Positions 1 through 64,000 of a DNA stretch of 64,000 nucleotides are shown piece after piece. Made by a program: the position numbers and the translations under genes. Within the stretch, counting starts at the first letter, position 1. Every line of letters begins with the position of its first letter. The notes under the pieces were generated by a model, which was not told where the DNA came from, did not search any database, and was given only the letters and a program-made list of their open reading frames with translations. This DNA is from an uncultured Fibrobacterota bacterium (GTDB lineage Bacteria > Fibrobacterota > Chitinivibrionia > Chitinivibrionales > FEN-1185), in the NCBI GenBank assembly GCA_963753345.1, contig CAVWBU010000019.1, positions 86,645 through 150,644 of the forward strand, in the 5' to 3' direction.

Positions 1-2454
1 GAGGCCACGAAAAAGGCCGGGAACGTGTTCCATGCGGTGATGATGGCCGACTCCTCCGATTACCCCAGTTTCGCCCAGTCGCAGATCCAGCCGAGGACCA
101 CCATGGCATGGCACGATTCACTTCATCCGTCCTCGGCTGTTTTGCTTCGTCCGGCAGTCCGGCGTCAGGTTTACGAAACGAGACATGTGATCGACGGCAT
201 TTTTCCCGGGCTCGCGCAGGCCAGCCGGGACATCGGGTGCGTCAACATCCTGCCGAACTCCGACGGCGTCATCCGGGCGGTGCCGGTGCTATACGGGTTC
301 GGAGCCAACCCGCCGGTGTATCTGCCCATAAGCGTTCGAATGGTCGCGACGCTGTTTAAAACCCCCAACCGCGAAATCACGTACAAACCGGGCAGATACC
401 TTGACATAGGGAAACCTTTCAAGGCGTTCAGGGACTCGGCGGGCGCACTCACCTTCTCCTACCCGAACGTCACCCCGCCGCTGGTGAGGGCCATACTCGG
501 CGCGTCGCCCCGTATTCTGCATTGTGTTCGCGGCAGGCCCGTGGAAGTGAGTTCTCGTTTGAAAATAAGAAAGGATGCCGGCGGCACCTGTTTCATCGAC
601 ATGGACTGCGGCTCGTTCCCGGGACCGGTGGCAAAGTCCCTTCTGGGCGCCGGCACGAACAGAATTGTCGCTCTGGCCGAGAAGGACTCGCTCGCCATCG
701 GCCCGCAGGTGTTGGTCAAGCGGACCTCCGGCGCCGAATGGACGCTTTCCGCGCCGCAGATCGACAGCGAATGGACCCTGTCGAGGCTTGATGTGGAGAC
801 CATCGGCCGAGTGGACAGCGCGGAGTTTGACGCACTTAAACCGGGCGAGTCGAAACTCCTGTTCTATGCGTTTACGGTGAAGAATGTTGATGGAAGGCTC
901 GTTTCGACCCTGCCGGTGATCAACGAGTCGGTGCTCCGCGATCTCTGCGCCACGCCGTGGAGTGCCATAACCTCGATGGCGCCCGGCGCACGAATGGATT
1001 TCGGCGCAACGGTACGAATACCGCTTGTCAAGGACGAAGCGAAGGAAGGCAGAGACCTGCATATCGTGACCTATGCCGGGCCCAAGGCCTCGACCTTTGT
1101 CCGCTACAGCTACTGGGACGTCATGAAGGACCGGGTCAAGGGCGGGCTCGAAGGCAAGATCTTTCTCGTGGGCTCCACGGTGCAGGGGCTGTTCGACATC
1201 GTGTCCACGCCCATCGACGACCACTATCCCGGCGTGGAGGTGCATGCGTCGCTTGTCAATTCGTTCCTCACCAACACGTTTGTGCGAAGGCTCTCCGAAT
1301 GGCAGGATTTCCTCATTTTGCTCCTTGTGGCGATGGTGATCGGCATCCTCACCTTCTTCCTCAAGCCGGTGTGGGGGGCCATAGTCGGCGCTGCCGCCAT
1401 TTTCGCATACTTCCTTATCGCCATGACCGTGTTCACCGAAAGCCGCCTGTGGATCGAGATCGCGCGCCCCATCCTCGCCGTTGTGATCACCTTCAGCGGC
1501 GTTATGGTATTGCGCTACATCACCGAGGAAAAGGACCGCAAGTTCCTGCAGAGCACGTTCAAGCAATACCTGTCGCCCGAGCTCATCGACATCATGTACA
1601 GTTCCAAGCAGCAGCCCAAGCTCGGCGGCGACGAGGGAATCCGCACCGCGTTTTTCACCGACATCCAAGGTTTCTCCACCATCTCCGAGAAGCTCGGCTC
1701 GCCCTCGCGGCTCGTGGAACTCCTTAACGAGTACCTCACCGAGATGACCGACATCCTGCTCAGGCATTTCGGAACGCTTGACAAATACGAGGGCGACGCG
1801 ATCCTCGCGTTCTTCGGCGCGCCCATGCCCATGGACGACCACGCGAAACAGGCCTGTCTCACCGCGCTCGACATGCAGGCGCGGCTCGCCGATCTGCGCA
1901 AAAAGTGGGCCTCCGAGGAGGACAAGTGGCCCGCCATCGTGCATGGGATGCGCATGCGCGTGGGCATCAACAGCGGGCCCATCGTGACCGGCAACATGGG
2001 GTCGAGGACGCGGCTTAACTACACCATGATGGGCGACACCGTCAACCTCGCGGCGCGGCTGGAAAGCGCGGCGAAGCAGTACGGCGTATTCATCATGATC
2101 AGCAACTTTACCTACGAGATGGTGAAGAACGACTTCGAAGTCCGGCAGCTCGACAAGATCACGGTCGTGGGAAAATCCGAGCCGGTCACGGTGTTCGAGC
2201 TGCTGGCGGCAAAGGGGAAGCTTTCGCCCGAACTCGTCGCCATGCGCGACCGGTATGCAAAGGGCCTTGCATATTTTTACAAACAGGAATGGGACCAGGC
2301 CATGGAGGCGCTTGCCGAATCGGAAAAACTCGAACCGTACCGCGCGTTTGCAGCGACCTCTCCGAGCGCGGAGTTCATACGATACTCCCGGAACTACAAG
2401 GCGAACCCGCCCGGAAAGGACTGGGACGGGGTTAATAGATTGACGGCGAAGTAG
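1..2454 (+). CDS. CHASE2-type sensor membrane adenylate/guanylate cyclase (class III); 5' end runs off the window
   Basis: Frame 1 is open from base 1 (no stop before the GTG at 25). Long extracytoplasmic-type N-terminal region, hydrophobic helices (FLILLLVAMVIGILTFF, AIVGAAAIFAYFLIAMTVF, ILAVVITFSGVMVL), then the cyclase core FFTDIQGFSTISE ... YEGDAILAFFGAP ... RVGINSGPIVTGNMGS ... YTMMGDTVNLAARLES. Confidence 0.85.
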   Translation, partial: EATKKAGNVFHAVMMADSSDYPSFAQSQIQPRTTMAWHDSLHPSSAVLLRPAVRRQVYETRHVIDGIFPGLAQASRDIGCVNILPNSDGVIRAVPVLYGFGANPPVYLPISVRMVATLFKTPNREITYKPGRYLDIGKPFKAFRDSAGALTFSYPNVTPPLVRAILGASPRILHCVRGRPVEVSSRLKIRKDAGGTCFIDMDCGSFPGPVAKSLLGAGTNRIVALAEKDSLAIGPQVLVKRTSGAEWTLSAPQIDSEWTLSRLDVETIGRVDSAEFDALKPGESKLLFYAFTVKNVDGRLVSTLPVINESVLRDLCATPWSAITSMAPGARMDFGATVRIPLVKDEAKEGRDLHIVTYAGPKASTFVRYSYWDVMKDRVKGGLEGKIFLVGSTVQGLFDIVSTPIDDHYPGVEVHASLVNSFLTNTFVRRLSEWQDFLILLLVAMVIGILTFFLKPVWGAIVGAAAIFAYFLIAMTVFTESRLWIEIARPILAVVITFSGVMVLRYITEEKDRKFLQSTFKQYLSPELIDIMYSSKQQPKLGGDEGIRTAFFTDIQGFSTISEKLGSPSRLVELLNEYLTEMTDILLRHFGTLDKYEGDAILAFFGAPMPMDDHAKQACLTALDMQARLADLRKKWASEEDKWPAIVHGMRMRVGINSGPIVTGNMGSRTRLNYTMMGDTVNLAARLESAAKQYGVFIMISNFTYEMVKNDFEVRQLDKITVVGKSEPVTVFELLAAKGKLSPELVAMRDRYAKGLAYFYKQEWDQAMEALAESEKLEPYRAFAATSPSAEFIRYSRNYKANPPGKDWDGVNRLTAK

Positions 2455-2456
2455 AA

Positions 2457-2521
2457 AAGTTGACGGTTGTCAGTTGACAGTTGACGGAGAATGCAAGAAA
2501 AGAAGTTAAGAGTTAAGAGTG
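2457..2521. repeat. GTTGA-rich short tandem repeat (gttgacggttgtcagttgacagttgacgg ... agaagttaagagttaagag) directly after the cyclase stop
   Basis: Read directly. Related tracts at 7807-7842, 11335-11358, 50525-50578 and 52214-52253. Confidence 0.7.
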
Positions 2522-2624
2522 ATCTCTGATTAGGGGCATAAAGCAGAATACTATATTGATGGACAGCCGACAATCGGGCGGATAGCGGCGCGTAATCCTA
2601 CTAGAAACCCAAAGGGGGTGCAAT

Positions 2625-2831
2625 ATGATCGAAAAAATTATTTTTTTGCCGTTCTGGGTGCTGAGAAGGGTCATAGGCCTTGTTCTCTTTGCCGTGCGGC
2701 TGGTCTTCGGCACCGGTGCGGGCGCGGTGCGGTTTGTTTTTTCCAGACGGCTGGGGACGCTTGTATTGGTTACTCTGGCGTTCCTGGCGGGGAAGAAGTA
2801 TCTGGAGGAGAATAAGAAGAAGGAAGCATAG
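2625..2831 (+). CDS. small hydrophobic protein, unknown function
   Basis: 68-aa ORF preceded by aaagggggtgcaatATG. Two hydrophobic segments and a Lys-rich tail. No family recognised. Confidence 0.4.
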   Translation: MIEKIIFLPFWVLRRVIGLVLFAVRLVFGTGAGAVRFVFSRRLGTLVLVTLAFLAGKKYLEENKKKEA

Positions 2832-2859
2832 AATAATTACAAGCAAGAGTATTCTAGTA

Positions 2860-3035
2860 GGGGAAGGATCTCCCTCGCTGCGAACCGGCGTGCTGCTCTT
2901 ATTCATTGCTCATTTTAATCGCGCGCCGGTCCTCCGCTACCCCCTCCTGGGTAGCCCCCAAGTTGGGCCTGCTGCATGAAACAAACACCTGTGCGGGGGC
3001 ACCCACGAGCAGTAGTTGCACTGAAGAATTAATCT
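2860..3035 (+). repeat. diverged copy of intergenic repeat family 2 (GGGGAAGGATCTCCCTCGCTG ... CCGCTACCCCCTCCTGGGTAGCC ... GGCACCCACGAGCAGTAGTTG)
   Basis: Shares its start, the central CCGCTACCCCCTCC(T/A)GGGT(A/G)GCC block and the GGCACCCA(C/A)GAG..AGCAGTTG end with 50395-50580 and 52076-52256. Confidence 0.6.
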
Positions 3036-3276
3036 CTTAATTCATTCACTGGCGTTTTTTAGTAATGCGCCGGAGTGAAGCGACAAAGCAATCTACTCTC
3101 GATGCTATTCATTTTTATTGTTCTCGCCAATTACCGCAAGTTCATTGCAAATGCTACCGCTTTTTCGTGGTGCCCCTGCAGCTGAAGTTACTTTCCTGCA
3201 AATCAACTCTCTAGGGGGCTACCCACGAGGGGGCCAGGGGGGACACTAATATATATATTTTTATAAATAATAATAT

Positions 3277-4107
3277 TCATCCCGGATTCGCATAACAATA
3301 CATGCACCGGTGCAAGCACTTCTGCAAATACGACCCCACATCCCTGCTCTCAAAACACCCGCATCCTTTCCGCGTGGGCTTAAGGAAAAGTTTCGGGTGC
3401 ACGCCGAACCGGTCTGTCTCGCGCAATAATTCATCGTCAATGCAATGCGCCTGCAAAATGTCCGGAACAAGGCCCAGGACTTCCGGGTTGCAGCAGTTGT
3501 AAAGCTTTATGCCCGCCTTCAGCGTTGCATACAGCAGTTCTTTTCCAAGCGCGGTCCTCTCCTGTTCATCAAAATCATCAAACAAAACGTCCCTTTTTTT
3601 CAACTTTGGATAGTGGCTCATGTACGAGAAATAACAGCGTTTCACGCCGGCCTTTTCAACGTGGGGTAATATGTCAAAGAAGGCTGAAAAATTGGTGACA
3701 ACTTGGCCATCTTTCCTTCTGTATTTGCAAATCGGATCAAACCTCCACATCACCCGTTCCGGTCCCACAAGACCACATAAGCGTGCAAGAGTTTCAAGGC
3801 GATCTGTCAAGGGCGCGACATTGGGCTCCAGGTCAGCGCAATCGTTTATAGTGTAATGGAAAACCGCATTGTTCTGCTCAATCAGCCTTTCAAAATGTGG
3901 GTGCTTGATAAAAGCGGAAAAGTCTTTTGACCAGAAAATATAGCCCAGAACATCAGCGGGTCTAAGCGAAAGCGTGTATGAGCGGCCGTAGCCCGCATCA
4001 TAGCTGATTTCACCCTTCTGCCATGCGTCAAAAAACTCATTGAGAAAAAACCGCGGGACGTCGGTGCGGCGGGAGGCGGAGATGTAGATTGAATGATGAG
4101 AAAGCAT
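3277..4107 (-). CDS. DUF1848-like protein (C-terminal Cys cluster)
   Basis: 276-aa ORF. The N-terminal ISASRRTDVPRFF and C-terminal CGCFESRDVG...CLHRCMYCYANPG fit my memory of DUF1848. G+C is visibly lower than in neighbouring core genes. Confidence 0.7.
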   Translation of the reverse strand: MLSHHSIYISASRRTDVPRFFLNEFFDAWQKGEISYDAGYGRSYTLSLRPADVLGYIFWSKDFSAFIKHPHFERLIEQNNAVFHYTINDCADLEPNVAPLTDRLETLARLCGLVGPERVMWRFDPICKYRRKDGQVVTNFSAFFDILPHVEKAGVKRCYFSYMSHYPKLKKRDVLFDDFDEQERTALGKELLYATLKAGIKLYNCCNPEVLGLVPDILQAHCIDDELLRETDRFGVHPKLFLKPTRKGCGCFESRDVGSYLQKCLHRCMYCYANPG

Positions 4108-4132
4108 TTAGAGAAAATATATCGGACAGAAA

Positions 4133-4954
4133 CTACTTCAGTTTTTCCATGAACCTCTCGTACGCTTTTCCTTCAAGACCTGCGGGTTTGCCTTTGAGAA
4201 GTTTGCGGACGGCGGCAATTTCACTTTTTGAAAAGCGCGCCGCATTGAGCACATGCTCGTCAAACGCGTCAAACGCAATGGGACACACCTTTGTGCTGAT
4301 TGCATGCAGCACCTTTGCGTATTCACGGATCTCCAATTGCGCGTGCGCGTCGAGCCTGAGGGCGAGAAAGCGGAACAGGTTGTGCAAATCGATCTGCCAG
4401 TACCATTCGGTATAGAGCGACAGCGGCAAATTGATGCGTGCGAGTTCGCGCGCGATGTTGTTGTCGAGCAGGTCTTCGTACGTGCCGTACAGTTCCTTCT
4501 GGTATTTGGTGAGGATCGCAAGGACCTTTTCCTGCATCGCGGCGGGCACGGTCTCGGTCGAGCGGCCCTGCTTGTTGCTTTCGCTCTGGAACGCGATGCT
4601 GCCTGTTGACGGAAGGTAAAACTCGGATTTCATCACGCTGTACCTGCCCGAAATCTCGTTGAGCCGCGCGGTGCGGTGCCGTATCCACTGACGCGCAACA
4701 AAGATGGGTAGCTTCACGTGGAACGTGAACACCACCTGCTCGAACGGCGAGGTATGGTCGTTGCGAAGGAGGTAATTGATAAGGCCCTTGTCTTCCCGGA
4801 AGGTTTTGGTTCCTTTCCCGTAGGACACCCGCGCGGCCTGTACAATGCGCGAGTCGTTGCCGAGGTAGTCAACAAGACGGATAAAGCCTTTGTCAAGGAC
4901 CCTGAATTTCCTGTCGAGGACCTTCTCGGCGGCGGGGGAGATGCAATGCGACAT
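4133..4954 (-). CDS. thyX: FAD-dependent thymidylate synthase ThyX
   Basis: ThyX signature WIRHRTARLNEISGRYS (RHRxxS...SxRY). 273 aa. Confidence 0.9.
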   Translation of the reverse strand: MSHCISPAAEKVLDRKFRVLDKGFIRLVDYLGNDSRIVQAARVSYGKGTKTFREDKGLINYLLRNDHTSPFEQVVFTFHVKLPIFVARQWIRHRTARLNEISGRYSVMKSEFYLPSTGSIAFQSESNKQGRSTETVPAAMQEKVLAILTKYQKELYGTYEDLLDNNIARELARINLPLSLYTEWYWQIDLHNLFRFLALRLDAHAQLEIREYAKVLHAISTKVCPIAFDAFDEHVLNAARFSKSEIAAVRKLLKGKPAGLEGKAYERFMEKLK

Positions 4955-5076
4955 CGGTCTGGGTCTCCTGGTTTCATGATTCTGTCAGGACTGTGGAAAC
5001 TGCGATTATGTGATGAAAATACGAGAAGCCTGCAAAAGAGTGAAGCGGGACGTGCTGGTCATCTATGGAGATGTTT

Positions 5077-5616
5077 TTAATTTCCGGCCATTGCCATCAG
5101 TGCGTTCACGGTTTTCCAATTTCTTGTTGTTGCGATGCAGGACAGTTTCTTTTCGAAGGCATTGTTGTTGAGTTTAGTCCTGCCGTAGCCGTGGGGAAGA
5201 CAAAGGAAGATTTCTTTTTCAATGATCTTGAATTCCTCGTCTTTTTCTTTGGGCGTGACGAGAGAAGTGATGGTCTTCTTATCAGGCGTTTGAGCCAGGA
5301 AAGTCACATATAAATACTCGATTTTGGTATTGCCCGATAGAAATGGATTTTCACTCACTATTGTTGATAAATCATTTCCGGTCCGTACCACGGCCGGGAT
5401 TTTAAAACCGAATGTTTTCTGCAATCTTTTCTCAATCATGGATGTGATTTTTCCTGTTTCGCTTTCCGATGCGTCAAACACGATGTTCCCGCTCTGCACG
5501 TAGGTACGGACATCTTTGAATTTGAGGGACTCGAATGCAGAGACCAGGTCGGCCATTTTAACTGGTGCTTTACCCCCTAAATTTATTCCGCGGAGTAGTG
5601 CTACGAAAGTAGGCAT
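5077..5616 (-). CDS. DUF1697 domain protein
   Basis: The N-terminus MPTFVALLRGINLGGKAPVKMADL is typical of DUF1697. 179 aa. Confidence 0.75.
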   Translation of the reverse strand: MPTFVALLRGINLGGKAPVKMADLVSAFESLKFKDVRTYVQSGNIVFDASESETGKITSMIEKRLQKTFGFKIPAVVRTGNDLSTIVSENPFLSGNTKIEYLYVTFLAQTPDKKTITSLVTPKEKDEEFKIIEKEIFLCLPHGYGRTKLNNNAFEKKLSCIATTRNWKTVNALMAMAGN

Positions 5617-5674
5617 TGTGAAATTGACCTCACAGACTATGCGAATGCGGAAGAAGATATAAACGGCAGCATCT

Positions 5675-5865
5675 CTGTTGCCGAGCGTTAGGCCGGACTG
5701 GAGGCCGCGCCAGAGCGCGGTGCCGCCCGGACCCGGCCGCGTACTCGCGGCATAGGGACGAGGCGGCCCGAGGGCGAGCCCGAGACCGGAAGGAGGGCCG
5801 ACCCGAGCCTGAGCAACACCATGAGCGAAGTTGAAGGGCGAAGGCGAGGGGAACGCCCATATTCT
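5675..5865 (+). repeat. intergenic repeat family 1, copy A
   Basis: ctgttgccgaGCGTTAGGccGGACTGGAGG ... GGCGGCCCGAGGgCGAgCCCGAGACCGGAAGGAgGGCCGACCC ... GGGGAACGCCCAtATTCT. Aligns by eye to the six other copies. Confidence 0.85.
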
Positions 5866-5968
5866 TTGTTTGGATTACTATTGCAAGGAGGCCGAGGCCG
5901 GGGGAGACGACCCTTGGAAGTACCCGACGGGGTAAACTTCTCCCCCGCCTCTTTTTTCTTATGGATTA

Positions 5969-7399
<1,431 letters not shown>

Positions 7400-7585
7400 G
7401 ATATGTGATCTCCTTGTTGATGGAAGTAAAATGCGAGGGGGAAAAATAGTTCATGCAGAGGGAAATTCAATACAATCAAGATGGGAAGAATATCTGGTGG
7501 GGACACCACTTCGTGGTTTCCCCTGGGGTGCAGCTTCCTTCCGCTGAAGATCAGCGGGAGGCGATCTGCACCCACACCCTTTCCA

Positions 7586-7639
7586 GCGGAAACGTGCGCG
7601 AGGCGCAACGCTTGCGCGTTGCGGGCGTCACGTTTCCGC
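7586..7639. other. nested perfect hairpin between the pfk stop and the ahcY start
   Basis: Outer arms gcggaaacgtg (7586-7596) and cacgtttccgc (7629-7639) are perfectly complementary over 11 bp. The inner cgcaacgc-ttgc-gcgttgcg forms a perfect 8-bp stem. Confidence 0.6.
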
Positions 7640-7806
7640 AACGCCTTCCTGTAGGAATGCCGCTACGCGGCATGGAAAACTAAAAAAGGTTCATCGCAGT
7701 ATCCGGTTGTCTACAACGCGCGGCAGAGGAAATCTCTTCAGTCAAGGCATGTTGTTGCGCTATCCGGTGAGCGGGGGTGGGTTGCCCGGTCTGATGGATT
7801 TCTGCT

Positions 7807-7842
7807 GTCAACTTTCAACTCTCAACTCTCAACTTTTAACTC
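7807..7842. repeat. TCAACT/GTTGA short tandem repeat abutting the pfk stop codon
   Basis: gtcaactttcaactctcaactctcaacttttaactc read directly. It is the reverse complement of the motif at 2457-2521. Confidence 0.7.
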
Positions 7843-9155
7843 TTTAATAGCAGCGGCTGGCCGGTCCTGTCAATCACATCCCTCCATAGAGGGCTTTCCG
7901 GATCGACCCTGTTCCGCTTTGAGACCGCGAGCCGTATGGGCAGGTGGACGAAGTTGTTATTGACAAGAGAGATGAGCACCTCGGTCTTGCCGGCCATTGC
8001 CGCGTGCACGGCGTTGGACCCCAGCCGCGCGCAGTAGATGGAATCGGTGGTGATGGCGGGCGCGCTGCGGATCATGTAGCTCGGGTCGATGTACTTGACG
8101 CTCACCTCCACGCTCTTCTCGTCGAAGAACGCCTCCACGCGTTGCTTGAGAAACCCGCCGATGTCACCGAGCTTCTTGTTGCCCGACGCGTCGTGGCCGC
8201 CGGTCTCGCCCACAAGGTTCTGGCCCGCTCCCTCGGCAACGAGGATCACGGCGTGATGCCGCGACTCGAGGCGTCTCGTGAGGGATGCAAGCAGGCCTTT
8301 TTCGCCGTCGAGTTCGAACGGGACCTCGGGAATGAGCACAAAATTGACATCGCCGGAAGCGAGCGCGGTGTGCGCGGCAATGAACCCGGAGTCGCGGCCC
8401 ATCACTTTCACGATGCCGATGCCGTTCATCACGTCGTGCGCCTCAACGTGCGCGCTCTCCACCGCCTCCACCGCGAGCGACACTGCGGTCTCGAACCCGA
8501 AGCTCCGCTGGCAGAACGCGAGGTCGTTGTCGATGGTCTTGGGTACGCCGATCACGCCGAGCCTGGTGCCGCGCTTTTTTGCTTCCTCCGAAATGGCAAG
8601 CGCGCCTTTCATCGTGCCGTCGCCGCCGATGGCAAAGAGCATGTTGATGTTCATCTGTTCAACGGCGTCGACCATGAGCGGGATCTTTTCGCCGCCGCCG
8701 CGCGAAGAGCCGAGCAGGGTGCCGCCCATGGCGTGAAATCCGACAATGATGTCGGGCGAGAGGTCGATGGCGGGCACGCCGAATTCGGGCAGCAGGCCGC
8801 GGTAGCCGTAGCGGATGCCGGTTATCCTGCGCACGCCGTAGCGGTGCCACAGGCTCATCACAATGGAATAGATTACGTCGTTGAGGCCGGGACACAGCCC
8901 GCCGCAGGTCACGATTGCCGCATTGACTTTTGCGGGATCGAAGAAGATCTTCTCGCGGGGCCCGGCCATTTCGAGCAGATTCTGCTTTGCAAACATGCCG
9001 GACGAAGATTGCGCAGTTGCGTTGATGTCGTATAATATGAACTGGTCGTCGGTGGCGAAATTCGCTATGAGGTCGTCCGGTTTCTTCGACAGCCTGATGG
9101 GCGACGGTATGTGCGGGGTGCCGAGCATGGGAATGGAAAAGTCGTATTGTTCCAT
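7836..9155 (-). CDS. 6-phosphofructokinase (ATP/PPi donor specificity unresolved)
   Basis: 439 aa. CGGLCPGLNDVI, AIGGDGTMKGA, VPKTIDNDL, MGRDSGFIA. Confidence 0.9.
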   Translation of the reverse strand: MEQYDFSIPMLGTPHIPSPIRLSKKPDDLIANFATDDQFILYDINATAQSSSGMFAKQNLLEMAGPREKIFFDPAKVNAAIVTCGGLCPGLNDVIYSIVMSLWHRYGVRRITGIRYGYRGLLPEFGVPAIDLSPDIIVGFHAMGGTLLGSSRGGGEKIPLMVDAVEQMNINMLFAIGGDGTMKGALAISEEAKKRGTRLGVIGVPKTIDNDLAFCQRSFGFETAVSLAVEAVESAHVEAHDVMNGIGIVKVMGRDSGFIAAHTALASGDVNFVLIPEVPFELDGEKGLLASLTRRLESRHHAVILVAEGAGQNLVGETGGHDASGNKKLGDIGGFLKQRVEAFFDEKSVEVSVKYIDPSYMIRSAPAITTDSIYCARLGSNAVHAAMAGKTEVLISLVNNNFVHLPIRLAVSKRNRVDPESPLWRDVIDRTGQPLLLKS

Positions 9156-9350
9156 AATATTATCTCCTTGAAAACTCCAATGTCTAATTATACAATAAGT
9201 CGCTGAAATGTACGTGGAAAAACCGGTGACGGGAATTCCGGCGCACGGTGATCCGGGTCACGTTTGCGCGGAAAGAAACGCCGCAGCGGAACAAACAGTG
9301 TATTTTGCCGGTCCAATTATTCATTGCCGGCATCGGAAAGAAAGCCCATT

Positions 9351-10853
9351 ATGCGGAAAACTCATGCGTCCATTGTTCTTGCCGCCGCAATGGTTGGATC
9401 TCTCGTGACGAGCCCGGGCGCAGCCCCGGCATCGGGACTGAGCATCCAGAGCGGCCCGGCCATGAAAGTAAACAGGACCGGGCATTACTGCGCCACGCTT
9501 GCCGACGGCCGGGTAATTCTCTTTGGCGGGCACGGTACCGGGTTCGTGTCCCTCAGCTCTGCTGAGATTTTCGTTCCGGCCGCGGATTCCTTCACCTTGT
9601 ACGCGATGAACTATACGCACGACAGGCCGGCATTTGCAAGGCTTCTTGACGGCAGATACCTGCTTGCCGGTGGCGCCGCAGACCTTGGCGTGGCGCCGGG
9701 ATACAAGACAGCGGATATTTTTGACCCAAGCAACAATTCGTTTACCGCGGTCGCTGCCCCGATGAACAACGGCAGAATGACAAGCTGCGCCGCAACCCTT
9801 AGCGACAGCACCGTGCTTATCGTCGGCGGCTGGTACGACAACACCAGTGCGACGTATGGCGAGGTGTTCGATCCAAAGAACGGCACCTTCACCGCCACCG
9901 GTCAATTGAACGTTCCCCGGGCGTGGCCCCTGGCGGTGCCGACGAGCGACGGCAAAGCCGTTGTGTTCGGCGGCATCGGCATTTTCGGCGCTTCAATAAA
10001 GCAGCTTGTCGAACTTTACAATCCGGCAGACAAGAGTTTTGGTGTGCTTGATAGCAGCATATTCGGCCAGGACACGGGCTGGAACAGCGGTTCGCTGGAG
10101 TCCTACGACCGGTCCATGGCCCAGCAGAAACTCCGTGGCGGTGCATACCTGTTTTTCGCGGACAGCGGCAGCGCGTATCAGCTTTTTACGTTTGATCCGT
10201 CGTCAAAAGCGTTCGCAAAGGTCGGCGCGGCCATAACCGACACTACCGTGTCGCTCACCCCACCCATCGTGGACACGCTGCGCAGCCGCGCGTACATCAT
10301 CGGCGAAAAATGGTCTGCGGGCGGGGTTGATTCCGCGCCCATCCAGCTCTGCTGCTACGTTGTCAACACGAGCACCTGGGCCGCCAAGGCCCCGACCGGC
10401 AGGGACACGCTCCCGTCGTCATATTTCATTTCCAGCCCCGGATTCAGCATGCTGAATGACGGACGCATTCTCATGAGCGGAGGAAATTCCGAGACGGGGT
10501 ACAACACAAACTTCTCGCCGATTGACTCAACAAGAATCCTTGTTCCGGATACCTCCGCGCCCACGGGAATCCGGTTCGGGCGGGTGTCGGTCCAGGGCGA
10601 AGGCTCAAAGCTTTACAGCGTGCGACCGGTGGCGGGCGGAATACGGTTTCATTCTTCCATTAGGGAAAACCTGACGATTTCCCTGACGTCAATTTCCGGA
10701 AGGACGGTTGCCGTGTTGTTCATCGGAATCGTTGAGCCGAGCATTTCCTACGATTTTCCGCTCGGAGACAAGCGCCTGGGAACGGGAGTGTACTACTGTT
10801 CCATGAAGAGCGCGACCAAGACAGTGTCGGTGAGGCTGGCGTTGACAAAGTAG
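9351..10853 (+). CDS. secreted Kelch-repeat beta-propeller protein with T9SS-type C-terminal sorting domain
   Basis: The internal ATG at 9351 gives signal peptide MRKTHASIVLAAAMVGSLVTSPGAA. Repeated Kelch-like blades (CATLADGRVILFGGHG, ARLLDGRYLLAGG, AATLSDSTVLIVGGW, PTSDGKAVVFGG). The tail is ...LTISLTSISGRTVAVLF...GVYYCSMKSATKTVSVRLALTK. Confidence 0.75.
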   Translation: MRKTHASIVLAAAMVGSLVTSPGAAPASGLSIQSGPAMKVNRTGHYCATLADGRVILFGGHGTGFVSLSSAEIFVPAADSFTLYAMNYTHDRPAFARLLDGRYLLAGGAADLGVAPGYKTADIFDPSNNSFTAVAAPMNNGRMTSCAATLSDSTVLIVGGWYDNTSATYGEVFDPKNGTFTATGQLNVPRAWPLAVPTSDGKAVVFGGIGIFGASIKQLVELYNPADKSFGVLDSSIFGQDTGWNSGSLESYDRSMAQQKLRGGAYLFFADSGSAYQLFTFDPSSKAFAKVGAAITDTTVSLTPPIVDTLRSRAYIIGEKWSAGGVDSAPIQLCCYVVNTSTWAAKAPTGRDTLPSSYFISSPGFSMLNDGRILMSGGNSETGYNTNFSPIDSTRILVPDTSAPTGIRFGRVSVQGEGSKLYSVRPVAGGIRFHSSIRENLTISLTSISGRTVAVLFIGIVEPSISYDFPLGDKRLGTGVYYCSMKSATKTVSVRLALTK

Positions 10854-10876
10854 AACCATCATTGGCGTGCTGATGG

Positions 10877-10916
10877 GCCTCCGGTGGACAAAGAAAGTTT
10901 GCCGGAGGCTTTTTCT
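10877..10916 (+). terminator. rho-independent terminator after the Kelch gene
   Basis: gcctccgg (10877-10884) pairs with ccggaggc (10902-10909) and is followed by ttttt. Confidence 0.55.
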
Positions 10917-11334
10917 TGTCCGGGCCCCCGACCCTTCGAAAGGCTCAGGGTGACAGGCAATCGTTTTTACTCCGGCAACTAAATATGATTAAACAAAACT
11001 TGTTTCCCAGAGCGAAAAGGATATGATGTTTATCTGTATTCTAATGCCGGAGTAATAATATCAGGGGAATTTACAAAGAGGGCTTCTACCCTTCTGCCCC
11101 GCGCCAGGCAGCATCCCGCCTAACGAGCGCAAACAGTTATTATCATCAGTCAACTACGTTCTCGCGCCAATGGGCATCCGCTGCAAATCAGACAAGATTC
11201 TATTGGGCAAAAATTATAGGGATTCGCAGACGCGGCTGCTCCTGTAGGGTTGTATGCCTTAGTAGTCGTGGTGCTTCGCGAAGTTTATCCCGAGCTCTGA
11301 CGAGGGGCTCGCAATGACACTTTGTTTTATCTTG

Positions 11335-11358
11335 CTGTCAACCGTCAACTTTCAACTC
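11335..11358. repeat. TCAAC short tandem repeat (ctgtcaaccgtcaactttcaactc)
   Basis: Read directly. Same motif family as 7807-7842. Confidence 0.55.
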
Positions 11359-11525
11359 TTCTTCTCGGTGCCTCCGCAGCCGAGGCGTCTTGCTTGCAGA
11401 TGAACTGCCTGGGGGGCCACCCACGAGGGGGACACTTCCCCCGCCTGAGTATTTGCGCCTTGAAGTAAGCAGCTAGAAATCCGCCACCGGCCTCATAGTT
11501 TTTGGGTTATATTTGTGGTTATCCC

Positions 11526-12593
11526 ATGAAACCAAAAAGACTTGTCTTTATCCTATTAATCGTCTCGCTGGCCGCCGGCCAGGTCCCGGTGTCGGGACTC
11601 TCCGCCTATTACCCTTTTAACGGCACCGCAAACGATTCCACCGGCAACGCCCTCAACGACGGCAAGCTTTTTTCGGCAACCGCAACGCCGTATGTTCCGG
11701 GACGATGGGGCCAGGGCCTTGCCTGCAATTTCGCCGACAACATCGCGGGCGCCTGCGGCTATGTTGTGGTCCCCAACAAGTCGGCGTGGAATTTGCCGCG
11801 CGACACCGCCGCCATAAGCCTCTGGTACGATGCAGGCGCATGCGTCAAGACAACCTCGGCTCCGCAGTGCATTCTCGACTGTCACGGCCACTCGAACACG
11901 GGCATGCGCCGCGAGGTGATGCTATATCTTGCCGCCGTGCCGGACACGGGCGGGATCTATCGCGCCGCGCTGTCGGCACAGGCCATTGTAAGCAACGACG
12001 TCGACACCCAGTTTGTCGCGCTTGCCTGCACGCTGTCGTATGCGGGCTGGCACAATGCGACCATTACCTGGGTAAAGCCCGTGTTCTCGTTTTACGTTGA
12101 CGGTGTGAGGGCCGGAACGGTAACGCCGGGTCTGAGCGGAGCAAAGCTGTCGACGAACAACAAGACAACGTATTTCGGGACCGACATCTGGACCGCCTCG
12201 CAATGTTTCTGCGGCCTGCTCGACGACGTGCGGCTGTACAACCGCGAAGTTTCCGATTCGGAAATCGTTCTTCTCGCGGCGGAGGGCACACCGGTGGTGG
12301 CACGGGCGCGTCCACGTGTAGCCACGGGTTTTTCGGTGACCGTCCGGAAGCTCGCGGCGTCTCGGGCGTACCGGATTGAAGCTTCGTTCCCGGCCGCATG
12401 CGTCGAAATCTACGATATCAACGGCCGTTGCCTCCGGCGCCTCGTGCCGCGGGACCGGGGCGCTGCCGTCTTCATCTGGGATGGCGCTTTACAGAATGGA
12501 ACAGCCGCCGCCGAGGGCATGTATTTTGTGAAGGCGTCCGCCCCGCACGTCGGGACGCGCACCGCCGCGTTTGTTTGCGCCCGTTGCCGCTGA
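11526..12593 (+). CDS. secreted LamG/concanavalin-A-like lectin domain protein with T9SS-type C-terminal domain
   Basis: The ATG at 11526 gives MKPKRLVFILLIVSLAAGQ. LamG_3-like YYPFNGTANDSTGNALNDG ... LDDVRLYNREVSDSEI. The tail is VEIYDINGRCLRRL...GMYFVKASAP. Confidence 0.75.
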   Translation: MKPKRLVFILLIVSLAAGQVPVSGLSAYYPFNGTANDSTGNALNDGKLFSATATPYVPGRWGQGLACNFADNIAGACGYVVVPNKSAWNLPRDTAAISLWYDAGACVKTTSAPQCILDCHGHSNTGMRREVMLYLAAVPDTGGIYRAALSAQAIVSNDVDTQFVALACTLSYAGWHNATITWVKPVFSFYVDGVRAGTVTPGLSGAKLSTNNKTTYFGTDIWTASQCFCGLLDDVRLYNREVSDSEIVLLAAEGTPVVARARPRVATGFSVTVRKLAASRAYRIEASFPAACVEIYDINGRCLRRLVPRDRGAAVFIWDGALQNGTAAAEGMYFVKASAPHVGTRTAAFVCARCR

Positions 12594-12691
12594 TGTTCCG
12601 TCCCTGAACGTGGAGGGCACGCGCCGCGACCCTCCGCGTGAAAAGAGCGGAGCTTCTCCTGCGTCCTATCGGCGACCTGTCCTACAAAATC

Positions 12692-13141
12692 CTACGAACC
12701 CATTTCTTTCACGGTAATAACTGATCCATCGATCGTTGCCGCGAACTGGGCCAAATCCCTGGTGGCCGGACCATGCGTCACTTTCCCGGCCGCGTCGAAT
12801 TTCGAGTGGTGACAGTGGCACTCGATAACGTTATTTGCCGGAAGCGGGACTTCGCATCCGAAATGCGTGCATTTCGACGAAAAGGCCGCGACGCTCGTTT
12901 CGGACAACCTGCTCACGATGATGGGCTTCTTCTTGTCTTTGGGATCGGGGATCTTTACCGCTCCGCCGGCCTGTGCGAGCGCGGCGTATTCCGGCTTGGT
13001 AACATCAAGCATGATCGGCGCCATGGGCGCCTTCTTGGCCTCCGCCTCGAACCCGAGAACCGGAGAAACAATCGCCGCTGCAATCGCTGTCTTCCCGACA
13101 TCCGCGAGAAACTCACGTCTAGTCACCTTGTCGCTTTCCAT
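12692..13141 (-). CDS. Tat-exported Rieske [2Fe-2S] protein
   Basis: AAGGAGG precedes the ATG at 13141. Twin-arginine signal TRREFLADVGKTAIAAA. Rieske ligands CTHFGC ... CHCHHSKF. Confidence 0.8.
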   Translation of the reverse strand: MESDKVTRREFLADVGKTAIAAAIVSPVLGFEAEAKKAPMAPIMLDVTKPEYAALAQAGGAVKIPDPKDKKKPIIVSRLSETSVAAFSSKCTHFGCEVPLPANNVIECHCHHSKFDAAGKVTHGPATRDLAQFAATIDGSVITVKEMGS

Positions 13142-13420
13142 GGGACCTCCTTTTGGTTGCAGGTAAAATACATCAATAGGCATGCCAGGTTTGCGGCGGG
13201 CGAAGCGTTGATGCTCATGACAGCGGCATCGGACAAAAGGATGTCTGCTTTGTCTTGCCCAATTCCCTCATTCTCACAAATATTCTCAAAACCGAAAATG
13301 TTCAACGGCAATTCCACGATATTCCATTATGTTGCCCCTTGCCGGGGTTTGGTATCGCTTTGGAATGACACTTGCTATCTATCCTGAGTTAGCATGACCA
13401 AACACACAAAGGAGGATCGC

Positions 13421-14029
13421 ATGTGGAAACGCGGCATAGCGGGTAGTATCGGCGTCGCGGCAATGGTGGGAGTGTTGTCCGTATTCGCGAGTGTCAATGC
13501 CCAGAACAATTACCTGGGCGAAATAAAAATGTTTGCAGGCACCTTTGCTCCCGTTGGCTGGGCTTTGTGCAACGGCCAGCTCCTGCCGATAAGCCAGAAT
13601 ACGGCGTTGTTTAACCTGCTCGGCACTACCTATGGCGGCAACGGCACGACCACCTTCGCGCTGCCGGACCTTCGCGGGAGGTTCCCTATGCATTTTGGAA
13701 CCGGAACCAATCTCACTCAAAGAAATCTTGGTGACGTGGGTGGCGCGGAAACGGTAACGCTTACGGAGGCGCAGATGCCCGCTCATACCCACACCGCTGC
13801 CGTCGGTGTCGATTCCACGGTGGCCTCCACGGACAGCCCGCAAAGGGCGCTGCCGGCGCGCAATGCCTCCGCGACTCCGGCCTACGGAAAGTCAAGCAAC
13901 GCGACCATGGCATCCACGGCCGTCGTGGTGGGCACTGCGGGCGGCGGTCAGCCGCACCCGAACATGCCGCCGTTTGAATGCGTCAACTTCATCATCGCGC
14001 TCACGGGTATTTATCCGTCCCAGAACTAG
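13421..14029 (+). CDS. secreted phage-tail-collar domain protein (MdpB-like)
   Basis: AGGAGG precedes the ATG at 13421. Signal peptide, then YLGEIKMFAGTFAPVGWALCNGQLLPISQNTALFNLLGTTYGGNGTTTFALPDLRGRFPMH and C-terminal GGGQPHPNMPPFECVNFIIALTGIYPS. Confidence 0.8.
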   Translation: MWKRGIAGSIGVAAMVGVLSVFASVNAQNNYLGEIKMFAGTFAPVGWALCNGQLLPISQNTALFNLLGTTYGGNGTTTFALPDLRGRFPMHFGTGTNLTQRNLGDVGGAETVTLTEAQMPAHTHTAAVGVDSTVASTDSPQRALPARNASATPAYGKSSNATMASTAVVVGTAGGGQPHPNMPPFECVNFIIALTGIYPSQN

Positions 14030-14077
14030 AAACGGGGCAAGCGGCAGGGCTGCCGCGCACACCGAAAGGAGCCCGCA

Positions 14078-15256
14078 ATGACCAGAGGGAATAGAATGCT
14101 GTGTCGTGTAGTGCTGATGCTGGGAGCAATGGTTGCGCTTGTCGCTGAGGCGTCCGCCTCCACGCTGTACTGGATAGAAGCATCCTTCGCCTCGCCAAGG
14201 CTCGTGATGGCTGACGCCTCGGGCACAGGGCAGAACACGCTTGCGCTCGCTCCGCAATCCCTGCCCCAGGCGGTGGCGGTGAGTACGAGCCTCGGGAGAG
14301 TGTTTGTCACCGAACTTGCATTCCTCAACGCGCATGTCAAGTACATCCAGACCGGCTTTGCCGATTCGGGCGCACTCATATCTCTTCAATCGTGCCTGCG
14401 CGGGATTGCGGTTGACTCCACCAACAGGAAGCTCTACTGGACAAGCACCAATCTTGTTGCCGGCCCGGCCGTCTACCGGGCGAATCTTGACGGATCGTCG
14501 GCCGAGGTGCTTCAGACCTTCGGTGCGGGCGCCGCACACGCACCGTTCGGCATTGCAGTAATCGAATCGTCCCAGACCATGTACTGGGCCGATTTTGATG
14601 CCGGCGCAATTGTTCGTGCGCAAACCACCGTCTCGGCGGTGCCACAAACGGTTGTCGCCGGACTTTCCGGGCCCGTGGGCGTAGCGATTGCCCCGGACAG
14701 CGGAGCGCTGTTCTGGACGGATGCGAATACGGGTGCCATCGGAAGGGCCGGGCTCGACGGGTCGGGTGCAAGAACCATTGTTTCTGGCCTTGCCAATCCG
14801 CAGTATCTGGCGGTCGATCGCGCTTCGGGCCGCATCTACTGGACGGAGTTCGGCGCTTTGCTGGTGCGCTCGGCCAGGCTTGACGGATCGGACACCGTTA
14901 CGGTCGCGGCCACCGCGTATCCCCCGGTGGGCATTGCCGTGGTGAGCGGGCTTGCAGTGGCGGTGCGACCGGCCGCGCCGCTCGGAGTTCCCCGAACATA
15001 TGCCATGGCTGCATCAACCTTGGCATCTCCGGTCCGTTCGATCCGTGTCCGTTACCAACTTCCGTTCGCAAGCCGTGTCAACCTGTCCGTTTCGGATCTG
15101 CGCGGTCGCCGCGTTGCCGGGCTGCCCGCCGCAGACAACAGTGCGGGTTCGTATGTTCGCGACATCAATACCGCCATGCTTGCAGCAGGCGTTTACTTCG
15201 TGCGGTTCACAGCCGGAACATTTGTGAGCACTGCGATGTGCACAATCGTGAAATAA
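14078..15256 (+). CDS. secreted YWTD (LDL-receptor class B-like) beta-propeller protein with T9SS-type C-terminal domain
   Basis: AAGGAG precedes the ATG. Signal peptide ...MVALVAEASAS. Repeated blades LYWIEA, LYWTSTN...YRANLDGS, MYWADFDAGAI, LFWTDANTGAIGRAGLDGS, IYWTEFG...ARLDGS. The tail is VNLSVSDLRGRRV...GVYFVRFTAGTFVSTAMCTIVK. Confidence 0.75.
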   Translation: MTRGNRMLCRVVLMLGAMVALVAEASASTLYWIEASFASPRLVMADASGTGQNTLALAPQSLPQAVAVSTSLGRVFVTELAFLNAHVKYIQTGFADSGALISLQSCLRGIAVDSTNRKLYWTSTNLVAGPAVYRANLDGSSAEVLQTFGAGAAHAPFGIAVIESSQTMYWADFDAGAIVRAQTTVSAVPQTVVAGLSGPVGVAIAPDSGALFWTDANTGAIGRAGLDGSGARTIVSGLANPQYLAVDRASGRIYWTEFGALLVRSARLDGSDTVTVAATAYPPVGIAVVSGLAVAVRPAAPLGVPRTYAMAASTLASPVRSIRVRYQLPFASRVNLSVSDLRGRRVAGLPAADNSAGSYVRDINTAMLAAGVYFVRFTAGTFVSTAMCTIVK

Positions 15257-15456
15257 CAAGCAAGGTACTTCTCTGAAAAGCGGCTGCTGTGTTTCCTGTG
15301 TCGAGGGAACGCACGGCCCTTTTTTCATGAGCCGTGGCTCCTCAAAAGTTTCAAAGGCGGGATGTATTTTTTGAACCGAGGAGGACGGCGCGCCATGCAT
15401 TGCTGCAAACGTTCTGATCGTGTCACTGTTTTCATTCGGAAATCTGGTGATTTGCT

Positions 15457-16494
15457 ATGAGCACGCGTGCATGGGACACGCGGCCAAGAAAAATCTGCAT
15501 TGTCCAGCTCGGCCGCATTGGAGATATGATCCTGATATCGCCGCTGTTCTCGGCGCTCAAGGCGGCAAACCCGCGCCACGAGCTGCACCTGCTTGCAGGA
15601 CGGAACAACTACATGGTTGCACAAGGCAATCCGTGCATCGACCGCATGCACGTGTACACCAAGCGGCCGTTGAGCACGCTGCGACTCCTGTCCCGGTTGC
15701 TCACCACCAGATTCGACGTGTGGCTCGATCCCAAGGAGCACAAGTCAAGCGAAAGCTCGATGTTCTGCCGCCTTGCGCGCGCGAAAATGAAAATCGGATT
15801 CAAGGGTGATAAGGTCTTTACCCATTCGGCATGCGAACAGGGAAAGGGCGGGGAGCATTATACGCTCCGCAGCCTGCGCAACCTTCGGTATCTCGGCATT
15901 GGAAACGCCTCGCCGAGGCCGTCGGTTCCGCCGAAGCCGGCGGAAGATGCTGCGTTTGCTGCGTTTCGTCAGCGTCAGGGCATTCACCGTTATGTGGCGG
16001 TGAACATATCCGCCTCCCAATCTGTGCGGTACTGGACAGACGACAAATGGGCTGAGCTTCTTTGCGCGCTCCCTCCGGACTGCGGCCCTACGGTGTTTCT
16101 GTCGAGCCCCGCCGACAGCGCCGTTGCGGAGGCGATGTCGCGCAGAGTGCCCGGCAGCCAGGTGTTCGGAACGCGGTCCGTTCTCGGGACCTTCCCTGTT
16201 GTCAAGAACGCCGCCGCTGTGCTCAGCGTGGACACGTGCATCGTGCACGTCGCGGCCGCGTTCAACGTGCCCGTGGTCGCCCTGTTTATCAACCAGCCTG
16301 AATTCTATGTCCAGTATCTGCCCCTGTCCGACGTGTACCGCGCCGTTTTATCGCCCGAACCGGGAGGCTGGGTAAATACGATCCCCCTTGTTGACGTAAG
16401 GGAAGCAGTGCATTCCCTGCTTGCGGAGATGGGCGTCCCCGGCGTGGAAGCTGGTGGGCGGCTCCCGCCGTCGGTCCTCAGAAACATGCAATAA
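15457..16494 (+). CDS. glycosyltransferase family 9 (heptosyltransferase-like)
   Basis: ICIVQLGRIGDMILISPLFSALK N-terminus and C-terminal VDTCIVHVAAAFNVPVVALF, typical of GT9. Confidence 0.75.
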   Translation: MSTRAWDTRPRKICIVQLGRIGDMILISPLFSALKAANPRHELHLLAGRNNYMVAQGNPCIDRMHVYTKRPLSTLRLLSRLLTTRFDVWLDPKEHKSSESSMFCRLARAKMKIGFKGDKVFTHSACEQGKGGEHYTLRSLRNLRYLGIGNASPRPSVPPKPAEDAAFAAFRQRQGIHRYVAVNISASQSVRYWTDDKWAELLCALPPDCGPTVFLSSPADSAVAEAMSRRVPGSQVFGTRSVLGTFPVVKNAAAVLSVDTCIVHVAAAFNVPVVALFINQPEFYVQYLPLSDVYRAVLSPEPGGWVNTIPLVDVREAVHSLLAEMGVPGVEAGGRLPPSVLRNMQ

Positions 16495-16528
16495 TCCTTC
16501 AGCCTTTTCCGTCTTCAACGGTGCAGCC

Positions 16529-17077
16529 ATGGAAACGCTCAACAACAGGATTGCCGCTTTCATACGGGAGGAGCGTTCCGCGCTGGTGGGCTACGTGCGC
16601 GCACTCATCGGCGATGCGGCAGACCGGGACGGAGAAGACATCGTGCAGGACGTGATGACGGGCATTCTTGAGCAGGCCGACCCGCTCCTGCCGCTGCGCA
16701 GTGTGTCGGCCTATGTGTATCAGTCGATCCGCAACAGGGTTGTCGACGCTTTCAGGAGCAGAAGGAAAACCATACCTCTTGACGGAGGAGACGGCGAAGA
16801 CGTGGAACTGTCGCTTTCCGAAACGCTGCATGATGCGCGGTTCGACACCGGAGCAGAAGTCGCCAACGGTGAATTGCGGGAGCTGCTGGTCGCGGCCATG
16901 GACCGGTTGAGCGAAGGGGAACGTGAAATCGTGATCGCCACCGAGCTCGAAGGCTTTACGTTCAGGGAATTGTCGGAACTGTGGGAGGTGCCCCTGGGGA
17001 CGCTTCTTGCCCAGAAGTCACGGGCGCTGGCAAAACTCAAGGAATCTATTCGGCTGCAGGAATACAGAAACCAATAA
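16529..17077 (+). CDS. sigma-70 family (ECF-type) RNA polymerase sigma factor
   Basis: Start moved to the ATG at 16529 (METLNN). Region 2-like DIVQDVMTGILE...YVYQSIRNRVVDAFR. Region 4 HTH ELEGFTFRELSELWEVPLGTLLAQKSRALAKLK. Confidence 0.8.
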   Translation: METLNNRIAAFIREERSALVGYVRALIGDAADRDGEDIVQDVMTGILEQADPLLPLRSVSAYVYQSIRNRVVDAFRSRRKTIPLDGGDGEDVELSLSETLHDARFDTGAEVANGELRELLVAAMDRLSEGEREIVIATELEGFTFRELSELWEVPLGTLLAQKSRALAKLKESIRLQEYRNQ

Positions 17078-17092
17078 ACAGGGGAGGAATCC

Positions 17093-17527
17093 ATGGAAAA
17101 CAGTTTTGAACACGGCTATCCGCATTTCCCGCCGCACAGGATGTGGGGGCCGGCGCGGATCGTCGGGCTAGTCATCGCAGGCGTTGTCGCGGCCGTCCTG
17201 TTCGCGCTTCTGTTCGGATGGCTTGTCTTTCTTTTGTGGAACTGGCTCATGCCCGTGCTGTTCGGGCTCAAGGCGGTCACCTACTGGCAGGCGTTCGGCA
17301 TCGTATTGCTTGCCAAGCTGCTGTTCGGTGGCGTCGGCTCAGGCCGCGGATGGCATCATGGAAAGCCGCGCTGGATGCGCCGCCGGGATTATGCAGGGAA
17401 CAACGACTGGCGCGTTCATGGGTCGTACAGGGACTGGCGGTACTTCGACGAATACTGGAAGGACGAAGGAAAGGCCGCGTTCGAAGCATATATCGGCCGG
17501 ATGCAGCAGAAAAAAGAAGGTGAGTAG
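17093..17527 (+). CDS. membrane protein downstream of the sigma factor (possible cognate partner)
   Basis: GGGGAGGA precedes the ATG, 15 nt after the sigma-factor stop. Two TM helices (IVGLVIAGVVAAVLFALLFGWLVFLLWNWLMPVLFGL, WQAFGIVLLAKLLFGG) and a Trp/Arg-rich tail. Confidence 0.6.
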   Translation: MENSFEHGYPHFPPHRMWGPARIVGLVIAGVVAAVLFALLFGWLVFLLWNWLMPVLFGLKAVTYWQAFGIVLLAKLLFGGVGSGRGWHHGKPRWMRRRDYAGNNDWRVHGSYRDWRYFDEYWKDEGKAAFEAYIGRMQQKKEGE

Positions 17528-17579
17528 TAAAGTGTTTTGGTGGGGGAAGTACAGTCTGTCTTAAAAGTCAAGGCAAGAC

Positions 17580-17762
17580 TTGGGCGCCCCGCCGCTTTGC
17601 GGCGGCGGCCGTCCTTCCGGTCCACCGCTTCGGGTGCTTCCAAGGGTCGTCGGCCTTGGGCCTCGGGCTGCCTGCCACGAGGGCCCTGCGGGCCGTGGTC
17701 AGGGCGCATCCCGCTGTCGCGGGACCATCTTTCCAGTCCTGCCTGGCGCTTGGCAGCGGGAA
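17580..17762 (-). repeat. intergenic repeat family 1, reverse-orientation copy
   Basis: The reverse complement reads ...CCAGGCAGGACTGGAAAGATGGTCCCGCGACAGCGGGATGC...GACCACGGCCCGCAGGGCCCTCGTGGCAGGC...GACCGGAAGGACGGCC...GCAAAGCGGCGGGGCGCCCAAG. Closest to the copy at 50635-50833. Confidence 0.8.
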
Positions 17763-17861
17763 TACTGCACAATCCACACGCTTGACAAATTGGCAACTTC
17801 TTGTTCTGTTTTTTAAGAATTCAACATGGCGCAAGTATTTCTGCTTGACAGAACATATTTC

Positions 17862-18022
17862 TGTTGCCGCGCGTTAGGTGGACCGCAGGGCGCGCTAGAG
17901 CGCGTTGCCGGCCGACCCGGCCGCTAGGCATAGGGCGGACCGGCAACGAGGCGAACAGCCGAGCCCGGAGGGAGACCGACCCGACCCCGAGCGAAGTGAG
18001 GGGGAGGGGAACGCCAAAATCT
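17862..18022 (+). repeat. intergenic repeat family 1, forward copy (inverted pair with 17580-17762)
   Basis: ctgttgccGCGCGTTAGGtGGACcGcAGG ... GAGCCCGGAGGGAGACCGACCC ... GGGGAACGCCAAAATC. Confidence 0.8.
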
Positions 18023-18044
18023 TTTAGTTAATATATTAATTTGC

Positions 18045-18350
18045 TTAGCAGCAGCTCCCAGAATCACCGCCGCAATCGCAGGTGCCTTTATCAGGGTCGC
18101 CCTTGGTCACAAGGCCGTTGATCATGGCGACCGCGCAACCGACCCCATTTTTTACAGACAGCGCGCCAAAGGAGCAGTTCTGAGAGCAAGCGCCGCATTC
18201 CATGCAGTTGTCAAGCGCCACGATTTGAGCACGATGATCGTGAATTTCAAAAACGCCGTGAGGACAGACTTCCACACAACGTCCGCAACCGGTGCAGTTC
18301 TCTACGGTAAGTTTCAAGGTCGATACGCCTGCTATATACGAATATTTCAT
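18045..18350 (-). CDS. hgcB: mercury-methylation ferredoxin HgcB
   Basis: 101 aa. Two CX2CX2CX3C motifs (CTGCGRCVEVCP, CMECGACSQNCS), the conserved internal GVGCAVA Cys, and a C-terminal vicinal pair ...DCGGDSGSCC. The start codon overlaps the hgcA stop (ATGA). GGAGG lies upstream. Confidence 0.85.
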   Translation of the reverse strand: MKYSYIAGVSTLKLTVENCTGCGRCVEVCPHGVFEIHDHRAQIVALDNCMECGACSQNCSFGALSVKNGVGCAVAMINGLVTKGDPDKGTCDCGGDSGSCC

Positions 18351-19337
18351 ACAATCCTCCAGACGTGAATGATTACCATGATGAGCAATAGTGCGGAAAT
18401 TCCTGCACTCGCGAGGTAGAGCGGCCAGGCGATTTTCAACTCCACTTTAACGCCCGAAGGTGACGTATAGGTGCTGCTGCCAGTGAACAAAAACGCCAGG
18501 TACGAGCTGAACGCGGGCACAGAAACCAGGTTGAATGCTGTCAAGAATGGCGTGCTTCGACAAATTGGCGACAGAAAAATGATTGCAATTGCACCAGTCA
18601 GGCCGGTAACGAATCCCTTGAGCGAAAATGACCGGCCCGGAATGAAAGGCAGCAGCAGCGGCGAAAGGATCGTGCCGGTGAAAAGAGCGGTCAGTCCCGC
18701 TATGACGAGAGGCACAACACCCGATAGCGCTTGACGGTAAATAATACCGGTGCGTGTCATGCCAAATAGAACAGCGGCAAAGAGTAAAAAGAGCCCTACT
18801 TTTTCGAATGCGGGGAATCGTCTCCATGGGAACAAGTTTTGCACGATCAACGATTGAAAACCGCACCCGCCGCATCGCAGGACTCACGGTGCAGTTATTG
18901 TCAAGAAATGCCGGTATATCCGATGCGCGCACCGGGCCGAATTTTACCGAAAAGCCGCCGCAGGCCTTTTGCAGCTTTGATGCGGAAACACCGGATGCGC
19001 TCAGTTGCGGCAGAATGAGAGTTCGGTGTGAAATTATTGATGTAAGATTGCATGCCGAAAGCTGTTTGACTATTTCATTGGTGCAAAATGTGCCTTTTCC
19101 TGCGGCGCACCACACGTTGATGCCCTTTGTGTCAAGCACAAGGATCCAGGCGTTCCTTCCTGTCAATGAACTGCGCAATATGTTGAAGCTGAGACGGTAG
19201 TTGGCAGAAACGAACACCGGATCCGATTCCTTCGGGTCTCCGAGCGCGTAGAGGCCGGGATCAACGCGGTACCGCATGCGGAAGCGGTTGCTGAGGCGGC
19301 ACATGATCGCGCCGAATTTGTCGGCAAACGAAAGCAT
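18347..19337 (-). pseudogene. hgcA: mercury-methylation corrinoid protein HgcA, interrupted by an apparent +1 frame break between the corrinoid and transmembrane domains
   Basis: Frame A (19337 downward): ...[11 protein letters not shown]...PVFVSANYRLSFNILR...LVLDTKGINVWCAAGKGTF...RRVRFSIVDRAKLVPMETI, then non-protein-like sequence. Frame B (A+1, open from 18883) carries the multi-helix membrane domain ...PAFEKVGLFLLFAAVLFG...LLPFIPGRSFSLKGF...FTGSSTYTSPSGV...IIHVWRIV. Removing one base from the G4 run (18812-18815, C4 on the coding strand) or the adjacent T5 run (18800-18804) restores LVPMETIPAFEKVGLFLLF. Confidence 0.85.
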
Positions 19338-36477: not shown

Positions 36478-36789
36478 TCAGACAAACTCGCTCAGCACCT
36501 GCTTGAGCTGCACAAGCGGCATGGCGCCGGCAATGCGGTGTGCTTCCGACCCTTTCAAAAAGAGAATGAGCGTGGGAATCGCGGTGATGTTGAACTGCTG
36601 GGCGAGAAGCGGTTTCCGCTCCGTATCGATCTTTATCACGGTTACTCTATCTTTCCATTCCTTTGCCAGCTCCTGAAGGATGGGGGCCATCATCTTGCAC
36701 GGGCCGCACCATTCGGCCCAGAAATCCGCGAGAATCGGCTTGTCGTGCGTGCGGATGAATTCGTCGAGGCTTTGGGGCATAGTGTTCAT
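36478..36789 (-). CDS. trxA: thioredoxin
   Basis: WAEWCGPCKMMAP active site. The start at 36789 is preceded by AAGGGAGA. Confidence 0.85.
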   Translation of the reverse strand: MNTMPQSLDEFIRTHDKPILADFWAEWCGPCKMMAPILQELAKEWKDRVTVIKIDTERKPLLAQQFNITAIPTLILFLKGSEAHRIAGAMPLVQLKQVLSEFV

Positions 36790-36992
36790 GTGAAGAGGTC
36801 TCCCTTGGATGAAAAACCGAAATTCCCTCATCCTTATTTGAAAATAAAATAGGAATTTGGCCCACGCCTGTCAAACAATACCCCCTTCCTTTGTTTCAGA
36901 GGCAACCACCTCCTCCATATCATATATTTTGCTTTGATCATGTCGATATTGTCCTTGTTGTGCGATCGGATTTTCCCATTTCAAGGGGTTCC

Positions 36993-38045
36993 ATGGCGAA
37001 AGTGATATCCGTCGGCCTCGTCGGCTACGGCATTGCCGGTCGCGTATTTCATGCGCCGCTTATTTCATCCGTTCACGGCCTGCGCCTTGTCTCGGTGGTG
37101 GAGCGCCATGGCGAGACTTCGCGCGATCGATACCCGGACGTTGCAGTTGTCAAGGACGCTTTCGAGCTCTTCCGTGATGAAGGCATTGAGCTTGTGGTGA
37201 TTGCCACGCCCAACACCGCACATTACGAGCTTGCCCGCGCCGCGCTGCTTGCAGGGAAGCACGTTGTGGTGGATAAACCGTTTACGGTATTGTCAAGCGA
37301 GGCCCGGGAGCTAATAGAATTTGCCAAGAACCAACAAAGAATCCTGAGCGTGTTCCAGAACAGGCGGTGGGACGGCGATTTTCTCACCGTCTCCGAAATC
37401 GTCCGCGCACAACGCCTGGGCCGTCTGGCTGAGTTTGCGTCGAGTTTCGACCGCTTTCGGCCCGGGCTCAAGCCGGGCGCGTGGCGCGAGCAGCCCGGTC
37501 CGGGTGCGGGATTGCTGTACGACCTCGGACCGCATCTCATTGACCAGGCGCTCGTGCTGTTCGGCATGCCGAAGTCGCTGCGCGCCGACATCAGGATAGA
37601 ACGCGACAACAGCACGACCGATGACCGGTTCGAGGTCGTGCTGAAGTACGAAACGCTCGCGGTGACGCTCGGGGCAGGCATGCTGGCGCGCGAGCCGCGG
37701 CCCCGGTTTATGCTCCGCGGCACGCGGGGCTCGTTTGTCAAGAACGGCCTTGACCCCCAGGAAGATGCACTGCGGCGGGGCGGGACGCCGCACGACAGGG
37801 GCTGGGGCGTGGAGGAGCCGGCGCGATGGGGAACAATTGATACGAGCGACGGCCCGAAGGGGCGGCGGGAGACAGTGGCAACGCTGCCAGGGCAATACCA
37901 GTCGTTCTACGAAAATGTTTATGATGCGATTGTCAACGGCGCGGCGCTGGTCGTGACGCCGGAACAGGCACGGGACGTTGTACGGATCATAGAACTCGCG
38001 ATGGAGAGCAGCCGGGAGGGAAGAACGGTGGAGGTGCCCGCATGA
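36993..38045 (+). CDS. Gfo/Idh/MocA family oxidoreductase
   Basis: Start at the ATG at 36993. Rossmann N-terminus ISVGLVGYGIAGRVFHAPLI, then EKPF-like VVVDKPF. Confidence 0.85.
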   Translation: MAKVISVGLVGYGIAGRVFHAPLISSVHGLRLVSVVERHGETSRDRYPDVAVVKDAFELFRDEGIELVVIATPNTAHYELARAALLAGKHVVVDKPFTVLSSEARELIEFAKNQQRILSVFQNRRWDGDFLTVSEIVRAQRLGRLAEFASSFDRFRPGLKPGAWREQPGPGAGLLYDLGPHLIDQALVLFGMPKSLRADIRIERDNSTTDDRFEVVLKYETLAVTLGAGMLAREPRPRFMLRGTRGSFVKNGLDPQEDALRRGGTPHDRGWGVEEPARWGTIDTSDGPKGRRETVATLPGQYQSFYENVYDAIVNGAALVVTPEQARDVVRIIELAMESSREGRTVEVPA

Positions 38046-39026
38046 AGGTGTTGAACCGCGTTTTTCCCGTTGCCCTCCTGCTCCTCGCGACCGCCGCATC
38101 GGCAGGCCCGCTTGCCGGATTCCCTTCCGGTACAGGGGCATTTTTCCCAGAACGGCCAGCCCGTGTCCCGATTCAAGGTCGAGCGGTTTCTCCTCGCACA
38201 TGATTCCAGCGCCGACTTGCCGACCGTTCGCTGGGGTACAAATGGAGCGGCCATGCCGTGGGCGCGCTGCTGTGGTGCGTCGACATAGGCATTGCGGCGT
38301 ACGAGATCAAGGGAATCTATGACGCCATAAAGAACGAAAGCATTCTCGACACCAACGGGATACGGCAGCCGTACTCCAACAGTCTTTACAAATTCACCAT
38401 ACCGCTCACCATAGGGACCGAGGTTGCGTCGTTCATCCAGGAGCGGTTGTACGTCCGCTCGGACTATCTTCTTCACAAGGCGGCGCTTGCGTTCAACGAG
38501 TCTGTTGCAAGAAAAGCTTCGCCGGGCTCGTTGTTTGACCTTCGTATTGACAAATCGGGATTCGGCTCGTACCGGCAGGGCGGCCTCACGTTCGGCGATC
38601 CGGTGCTCGACGGCATTCTCCTGGGAGCAGCCGGCATCAGCGGCGCGCGCCGCCTGGTCGTGGGTGCTCAAGGAAACCGGCATCCAGGTCGGCTCTTGGG
38701 GCGGGATGTATGTCGGACTTGCCCTGTTTTCGTACCTTGAGGAAATGCAGGGCGACACGACCCTTGCCATCGACAAAAGGGCGCGGGCTGCGAACCTGAC
38801 CATCGGCGTGAGCCTCATTGCGGGCAGCATTGTCTGCGCGATTGTTTCGTCGGTGATAAGAAACAAGGGGATCGAGAAGTACAACGAGGCGATGGCAATG
38901 CGGCCCGCGGCCGCGGTGCAGTCGTCGCCGCCGCAGAAGGCAGTGCCTCTACCGGATTCTTCCGGATCAGGCATTTCGGAGTTGCCGAAGAAGACGTTGA
39001 CCGATACCGCTTCGTCAGGAAAATAG
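38042..39026 (+). pseudogene. disrupted exported/membrane protein of unknown function
   Basis: The ATG at 38042 overlaps the upstream stop (ATGA) and gives signal peptide MKVLNRVFPVALLLLATAASAG. Protein-like sequence alternates between frame 2 and frame 0: FSQNGQPVSRFKVERFLLAHDSS (frame 0), GALLWCVDIGIAAYEIKGIYDAIKNES...LGAAGISGA (frame 2), AAWSWVLKETGIQVGSWGGMYVGLALFSYLEEMQ...IAGSIVCAIVSSVIRNKG (frame 0). Frame 2 has a TGA near 38199. Confidence 0.5.
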
Positions 39027-39058
39027 ATGACGAAGTGCGTTCACCTGCAGGTTGCTTC

Positions 39059-40216
39059 CTAGCCGCTTGCGCCGTGCTCCAGGTCTGCAATAATATCCTC
39101 CATAGCCTCCAGTCCCACCGAAAGCCTCAGCAGCAGGTCGGTAATCCCGAGTTCCGCGCGCACCTGCGCAGGCATTGCGGCATGCGACATGCGCGCCGGA
39201 TAGGAGAGGATGCTCTCCACGCCGCCCAGGCTCACGGCGACCGATAGCATGCGCACCGAGGAAAGGAGCCGGTTCAGGCGCTCCTGCGAATCGAGGGTGA
39301 AGGAGACAACGCAGCCGAAACCGGAGGCTTGACGCATAAGAACGTCGCGTCCCGGATGGCCCGCAAGTCCCGGGTAGAAGACGCGGGTGACCCACGGCTG
39401 CCGTTCGAGCCATTCTGCCACCTTGACCGCCGTTTCCTGCTGGCATTTCATCCGCGGCGCAAGGGTTTTGATGCCGCGCAGCAGCAGCCATGAGTTTTCC
39501 GGGCTCAGCACGGCGCCGCAGGTGTTCTGGACAAATCGGACCGCCGGTGCGTGCTCGCCGGTTCGCGTAACCACTGCGCCGGCGATGAGATCGCTGTGCC
39601 CCCCAAGGAATTTTGTCCCGCTGTGGATGCTGATGTCCATACCGTGTTCGAAGGGCCTCAGAAAGTACGGGGAGAGAAAGGTGTTGTCGATCATGGTTAT
39701 GATGCCGCGCTCTTTTGCTATTTTGGCGTGGGCCGCGAGGTCGGTGATCTTGAGCAGGGGGTTGGACGGACTTTCCAGAAACAGCACGCGGGTGCCGGGC
39801 CGTATCGCTGCAACAGTGTTCTTGGGATCGGTTGTGTCGGCAAAGGTGCAGGTCACGCCGAATTTCGGCAGAAATTCGCTCAGGAAGCGGTAGCTCCCGC
39901 CGTAGAGGTCGCGCGTTGCGACGACATGATCGCCAGCCTTGACAAATGCGGTAACCGCCGCATGGATGGCCGCCATGCCCGAGGCGAACGCGAAGCCCGC
40001 GGCGCCGCCTTCGAGCGCCGCCAGGGTCTGTTCCAGCGCCTTGCGCGTGGGGTTGCCCGAGCGTCCGTAGTCGAACTCCTGCCGCTTCGAGACGTCTTTC
40101 TGGCGGTACGTTGACGCAGGGTAAATCGGCATGCTCAGCGCGCCTGTGGCCTCGTCGAAGGCGCCTGCGGCGTGCAAAATGGACGAGTCGTAGTGCAGCA
40201 ATTCTTCATTGTTCAT
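39059..40216 (-). CDS. Cys/Met-metabolism PLP enzyme (cystathionine beta-lyase / gamma-synthase family)
   Basis: 385 aa. YGRSGNPTRKALEQTLAALEGG, PLP-Lys region HSGTKFLGGHSD. Confidence 0.85.
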   Translation of the reverse strand: MNNEELLHYDSSILHAAGAFDEATGALSMPIYPASTYRQKDVSKRQEFDYGRSGNPTRKALEQTLAALEGGAAGFAFASGMAAIHAAVTAFVKAGDHVVATRDLYGGSYRFLSEFLPKFGVTCTFADTTDPKNTVAAIRPGTRVLFLESPSNPLLKITDLAAHAKIAKERGIITMIDNTFLSPYFLRPFEHGMDISIHSGTKFLGGHSDLIAGAVVTRTGEHAPAVRFVQNTCGAVLSPENSWLLLRGIKTLAPRMKCQQETAVKVAEWLERQPWVTRVFYPGLAGHPGRDVLMRQASGFGCVVSFTLDSQERLNRLLSSVRMLSVAVSLGGVESILSYPARMSHAAMPAQVRAELGITDLLLRLSVGLEAMEDIIADLEHGASG

Positions 40217-40273
40217 GGGGTCACTCCGATTGTGATATTTGTCAACAGGCGGGATGTTTTTTCCCTATACAAT

Positions 40274-40576
40274 CTACGGCACCAGTCCGGCAAGTCCCCG
40301 TGACGCGGTATAGGCCGTGCCGATTCCGCTCAGGTGAATCGCGACTCGAATTGCCTCAACGATTTCCTGCTTTGTTGCGCCTGCCGCCAGCGCCGCGCCC
40401 GCAAGAGCCGTGACTCCCTGGTCTGCTCCGTGCGCGGCATCGAATGCCATGGCAATGATGAGCTTGATCTTCCTCGGCAATGCGCCGTCGGCATACACAA
40501 AAGCGTCGGACAGCTTCAGATGATTCTGCAGGTCTGGATCGAGTTTGAAAAGCGGAGCGAGGGGATGGTCGGCCAT
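40274..40576 (-). CDS. carboxymuconolactone decarboxylase (AhpD-like) family protein
   Basis: 100 aa. LPRKIKLIIAMAFDAAHGADQGVTALAGAALAAGATKQEIVEAIRVA. Confidence 0.7.
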   Translation of the reverse strand: MADHPLAPLFKLDPDLQNHLKLSDAFVYADGALPRKIKLIIAMAFDAAHGADQGVTALAGAALAAGATKQEIVEAIRVAIHLSGIGTAYTASRGLAGLVP

Positions 40577-40757
40577 GGAATTGCTCCTGAGGAATAAAGG
40601 ACTGAGTATATTTACTGTACCCTCGTCGAGGTTTATACAAAATACATTGTTATTTCATGCCGAGGCTTTTCTCCGGGCCACTGCATGCTGTGGTGCAGCA
40701 TCGCGGAGGCGCTGTGGCGGCCTCTGCGGTCGTTGCTTTTCAAAAAGAGGATTTTTC

Positions 40758-41564
40758 TTGGCTCAGAATCCGATATTTCATCGGCTCGAGCTCATCACCG
40801 GTTCGGACGGGCTCAAGGCACTTGCAAAGACAAGGGTGATTGTGTTCGGCATCGGCGGGGTGGGGAGCTGGGCCGCGGAAGCACTGGTCCGGTCCGGGGT
40901 GGGCGCGATAATGCTGGTCGACCCGGACGTCGTAGGCCGCACCAACATCAACCGCCAGCTGCAGGCCACCACGGCGAGCGTGGGAAGACCCAAGGTCCTT
41001 GAGCTTGCCGAGCGGATGCGGCTCATCAACCCGTCTGCGACCATCATTCCTTTACAGAAGACATTTACGAGGACAACCGGGGGCGAGTTTGATCTGGGGA
41101 GCTTCGGCTACGTCATCGACGCCATCGACAGCCTCAGCAACAAGGTGGACCTCATCATTGCCTCATGCAAAGCAGGCGCCAGAGTGTTCTCGGCGCTGGG
41201 CGCGTCCAACAAGCTCGATCCGCTTCAGATCCGCGTGGACTCGCTGTGGAACTCGCAAGGCTGTCCGCTGGGCAGGTACATCCGCAAGCTCCTCAGGAGA
41301 AAAGGGTTTGCCGGTGACGTCACCTGCGTTTACAGTGAAGAAAACCTTCCCCTGCAGTCCGTGGGAGACGCAAGCGGCGAACACGGTTGCCCGTCTGTCA
41401 AGGCCGAAACGGGCGCGGCTGCGCCCCCGTTCGAACGGCGCAGCGGAAAGAAACAAATCAACGGGTCCGCGGTCCATGTGACGGGCACGTTCGGTTTTTG
41501 TCTTGCCGGCCTCGTGGTCCGGGACGTGCTCGGCGGCCTCCCGAGGCAGCCGGAAACAAGGTGA
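40758..41564 (+). CDS. tcdA: tRNA threonylcarbamoyladenosine dehydratase (ThiF/E1-like)
   Basis: TTG at 40758 preceded by AGAGGA. FHRLELITG...RVIVFGIGGVGSWAAEALVRSGVGAIMLVDPDVVGRTNINRQ. Confidence 0.75.
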   Translation: MAQNPIFHRLELITGSDGLKALAKTRVIVFGIGGVGSWAAEALVRSGVGAIMLVDPDVVGRTNINRQLQATTASVGRPKVLELAERMRLINPSATIIPLQKTFTRTTGGEFDLGSFGYVIDAIDSLSNKVDLIIASCKAGARVFSALGASNKLDPLQIRVDSLWNSQGCPLGRYIRKLLRRKGFAGDVTCVYSEENLPLQSVGDASGEHGCPSVKAETGAAAPPFERRSGKKQINGSAVHVTGTFGFCLAGLVVRDVLGGLPRQPETR

Positions 41565-41732
41565 AAACCTCCTGTCGCGCAAAGGGCTGCTCGTTTCTCA
41601 ATGCCAACCGACTATGATTGTTTTTTTCTCGCTTTGTTTTTTGCAGATTAGTATAATTATTATTCGTGCTTCGGCGCCGAGCCGTGTTCTTGCGGGGCCT
41701 GCGCAGGATGAAGAATCGCAACCGGAGAGGCT

Positions 41733-42572
41733 ATGCATATTCGCTGCTGGGGTTCCCGTGGATCGCTGCCGGTGAGCGGGAATCAATTTAACCGCTATGG
41801 CGGCGAAACTTCATGTCTCGAAATCCGCTCGAGGAAAGGCGACGTCATCGTGGTCGACGCGGGAACCGGGATCCGGGGTCTCGGCAACAAGCTTGTGCGC
41901 GCAAAGATTCCGCGGTTCCACATGGTCTTCACGCACACGCATCTCGACCATATCGTGGGCTTCCCGCTGTTTGCCCCCATGCACCAAAAAGGCACCGACA
42001 TCACCATCCACGGCCGCAGCTTTGATGCGCATTCGTTCCGGGAGACGCTGAGCGGCCTCATGCGTCCCCCGTATTTTCCCGTGGACCTCGGATCGGTTGC
42101 TTCAACCTTGCATTTTGAGGACATTGGGGACGAACCGTTTTCCATCGGCGGCGTTGCCATCCGTCCCATCCGCCTTTCGCATCCCAACGGCGGCCTTGGA
42201 TTCAGGTTCGAGGAAGGTGCTTCGAGCTTTGTGTTTCTCACCGACAACGAACTTGCGTTTTGTCATCCCGGCGGCCGCAAGCCCGGCGATTATGCCGAGT
42301 TTTCGCAGGGGGCCGACCTTCTCATCCATGATGCGGAATTCTCGACGCGGGACTATCCGCTGACCCGCTCTTTCGGGCATTCGCTGTTTTCCGACGCCGT
42401 GAGACTTGGCATGGAGGCCGGGGTCGGGCGGTTCGGGATGTTTCATCATAACCGCGAGCGCACCGACAGCCAGGTGGACGCGATGGTGGAGGCTTCGAGA
42501 ACGATCGTGAAGAAAAACAATGCCCGCATGAATTGTTTTGCGGTGGGGAATTCTTTTGATATCACCCTGTAG
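41733..42572 (+). CDS. MBL-fold metallo-hydrolase
   Basis: MHIRCWGSRGSLPVSG...YGGETSCLEI...VVDAGTG...FTHTHLDHIVGFP. Confidence 0.8.
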   Translation: MHIRCWGSRGSLPVSGNQFNRYGGETSCLEIRSRKGDVIVVDAGTGIRGLGNKLVRAKIPRFHMVFTHTHLDHIVGFPLFAPMHQKGTDITIHGRSFDAHSFRETLSGLMRPPYFPVDLGSVASTLHFEDIGDEPFSIGGVAIRPIRLSHPNGGLGFRFEEGASSFVFLTDNELAFCHPGGRKPGDYAEFSQGADLLIHDAEFSTRDYPLTRSFGHSLFSDAVRLGMEAGVGRFGMFHHNRERTDSQVDAMVEASRTIVKKNNARMNCFAVGNSFDITL

Positions 42573-42620
42573 CCGCGCGCGGCCCGGGACATGCCCACAG
42601 CACCAGAACAGGAGGACAGC

Positions 42621-43244
42621 GTGAGATTAATGTACACCTTCGGCGCCCTGCCGCTTGCAGCGGCGCTCCTTGCCGCTTCCTGCTCGCCCCCAATTCTGTA
42701 TTCGGCGGCGAGCATACCCGAGGTGAAACCCGTGGCAGGCAAGGCGCTGGTGGTGGTGGTGTGCCCGATGCCGAAGACCGAGGCAGCGTACAACGCCGAG
42801 AAGCTGAGCACCATTTTTGTTGACGGCGCATTCGGCGCCGTCACCGCCGACAACACCGTCGCGCAGTTCACGGTGGAGAGCGGTTCCCATTACGTGATGG
42901 CGCGCATTGACAACGTGGCAACAATCCGCCTCAACTTTCTGCCGGGAAAGGTGTACTACCTTGTCCAGAAGAACTCTTCGGTGCGGGTGACGGCGCCCAC
43001 GCCGGGAGCGGGCGCGCCGTCCGGCGGCCTCACGCGCGTGCAGACCTCGATCGCTGTTGCCGGCCCGGACGAGTTTGCGGCGGTCATGAAGACTCCGGGG
43101 ATCCGGTTTGTGAAGTATGCGCAATCGAAGCCGCCCGCGAATCTGGATCCCATGGCCAAGAAGGCGCACATGGCGGCATACGAGTTCTGGGCAAAGTCCA
43201 AGCCGGAGCTCGCCAAAGTGCTGGACGAATATCCGGGGTACTAG
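42621..43244 (+). CDS. lipoprotein, unknown function
   Basis: GTG at 42621, 5 nt after AGGAGG. (M)RLMYTFGALPLAAALLAASCS lipobox. Confidence 0.55.
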   Translation: MRLMYTFGALPLAAALLAASCSPPILYSAASIPEVKPVAGKALVVVVCPMPKTEAAYNAEKLSTIFVDGAFGAVTADNTVAQFTVESGSHYVMARIDNVATIRLNFLPGKVYYLVQKNSSVRVTAPTPGAGAPSGGLTRVQTSIAVAGPDEFAAVMKTPGIRFVKYAQSKPPANLDPMAKKAHMAAYEFWAKSKPELAKVLDEYPGY

Positions 43245-43281
43245 AGCGCGGGTCGGGCCGCGCAGTTGGGGGGGATGAATC

Positions 43282-43548
43282 ATGAACAGGAGAGACCTTG
43301 CGGCGGTTGTCGCAAAGGACACGGGCATCACAAAGTCGCTTGCGGACAAGGCGGTGGAATCGGTGCTTGCCGCGATCCGCAGGAATGCGAAACGCGGGGT
43401 CCAGCTTGTGGGCTTCGGGAGTTTCACGGCGGTAAAGAGACGGGCGCGCAATGGCCGCAATCCGCAGACCGGCGCGGCGTTCACCGTAAAGGCGTGCAAC
43501 GTGATCAAGTTCAGGCCGGGGACGGAATTTAAAAAGCTGGTAAACTAG
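43282..43548 (+). CDS. hup: HU family DNA-binding protein
   Basis: 88 aa. MNRRDLAAVVAKDTGITKSLADKAV...LVGFGSFTAVKRRARNGRNPQTG. Confidence 0.9.
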   Translation: MNRRDLAAVVAKDTGITKSLADKAVESVLAAIRRNAKRGVQLVGFGSFTAVKRRARNGRNPQTGAAFTVKACNVIKFRPGTEFKKLVN

Positions 43549-43565
43549 GCTAATAATATAAAGAG

Positions 43566-43730
43566 CTGGGCGTTACCTTCGCCTTCGTCAAGACTCAGGC
43601 TCAGGTCGGTCTCCCTCCGGGCTCGGCCGTTCGGCCTCGTTGCCGCCTGCCACAAGGGCCCTTCGGGCCGTGGTCAGGCGACAATGCGCTCTGGCGCACC
43701 CTCCGGTCCACCTAACGCAAAAGTCAAGGG
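43566..43730 (-). repeat. intergenic repeat family 1, reverse-orientation copy
   Basis: The reverse complement reads TTGACttttGCGTTAGGtGGACcGGAGGgtgcgccagagcgca...GACCACGGCCCGAAGGGCCCTTGTGGCAGGCGGC...GAGCCCGGAGGGAGACCGACC...GGTAACGCCCAG. Confidence 0.8.
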
Positions 43731-43842
43731 AATCATCTTCTCTAACTATTACTCCCCATGACATTGTTGGATGGGTTGTTGTATTTTAGGTCTGATTTCA
43801 CCAATGTTCTTCTGCACCCTAGATCAAATCGCTAGATTTCCA

Positions 43843-45996
43843 ATGAAGAAAATCATCATCATTTCAATCATTCTTACTGCTTTTTTCTTTGCAGCAGCAT
43901 CTGCCGAAAACGGCGATTCCGCAATCTTTCCCGTTCCCGACCTTCTCAAGGACAACGTCGCCTTTTGGAAGAAGGTGTACGGCGAGCTCTCCGTCAACGA
44001 AGGCGTGCTTCACGACAGGGAATACCCGATGGTCATTTACAAGAGACTCGACCTCGGGCAGCGCAGCGGGTTCGGCCAGGCAAGGTACATCGAAAGCGAG
44101 AGGCTCGCGCTTGCAAGGAAACTTGACGCCATCGGTGCCCAGCCCGAATCGACGTTTACGGATGAGGAAAAGGACATCGCGCAGGCGGTGTCGGAGCATG
44201 CGCCCGCGGGTGCGCTTGCCGGCGCCGGGGAACGGATACGGTTCCAGCAGGGACAGAAGGAACGGTTCAGGGAAGGCCTGCAGCGTTCAACGGCCTTTAT
44301 CGACACCATACGCGCGATTTTTGCCGCGCACGGGATTCCTCCCGATCTCGCGTACCTGCCGCACGTGGAATCGTCGTTCAACACCGAAGCCTATTCGAAA
44401 GTGGGCGCCGCGGGCCTGTGGCAGTTTATGCGCGGGACGGGAAGGCTTTTCCTTAAAATCAATTATCTCATCGACGAGCGGCGCGATCCCATCGCCGCGA
44501 CCGCCGCCGCGGCGCGGCTTCTTAGGCAGAACTACGACCAGCTGCAGTCGTGGCCGCTTGCTGTCACGGCGTACAACCATGGCGTCAACGGCATGAAGCG
44601 CGCCGTGGAGGTCGCGGGGTCGCGCGACATTGCCGTGGTCATTGCGCGCTACAGCAGCCCGTCATTCCAGTTTGCATCGAAGAATTTCTACGCCTGCTTT
44701 CTCGCGGCAAGCGACATAGCGAAACATCCGGAAGCCTTCTTCGTCGCTTTGCATTTTGCGCCCCGCTACGAGTTCCGCACCCTGGTGCTGCCGTCGTTCA
44801 TGAAACCTGCCGTGGTGTGCAGGTATCTCAACATTTCCCAGACGACGCTCATGGATTACAATCCCGCGCTGCGTCCCGTGGTGTTTTTCCAGCAGAAGGA
44901 GATTCCCTCAGGCTTTACAATAAGGATTCCTCCGGAACTGCGGCTGCCCGAGGCGGAAAAGGCGCTCGCCGCGGTGCCCGATTCGCTCAAGAGCGACGCG
45001 CCCGAGCGGCTGCAGTACTATAACGTCCAGAAGGGCGACAATCTCTATACCATCGCGGCGCGCATGGGCGTGCCCGTGGACCGGCTCGCGCTCGAAAACA
45101 GGATCACGCGCGGCGGCCGGATTTACGCAGGTCAGGTGCTGCGCGTGCCGTCGGCCGCGGAGGCGGTCGAGGTCGCCGCGGCGCAGCCCGACACCGTTGC
45201 GGCAGAGGCCCCGCAACAGGGGGCAATGGTCCCGCCGGCCGCCGAACCTGTGCCGCAACCGCTTGTCAAGAAGCCGTCACCACAGAAACCGTCCAGGCCT
45301 CAGGCGGCCGCGCGCGAGACGACAGCCGCGCCGCCCGCGCCTGCCCGCGAAGCCATTGCCGATTCGCTCCGGGATGCCGTGATGGCAAAGGCCGACACGC
45401 TGCCTGAGTTCGCGGCCGGGACACCGGTGGCGGCTCCCGCGTTCGACGTATCGGTATATACGCTGGAAACCACGCTTTCGCCGTCCGGCACCACCGCAGG
45501 AATTCGGGTGTCGGTCGACGAGACCATAGGCCATTACGCGGACTGGCTCGGAGTCCCCACGTACCGCATCCGCGCACTTAACCGCCTCGGCCCGCACTCC
45601 GAGATTCGGATTGGCAGCGCGCTTTCCATCCCTGTCGACGCCGACAAGCTTGCCCATTTTGTAAAGGCTCGGCTCGAATACCACATGGCGCTTGAGGAGG
45701 ATTTCTACGTGAGGTTCAAGGTCACCGATGTGCGGCAGAGGACCGTTCAGCGCGGCGAGGCGCTCTGGACAATATGCAGCGAGCCCGATCCAATCCCGCT
45801 CTGGCTGTTTGCAAAGTACAACAAGAACGCGGATCTTTCCACACTCATGCCCGGCATGCGCGTGCGCATCCCGGTCATCGAGGAAAAAACCGAGCGCGAC
45901 ATCGCCCTTGAATCCGGCCAGGCCATCGGCATCTACCCGCCGTTCGAGGAGCCGGCCGGCAGGGGATTGGGAAAGCAGATTCAGCGAGTACCATAA
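43843..45996 (+). CDS. lytic transglycosylase (MltD-like) with LysM domains
   Basis: The ATG at 43843 gives MKKIIIISIILTAFFFAAASA. SLT core LPHVESSFNTEAYSKVGAAGLWQFM. LysM YYNVQKGDNLYTIAARMGVPVDRLALEN...GQVLRVP. Ala/Pro-rich linker. Confidence 0.85.
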   Translation: MKKIIIISIILTAFFFAAASAENGDSAIFPVPDLLKDNVAFWKKVYGELSVNEGVLHDREYPMVIYKRLDLGQRSGFGQARYIESERLALARKLDAIGAQPESTFTDEEKDIAQAVSEHAPAGALAGAGERIRFQQGQKERFREGLQRSTAFIDTIRAIFAAHGIPPDLAYLPHVESSFNTEAYSKVGAAGLWQFMRGTGRLFLKINYLIDERRDPIAATAAAARLLRQNYDQLQSWPLAVTAYNHGVNGMKRAVEVAGSRDIAVVIARYSSPSFQFASKNFYACFLAASDIAKHPEAFFVALHFAPRYEFRTLVLPSFMKPAVVCRYLNISQTTLMDYNPALRPVVFFQQKEIPSGFTIRIPPELRLPEAEKALAAVPDSLKSDAPERLQYYNVQKGDNLYTIAARMGVPVDRLALENRITRGGRIYAGQVLRVPSAAEAVEVAAAQPDTVAAEAPQQGAMVPPAAEPVPQPLVKKPSPQKPSRPQAAARETTAAPPAPAREAIADSLRDAVMAKADTLPEFAAGTPVAAPAFDVSVYTLETTLSPSGTTAGIRVSVDETIGHYADWLGVPTYRIRALNRLGPHSEIRIGSALSIPVDADKLAHFVKARLEYHMALEEDFYVRFKVTDVRQRTVQRGEALWTICSEPDPIPLWLFAKYNKNADLSTLMPGMRVRIPVIEEKTERDIALESGQAIGIYPPFEEPAGRGLGKQIQRVP

Positions 45997-46019
45997 TCAA
46001 TTCTACATTAGCTAGGGCA

Positions 46020-46235
46020 TTTGGTGGGGGCACCGCTTCGCGTTTCCCCCTGGCCCCGAGCCTCCTCGCCCTCCGGGCTGCGGGGTCTCGGGGCACACCC
46101 CCTCCTGCGAAGGTGCGCGCCAATGTCACTCGCTTGACGCTCGCGAGTCGTCGCACCTTCGCAACGCATCCTCTGCGGAATACCCCCTCCGCCTTCGGCA
46201 CCTCCCCCTTGTTAAGGGGGAGATAAGAGAACTGT
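46020..46235 (+). repeat. family-2-like GC-rich repeat (diverged)
   Basis: ...CCCCGAGCCTCCTCGCCCTCCGGGCTGCGGGGTCTCGGGGCACACCCCCTCCTGCGAAGG... parallels CTCCGGCCTCCTCGGCCTTCGGCCTGCGGTGTCCTGCGCTACCCCCTCCAGGG at 50410-50470. Confidence 0.55.
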
Positions 46236-46280
46236 ATTTCCCACATTCGAGAAGGTTCTTTTCAAGTGCGGCAATCGATC

Positions 46281-46460
46281 CTCTGCCCGCGCGTTAGGCA
46301 GGACTGGAGGTCCCGCCATAGCGGGATGCCGCCCGGACGCGGCCCTGTGGGCCATAGCGCCGTGGCGGCCCGAGGCCGAAGGCCGAGACCGGAAGGACGG
46401 CCGACCCTTTGTAGAGACGCACGGCCGTGCGTCTCTACAAAGGGGAACGCCCAGATTCTC
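46281..46460 (+). repeat. intergenic repeat family 1 copy with a 38-nt perfect palindrome cassette
   Basis: ctctgcccGCGCGTTAGGCAGGACTGGAGG ... GGCGGCCCGAGGCCGAAGGCCGAGACCGGAAGGACGGCCGACC-[cctttgtagagacgcacgg/ccgtgcgtctctacaaagg, 46406-46443]-GGAACGCCCAGATTCT. Confidence 0.85.
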
Positions 46461-46469
46461 TATTTATAT

Positions 46470-47291
46470 TTACAAATTATTTACTATGTACTCGCGGGCA
46501 TTGCGAAACAGCTGCGGGCCCATGCCCTCTTCAGGCAACTGCTCGCGGGTCCAGCGCGGGTGATTGGTGCGGTGGGTGTAGGCTTCGGGGTGGGGCATGA
46601 GGCCGAACAGCCGGCCCGAGGAATCACAGATGCCGGCAATTGACAGCTGCGAACCATTGGGATTGTCCGGGTATTTCATGGTGGGCTTCTGCGTGTCCGG
46701 GTCCATGTAGGAGAGAACAATCTGGTTGTGCTTTCTGAGTGCGTCGAGGACCTCGCTGTCGCGCGCCACGAATTTCCCCTCGCCGTGGCGCACCGGCAGG
46801 TAGATGACGTCTATCCCTTTTGTGAAGACGCATGGCGACGCCGGATTTGCCTTGAGCCATACCCAGCGGTCCTCGAACCTGCCTGAGTCGTTGTTGGTGA
46901 GCGTCACCTGCTGGCTCACGACGCCGGAAAGCGACGGCAGGAGCCCGAGCTTCACCATGAGCTGGAAGCCGTTGCAGATGCCGAGCATGAGCCTGCCGTT
47001 CTTGATGAACGACGTGAACTGCGAGAACAGCGGCACGCCGGTCTTCTTCACCACCGTGTGAAGCAGCCGGTTGGCCTGCGCCTTTGCCGACCCAAGGTCG
47101 TCGCCGTCGAGAAAACCGCCCGGCAGGCACAGAATGTCGTACGGGTCAAGCGACGCGTCGCCGTTCACAAGCTCCCACACCGTGACGATGTCCACGGTGT
47201 CGAACCCGCCCAGCCGGCAGGCGTGCGCGGTTTCCATTTCGCAGTTCGTGCCGTTCCCGGACAGAACAACTGCCGAGGTCTTTCTGCTCAC
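46470..47291 (-). CDS. purQ: phosphoribosylformylglycinamidine synthase, glutamine amidotransferase subunit
   Basis: 273 aa. LMLGICNGFQLMVKLGLLP (nucleophile Cys), GLMPHPE. Confidence 0.9.
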   Translation of the reverse strand: MSRKTSAVVLSGNGTNCEMETAHACRLGGFDTVDIVTVWELVNGDASLDPYDILCLPGGFLDGDDLGSAKAQANRLLHTVVKKTGVPLFSQFTSFIKNGRLMLGICNGFQLMVKLGLLPSLSGVVSQQVTLTNNDSGRFEDRWVWLKANPASPCVFTKGIDVIYLPVRHGEGKFVARDSEVLDALRKHNQIVLSYMDPDTQKPTMKYPDNPNGSQLSIAGICDSSGRLFGLMPHPEAYTHRTNHPRWTREQLPEEGMGPQLFRNAREYIVNNL

Positions 47292-47307
47292 GCCGAAATT
47301 CTCCTTA

Positions 47308-50295
47308 TCAAAATTGCAGCGTGCTCTTCCACGCCGCCTTTGCGTCGATCCTCGACAGCATCACCACCGGCGCCTGCCTGAGCCCCTTAAGCTGGATTGC
47401 GTCGCCTTTGACAACTGTCCCGATGCGCCGCAGCGGAAGCCGGGAGAACAGCGTTTCCATCCGGCCCGCCTTGGCCGGTTCCACTTCGACAAGCAGCCGC
47501 CCCGGCGACTCGGAGAACAGCAGTTCGGCGTCCGACGAGCAACCGGACTGTTCTACGGCCTGGCAGTCGATCTGCGCGCCCACGTCGCCCGAAAAGCACA
47601 TTTCCGCGAGCGCCACTGCCAGGCCGCCGTCGGAGCAGTCGTGGCATGAGCGCACGAGCCCTTCGGAAACAGCGGAGAACAGCGTCGTGTAGCATTCGAT
47701 GTTCCGGGCCGGGTCGCGCACAGTGGGGACGGTTCCGCCGGCCATGCCCTTCATGAGCGCGTATTCGGAAGCCCCGAGTTCCGGCAGGGTTATTCCTATC
47801 ATGTAAATAAGGTTGCCGCTTTCCTTGAAATCCATGGTGACCGCCCTGCGCACGTCGGGCACCTTGGCGACAAGGCTGAACAGCAGGGTGGGCGGTATGG
47901 CAATGGTCACGTCGCCGATGCGGTAGTCGTTCTTCATCGAATCCTTGCCCGAGATCAGCGGGATGCCGTAGGCTACGCAGATGTCAAGGAGCGCCTTGTT
48001 CGCGCGCACAAGCTGGGCAAGCTTGTACTCGCCGTCCGGGTTGCCGCCGCTTTTTACCGGGTCGCACCAGCAGAAATTGTCGAGGCCCGCCATGAACGAG
48101 GGGTCGGCGCCCACGCAGCAGGCGTTGCGCACGGCCTCGTCGATTGCACAGGCGGTCATGGCATACGTGTCGATGTCGCTGTAGCGCGGGACAATGCCGT
48201 TGGAAACCGCGATGCCTTCGAAGGAATCGAGCACAGGACGCAGTACGGCCGCGTCGGACGGGCCGTCGTTCTTGGCGCCGCACAGCGGCTTCACCACGCT
48301 GCCGCCCTGCACCTCGTGGTCGTACTGCCGCACCACATATTCCTTGCTGCATATATTGAGCCGCCTCAGGAGCGAAAGCGTGTCGGCCCGTATATCCGAT
48401 GGCGCGAATGCCGCTTGTGCCCCTGCGCCGCGGTCTTCCCATTTTGCAACAAGGTTCATGCGGGGGAGGCCGTTGTGCATAAACTCCATGTTGAGCCGCG
48501 CCACGGGCGTTTCGCCGTACTGTATGTCAAGGAAGCCGCTCGCCGTGAATTCGCCGAGATCGGTCGCCTCCACGTTCCACTCCTGCGCGAGCGCAAGAAA
48601 GCCGGACACCTTGTCCGGCGGCACGGCAGCGTTCATGCGTTCCTGCGCCTCGGACACGAAGATTTCCCACGGCTCGAGCCCGTGGTACTTGAGCGGCGCC
48701 CGTTCCAGGTGCACCACGGCGCCGCCGGTGTCCTCGGCCATTTCGCCGACGGACGACGAAAGCCCGCCCGCGCCGTTGTCGGTGATCGAGTTGTACAGCC
48801 CGCGGTCGCGCGCGACAAGAAGGAAATCGGTCATGCGTTTCTGCGTGATCGGGTCGCCGATCTGCACCGCGGTCGCGGGCGAGCCTTCGTGCAGCGGCTC
48901 GGACGAGAACGTGGCCCCGTGAATGCCGTCCTTGCCTATTCTGCCGCCCACCATGATGATGTGGTCGCCCGGCATCGCCTTTTTCTCCCAGCCTTTGCGC
49001 CCGCCCACGTCAAGCGGCATGAGCCCGAGGGTGCCGCAGTAGACCAGCGGCTTGCCCAGGAACCTTTCGTCGAACACGATGGTGCCGTTGACCGTGGGGA
49101 TTCCGCTCTTGTTGCCGCCGTGCTCCACGCCCTCGCGCACGCCTTCGAGCACGCGCTTGGGATGAAGGACGCGCGGCGGCACCGTGCCGGAGAAGAACGG
49201 CGAGGCAAAGCAGAACACGTCGGTGTTGGCGATGAGGCGGCAGCCCAGGCCCGTGCCGAACGGATCGCGGTTGACGCCCACGATGCCGGTGAGCGCGCCG
49301 CCGTAGGGGTCGAGCGCCGACGGGCTGTTGTGCGTTTCCACCTTAAACACGATGGCGTTCGTGTCGTCGAATTTCACCACGCCCGCGTTGTCCTTGAACA
49401 CCGAGAGGCAAATGTCGGCGGCGCCTTTCTTCTGCCGCACCAGCGACGTTGTCTTCTGGACAAAGCTCTTGAACAGGCTCGTGATGCGCTCGGGCTCCCT
49501 GCCGGGTTCGATGTAGGTGATGTCGGCGTTGAAGATCTTGTGCTTGCAGTGCTCCGACCACGTCTGCGCGAGCACTTCGAGCTCCACGTTGGTGATGCCG
49601 GCAGGCATGCCGTGGGCGATGCGGTCGTCCGCGGTCTTCTTATCCGTAAAGTACGCCTTGATGCATTTCATTTCCTCGAGCGACAGCGCGAGCATGCCGT
49701 TCTTGCTAATTGCGGCAAGCGCCTTGTCGTCGACGTTGAGGTCAACTTCGCGGAACAGCGGCGCCGTATGCGTGTCCACGACCACCGGCGCGGGGAAGTC
49801 CTTGGTGTGCACCTTGAGCCATTCGTCCTTCGAGTAGATCTTGATGGTCTGGATGAGCGTGTTGGCGAGGATTTCCTCGGCAATGCGCTCGATGCTCTTC
49901 TTGGAGACGTTTCCGAAAAAGAAATACTGCGTGCCGGTGTGCACCGAAAAGCTCTCGGGAAAGGTCCTTCCCAGGGCGATGACGGCCGCCTCCTTCGCGG
50001 TTCGGCCGGCATTGTCGGTGACGCCGGGCAGGAACCCGACCTCAACCATCCAGTCGAATGATTCGCAGAAGGTCCTGTTGATGGTGTAGTCCTGGACAAT
50101 GGGGTCGGACAGCGGGCCTTCGGCAAGAGCAACAAGGTCTGCGGGGAAGAGCGGCCCGTTGAAGACGTACACGGCGGACGAGCGCACCGAATTGATGGTG
50201 CCGATATCGAGGTCGGAGATTATTTTCGCGCGGATTTTTTCGCCCAGAGCGTCGCGCACCGCGGCCTTGGGTCCTACGTAGATTCTTTCCGGCAT
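47308..50295 (-). CDS. purL: phosphoribosylformylglycinamidine synthase, synthetase subunit PurL with an N-terminal extension
   Basis: 995 aa, uninterrupted. KVETHNSPSALDPYGGALTGIVGVNRDPFG, and duplicated AIR-synthase-like halves. Confidence 0.95.
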   Translation of the reverse strand: MPERIYVGPKAAVRDALGEKIRAKIISDLDIGTINSVRSSAVYVFNGPLFPADLVALAEGPLSDPIVQDYTINRTFCESFDWMVEVGFLPGVTDNAGRTAKEAAVIALGRTFPESFSVHTGTQYFFFGNVSKKSIERIAEEILANTLIQTIKIYSKDEWLKVHTKDFPAPVVVDTHTAPLFREVDLNVDDKALAAISKNGMLALSLEEMKCIKAYFTDKKTADDRIAHGMPAGITNVELEVLAQTWSEHCKHKIFNADITYIEPGREPERITSLFKSFVQKTTSLVRQKKGAADICLSVFKDNAGVVKFDDTNAIVFKVETHNSPSALDPYGGALTGIVGVNRDPFGTGLGCRLIANTDVFCFASPFFSGTVPPRVLHPKRVLEGVREGVEHGGNKSGIPTVNGTIVFDERFLGKPLVYCGTLGLMPLDVGGRKGWEKKAMPGDHIIMVGGRIGKDGIHGATFSSEPLHEGSPATAVQIGDPITQKRMTDFLLVARDRGLYNSITDNGAGGLSSSVGEMAEDTGGAVVHLERAPLKYHGLEPWEIFVSEAQERMNAAVPPDKVSGFLALAQEWNVEATDLGEFTASGFLDIQYGETPVARLNMEFMHNGLPRMNLVAKWEDRGAGAQAAFAPSDIRADTLSLLRRLNICSKEYVVRQYDHEVQGGSVVKPLCGAKNDGPSDAAVLRPVLDSFEGIAVSNGIVPRYSDIDTYAMTACAIDEAVRNACCVGADPSFMAGLDNFCWCDPVKSGGNPDGEYKLAQLVRANKALLDICVAYGIPLISGKDSMKNDYRIGDVTIAIPPTLLFSLVAKVPDVRRAVTMDFKESGNLIYMIGITLPELGASEYALMKGMAGGTVPTVRDPARNIECYTTLFSAVSEGLVRSCHDCSDGGLAVALAEMCFSGDVGAQIDCQAVEQSGCSSDAELLFSESPGRLLVEVEPAKAGRMETLFSRLPLRRIGTVVKGDAIQLKGLRQAPVVMLSRIDAKAAWKSTLQF

Positions 50296-50394
50296 ACCTG
50301 ATCCTGATGAGCAAATCGGAGTTTGATATAACCTTTCAAATATACTTTCCAGAATCTATGATTTCCTGTTAAAAAAGTATCAAAGAAATTTCAT

Positions 50395-50580
50395 GGGGGG
50401 AGGTATCCCCCTCGCTCCGGCCTCCTCGGCCTTCGGCCTGCGGTGTCCTGCGCTACCCCCTCCAGGGTAGCCGCCATGACAAAGCAGATGCGAGACCACG
50501 CATTGTTGTGGCGGCACCCAAGGAGAGCAGTTGTAAAAGTAGAATAGGTGAAGACGTTGAAAAGTAGAAAATGCAGAGAA
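50395..50580 (+). repeat. intergenic repeat family 2 copy plus GTTGA-like tail
   Basis: GGGGGGAGGTATCCCCCTCGCTCCGGCCTCCTCGGCCTTCGGCCTGCGGTGTCCTGCGCTACCCCCTCCAGGGTAGCCGCCATGACAAAGCAG...GCATTGTTGTGGCGGCACCCAAGGAGAGCAGTTG... Nearly collinear with 52076-52256. Confidence 0.85.
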
Positions 50581-50634
50581 CAAGTCCTGGCCGATTTATT
50601 GCAGAATTCCGGATTGGTGCGAAAGACAAGCGTG

Positions 50635-50833
50635 TTGACTGAAAAAATTCCGTTGCCGCGCGTTAGGCAGGACTGGAAAAATGGTCCCGCTTGAGGCGGG
50701 ATGCCGGCCTGACCACGCCCGAAGGGCCCTCGTGGCAGGCGGCCCGAGGCCGGAGGCCGAGACCGAAAGGACGGCCGACCCCCAGGTAGCATTGCACAGC
50801 CGTGCGATGCTACCTGGGGGAACGCCCAATTCT
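50635..50833 (+). repeat. intergenic repeat family 1 copy
   Basis: TTGACTgaaaaaattccgttgccGCGCGTTAGGCAGGACTGGAAAAATGGTCCCGCttgaGGCGGGATGCC...GGCGGCCCGAGGCCGGAGGCCGAGACCGAAAGGACGGCCGACC-[hairpin cccccaggtagcat...atgctacctggggg, 50779-50820]-AACGCCCAATTCT. Confidence 0.85.
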
Positions 50834-50911
50834 AATTATGGTACTTGATAAAATAATAAGGAGCAGAAACCCATGCCTCTGCTCCTCATCAAATTCTCAA
50901 AAAGGCAATCT

Positions 50912-51937
50912 TTAGAAGAACAACTTTTCCGTGTAATGCTCCCCGCTCTGATACACGACCTTCTTGAGCGCTGCCTTGGGCTTGGGGAACACCAGCTTGA
51001 GGTTCTTTGTCTCGTGCTGGGTGTCGAGTATCTCCGGGTCGATTTTCGAAGACGGCAGCGCCTTGTATTTCTCGCCGTTCACGTCCACGAGGCAGAAATC
51101 TTCCGCCTTGAGCCGCAGCGGATTGTACGAATAGTTGAACATTGACAAGGTCATGTTGGTGGTCCCGCTCACCACCGCAAGGTAAATGTCGAACTTGTTG
51201 ACGCGCGGATCGGGCTTTCCCTCGATCACCTGGGCGTAGCCGGAATAGGTGTTCACATTGACCTTGCGGAGGTTACTCAGGAGGTCGGCGGCGCCCGGAT
51301 ACGCGGGATCGTAGACGAGCACGAGTTGCACGTAGTATTCCGCCTTGAGAAGGGCGTTCACGTCCTTGCTGTCTTTGCCCTCGGTATACGCCTGCGAGGC
51401 CATCTCGTAGAACTGCTTGGTGAAGTCGGCAATGATCTGCTTCTTCCTTGCTTCGATGGACTCCGGATTGTCAACAACGCCCTGCGCCTTGGTGATCCAT
51501 CCGAGCGCGTCGTCCAGCCTGTTGCGGGCGATGCTCGAATCGGCCATGAGGAGGATGAAATTCGCGTACTGCTGCCGCAGGTCCGACGGCATGTCCTTGG
51601 AAAGAAGCGTGTCGATGTCCTTCATGAACAGCTTGATGGGGTCCATGTCGTAGGTGCCTTCCGACAGCACCATGTTGGCCCGCAGAAGCGTCATTTCAAT
51701 GAATTTCTGCTTGAACGGAGTGCTCAGCCTCGACTTGTCGGGATGCGCGTTGAACCATTTCTGGTAGAAAATGTAGGCCCGCTTCTGCAGGGTGCGCTGG
51801 CTGATGCCCTGCGAATGCCTGGCCTGGTTGTACGCCTTGTTGCCTTTGGCTTCATCCGAGGTAAGGGACGAACAGGACGCGAGAAGAAGAAAAACGTTTA
51901 AGTACACCAGTCCGACAAGAACCTTTTTCATTGCCAT
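50912..51937 (-). CDS. lipoprotein, unknown function
   Basis: 341 aa. MAMKKVLVGLVYLNVFLLLASCSS lipobox. Helical-repeat-like N-terminal half. No family recognised. Confidence 0.6.
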   Translation of the reverse strand: MAMKKVLVGLVYLNVFLLLASCSSLTSDEAKGNKAYNQARHSQGISQRTLQKRAYIFYQKWFNAHPDKSRLSTPFKQKFIEMTLLRANMVLSEGTYDMDPIKLFMKDIDTLLSKDMPSDLRQQYANFILLMADSSIARNRLDDALGWITKAQGVVDNPESIEARKKQIIADFTKQFYEMASQAYTEGKDSKDVNALLKAEYYVQLVLVYDPAYPGAADLLSNLRKVNVNTYSGYAQVIEGKPDPRVNKFDIYLAVVSGTTNMTLSMFNYSYNPLRLKAEDFCLVDVNGEKYKALPSSKIDPEILDTQHETKNLKLVFPKPKAALKKVVYQSGEHYTEKLFF

Positions 51938-52075
51938 CCTCCTCAGAATCGATGAGTGTCACGACACCACGGGTTGGACGTAAGTATTAAGTATATAGAA
52001 GATGGTTTTTTCTCAGGAGGTTTGTCAATACAAATTACAATTACAATAGATAAATGTAAATAATAATCCATAGAT

Positions 52076-52256
52076 GGGCGGGGGAGGTATCCCCCTCGCT
52101 CCGGCCTCCTCGGCCTGTGGCCTGCGGCGTCCTCCGCTACCCCCTCCTGGGTGGCCGCCTTGACAAAGCAGCTACGAGACCGTGCATTGTTGTGGCGGCA
52201 CCCACGAGGAGCAGTTGAAAGGTTGAAACGTTGAATAGTTGAAGAGTTTGAAATCA
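52076..52256 (+). repeat. intergenic repeat family 2 copy plus GTTGAA tandem tail
   Basis: GGGCGGGGGAGGTATCCCCCTCGCTCCGGCCTCCTCGGCCTGTGGCCTGCGGCGTCCTCCGCTACCCCCTCCTGGGTGGCCGCCTTGACAAAGCAG...GGCACCCACGAGGAGCAGTTGAAAGGTTGAAACGTTGAATAGTTGAAGAGTTTGAAA. Confidence 0.85.
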
Positions 52257-52308
52257 GGACATGCGGATATTGATCTTATTGCGGATGCCAATTGGCGCGA
52301 GAACGTAG

Positions 52309-52510
52309 TTGACTGATGATTATAACTGTTTGCGCGCGTTAGGGGCGACCGGAGGCCGCGCCAGAGCGTGGTGCCGCCCGGACCCGCCTTTTGTAGAGAC
52401 GCAGCGGCGCTGCGTCTCGCCGAAGGGAATAGGGCCGTGGCGGCCGGAGGCCGAAGGCCGAGACCGCAGGGAGGGCCGACCCCGCAAAGCGGCGGGAGCG
52501 CCCAGTCTTT
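52309..52510 (+). repeat. intergenic repeat family 1 copy
   Basis: TTGACTgatgattataactgtttGCGCGCGTTAGGggcGACcGGAGGCCGCGCCAGAGCGTGGTGCCGCCCGGACCC-[ttttgtagagacgcagcggcgctgcgtctc]-...GGCGGCCGGAGGCCGAAGGCCGAGACCGCAGGGAGGGCCGACCCCGCAAAGCGGCGGGAGCGCCCAGTC. Confidence 0.85.
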
Positions 52511-52583
52511 TTATAATTACGCGGAGCGGTGCCCCCACCAACAGTCTTAATCAATCTGAGCGAAGTATATTTTGATTTCTTCA

Positions 52584-54809
52584 ATGACCCAACAAACTCC
52601 CAAAGTCGCCTGCGTGGCGTTTCCCATGGCCGTTGCCGGCGTGTTCGACTACGAGATTCCGGAGGCGCTTGCCGGAGACATATCGCCCGGAGTGCCGGTG
52701 CTCGTGGAGTTGCGCAGCCGCAGGCTCTGGGGCGTTGCGGTGCGCATCAAGGATTCGTCGGCCGTGGCGCGGCTCAAACCCGTGCTTGACGTACGCAAAG
52801 ACCGCTGGCGCGACGCCGACGCCTCGCTCATCCGGCTCTACGAATGGATCGCATCGTACTACCAGTGCGACCTGGGCCGCGTGTTCAGGCCGTTTGTGCG
52901 GAAAAGCTTTGTCGAGGCGCGCGAGAAGACCGAAGCGCTTTTCCGCATCGCGCCCGGCGGGCCGCCGGCCGGGCTCACCCGGAAACAGGCCGAGGCCCTT
53001 GCCGCGCTCGCAGCACGTGGCAGCGAGCTCACGCGCGAGCAGTGCGCGGGCATGGGCGTGGGCGTCCACCTGCTCGCGGCGCTGTGCGCCAAAGGCGCGC
53101 TTGTCAAGAGCGAACGGCAGGTCCTGCGTGAGGCCGCGGAACTGCGTGCAGACGCGCGAAGCGCGCAAAGCGCGGAAAGCGCCGGAAGCGTCACGCTGCT
53201 TGCCGAGCAGCAGGCCGCCCTCGACGCCGTAACAGCCGACCTGGCCGCGCCGGGCGCGCCGTTTCTCCTGTACGGCATCACGGGCAGCGGAAAGACGCAC
53301 GTGTACATCGAAGCCGCGAGGCGCGCGCTTGACGCGGGCAGGGGCGTCATCATCCTGGTGCCCGAGATATCGCTCACGCCGCAGACCATTGCGCGGTTCA
53401 GGCGCGAGCTGGGTGACGTGATCGCGGTGATCCACAGCCGCATGAGCGACGGCGAGCGCCGTGACAGCCTTGCCGAACTGGTGACAGGTCGCAGACGCCT
53501 GGTGATAGGCGTGCGCAGCGCCATTCTGGTGCCGGTAGCCAACCTCGGCCTTATCATCGTGGATGAGGAGCACGACCACAGCTACAAGCAGAGCGATCTT
53601 GACCCGCGGTACAACGCGCGCGACGTGGCTGTGATGCGCGGCCGCCTGCAGAAGGCCGTTGTGATGCTCGGCAGCGCCACGCCGAGCCTCGAAAGCTTCC
53701 GCAATGCAAACACGGGAAAGTACCGCCTGCTTGCGCTGACGCGCCGGTTCGGCGAGGCAGTGCTTCCCGCGGTAACCGTAATTGACATGAAGGAAGAGCA
53801 CCGGGAGAACAACTGGACGCTGCTGTCGCGCCACCTGAGCGTCCGCATGGAACGGGCGCTTGAAAACGGGCGGCAGATAATCCTCCTTATCAACCGCCGC
53901 GGTTTCTCCACGTTTCTTATTTGCAAAGACTGCGGACATGCCTATGTTTGTCCGAGCTGCTCGGTGAACCTTGTTTACCACAAGGCCGAGCTCTTGCTCA
54001 AGTGCCACCAGTGCGGGCACGAGGAAGCCGCGCCCTCGGTCTGCCCGTCGTGCAGGGGTGAGCAACTCCGGTTCAAGGGGACCGGCATCCAGAAGGCGGA
54101 GGAGTTCGTGGCGTCGAAGTTTCCGTCGGCGCGCATCATCCGCATGGACCAGGACACCACGAGGAGAAAGGGCGGCCACGTTGACATCATCGGCAGGTTC
54201 GAGCGCCGCGAGGCAGACATCCTCATCGGCACGCAGATGGTGGCCAAGGGGCTCAACTTCCCGGGCGTCGCGCTCGTGGGCGTGCTCGCGGCCGACATCG
54301 GCCTGCATGTTCCGGATTTCCGCGCGGCCGAGAAGACCTTCCAGCTCCTTGCGCAGGTGGCCGGCAGGGCGGGCAGGGCAGACGCGGCCGGCGAGGTGGT
54401 GGTGCAGACGTATTTCCCGGACGAGCCGGCGGTGCGCGCCGCGGCCGGCCACGATTTTCTCGAGTTTTACAACAGGGAAATCGTCCAGCGCGAGGAGCTC
54501 GGATATCCGCCGTTCGGCAAGCTCGTGCGCATCGTGGCGTCGGGTCCGGGCGGTTTGGCGGTTGTGGAGGTGCTTGAGGCCGCGGCGCGTCTGGTGCGCG
54601 GCAAATGGGGAACATCGGTGACTGCGCTCGGACCGTCGCCGGCGGTGCTCGCGAAACTCAAGAACGAACACCGGTATTCTCTTCTGCTAAAGTCGCGGTC
54701 GGCGCGTGCGCTCGGCGAGGCCGCGGCCGCGGTGCGCGCGATGCGCGCATCGCGCGTCCCGAAATCGGTGCGCCTGGCAATCGACGTGGACCCGCTGAAC
54801 ATGCTGTGA
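52584..54809 (+). CDS. priA: primosomal protein N' (replication restart helicase)
   Basis: Walker A LLYGITGSGKTHVY, DEEH box IIVDEEHDHSYKQ, zinc-binding CKDCGHAYVCPSCSVNLVYH...CHQCGHEEAAPSVCPSC. The start is ambiguous between the TTG at 52572 and the ATG at 52584. Confidence 0.9.
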   Translation: MTQQTPKVACVAFPMAVAGVFDYEIPEALAGDISPGVPVLVELRSRRLWGVAVRIKDSSAVARLKPVLDVRKDRWRDADASLIRLYEWIASYYQCDLGRVFRPFVRKSFVEAREKTEALFRIAPGGPPAGLTRKQAEALAALAARGSELTREQCAGMGVGVHLLAALCAKGALVKSERQVLREAAELRADARSAQSAESAGSVTLLAEQQAALDAVTADLAAPGAPFLLYGITGSGKTHVYIEAARRALDAGRGVIILVPEISLTPQTIARFRRELGDVIAVIHSRMSDGERRDSLAELVTGRRRLVIGVRSAILVPVANLGLIIVDEEHDHSYKQSDLDPRYNARDVAVMRGRLQKAVVMLGSATPSLESFRNANTGKYRLLALTRRFGEAVLPAVTVIDMKEEHRENNWTLLSRHLSVRMERALENGRQIILLINRRGFSTFLICKDCGHAYVCPSCSVNLVYHKAELLLKCHQCGHEEAAPSVCPSCRGEQLRFKGTGIQKAEEFVASKFPSARIIRMDQDTTRRKGGHVDIIGRFERREADILIGTQMVAKGLNFPGVALVGVLAADIGLHVPDFRAAEKTFQLLAQVAGRAGRADAAGEVVVQTYFPDEPAVRAAAGHDFLEFYNREIVQREELGYPPFGKLVRIVASGPGGLAVVEVLEAAARLVRGKWGTSVTALGPSPAVLAKLKNEHRYSLLLKSRSARALGEAAAAVRAMRASRVPKSVRLAIDVDPLNML

Positions 54810-55001
54810 GCGACGCGATTCTGAGGCGCGCGATGCAATCCTCACCGGCTCTCATCGTTGCAGGGCGACATGCGCATCGAAAAGCCGCGACTGCTCACGA
54901 GCGCCTAATAAAAGGTTGATTTTTCGTGCCACGCGGTGTATCATTAGTACTATGTCTCCAATAAAATCAAATCCGCCCCGCATGCCCGAAAGGATCCCCG
55001 T

Positions 55002-55961
55002 ATGAACGACACGGTTCTGCTCATCTGCATTGGTTTCATCATCGGCGTGATTGCAAGCTCGGCAGTCTGGCTGGTTCTCTTTGTGGTCGGCAAGGCGCAG
55101 CGCCAGATTGCGCGCGAAAAGAACCTTGTGATGAAGGCGGTGGCCGAAGAATCGGCGGAGGCGGACAAAGTGCTTTCGTCGTCCGTGTCCAAGGCGATGA
55201 ACGCGCATGCGCTCCGCTCCGCCCTGTCTCCAAGGATCGACAAGATGCAGAAAACCATCACCGAGAACATGCACCAGCTCGACACCTTTTTTGTCAAGTA
55301 CATGGAATCGCGGATCGCCGCGTACCGCGCGGCCTTCGAGGCGGGCGAGATCGCGCCTGCTGCCTACGCGGCGGACAGAATTCCTCCGGCGGCGCAACCT
55401 GTGCAGGCCGAGAGCCCTGCCGGCATCCTCGACGAGATAAGGACGCGCATGGAATCGTCGGGTCCTGCGGCCGCGCAGCCGACGCCCAGAGCCGTCGTAT
55501 TGCCCCGCGCCCGTCCCGCGGCGGATCCGGGCACCGGCGTTATCACAGTGTCCGGGGACGTGCGCGAAGAAAGACCCCTGGCTGCGCCGCCGCAGAGGCC
55601 GCAGAGAATTGTCAGACCCGAAGTGCGGCGGCCTGCAACAGAGCCGGCCTTTGATCTGGAAAAGGCAACGGGCAGAACGCAGCAGAGGATGGTTCCCCAG
55701 GCACCCGCGCCCTCGGCGGATGCAGGTGCGCTTCAGCCCGACAGGATCGAGAAAACGATCCGGTGGGACAGGAACCAGCTCATGGGAGCGGCCGCCCCTT
55801 CCGGCGAGGCCATTGTGGTGGAAGGCGCCGAGCCTCCCCGCAAAACGGAGCCGCCCCGGCCGCCGCGCCCGCAGCAGCCGCCCGCGGATAAGCAGAACCC
55901 CATTATCAGCGGCGAAGACATCGAGAACAAGATGGATTCGTTTTTCGGGTTGGGTCAGTAA
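55002..55961 (+). CDS. membrane-anchored Pro/Ala-rich protein, unknown function
   Basis: 319 aa. N-terminal TM LLICIGFIIGVIASSAVWLVLFVV, a charged helical region, then a Pro/Ala-rich low-complexity C-terminal half. Confidence 0.5.
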   Translation: MNDTVLLICIGFIIGVIASSAVWLVLFVVGKAQRQIAREKNLVMKAVAEESAEADKVLSSSVSKAMNAHALRSALSPRIDKMQKTITENMHQLDTFFVKYMESRIAAYRAAFEAGEIAPAAYAADRIPPAAQPVQAESPAGILDEIRTRMESSGPAAAQPTPRAVVLPRARPAADPGTGVITVSGDVREERPLAAPPQRPQRIVRPEVRRPATEPAFDLEKATGRTQQRMVPQAPAPSADAGALQPDRIEKTIRWDRNQLMGAAAPSGEAIVVEGAEPPRKTEPPRPPRPQQPPADKQNPIISGEDIENKMDSFFGLGQ

Positions 55962-55967
55962 TAGCGG

Positions 55968-56768
55968 CTATCCTGCCGACGGAAAACCCCGTTGCCTTGC
56001 GCATTCGTAAAGGATGATCGCCGCCGCCGCCGACACGTTGAGCGAATTTGCCGCGGCGGCGATGGGGATGCCCGCAACGTGCGTGCACTGTTTCGCAAGA
56101 TACGGCGGGATGCCGCGGTGCTCGCCGCCGGTGATGATGATCGCCGGCCGCCTGAAATCGAGGTCCTGCGGTCGTTTGTCGGCTCCGCGCACGGCGCCCA
56201 CCACCATAAAATTGCGCGACGCCAGGGTCGCGACCAGTCCTTCCAGGTTCTTCGGCTTTACAAGAGAGATTCTCTCAAGCATGCCGGCCGACGCCTTTGC
56301 CGCAACGGCGCCCACGGGCGCCGTGTTCTTCCGCTCGAGCAGCACGGCGTCAACGTCGAACGCCACGCACGTGCGGATGAGCGCGCCCAGGTTGCGGGGG
56401 TCCTCCACCGAGGCGGGAAGCAACAGGAGCGGAAGTGCTGTTTTTTCGGAAAGCTGCCGCAGAAGCTCCTCGGCGCTGGTGTATTCCTTGGCGCTGCACA
56501 GCGCCAGCGCGCCCTGATGGTTTGCGCCCCTGCACACCTCGTCGAGTTTCACGGCGGGAACCATCTGGTAGGGAAGGCGCTGCTTTCTCGCCAGTTTGAC
56601 AAGTTCAAACAGGGATGCGCCGGGCCGGTCTTTGTCAAAATATAGGCGGTCTATCCGCCGTAGTCCCGATAGGATGAGTTCCTCAACCGGGTGAATGCCG
56701 AAGACAACGGACGAAGCGTCCGGCATCAAGGGGGGCGCGCCCCGGCGGGAAGGTAAATAGGTGTTCAT
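55968..56768 (-). CDS. rlmB: SpoU/TrmH-family 23S rRNA 2'-O-methyltransferase (RlmB-like)
   Basis: VFGIHPVEELI, LLLPASVEDPRNLGALIRT, IIITGGEHRGI, NSLNVSAAAAIILYE. Confidence 0.8.
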   Translation of the reverse strand: MNTYLPSRRGAPPLMPDASSVVFGIHPVEELILSGLRRIDRLYFDKDRPGASLFELVKLARKQRLPYQMVPAVKLDEVCRGANHQGALALCSAKEYTSAEELLRQLSEKTALPLLLLPASVEDPRNLGALIRTCVAFDVDAVLLERKNTAPVGAVAAKASAGMLERISLVKPKNLEGLVATLASRNFMVVGAVRGADKRPQDLDFRRPAIIITGGEHRGIPPYLAKQCTHVAGIPIAAAANSLNVSAAAAIILYECARQRGFPSAG

Positions 56769-56878
56769 AGCCGCAACCTAATATATTTTATGACCTGTCT
56801 TGAGGATACGATATCGGCCGCAGCCGGCGGCAACGCGGCAGGCGCCGGCAACGGTTTTACAAAGGAAAGGGGTACAGT

Positions 56879-57088
56879 ATGGGTACCATGAGCCCGTTCC
56901 ACTGGGCAATAGTTCTGCTGGTCATCGTGCTGCTTTTCGGGGCCAAGAAGATCCCCGATCTGGCAAAAGGCCTCGGGCAAGGGATCAGAGAGTTCAAAAA
57001 AGCGTCAAACGAAGCGGCAAACGAAATGAAAGAGGCGGAAAAGCCGGATGCTAGCAAGCCTGCTGCGGAAGTTAAGAAGGAAGGGTAA
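56879..57088 (+). CDS. tatA: twin-arginine translocase subunit TatA/E
   Basis: [41 protein letters not shown]. Confidence 0.85.
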
Positions 57089-57110
57089 ATCCGACGATGC
57101 CCGCGAGGGC

Positions 57111-57815
57111 ATGAATTTCCTCGACCACCTTGAAGAACTCCGGGGCCGGCTCATAAGAAGTATCGTAGCCGTTTTCATATTTGCCGTGCCGTGCTTCATC
57201 CTGTGGCGCAGGATCCTTACGTTGTTGATGGTCTATCCCCTCCGATTTGCAAACCCGAAACCCCACATCATCTTCACCGCTCCGGCCGAGGCGGTCATGC
57301 TCAGCATGAAGATCGCGCTCGTGGGCGGCCTTGTCGTGTCGATCCCGTATGTGTTCTACCAGATCTGGGCGTTTGTTTCGCCCGGGCTGTACGGCAAGGA
57401 AAAGAAGGTGGTGCTGCCCGTCGTCATTTCGTCTTCGTTTTCCTTTTTCCTCGGGCTCACATTCGCCTACCTGGCCATTCCGCTCCTGCTCAAGGTGCTC
57501 ACCAGGTTCGGCGCCGGCATCATCGAGCCGTATTTCAAGGCAAGCGAATACATCTCCTTTCTTATCAAGATGGGACTCGCGTGCGGCATCATCTTCGAGA
57601 TGCCCGTGGTCTCGTGGTTCCTCACGCGGATAGGCCTCCTCACCCCGAAATTCCTGGTTAGCAAGCTGCGCCACGCCATCGTCATCATCTTCATCGTCGC
57701 CGCGGTCATCACCCCGCCCGACGTGCTGTCGCAGTTTTTTCTCGCCGTGCCGCTGCTTGTTATCTACGGCGTGAGCATCCTCGTATCGTACCTGACGTGG
57801 GAGCGCCCCAAATGA
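57111..57815 (+). CDS. tatC: twin-arginine translocase subunit TatC
   Basis: The ATG at 57111 gives MNFLDHLEELRGRLIRS. Six hydrophobic helices. Confidence 0.9.
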   Translation: MNFLDHLEELRGRLIRSIVAVFIFAVPCFILWRRILTLLMVYPLRFANPKPHIIFTAPAEAVMLSMKIALVGGLVVSIPYVFYQIWAFVSPGLYGKEKKVVLPVVISSSFSFFLGLTFAYLAIPLLLKVLTRFGAGIIEPYFKASEYISFLIKMGLACGIIFEMPVVSWFLTRIGLLTPKFLVSKLRHAIVIIFIVAAVITPPDVLSQFFLAVPLLVIYGVSILVSYLTWERPK

Positions 57816-58645
57816 ACATGGGACTTGACTTTTCGGAAATTCTCGTCATCATGGTCCTCATCCTGATCTTCTTCGGGTCCAAGGAGATCCCGAACATCGT
57901 GCGGCAGGCCGGAAAGTTCGTGGGCCAGATCCGCCTGTATACCGAAAAGGTGCGACGGGAAATCAACGAGATAAGCAACCTCAACCAGCCCATGCCGACC
58001 CACGACCAGGAAGTGCAGAAGAAAAAGGAGACCATACGCGAGACCTATATCGCGCGGCGCACAACGCTGTCCGCCGAGGAGCGTGCGGCCAAGTCGGCAA
58101 CGATCTGGGAAAACCTGAAAAAGGAGCCCGGCTTTGCAAAGGCGAAATCGGTGCTGGTGTACGTGGAGGCCGGGGCCGAGGTCGCCCTGAGGCCCGCTAT
58201 CCGGGAAATGTTCGCTTCCGGAAAGCGCGTGCTCCTGCCATACACCAACGAAGATTCCACCATGGGTGTGGGCGAGATCGCCAACCTCGAAAAAGATATT
58301 ACCCTCACCGGCATGGGCGTGTACGAGCCGGTGCGCGAAACGTGGAACAATTTTTTCAAGACCGACATCCAGTTCGTGATATGCCCCGGCGTGGCGTTCG
58401 ACGTCCATGGCGGCAGGCTCGGCAGGGGCCGGGGCTGCTACGACCGGTTCTGCAAGGAATTCAAGGGCAGGGTCCCGGTGTACGGCGTAGCTTTTGACTG
58501 CCAGATTATGGGACCCGACGAACGCCTGCCGTTCGCCTACCACGATATTGTTATGGACCAGGTGATCACCGAAAACGGCATTCTCATCGCGCCCCCGCAG
58601 GAGCCCGCGCCTCCGGTGGCCCCTCCGCTGCAGCCCGCGGGATAG
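57812..58645 (+). CDS. TatA/B-like N-terminal helix fused in frame to 5-formyltetrahydrofolate cyclo-ligase
   Basis: The ATG overlaps the tatC stop (ATGA). Residues ~3-55 are GLDFSEILVIMVLILIFFGSKEIPNIVRQAGKFVGQIRLYTEKVRREINE (TatA/B pattern). The remainder is IRETYIARRTTLSAEER...SVLVYVEAGAEV...GKRVLLPYT...YEP...FVICPGVAFDVHGGRLGRGRGCYDRF (5-FCL/MTHFS pattern). Confidence 0.75.
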   Translation: MNMGLDFSEILVIMVLILIFFGSKEIPNIVRQAGKFVGQIRLYTEKVRREINEISNLNQPMPTHDQEVQKKKETIRETYIARRTTLSAEERAAKSATIWENLKKEPGFAKAKSVLVYVEAGAEVALRPAIREMFASGKRVLLPYTNEDSTMGVGEIANLEKDITLTGMGVYEPVRETWNNFFKTDIQFVICPGVAFDVHGGRLGRGRGCYDRFCKEFKGRVPVYGVAFDCQIMGPDERLPFAYHDIVMDQVITENGILIAPPQEPAPPVAPPLQPAG

Positions 58646-58683
58646 CGCAGGTTTGTCCACACTCAGTCCCTGCGGGAACCGAT

Positions 58684-59511
58684 ATGCTTCTGTCAATAAT
58701 TACCGCCGCCATTCTCCTCTTTCTCGCTCTGGCGTCTGTGCTGCTGTTCGCCCCGATCGCCGTCGTTGGATCCGGAACCTTCGCGGCGGGCGAAGCCGGA
58801 GGCCATGTGCGGCTCTCCTGGCTTCACCCGGGAGTGGTGCGATGCATTCTTGACATCCGCAAAGGCACGCCGGAGGTGTTTGCGTTCGGACTGCGGGTTT
58901 ACGCAAAGGAAAAGCTCTACGACAAGGGGGAAGGCCCGGCCGCCGAAGAGGAAAAGAAAAATGCGGCCGCAGATTCCGTGGAATCCTCCGCCGCGGCGCG
59001 CAGCGGTGAGCCGGGCCCGCAGGTTTCCAAAGAAGAAAAGACCGCGCCGGAAAAATCAGGGGTGGAACCTCGTGGAAAGAAAACCGCGCCGTGGATAGTG
59101 CGCGCAAAGCGCGTACAACAGGTCTGGGTATTTGCCGGCGACGCTTGCTTCCGCGAAAAAGTTCTGCGCTGGGTGCTGAGGATGCTCAGGTTGCTCCTCC
59201 ACACCTGCTCGATTGCGCGGGTGCGCGTTGCTGCAAAGGCGGGATTTGACGATCCTGCAAAGACCGGGCTGCTGTACGGATGGTATATGGGGGTCACGCG
59301 CATGCTTTCGGCTCCGGGACCGCAACGCGTGGACATTCGGTGCGAGCCGGTGTTCACGGAAGCGACGCTCACAGCGAACGCCGAGGCAACGCTGGCAACG
59401 TCGGTCGCGCGGCTGCTGGTTCCGTTTGTGGCGGCATTGGCCACGTTTCCGTACCTGCACGCGTATGTCCTGTACCGGCGCGCGCGCCGGTACAGGTTCC
59501 GATCGTGTTGA
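58684..59511 (+). CDS. membrane-anchored hypothetical protein (possibly DUF2953-like)
   Basis: 275 aa. N-terminal TM LLSIITAAILLFLALASVLLFAPIAVV, a charged Glu/Lys/Ala linker, and a C-terminal hydrophobic region. The family guess is weak. Confidence 0.45.
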   Translation: MLLSIITAAILLFLALASVLLFAPIAVVGSGTFAAGEAGGHVRLSWLHPGVVRCILDIRKGTPEVFAFGLRVYAKEKLYDKGEGPAAEEEKKNAAADSVESSAAARSGEPGPQVSKEEKTAPEKSGVEPRGKKTAPWIVRAKRVQQVWVFAGDACFREKVLRWVLRMLRLLLHTCSIARVRVAAKAGFDDPAKTGLLYGWYMGVTRMLSAPGPQRVDIRCEPVFTEATLTANAEATLATSVARLLVPFVAALATFPYLHAYVLYRRARRYRFRSC

Positions 59512-59537
59512 CAGACGATATCATTGACGACAACAAT

Positions 59538-59723
59538 ATGTATCAGAACAATTCGAACCCGTACCAGTTCGGGACCTACCGTCTTATGAAGGACTTCACT
59601 TTGGATGGCGGGTTCAACATCCGGGCGGGTTCGCTCACCGGCAACAACAGCGGCACGACCGTCACGCTCACCTGGGACGCGGCCGCCGCGCAGAACCCTC
59701 CCGAGGCGGACTGGCCGCATTGA
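59538..59723 (+). CDS. possible small ORF (61 aa from the ATG; could start at GTG 59505 / TTG 59508, overlapping the upstream stop)
   Basis: MYQNNSNPYQFGTYRLMKDFTLDGGFNIRAGSLTGNNSGTTVTLTWDAAAAQNPPEADWPH. The composition is protein-like, unlike typical GC shadow frames. No family recognised. Confidence 0.3.
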   Translation: MYQNNSNPYQFGTYRLMKDFTLDGGFNIRAGSLTGNNSGTTVTLTWDAAAAQNPPEADWPH

Positions 59724-59740
59724 CGGAATGCGACAGGGTC

Positions 59741-60940
59741 TTACCACAACGCAAGAATCCTCTTGCTTCCGGCCAGGGCCCCGTCTTTGCCGTAGAGCGC
59801 GACGAAATACACGCCCCGCGAAAGCGTAAGCCTGTTTGAAATCGCCCGGCTCACCTCTTCCATGGAGGTGGCGACGCCGGAGCGTACTGTTCTCCCGTTG
59901 GGCGAGAAAAGAGTATACCGTATGAACTTCTCGTTCTGCAAGCGCATCACCGGGGTGAACTGCGACGCGGCCGACAGGCCCACTTCTCCCTCGCACCCAT
60001 TCTCGCACGGGCACCACGTGATGTCGAGTTCGCCATGGCCGCAACTATTCGGGCATGCCTGGAAACCGCTTTGGTTCTGATGATCGTCGTTGGCAAAAGC
60101 GTAAACCTGGGAGTTCATGGTTTTGTGGATCCATTTAGCATAGATGTTGTAGGGATTTACCCAATTGCCGAGGGAATCTTGTTCCGGCTTTTTCCAGTAA
60201 TCGGCAGAATCCGCGTCCTGGTAAAATGTTCCCCTTTGCCATGCGGCAATCGAATCGAATAGTGACTGGGGTGAACCGGGATTGAGCGAACCGCCGTATA
60301 CTTCAGTACCGTGGTGGTGGTGGCCCAGCCACATCTTGTTGCAGTATATATTTCCGGTATCGTATCCAGGTTGGACGCAGTAGTCGTAGGAACCAAGGCA
60401 TATGCCTATTCCCAAGGTGGTATCAAAGAAGTTGAGCTGTGTGGGACACCCGTGCAGAAGTTGGTACTTCCACTCGGCAAAGGTGACCGGCACAATTGTC
60501 GGGATACAACTTGAGCAACCTCCCACGACTTTAACCGGCAGCGTGGCATAGTCGACAAAGGAGATGTTGTAGTTCTGAACACCGGTGGGCCCGCCGCTCA
60601 CGGTCATTTCCACAAATCCATTTTCGGGTATGAGTGGTGCACCTTGACTGGTCTTGGCACCCGGATCATGATAATAGGCCCAGCACCTTCCGGACCCGAA
60701 ATTCGGCACGGAATCGTACACCAGAGTGTCGTTGGGGAGCAATTTCTGAGCCGCTGCGCCGTTGATGGGCGCGGTATACGGCGTTTCGGTAAAATGGATC
60801 CACAGCGTAATAGGGCAATCGTTGGCTATCACCAGCTTCTGGGTCCCGCCTGCGGCCCAAACGGATCCCGAGAGGGCAAACACAGACAGTGCAGCGAGCG
60901 CCAAAAACCATTTGTGAGCGATGCGCCTCGAAATTCTCAT
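59741..60940 (-). CDS. secreted thaumatin-like (TLP/GH64-superfamily-like) protein with T9SS-type C-terminal domain
   Basis: GGAGG precedes the ATG at 60940. Signal peptide ...ALSVFALSGSVWA. KLVIANDCPITLWIHF, GSGRCWAYY, NYNISFVDYATLPVKV and QVYAFANDDHQNQSGFQAC parallel the thaumatin motifs NxCxxTVW, GRxWAR, YDVSLVDGFNxP and YSYAYDDxxSTFTC. The tail is FIRYTLFSPNGRTV...GVYFVALYGKDGALAGSKRILALW. Confidence 0.65.
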   Translation of the reverse strand: MRISRRIAHKWFLALAALSVFALSGSVWAAGGTQKLVIANDCPITLWIHFTETPYTAPINGAAAQKLLPNDTLVYDSVPNFGSGRCWAYYHDPGAKTSQGAPLIPENGFVEMTVSGGPTGVQNYNISFVDYATLPVKVVGGCSSCIPTIVPVTFAEWKYQLLHGCPTQLNFFDTTLGIGICLGSYDYCVQPGYDTGNIYCNKMWLGHHHHGTEVYGGSLNPGSPQSLFDSIAAWQRGTFYQDADSADYWKKPEQDSLGNWVNPYNIYAKWIHKTMNSQVYAFANDDHQNQSGFQACPNSCGHGELDITWCPCENGCEGEVGLSAASQFTPVMRLQNEKFIRYTLFSPNGRTVRSGVATSMEEVSRAISNRLTLSRGVYFVALYGKDGALAGSKRILALW

Positions 60941-61296
60941 AAAGCCTCCAAATCTATTGGTTAAAAACAGGAAATTCTTCAAGAAAGCAGGTGATTGACC
61001 GACGGATTTGCCGGCTCGTGCCGAATCGCGTGCACGAAAGCACGTTTACGTTCGCGAAAAAGGTCATCGTTTACGAGACTGGTTGTATAAGGTTCTCAGG
61101 TAATAACATAAACACGTGTGGCCGGCCTTGGCGGAAAATGATAGCCGGAAGGCCATTATCCGTTACACGAACGTGTAACGGAATTTCCCGTGTACCGGAG
61201 GATTTTGAATCGTGACCGGGTCTATTCCATTATGTTATACCAATAGAATATTGAACAGGGTATTGCAGCTGTCACCAATTGAGGGAGGCAACAATC

Positions 61297-62957
61297 ATGT
61301 CCATCAAGTTAATCGCTCTGTCGAGCCTGTTGATCACGGCTTGCTCTTAATCCCAAGGCAACCCGCCGCGCAAACGATACCGCAGCCGGGCGAGAGTTTT
61401 TCCTCAATCACCGATAACGGCTGCTGGACCTGGTACGGAAACCCCAAGGCCGTTTACTATGCGGGAGTTTACAAACGCACCTATGTCGCCTGGACCTCCA
61501 ATACGACAAACCAGTACCTCGGCTATTACGATCACGACACTAAAACCACGAGCCAGGTGCTGCTGCCGTGGCATTACCCGGCCGATGATCATAACCATCC
61601 CTGCGTTATTGTAAGGCCTGACGGCCGTGTCATGACATTCCAGTCAGGTCACGACGGCACCCAGGTCAGCGAATGTATTTCCAAACAGCCTGAAGACATT
61701 TCCGCTCTTGACACGTTTACGGTAAAAATTCTGGCCTGGGCCTGCTACCCAAGCATTTGTTTCCTCAAGAATGAAGGCACCATCGGGCGTTACTACCTTT
61801 TCTTCCGCGACCAGAACCAGGAGCCCTGGTTCCGAACCAGCGACGACTGGGGAAAAACATGGGGTACCGAAATGCACTTGTACACAAACAACCCGGCCGG
61901 GTATAAGCCCTATTTCACCTGCGCTTCAAACGGCATTGACGAAATCCATATCGACATTGAGCGGGAAAACCGCGCCATCGGCGGCACGGTTCCCACCTAC
62001 TACATGAAATACAAGAACGGCTCGTTTTACCAGGCAAGCGGAAAGCTTATCGCCACCATGGCGCAATTGCCTATTGTGAACACCGTGCTCGACACCGTGA
62101 TATATCCCGGCGCCTACGGCGCGGGCGGCACGGTGTGGGACATTGCTTACGACAAAAACGACAATCCCGTTATTCTCTACGACATGTTCTTCAGCAATAA
62201 CGCGATTCACGTGTACTGGTACCTGCGGTGGACCGGAAGCTATTGGTACAAGCGGCCGCTTGTCAACAGCGGCGCCAACGATGGCGTTTCGGGGCAGCAA
62301 TTCTGCGGCGGTATGACTTTCGACCACGAAAACCCGAATGTTATTTACCTGTCGCGCCAAGCCGTGAAATCCAGCGCAACCCCGTTTAATCTTGCGGACA
62401 CCAGCTTTGCAAATTATAAAAAGATCTCTACCGCCGATTTTGTTACCGTTAACCCCAACTTCGAAATTGACAAGTGGACCACGGCCGACAACGGCCTCAC
62501 CTGGGACTCGGTGGCCATCACGCGCGGATCGGCCGCAAAGAATGTCCGTCCGTGCGTGCCGCGTGACCACATAGACGGCATGAACATCAATCTTGTCTGG
62601 CTCGACGGCACCATAACGAGCATGAGCGGCGACGGCTACAGCATGTCGGTAAGAATGTACCCCACCGACAAGGCGGTTCCCGTGATTTCGAATCCTCGAA
62701 AGAGTACGGCGGGCGAGGCGGTTAGGGTTTCGAGATCACGCATCGTATTCTCTCTTGCAAAGCCGGAGCTTTCGTCGCTCAGGATATATTCGCTCGACGG
62801 CGCGCTGGTCGCCGATTTTTCGGGCGATCTCAGGCGCATGAGCGCGGGGCAGGCGGCTTTTCCCCTGGAGCGAATTCCCGCCCGGGGAGGGGCGTACGCC
62901 GTTGTTCTTAACAACGGAGAAAGCCTGCAAAAGACGAGCATCGTTCTCACACGATGA
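61297..62957 (+). pseudogene. BNR_4-type (sialidase-fold) secreted protein with T9SS-type tail; the signal peptide is in a different frame
   Basis: GAGGGAGG precedes the ATG at 61297, giving MSIKLIALSSLLITACS followed by TAA at 61348-61350 (frame 1). The mature protein continues in frame 0 (...LLIPRQPAAQTIPQPGESFSSITDNGCWTWYGNPKAVYY...HNHPCVIVRPDGRVMTFQSGHDG...). Asp-boxes SDDWGKTW and ADNGLTW. The tail is LRIYSLDGALVADF...GAYAVVLNNGESLQKTSIVLTR. Confidence 0.7.
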
Positions 62958-63106
62958 CGGTTCGCACAGGACCTGTCTTGAAAGAAAAAATCGGTGGATA
63001 TAATCGGGATATTCCGTCGAGCAGCGACAAACGGATCATAACAACTGTTACCTGGACAAATGCGATTTTTAGCGATCAACCGGACTCGTCATACGAGGAG
63101 GCCGAA

Positions 63107-63513
63107 ATGATTGCCGGAAAAGCTGCATGTTTCTTCGGCTTTGTCTGTTGCGCCGCGGGCCTGACTAATGCCCAGGTGGTGGAAAAGCTCAGCGCGACTT
63201 TCGCGTTCCCCACCGTACTGACCTCGGCACACGGCGTTGCTGCCAATCAAAAAGCGGTTTCGTTCTTCCGCATGGCCGGGCACTCCGTTCAACAGGGGAA
63301 AATAACCTTGGAATGGAACATTGCAGGGGCGGCGACCGAAGGGACCATCTCGATCTTATTCGATATCCGGAGCACTCGTCAAGAAGGTGGCGCTTTCCGC
63401 ACGGAACGGCACAACGCACGATTGATCTCGAAAAGGCCGCAGCCGGAGTTTACTTCGCATCGATCTCTTTCGGTTCCTACCGGCAGAATCTCAAACTTGC
63501 CCTTTACCGATAA
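63107..63513 (+). pseudogene. mini-protein consisting of a signal peptide plus a T9SS-type sorting domain, with two frameshifts
   Basis: GAGGAGG precedes the ATG at 63107. MIAGKAACFFGFVCCAAGLTNAQ...GKITLEWNIAGAATEGTISILFDI (frame 2), GALVKKVALSARNGTTHD (frame 0), TIDLEKAAAGVYFASISFGSYRQNLKLALYR (frame 1, stop at 63513). Confidence 0.45.
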
Positions 63514-63525
63514 GAGGAGACAGCC

Positions 63526-64000
63526 ATGCTGAAAAAAATCGCAATGATCCAACTCGCGTGCACCGCCCTGCTTTTCGGCCAGCCGACGGCTGTTGACACT
63601 CTCACGGCCATCGACACTGTCCAAGTGCCATTGGTTTTTCTCAAGCTCACCGATAATTCCGGCGGCGTCTTCAAATACAGAGGCAAGGTGAGCTACAGGA
63701 TCATAGGTTGGGCGTACGACCGGTTCAACGTATCGATGTCCATTGTCAAGGACGGCACCGGGGATGTGGTGCCGCTCACCATGACAAAAGGCGACGTCGG
63801 CGCAGTGAACTGGCCCGGCACCAGAAGCATCCACTTTACCTGTCAGTTTAACGGTACTCCCACCGGCACCTATAAGGCGAAGATTTCCCTGGTTCCCAGC
63901 AGGAGCGATACTGCGCAGTTCATCGAAAATCTCATCCACACAATGTCCAACAACGACAAACAGACGATCATCAACGGCGGGAGCGCGGGCGTGGTTCCCG
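63526..64000 (+). CDS. secreted protein, unknown function; 3' end runs off the window
   Basis: AAGAGGAGA precedes the ATG at 63526. MLKKIAMIQLACTALLFGQPTAVD signal-like N-terminus. Open to base 64000. Absent from the ORF track, presumably because it has no stop in the window. Confidence 0.5.
   Translation, partial: MLKKIAMIQLACTALLFGQPTAVDTLTAIDTVQVPLVFLKLTDNSGGVFKYRGKVSYRIIGWAYDRFNVSMSIVKDGTGDVVPLTMTKGDVGAVNWPGTRSIHFTCQFNGTPTGTYKAKISLVPSRSDTAQFIENLIHTMSNNDKQTIINGGSAGVVP

Follow-up and report, generated by a model that had tools for sequence, protein, structure and literature searches.

The mercury-methylation gene hgcA carries one extra base in the deposited sequence of a Fibrobacterota-like contig, where its reading frame is broken between the corrinoid-binding domain and the membrane domain. 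The break is probably an artefact of a consensus made from mixed strains, and the gene itself is probably intact. We infer the consensus-calling cause and the mixed-strain source sample from what is observed at the locus: three single-nucleotide indels, their absence in relatives, a haplotype mosaic, and the coincidence of the indels with its switch points. The window referred to throughout is the whole stretch of DNA analyzed, 64,000 nucleotides long; the features discussed are listed by window position in Table 1.

Reading frames of the hgcA locus

As deposited, the hgcA locus consists of three frame segments. The initial annotation had described a +1 break between the corrinoid and membrane domains, and this description stands, since the NCBIfam profile for HgcA is matched partly in frame A and partly in frame A+1. 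Frame A runs through GINVWCAAGKGTF, the cap helix with the cobalt-ligating Cys (residues 72-84 of the frame-A ORF), which contains the N(V/I)WCA(A/G)GK motif. Its protein-like part ends with ...RRVRFSIVDRAKLVPMETI, and ~110-121 codons without coding signal follow, in agreement with the ~115 non-protein-like codons counted earlier. Frame A+1, confirmed to be open from 18883 and to encode the membrane domain, reads PAFEKVGLFLLFAAVLFG...IIHVWRIV and continues to the TGA overlapping the hgcB ATG. The window state at the break is ATTCCCCGCA, which includes a C4 run at 18812-18815 on the coding strand of hgcA. A hydropathy scan places the break 5 residues ahead of the first of five hydrophobic helices, so the domain boundary had been located correctly.

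The deposited fragments score 260.3 and 88.7 bits on NF040863, both below the cut-off of 275, and the corrinoid domain and the C-terminal multi-helix domain share one polypeptide only after repair. Deletion of one C gives a continuous junction, LVPMETIPAFEKVGLF, and a repaired protein of 329 aa that scores 364.8 bits. A 285-aa database protein, P0056, is identical to the truncated hgcA ORF of the window, junk tail included, and is thus the source contig's own gene call; a look-up of P0056 on contigs gave no record.

The neighboring hgcB is 87-90% identical to its relatives and lies in one frame. Its product scores 112.3 bits on NF040864 (cut-off, 99), contains CTGCGRCVEVC and CMECGACSQNC, and ends in ...GSCC. 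An ATGA at 18347-18350 combines the stop of hgcA with the start of hgcB; both this coupling and the integrity of hgcB had been recognized in the initial annotation.

Table 1. Positions of features in the 64,000-nucleotide window
Feature	Position	Strand	Remarks
hgcA locus, by the bounds of its relatives	18347..19399	-	ATG 19399-19397, TGA 18349-18347; alignment with L001-L004 and L170
Frame-A ORF of hgcA	18447..19337	-	296 aa, from ATG 19337
Corrinoid-binding (CdhD-like) domain of HgcA, frame A	18816..19337	-	Pfam PF03599, E 6e-13; NF040863 positions 8-190
HgcA cap-helix motif NVWCAAGK	19095-19118	-	Frame A
hgcA frame break	18812..18818	-	ATT-CCCC-GCA, read as ACG-A-TT-CCCC-GCA
Out-of-frame tail of the frame-A ORF	18447..18811	-	Coding score, summed along the ORF, is highest 121 codons ahead of the stop
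HgcA membrane domain, frame A+1	18347..18811	-	Five hydrophobic segments (hydropathy scan); NF040863 positions 186-321
1-nt deficit, hgcA codon 5	19385..19386	-	Window AATAG-CAGCCC; L170 AATAGACAGCCC; L001 without the whole 6-nt block
hgcB	18045..18350	-	Intact; two CX2CX2CX3C motifs, C-terminal CC; ATGA overlap with hgcA stop
acr3 arsenite efflux gene	19261..20442	-	TIGR00832, 427 bits; no profile match beyond aa 359 of 414
CcdA-like protein gene	20471-21172	-	Intact; conserved synteny
214-aa protein gene	21199-21840	-	Intact; conserved synteny
LMWPc arsenate reductase	21843-22298	-	Intact; conserved synteny
ArsR	22300-22683	-	Intact; conserved synteny
Upstream ars-type genes, whole stretch	20471..22683	-	Conserved synteny, all intact
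Beta-helix (Pel9A-like) gene	29541-30942 (gene 30942-29604)	-	Homologues match in alternating frames
Gene with two frame switches	38067-39008	+	Homologues in frames +3, +2, +3; switches near 38205 and 38622
Intergenic repeat copies	17607-17982, 43604-43718, 46249-46464, 50396-50833, 52077-52386, 2929-3233, 5682-5813, 11114-11431

The break site in intact relatives

Eight close relatives were compared as DNA or protein. A protein search with the repaired HgcA returned 7945 homologues, the closest being P0001 (97% identity), P0002 and P0003 (89%), and P0004-P0008 (80-83%), and the close ones are all uninterrupted at the break site. In the comparison with intact relatives (L001-L004, L170, P0001-P0008), no relative shares the break. 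At the site, the intact alleles read ACG ATT CCC GCA in L002-L004, ACG ATC CCC GCG in L001, and ACG TTC CCC GCA in L170 and L171, and the junction of the HgcA relatives reads LVPMETIPA[F/L/S]xK[V/A/L]GLF. The earlier proposal of a one-base deletion in either the C4 run or an A5 run (18800-18804, coding strand of hgcA) holds in its first half. Repair in the A5 run is ruled out, since all relatives read IPA[F/L/S]xK; their junction places the repair in the C run or the adjacent T.

Searched as an exact pattern with either 3 or 4 C's, the window junction had no match in JGI metagenomes, and a 133-aa peptide across the junction, used as a protein query, yielded nothing but fragments of the membrane domain. 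Among these, P0145 was considered as a split-gene counterpart and rejected, since it begins at a contig edge; the other membrane-domain fragments, which start at an internal Met on contigs of 1.1-1.3 kb, are probably likewise not split genes. Exact look-ups of the repaired Acr3 and HgcA, with several start variants, in a collection of 15 billion proteins found none, and an intact copy of exactly the window haplotype was thus not found. A full-text literature search for split or frameshifted hgcA gave no relevant report.

The break could in principle be functional, either through a +1 slip on CCC-C that would give full-length HgcA or through a split into two polypeptides that would assemble; we regard this as scarcely credible. 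On CCC-C, the P-site tRNA-Pro could re-pair perfectly in the +1 frame, and the motif is slip prone. The slip-compatible CCC-C at the break has a GGAG 6 nt upstream of the CCC, but 45 other in-frame CCC-C sites are present in ordinary genes of the window, and CGC, which follows in the 0 frame, is the most frequent Arg codon here (21.8 per 1000), so that the A site offers neither a stop nor a rare codon for stalling. Frame A+1 does hold TTG, GTG, and ATG codons downstream of 18883, yet the sole ATG of the membrane ORF would remove most of the first helix, and there is no convincing independent start. The site is not conserved among orthologues, the break being found in none of the eight close relatives or the remaining scored homologues, and a functional break would leave the N-terminal hgcA and acr3 indels described below unexplained. 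Programmed +1 frameshifting, the explanation that the initial annotation had ranked last, is thus unsupported. The site resembles the prfB type in its slip-compatible P-site codon and its upstream GGAG; it differs in having neither a stop nor a rare codon in the A site, in a spacing of 6 nt rather than 3 nt, and in being conserved in no orthologue.

Two further indels and a haplotype mosaic

Three 1-nt indels lie within 600 nt, at 18812-18818 (+1), 19385/19386 (-1), and 19418/19419 (+1), and all three are absent from the eight close relatives. The relatives start hgcA at ATG 19399, 62 nt upstream of ATG 19337, with a product beginning MPNN or MPDN and a conserved AAGGA 10 nt before the ATG. 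With one base lacking at 19385/19386, this ATG does not share the reading frame of the corrinoid domain in the window. The third indel is an extra A near the 3' end of acr3, at 19418/19419, where six relatives read TTC-AGC/AAG-AAAGG; as a result, the normal stop (TAA 19389-19391) is missed and acr3 acquires a junk tail of ~48-51 codons that runs into hgcA. In the relatives, acr3 and hgcA overlap by 14-17 nt. The break as described in the initial annotation is accurate in all details, but the ATG 19399 start, the 19385/19386 deficit, and the acr3 indel had escaped it.

The nearest syntenic relative of the window is L170 (ENA assembly ERZ25039473, contig_190766), in which arsR, arsC, a 214-aa gene, a CcdA-like gene, acr3, hgcA, and hgcB follow in the same order as in the window. 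Its Acr3 (351 aa), HgcA (350 aa), and HgcB are all intact. An independent Logan assembly of run ERR11748453 (L171) equals L170 exactly over 3925 nt. Aligned with window 24351-18045, L170 is 96.96% identical, and the alignment contains only three gaps, each of 1 nt and each at one of the three indels. At 94 substitution sites the window matches exactly one of L001 and L170, and these informative sites divide the window hgcA region into alternating L001-like and L170-like tracts. Both haplotypes of this mosaic are known in intact form, one as L001 and the other as L170/L171.

All three indels coincide with switches between these two haplotypes. The window turns from L170-like to L001-like within 4 nt (19421-19417), and the acr3 insertion falls in this interval; the alleles here are CAAG and CAGC, and the window CAAGC is the union of both. 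The N-terminal hgcA deficit lies inside an L170-type 6-nt block, GACAGC, which is absent in L001; the window keeps 5 of its 6 bases between L001-like flanks. The mid-hgcA insertion falls at a single A/T difference, with A-TCCCCG in L001, T-TCCCCG in L170, and both bases, A-T-TCCCCG (ATTCCCCG), in the window. It borders a 60-nt L170-like tract, which takes in the linker GCATTC..AAAGTAGGGCTCTTTTTACTCTTTGCC. By a rough estimate based on the switch interval (4 of 1361 nt) and the indel block (6 of 1361 nt), the chance that three random positions would all fall at such places is below 1e-4, even allowing for post hoc choice. The reading of each indel as both alleles in tandem was made after the data had been seen, and a 1-nt insertion in low-complexity sequence can be described in several ways.

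Within hgcB, the window alone carries nine clustered substitutions at 18138-18162, in positions at which L001 and L170 are the same; this cluster suggests a tract from a third haplotype.

These observations point to a mixed-strain consensus as the probable origin of the break. The sample would have contained at least two closely related strains, each with its own intact acr3-hgcA-hgcB allele. Where adjacent substitutions or a short in-frame indel distinguish the alleles, the alignment of reads to the draft may record the difference as an insertion paired with a deletion; if the consensus takes up just one of these, it would come out one base too long or too short. A consensus step of this kind could yield all three ±1 errors, at 19418/19, 19385/86, and 18812-18. 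Recombination in register keeps sequence length, whereas a consensus of mixed reads can change it when adjacent substitutions are written as an insertion and a deletion of which one alone is accepted. New k-mers cannot arise in a pure de Bruijn graph assembly of short reads, and if the contig were of this kind the reads themselves would have to contain the hybrid sequence; this point counts against an artefact. If the break is a mixed-strain artefact, as we consider probable, the real gene would be a normal single-ORF hgcA of ~350 aa whose translation is coupled to that of hgcB, with the pair closing an ars-type operon.

Other damage on the contig and comparison with known systems

A codon-score scan of the window flagged hgcA and acr3, which served as positive controls, and two further loci. 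The first, a beta-helix (Pel9A-like) gene, is intact and encodes 530 aa in two Logan assemblies that are 97% identical (L172 and L173); relative to these, the window has indels of +1, +1, +2, and -1 at about 30174, 30044, 29983, and 29541. In the 700 nt that hold the first three of these indels, there are five substitutions relative to L172, all synonymous in the intact frame. The second, at 38067-39008, has its middle segment in a different frame, as hgcA does. L167, a contig of the same ENA assembly as L170, shares the first three beta-helix indels; it differs from the window by 3-9% in the beta-helix gene and by only 0.1% in the adjacent gene. These three indels may have been passed on by descent, or both contigs may go back to one draft or read pool. 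In a hexapeptide-repeat gene at 32087, the window has T3 where L167 has T2 (products of 258 and 219 aa, respectively), which shows that length discrepancies between assemblies of the same strain occur.

Gap-free matches of the window extend over 6319 nt to L168 (99.2%), 1323 nt to L169 (100%), and 946 nt to L085 (99.5%), and the 14 genes syntenic with L002 and L004 (window 11.5-22.3 kb) are single-frame except hgcA. A uniformly error-prone assembly is therefore rejected: with 8.6 kb gapless elsewhere, the errors are local to a few strain-variable genes of an otherwise clean contig. The products of all four broken genes are found in this contig only and recur in no independent assembly, whereas six intact neighbors (five near hgcA and a TauE-like gene) were tested and all have exact copies in Logan assemblies of other runs. 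By exact protein or DNA matches, runs SRR28042086 and ERR11596056 contain the strain of the window; SRR18214623 contains the L001/L168 strain and ERR11748453 the L170 strain.

TatA/TatC, DUF1697, DUF1848, and half-length TauE genes were considered as additional frameshifts and rejected, being complete, ordinary genes; the 126-aa TauE is present in L172 too. Directly after tatA and tatC, the stretch 57662-58645 (+) joins a TatA/B-like N-terminal segment (Pfam positions 3-31 of 53) and a complete 5-formyltetrahydrofolate cyclo-ligase domain in one frame. Diverged intergenic repeats (~75-88% identical, 70-400 nt) occur in the window (Table 1) and also in the relatives' loci, and the Logan contigs L001 and L168 end within the repeat copy 3' of hgcB.

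The initial annotation had named a homopolymer sequencing or assembly error first among its explanations. An error remains the favored cause, but not as a simple miscall, the break being one of three ±1 indels at haplotype switches. That a C3 was read as C4 by plain random error, unrelated to strain mixing, we judge very unlikely. The extra base can be placed in the C run, and the T3/T2 difference at 32087 arose between nearly identical sequences; however, two of the three indels lie outside homopolymers, all three lie at haplotype switches, and three indels in 600 nt compare with none in the 8.6 kb aligned to independent contigs.

Genuine frameshifts would mean a freshly inactivated hgcA (-1 at codon 5 and +1 before the membrane domain) together with an acr3 tail indel, in an organism that would not methylate mercury; we consider this unlikely. 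The deposited sequence taken at face value says so, as does P0056, the source's own call of the truncated ORF, and hgcAB appears to be dispensable and variable in this population, judging from flanking sequences: L175 carries an acr3 99.3% identical to that of the window, unrelated DNA from window 19402 onward (L175:1040-1231), and no hgcA, and in L001 hgcAB follows unrelated DNA (L001:1-357), with homology beginning at window 19437. A population polymorphism at the break, also listed in the initial annotation, is possible. The beta-helix indels common to L167 and the window indicate that some indels may be heritable, and the gap-free remainder of the window argues against a generally poor assembly. 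Against genuine loss, every indel lies at a haplotype switch, which in-register recombination would not give, and no contig but this one carries the four broken products. A true loss would also require that two or three indels accumulated in succession with almost no neutral decay, hgcB and its coupling to hgcA being intact, and the beta-helix gene, with four indels and only synonymous substitutions, repeats this implausible pattern.

Lineage-specific changes, polarized with L002 and L004 as outgroups, bear on the same question, although the counts are small and the power is low. In hgcA, 5 synonymous and 3 non-synonymous changes fall on the window lineage, and in hgcB 4 and 2; the intact L001 hgcA is similar, with 10 and 4. 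The excess of non-synonymous changes, stops, and larger deletions that would mark a decaying pseudogene was not found, again at low power. The window hgcA substitutions still look selected, with no sign of decay, on counts too small to decide alone.

If the three indels were real, which we doubt, a just-inactivated hgcA would stand beside an intact hgcB in a population that also has intact and absent hgcAB. The locus would then be a natural snapshot of mercury methylation being lost, perhaps not completely, since a low rate of +1 slippage on CCC-C might still supply some full-length HgcA. Knowledge of how HgcAB works is unchanged whether the break is real or an artefact; a real break would be only a strain-level pseudogene. 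The practical consequence concerns hgcA surveys of metagenome-assembled genomes, in which a split gene (260 and 89 bits against 275) leads to a call of non-methylator or gene loss. If the break is an artefact, as we think probable, frame-broken hgcA calls should be checked against reads and related alleles before they are interpreted.

The three indels resemble the mixed-strain consensus or polishing errors of metagenome contigs, which are ±1 changes in strain-variable stretches, placed at switches, with bases of both alleles present and the rest of the sequence clean. The closest genome in a species-representative set is a Fibrobacteraceae metagenome-assembled genome (74% identity), and the window lineage is Fibrobacterota-like. 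Genes at ~18000-32000, among them hgcAB, the ars-type genes, and a methyltransferase gene, have a third-position GC of ~0.5-0.6, compared with 0.7-0.83 in the flanks, which may be the mark of an acquired segment.

The window proteins resemble the HgcA/HgcB pair of Pseudodesulfovibrio mercurii ND132 and of families NF040863 and NF040864: HgcA has the NVWCAAGK motif, a CdhD-like corrinoid domain, and five C-terminal hydrophobic helices, and the adjacent HgcB is a 2x[4Fe-4S] ferredoxin with a C-terminal CC. Unlike the HgcA family, in which no member seen here is split, the window HgcA is deposited in three frame segments. The locus is an ordinary hgcAB pair closing an ars-type cluster, an arrangement already described: neighborhoods of acr3, arsC, and arsR with hgcAB were reported by McDaniel et al. 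2020 (PMC7438021), and a link between ArsR and hgcAB was reported in ND132 (bioRxiv 10.1101/2022.10.17.512643). The order in the window (arsR, LMWPc arsC, the 214-aa gene, the CcdA-like gene, acr3, hgcA, and hgcB, on one strand) matches the neighborhoods of PMC7438021 with no substantial difference, and the locus is a Fibrobacterota-type version of the ars-hgcAB neighborhood.

Follow-up and report, generated by a model that had tools for sequence, protein, structure and literature searches.

The 64-kb stretch of DNA analysed here, referred to as the window, contains purQ-purL and a gene encoding a 341-aa lipoprotein (gene calls by Pfam). These genes are bracketed by repeat units designated E (46 kb), F (50.4 kb) and G (52.1 kb), which occupy three consecutive non-trivial intergenic regions, are ~440-470 bp long and lack coding capacity. 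Each unit consists of a block of one repeat family, F2, followed on the plus strand by an element of a second family, F1, with a spacing of 61 (E), 90 (F) or 81 nt (G). F1 copies were scored with a covariance model, R1. The parts of the three units are as follows.

46020..46230, plus strand: left module of unit E, a divergent F2 variant designated F2b (from sequence)
46291..46451, plus strand: F1 copy E (R1 82.2 bits, E 5e-17; fold z-score -6.55)
50394..50536, plus strand: F2 block of unit F (89% identical to 52080-52220; fold z-score -2.4)
50529..50575, plus strand: degenerate GTTGA-like tract of unit F (GTTGTAAAAGTAGAATAGGTGAAGACGTTGAAAAGTAG; from sequence)
50611..50659, plus strand: upstream module before F1 in unit F (TTGGTGC box at 50614-50620; TTGAC-containing small inverted repeat at 50635-50655)
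50660..50826, plus strand: F1 copy F (R1 52.7 bits, E 3e-10; fold z-score -7.04)
52078..52220, plus strand: F2 block of unit G (repeat search, self-BLAST)
52214..52253, plus strand: GTTGAAAG period-8 tandem array of unit G, fused to the F2 3' end (TRF, ~4.9 copies)
52289..52335, plus strand: upstream module before F1 in unit G (TTGGCGC at 52292-52298; TTGAC at 52309-52313)
52336..52502, plus strand: F1 copy G (R1 45.3 bits, E 1e-8)
52526..52541, minus strand: exact 16-nt inverted copy of the unit E head (TTGGTGGGGGCACCGC), 24 nt after F1 copy G

The open reading frames at 50391-50792 and 52309-52575 are spurious and are explained by the repeat units, as are the oversized intergenic regions.

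The original prediction, which described the three regions as a shared F2 block, a GTTGA tandem and an F1 element in fixed order and orientation, was partly confirmed: the observation is real but was overstated in detail. Self-BLAST and repeat search recovered the blocks far above background, and F2 preceded F1 on the plus strand in 3/3 units, yet n = 3 gives the shared orientation no significance. A true GTTGA tandem was found only in unit G; there is none in unit E, and the tract of unit F was called neither by TRF nor by a heptad regex. The F2 blocks of units F and G are collinear as predicted (86.5% over 170 nt by self-BLAST, 89% over 141 nt by repeat search), but the block of unit E is a divergent variant that is alignable to other F2 blocks only at 46042-46105 (~64 nt, 80% identity). 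The genes are indeed bracketed, but the units make poor long direct repeats: whole-unit pairwise identity among E, F and G is only 59-70%, with longest exact matches of 22, 20 and 37 nt.

F2 modules and F1 copies in the window

F2 is a looser string of hairpins of ~145 nt, in many cases with a GTTGA heptad or octad array at its end. It often, but not always, accompanies F1 on the upstream side, being located 58-172 nt upstream on the same strand at 11/21 F2 sites, and a single covarying pair was detected among 16 copies. The hairpins of the unit F block are GGGGGA..UCCCCC, GGCC..GGCC, CUACCC..GGGUAG or its alternative, and GCCGCC..GGCGGC. In F2b the head TTGGTGGGGGCACCGC (46021-46036) is followed by a G5/C5 hairpin, then by the long GCGAAGGTGCGCG...CGCACCTTCGC hairpin and by a CCCCCTTGTTAAGGGGG hairpin; this variant groups in the F2 alignment with loci L017 and L082, where it is also present. 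GTTGA-type arrays numbered 4 in the window compared to 0.06 in shuffles. F2 and F1 are joined by a conserved module of ~50 nt, and the pattern TTGGCGC..N~12..TTGACnGAAyAGAtTTC..GCC lies ahead of roughly half of 35 F1 copies inspected in four genomes. The module of unit G is 95% identical, in inverted orientation, to 11119-11181. The other repeat features of the window are listed below; together with those above they comprise seven full and two truncated F1 copies.

2459..2484, plus strand: AGTTGAC heptad array without F2, directly after the stop of the gene at 25-2454 (TRF, regex)
2866..3012, plus strand: F2 without downstream F1 (F2 alignment)
3156..3252, minus strand: short-form F2 (repeat search, F2 alignment)
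5685..5857, plus strand: F1 copy A (R1 67.4 bits; no F2 upstream)
5906-5939: GACGACCCTTGGAAG mini-module 3' of F1 copy A, inside an inverted G5/C5 hairpin
About 7715-7746, minus strand: upstream module and first F1 bases (CTTGACTGAAGAGATTTCCTCTGCCGCGCGTT), then diverging into the ahcY leader
7808-7843 (TRF) or 7808-7833 (regex), minus strand: GAGTTGA heptad array directly after the PFK stop (region 7715..7843)
11119-11181: truncated F1 head, ~150 nt beyond the short-form F2 at 11334..11456
11334..11456, minus strand: short-form F2 with GTTGA heptad array (11338-11356; regex)
17583..17749, minus strand: F1 copy B (P1 GCGCC/GGCGC, compensatory to the usual GCGUU/AACGC)
17871..18015, plus strand: F1 copy C, the structural reference (R1 131.9 bits; folded)
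43569..43718, minus strand: F1 copy D (R1 128.7 bits; 61 nt upstream of a co-oriented gene)

The predicted mosaic character of this intergenic repeat system held, as sub-modules are placed differently from copy to copy and occur at different F1 helices in both orientations. The GACGACCCTTGGAAG module is present at 5906 on the plus strand and at 17651 on the minus strand, where it is inserted in copy B between P7 and the 3' strand; because of this insert, copy B is only partially matched by R1. Copies B and C form a divergent pair, an arrangement that recurs in L088, L083 and L062. The TTTGTAGAGACGCA...TGCGTCTC hairpin is terminal in unit E (46408-46441) and internal in unit G, as foreseen: copies E and F have a long P8 with a GTAG...CTAC palindrome (46411-46438 and 50786-50813, respectively), and copy G has a short P8, with the GTAGAGACGCA palindrome at the tip of P6 (52389-52418). 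A U-rich tail extends copy E to ~46470, adjoining the purQ stop.

Fold and covariation of F1

F1 is a 135-170-nt multi-helix fold closed by the helix GCGUU/AACGC, and its model contains 36 pairs in 10 helices. P1 leads into a rod, P2-P3-P4, in which two 3x3 internal loops are purine-rich and conserved; the rod ends in a junction carrying hairpins P5, P6 and P7, and the variable hairpin P8 is followed by a conserved CCCA-N2-3-UCUUU tail. In 47 F1 copies, 94.7% of the pairing cells were paired, compared to 33-49% for slid partners. Both-sided changes, counted in an alignment fitted to the structure, were found at 24 of the 36 pairs and were matched by 0/500 shuffles; as the copies stem from only 4-5 related genomes, these counts are not independent events. 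A structure-blind MAFFT alignment gave 92.5% pairing versus 31-51%. Covariation was seen in most helices, fold z-scores of F1 copies ranged from -4.9 to -7.0, and 18 unpaired columns were conserved at >=90%. G·U exceeded A·C 43:14 in a strand-specific manner, which favours the GCGUUAGG strand. F1 is the conserved core of the repeat; it folds as a single-stranded molecule, in all likelihood RNA, and is probably expressed as such.

Rfam 15 gave 0 matches at the gathering threshold in the window. Across sixteen loci the sole match was BjrC80 in Bradyrhizobium, which is unrelated to the repeats, and the L071 locus had no match. F1 is a structured motif without a match among the described RNA families of Rfam 15.

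A multi-copy family of host small RNAs that act in trans, for example with GGA-rich loops sequestering a CsrA-like protein, would account for the strong conservation of the fold and its loop purines across genomes and for the G·U strand bias. F2, the heptads and the upstream module would then form a regulatory region, and turnover would represent birth and death of paralogues and not selfish spread. The upstream module and a U-rich tail accompany many F1 copies, and the tandem heptads upstream of F1, which we take to resemble operator arrays for ribbon-helix-helix regulators, may point the same way. The P2-P4 rod contains four GGA motifs, but they face each other in internal loops and not in hairpin loops, and the best sub-threshold Rfam match of F1, RsmW (E 0.054), reached 23.9 bits where the gathering threshold is 52. 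Copies are also dense, at ~1 per 9 kb across the window and 4 per 8 kb at L062 and L082, which argues against a small-RNA family, as do truncated remnants, nested inserts and empty sites in relatives, which are unusual for regulated small RNAs. No canonical sigma-70 promoter and no -10 box were detected at the conserved TTGAC motif. Overall, we consider a small-RNA family unlikely.

The original prediction had called the system BIME-like. In such a system, REP palindromes clustered with linkers would act at the DNA level, would be mobilised by a RAYT tyrosine transposase and could drive rearrangements. Like the BIME/REP elements of enterobacteria and pseudomonads, the repeats described here are abundant, GC-rich, mosaic, modular, intergenic and probably recombination-associated, with 3' ends near gene ends and signs of copy-to-copy exchange; G·T pairing in REP sequences suggests a role at the RNA level (PMC3733652, PMC3184786), a further likeness to F1. 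In addition, the long P8 is a 28-nt palindrome that starts with GTAG, which tags the largest REP superfamily (PMC3733652); no other palindromes of REP size occur. However, that tag is unpaired at one end of the REP palindrome, as is the alternative CGTC (PMC3733652), whereas in 8/8 long-P8 palindromes GTAG is paired with the terminal CTAC, and 8/8 lie inside F1 with none standing alone. The repeated unit is a branched fold of the size given above and not a 20-40-bp palindrome, no alternating REP clusters were found in the window or the loci, and Pfam scanning of 30 window ORFs identified no RAYT, transposase or reverse transcriptase. BIME identity was rejected on the size and branched fold of F1, the length of F2 and the missing REP clusters, and a RAYT-driven system of this type is improbable.

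Integron recombination sites were also considered. In an attC site a single strand folds up and is closed by the core sites 5'-RYYYAAC ... GTTRRRY-3', with an integrase and gene cassettes alongside. In F1 the order is reversed, the 5' end carrying GTTAGGY and the 3' end AAC, and no cassette array or integrase lies nearby; this candidate was rejected.

Turnover among relatives and flanking genes

Syntenic relatives with 80-89% protein identity have no units at the E, F and G sites. Intergenic region F measures 616 nt in the window compared to 138-246 nt, unit-free, in L095, L098 and L096, and unit remnants are present in L100 and L098. The closest relative, L094, has F1 at the same sites as the window, and at each shared site its copy is closer to a non-orthologous window copy than to its positional counterpart; one is inverted. 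At the site orthologous to 11334..11456, L093 carries a full F2-F1 unit of another subtype. Close relatives thus gain, lose, truncate, invert and exchange copies.

The lipoprotein-purL-purQ order was kept in 5/5 syntenic relatives whose contigs pass the lipoprotein gene, with or without units, and priA and the SLT/LysM gene were also kept in those relatives where the alignment reaches. The suggestion that the units could mediate deletion or duplication of the intervening genes is disfavoured because the units are so dissimilar in sequence.

Repeat copies lie in AT-rich intergenic DNA near gene ends, and the 3' ends of most F1 copies are 10-90 nt from a gene boundary. This placement would fit a cis-regulatory RNA of the flanking genes (riboswitch, leader, terminator or mRNA stabiliser), as would a lipoprotein gene in L066 that is flanked by F2 and F1 in the same orientation and two alternative F2 foldings that resemble an attenuator. 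However, the gene downstream of F1 is on the opposite strand in 26 cases and on the same strand in 21, so that the constant position and orientation upstream of a recurring gene class expected of a leader or riboswitch is lacking, and that candidate was rejected. Neither an orientation bias nor a common neighbour gene family was found for F1, the neighbours being unrelated housekeeping genes, and the same genes occur without elements in syntenic relatives. The lipoprotein gene has a terminator of its own between its stop codon and F1, and F1 has no canonical intrinsic terminator. A cis-regulatory role is hardly credible; in our preferred reading, purQ, purL and the lipoprotein gene are bystanders.

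The inverted head after unit G may represent a truncated inverted F2b or else an end that resembles a terminal inverted repeat. Its exact 16-nt match (52526-52541 versus 46021-46036), the same or a similar motif after the F1 at L093:686-844 and after others, the variable presence among relatives, and the size and non-coding nature of the units would suit a classical MITE. Such an element would be an internally deleted IS derivative whose terminal inverted repeats are the GGYGGGGG F2 head and the inverted copy after F1, with a parent transposase and an F1 fold that is incidental or transposase-binding. However, the inverted head is missing after units E and F, and F1 without F2 and F2 without F1 both occur. 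The ends of unit G and of the L093 unit showed no target-site duplication, and the empty sites of L095 and L098 are too diverged for junctions; left unit boundaries vary, with no clean insertion boundary definable. Neither a parent element nor, among the 30 window ORFs scanned, a transposase was found, and covariation across most F1 helices is unexpected in a neutral MITE interior. A classical MITE is accordingly a doubtful explanation that we rate as low as a RAYT-driven system.

A probable lineage-specific modular repeat

The 47 R1 matches came from Fibrobacterota loci and one other MAG, with none in ~65 control loci. F1 occurs in three other Fibrobacterota MAGs, and the repeat family is found mainly in one Chitinivibrionales (Fibrobacterota) lineage. 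One divergent, structurally intact copy lies in L071, a 70%-GC 'Deltaproteobacteria' MAG, and hints that the F1 class is wider than Fibrobacterota. F1 might accordingly be more than a further repeat and constitute a novel class of structured non-coding RNA that extends beyond this phylum, with the rod, junction and purine loops serving as a protein platform and the Chitinivibrionales copies representing a burst of a wider RNA-based element; we regard this as distinctly unlikely. A candidate protein partner in such a class would be a mobilisation enzyme or an RNA-guided or RNA-scaffolded factor.

The HEARO/omega RNA of IscB and the IS200/IS605 end-derived elements are multi-stem-junction RNAs with many copies per genome, some without an adjacent ORF. 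F1 may be likened to them in its multi-stem-junction fold and many copies, none of those examined being next to an IscB, TnpB or TnpA gene. However, Rfam, HEARO included, gave no match even at E<=10, and the tail after F1 is conserved and so not guide-like.

Our preferred interpretation, with a probability of roughly 0.55, is that units E, F and G are copies of a modular, non-coding, non-autonomous, lineage-specific mosaic intergenic repeat that behaves like bcr1, BOX or BIME. Copies would be exchanged via recombination or gene conversion, or mobilised in trans, and recognition of the folded single strand by a trans-acting factor may be what preserves the fold and the invariant loop purines.

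The closest parallel in behaviour is bcr1, a group A interspersed repeat of the Bacillus cereus group of ~155 bp (PMC3184786). Like F1, it is non-coding, ~150 nt long and non-conserved in distribution between close strains (PMC3184786), and size, covariation, turnover and remnants come together in F1 as they do in bcr1. Compensatory changes that keep the fold and a distribution that is non-conserved between relatives were both found for F1. The likeness is an analogy and not homology: bcr1 was likened by its description and has no apparent sequence or phyletic relation to F1. It also has 5-bp flanking direct repeats, of which none were found for F1, and its transcription has been demonstrated, whereas F1 is only predicted to be transcribed. 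The F1 fold is more elaborate, with a purine-loop rod, a three-hairpin junction and P8, and F1 is one part of a wider modular system that also includes F2, heptad arrays and mini-modules. In this modularity it resembles pneumococcal BOX and neisserial NIMEs/Correia elements, non-autonomous and transcribed repeats with predicted RNA structure whose different families are interleaved in intergenic regions (PMC3184786, PMC3733652). Their modules are unrelated in sequence to F1 and F2, however, and no counterpart was found here to the candidate mobilising insertion sequence with which BOX is linked or to the inverted ends and TA duplications of Correia elements.

These results add a well-supported structured motif, with 36 pairs and 24 both-sided changes, from an uncultured and poorly studied lineage. 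They indicate that genomes only ~5-9% apart in flanking coding DNA can have their intergenic regions reshaped by modular structured repeats, with the copies as sites of copy-to-copy exchange. If the fold does recruit a dedicated protein, F1 could be the entry point to a new mobilisation or RNA-protein system.

Repeat families and their layout

Self-BLAST and repeat finding recovered two repeat families in the window (57% G+C), as the original prediction had expected of a self-alignment. Family 1 (F1) is a multi-helix fold of 135-170 nt and is present as seven full copies, designated A to G, and as truncated heads. Family 2 (F2) is a string of hairpins that often lies upstream of F1.

Family-1 and family-2 elements in the window
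5685-5857, plus strand: F1 copy A, full
17583-17749, minus strand: F1 copy B, full
17871-18015, plus strand: F1 copy C, full
43569-43718, minus strand: F1 copy D, full
46291-46451, plus strand: F1 copy E, full
50660-50826, plus strand: F1 copy F, full
52336-52502, plus strand: F1 copy G, full
11119-11181, minus strand: truncated F1 head
about 7715-7746, minus strand: truncated F1 head
2866-3012, plus strand: F2
3156-3252, minus strand: F2
11334-11456, minus strand: F2
46020-46230, plus strand: F2, left block of unit E
50394-50536, plus strand: F2 of unit F
52078-52220, plus strand: F2 of unit G

The predicted order, F2 and then F1, was correct for the three purine-gene regions (composite units E, F and G), in which both elements lie on the plus strand with gaps of 61, 90 and 81 nt. 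Genes flanking these units encode, by Pfam, an SLT/LysM transglycosylase, PurQ, a fused PurS-PurL and PriA, together with a 341-aa protein without a Pfam match, the product of the lipoprotein gene. The predicted positions of the sub-modules were also accurate. The proposed likeness of the F2 blocks did not extend to unit E, whose left block shares just ~64 nt at 80% identity and is otherwise a different variant, also present in loci L017 and L082. Similarly, the GTTGA tandem assigned to each unit is present at 52214-52253, is degenerate in unit F and is absent from unit E. The units make poor long direct repeats: overall identity is 59-70%, and the longest exact matches are 22, 20 and 37 nt. 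RecA-dependent recombination requires a minimum of homology. Given this identity and exact matches of at most 37 nt, the units are weak substrates for the suggested deletion or duplication of the bracketed genes, and no relative was found to be rearranged in this way. ORFs of 81-133 aa lie wholly inside repeat units (50391-50792, minus strand; 52309-52575, plus strand; 17568-17834, minus strand); almost certainly these are artefacts of structured, GC-rich sequence, which gene callers may label as hypothetical proteins.

The composite of F2 and F1 is a recurrent arrangement and not an obligate unit. At 11 of 21 F2 sites in four genomes, F1 follows on the same strand, 58-172 nt downstream, and a lipoprotein gene in L066 is flanked by both elements. 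Copies A and D have no partner, F2 without F1 was also found, and copies B and C form a divergent pair that recurs in L088, L083 and L062. Smaller pieces are nested within the elements. A ~29-nt GACGACCCTTGGAAGNACCCGAMGSGGT piece occupies four different sites in F1, and also the first F2 hairpin, in both orientations, and a 28-nt palindrome (GTAG-NNNN-GCA..UGC-NNNN-CUAC) forms the long form of helix P8 in eight F1 copies, the tip of P6 in copy G and part of an F2 loop in L100. No stand-alone copy of this palindrome was found in the window or the fetched loci. The description of the system as a BIME-like mosaic was right as to the mosaic and fair as a behavioural analogy, and did not hold as family membership. 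A true REP/RAYT system, to which the GTAG palindromes might point, is improbable when judged by published REP tag and cluster features (PMC3733652): the unit is not a REP, REP cluster architecture is absent, and the palindromes are internal parts of F1 in which the tag is paired.

Neighbouring genes and turnover between relatives

The siting of F1 is independent of the neighbouring genes. Its window neighbours are unrelated housekeeping genes, and among 50 copies there was no preferred orientation relative to adjacent genes. The sole regularity concerns the 3' end, which is near a gene boundary and often just 10-90 nt away from it; on the 5' side, upstream modules make the distance longer. The terminator of the lipoprotein gene lies between its stop codon and F1. 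These observations leave cis-regulation of adjacent genes a highly improbable role. None of the 30 window ORFs scanned encodes a transposase, integrase or reverse transcriptase, and GC skew was uninformative. A classical MITE is an improbable identity for the repeats.

Two other gene groups were observed in the window. An arsenic-resistance-type cluster (19261-28033, minus strand) has lower GC3 than its surroundings and encodes an ACR3/SBF-family transporter, a low-molecular-weight phosphatase (ArsC-type), two ArsR regulators, an ArsP permease and an Fe-S protein. Elsewhere, genes of cell-surface type (Kelch, LDL-receptor repeat, Laminin_G_3) surround one for a phage tail collar domain protein (13394-14029, plus strand); other phage genes were not noted.

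A metagenome scan with the 341-aa protein yielded syntenic loci at 98, 89, 87, 80, 80 and 71% identity; an exact-protein contig lookup gave no record of it. The gene order priA, lipoprotein gene, purL, purQ, SLT/LysM gene was kept where contigs reach far enough, which excludes L097, aligned at the lipoprotein gene alone. The lipoprotein gene and purL lie 616 nt apart in the window, compared to 138 nt (L095), 215 nt (L098) and 246 nt (L096) in relatives. These three loci have no unit in that region and retain the promoter-side motif of purL and the terminator of the lipoprotein gene. The same region of L100 holds F2 and just the last ~12 nt of F1, and a remnant of an inverted F1 end lies upstream of the lipoprotein gene in L098. 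In the closest relative, L094, the flanks are 91-95% identical to the window at the nucleotide level and F1 occupies the same three regions, yet in every case a non-orthologous window copy resembles the L094 copy more closely than the positional counterpart does.

F1 copies of L094, with identity to the nearest window copy and to the positional counterpart
Lipoprotein gene-purL region: nearest window copy E, 90% vs 86% for the counterpart
purQ side: nearest window copy C, 91% vs 83% for the counterpart
Lipoprotein gene-priA region: nearest window copy A, 96% vs 90% for the counterpart; inverted

These swapped and inverted copies show that copy-to-copy exchange happens. The F2 of L094 is another subtype with an extra ~120-nt nested palindrome that the window lacks. 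This palindrome (L094:1600-1730, given as reverse complement) lies between a heptad array and the F1 upstream module and reads GGCGTGTCGCCTCA, two CCCTTCTCCAC/GTGGAGAAGGG-type hairpins and TGAGGCGACGG. Beside a 91%-identical gene at the 11.5-kb site, L093 carries an F2 subtype and downstream content that differ from those of the window. Absence, remnants and swapped copies in relatives show that the elements are dispensable at any one site and that they are replaced or converted within a short evolutionary time.

Structure of the repeats and associated modules

Single F1 copies folded with z-scores of -4.9 to -7.0 relative to shuffles. In the structure derived from the copies, P1 (GCGUU/AACGC) is the closing helix, and a rod of P2 (GGY/RCC), P3 and P4 is broken by two purine-rich 3x3 internal loops (GGA opposite GAG; GNA opposite GGA). 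The junction hairpins are P5 (6 bp and a tetraloop), P6 (long, with sub-helices) and P7 (GGC-loop-GCC); a GA step, the variable hairpin P8 and a conserved CCCA-N2-3-UCUUU tail complete the element. The order of core sites is reversed relative to integron attC, and that identity was rejected. RNAalifold did not recover the fold from a mixed MAFFT alignment (A2) because subtypes are offset by a 1-nt indel; the manually derived structure and a covariance model took its place, with a MAFFT-only alignment as control.

The covariance model, built from ten copies, recovered all window copies, copy B only in part because of an insert. A search of the window and 93 fetched loci gave 47 matches at E<1e-3, all in Fibrobacterota/Chitinivibrionales MAG loci and one other MAG, and none in ~65 proteobacterial, actinobacterial or archaeal control loci. 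Standard pairs filled 94.7% of cells in the 47-match alignment, compared to 33-49% with partners slid by 1-3 columns, and both sides had changed in 24 of 36 pairs (150 cells); none of 500 shuffles reached the observed values. As this alignment is fitted to the structure, the count was repeated on a structure-blind MAFFT alignment, in which 92.5% of cells were paired vs 31-51%. Compensation was evident in P1 (GCGUU/AACGC vs GCGCC/GGCGC), the third pair of P2 (C-G in 20 copies, U-A in 18) and the inner pair of P6 (G-C in 25, C-G in 20). Cells with G·U or U·G outnumbered those with A·C or C·A by 43 to 14, and 18 unpaired columns, nearly all G or A, were at least 90% conserved. The wobble excess and the conserved unpaired purines favour folding of the strand that starts GCGUUAGG, probably in the form of RNA. 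Rfam 15, at gathering thresholds or E<=10, contained no family matching the repeats; noise at E<=10 comprised RsmW (E 0.05) and snoRNA and miRNA models. A host small-RNA family is an unlikely alternative explanation.

The structure of F2 is weakly supported. Its predicted hairpins are GGGGGA..UCCCCC, a variable second that may hold a ~30-nt AT-rich loop, CUACCC..GGGUAG and GCCSCC..GGSGGC. The grading reflects modest z-scores (-0.1 to -3.3), a single covarying pair (C-G in 8 copies, G-C in 6, G·U in 1) and two mutually exclusive foldings that fit equally well. By eye, small ORFs in F2 were rejected, as copy-to-copy substitutions fall in hairpin loops and do not keep a reading frame, and F2-F1 pairing of CCUCCAG with CUGGAGG is not kept across units. 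At its 3' end F2 commonly grades into an array of 3-5 GTTGA heptads or octads in tandem. The window has 4 of these arrays vs 0.06 in shuffles, a strongly non-random number, and two of them directly follow protein-gene stops without F2. A module of a third repeat family, GTGTCATTGCGAG...GAAGCACCACGACTAC...GCATACAA...CGCGTC, was observed after a heptad array at 11190-11300 (minus strand) and at L066:1950-2025 (minus strand).

A conserved ~50-nt module, TTGGCGC..N~12..TTGACnGAAyAGAtTTC..GCC, lies upstream of about half of the F1 copies; in its small inverted repeat, ACAGA/UCUGU and ACUGA/UCAGU are compensatory variants. The module may be a promoter or may belong to the element. A sigma-70 -10 box is absent from it, and by eye its spacing misfits a sigma-54 or Bacteroidetes-type -33/-7 promoter. 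Promoter and terminator scans found nothing at the TTGAC motif or the F1 tail; two promoter-like sites just upstream of F2 did not exceed the shuffled expectation. Separately, a long GC-rich hairpin (GCGGAAACGTG...CACGTTTCCGC) is present in the ahcY leader (7400-7700, minus strand); it has 86% identity to part of L082 (L082:3890-3996) and resembles in design the long hairpin of the unit E left module (46120-46160). No SAH riboswitch or other Rfam family was found upstream of ahcY.

Distribution and interpretation

A scan of a genome collection with the 24-nt F1 core pattern identified three Fibrobacterota MAGs, CAVSQB01, DATFYJ01 and PLWQ01; DATFYJ01 ('Chitinivibrionales') shares 91.5% identity with the window in a coding stretch. 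About 65 of 93 pattern matches (L001-L092), mostly from Alphaproteobacteria, were unrelated and failed the covariance model. They are the antisense of a highly conserved protease-like coding sequence (...GNPFGLGGT...), a coincidental match that warns against pattern-only searches. The exception among the non-Fibrobacterota matches is a 70%-GC MAG labelled 'Deltaproteobacteria' (L071). Its divergent copy (L071:7452-7581, minus strand; 37.8 bits) keeps every helix with P6 simplified, and lies 37 nt past an acyl-CoA ligase stop in convergent orientation. Provided that the contig is correctly binned, this points to an occurrence of F1 beyond Fibrobacterota. Viral contigs and plasmid and phage collections yielded no F1 or unit match.

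By their combined properties the repeats are a non-autonomous structured interspersed repeat, a reading based on high local density, intergenic siting, modular nesting, remnants, rapid turnover and strong, strand-specific structural conservation. We consider it somewhat probable (roughly 0.55) that F1 is kept because a trans-acting factor recognises its folded single strand, most likely as a transcribed RNA; copies would spread or replace one another by recombination or by mobilisation in trans. Of its analogues, bcr1 from the Bacillus cereus group is the best documented: this ~155-bp repeat of non-conserved distribution is transcribed, and its RNA fold is kept by compensatory changes (PMC3184786).

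The repeat family is real and statistically solid, and it appears to be undescribed: it has no Rfam match, and our literature searches turned up nothing about repeats or non-coding RNAs from this lineage. Its best place is with structured interspersed repeats, among which its core fold is notably elaborate and well supported. Should F1 turn out to be widespread as an RNA and to have its own dedicated protein partner, its significance would be greater.
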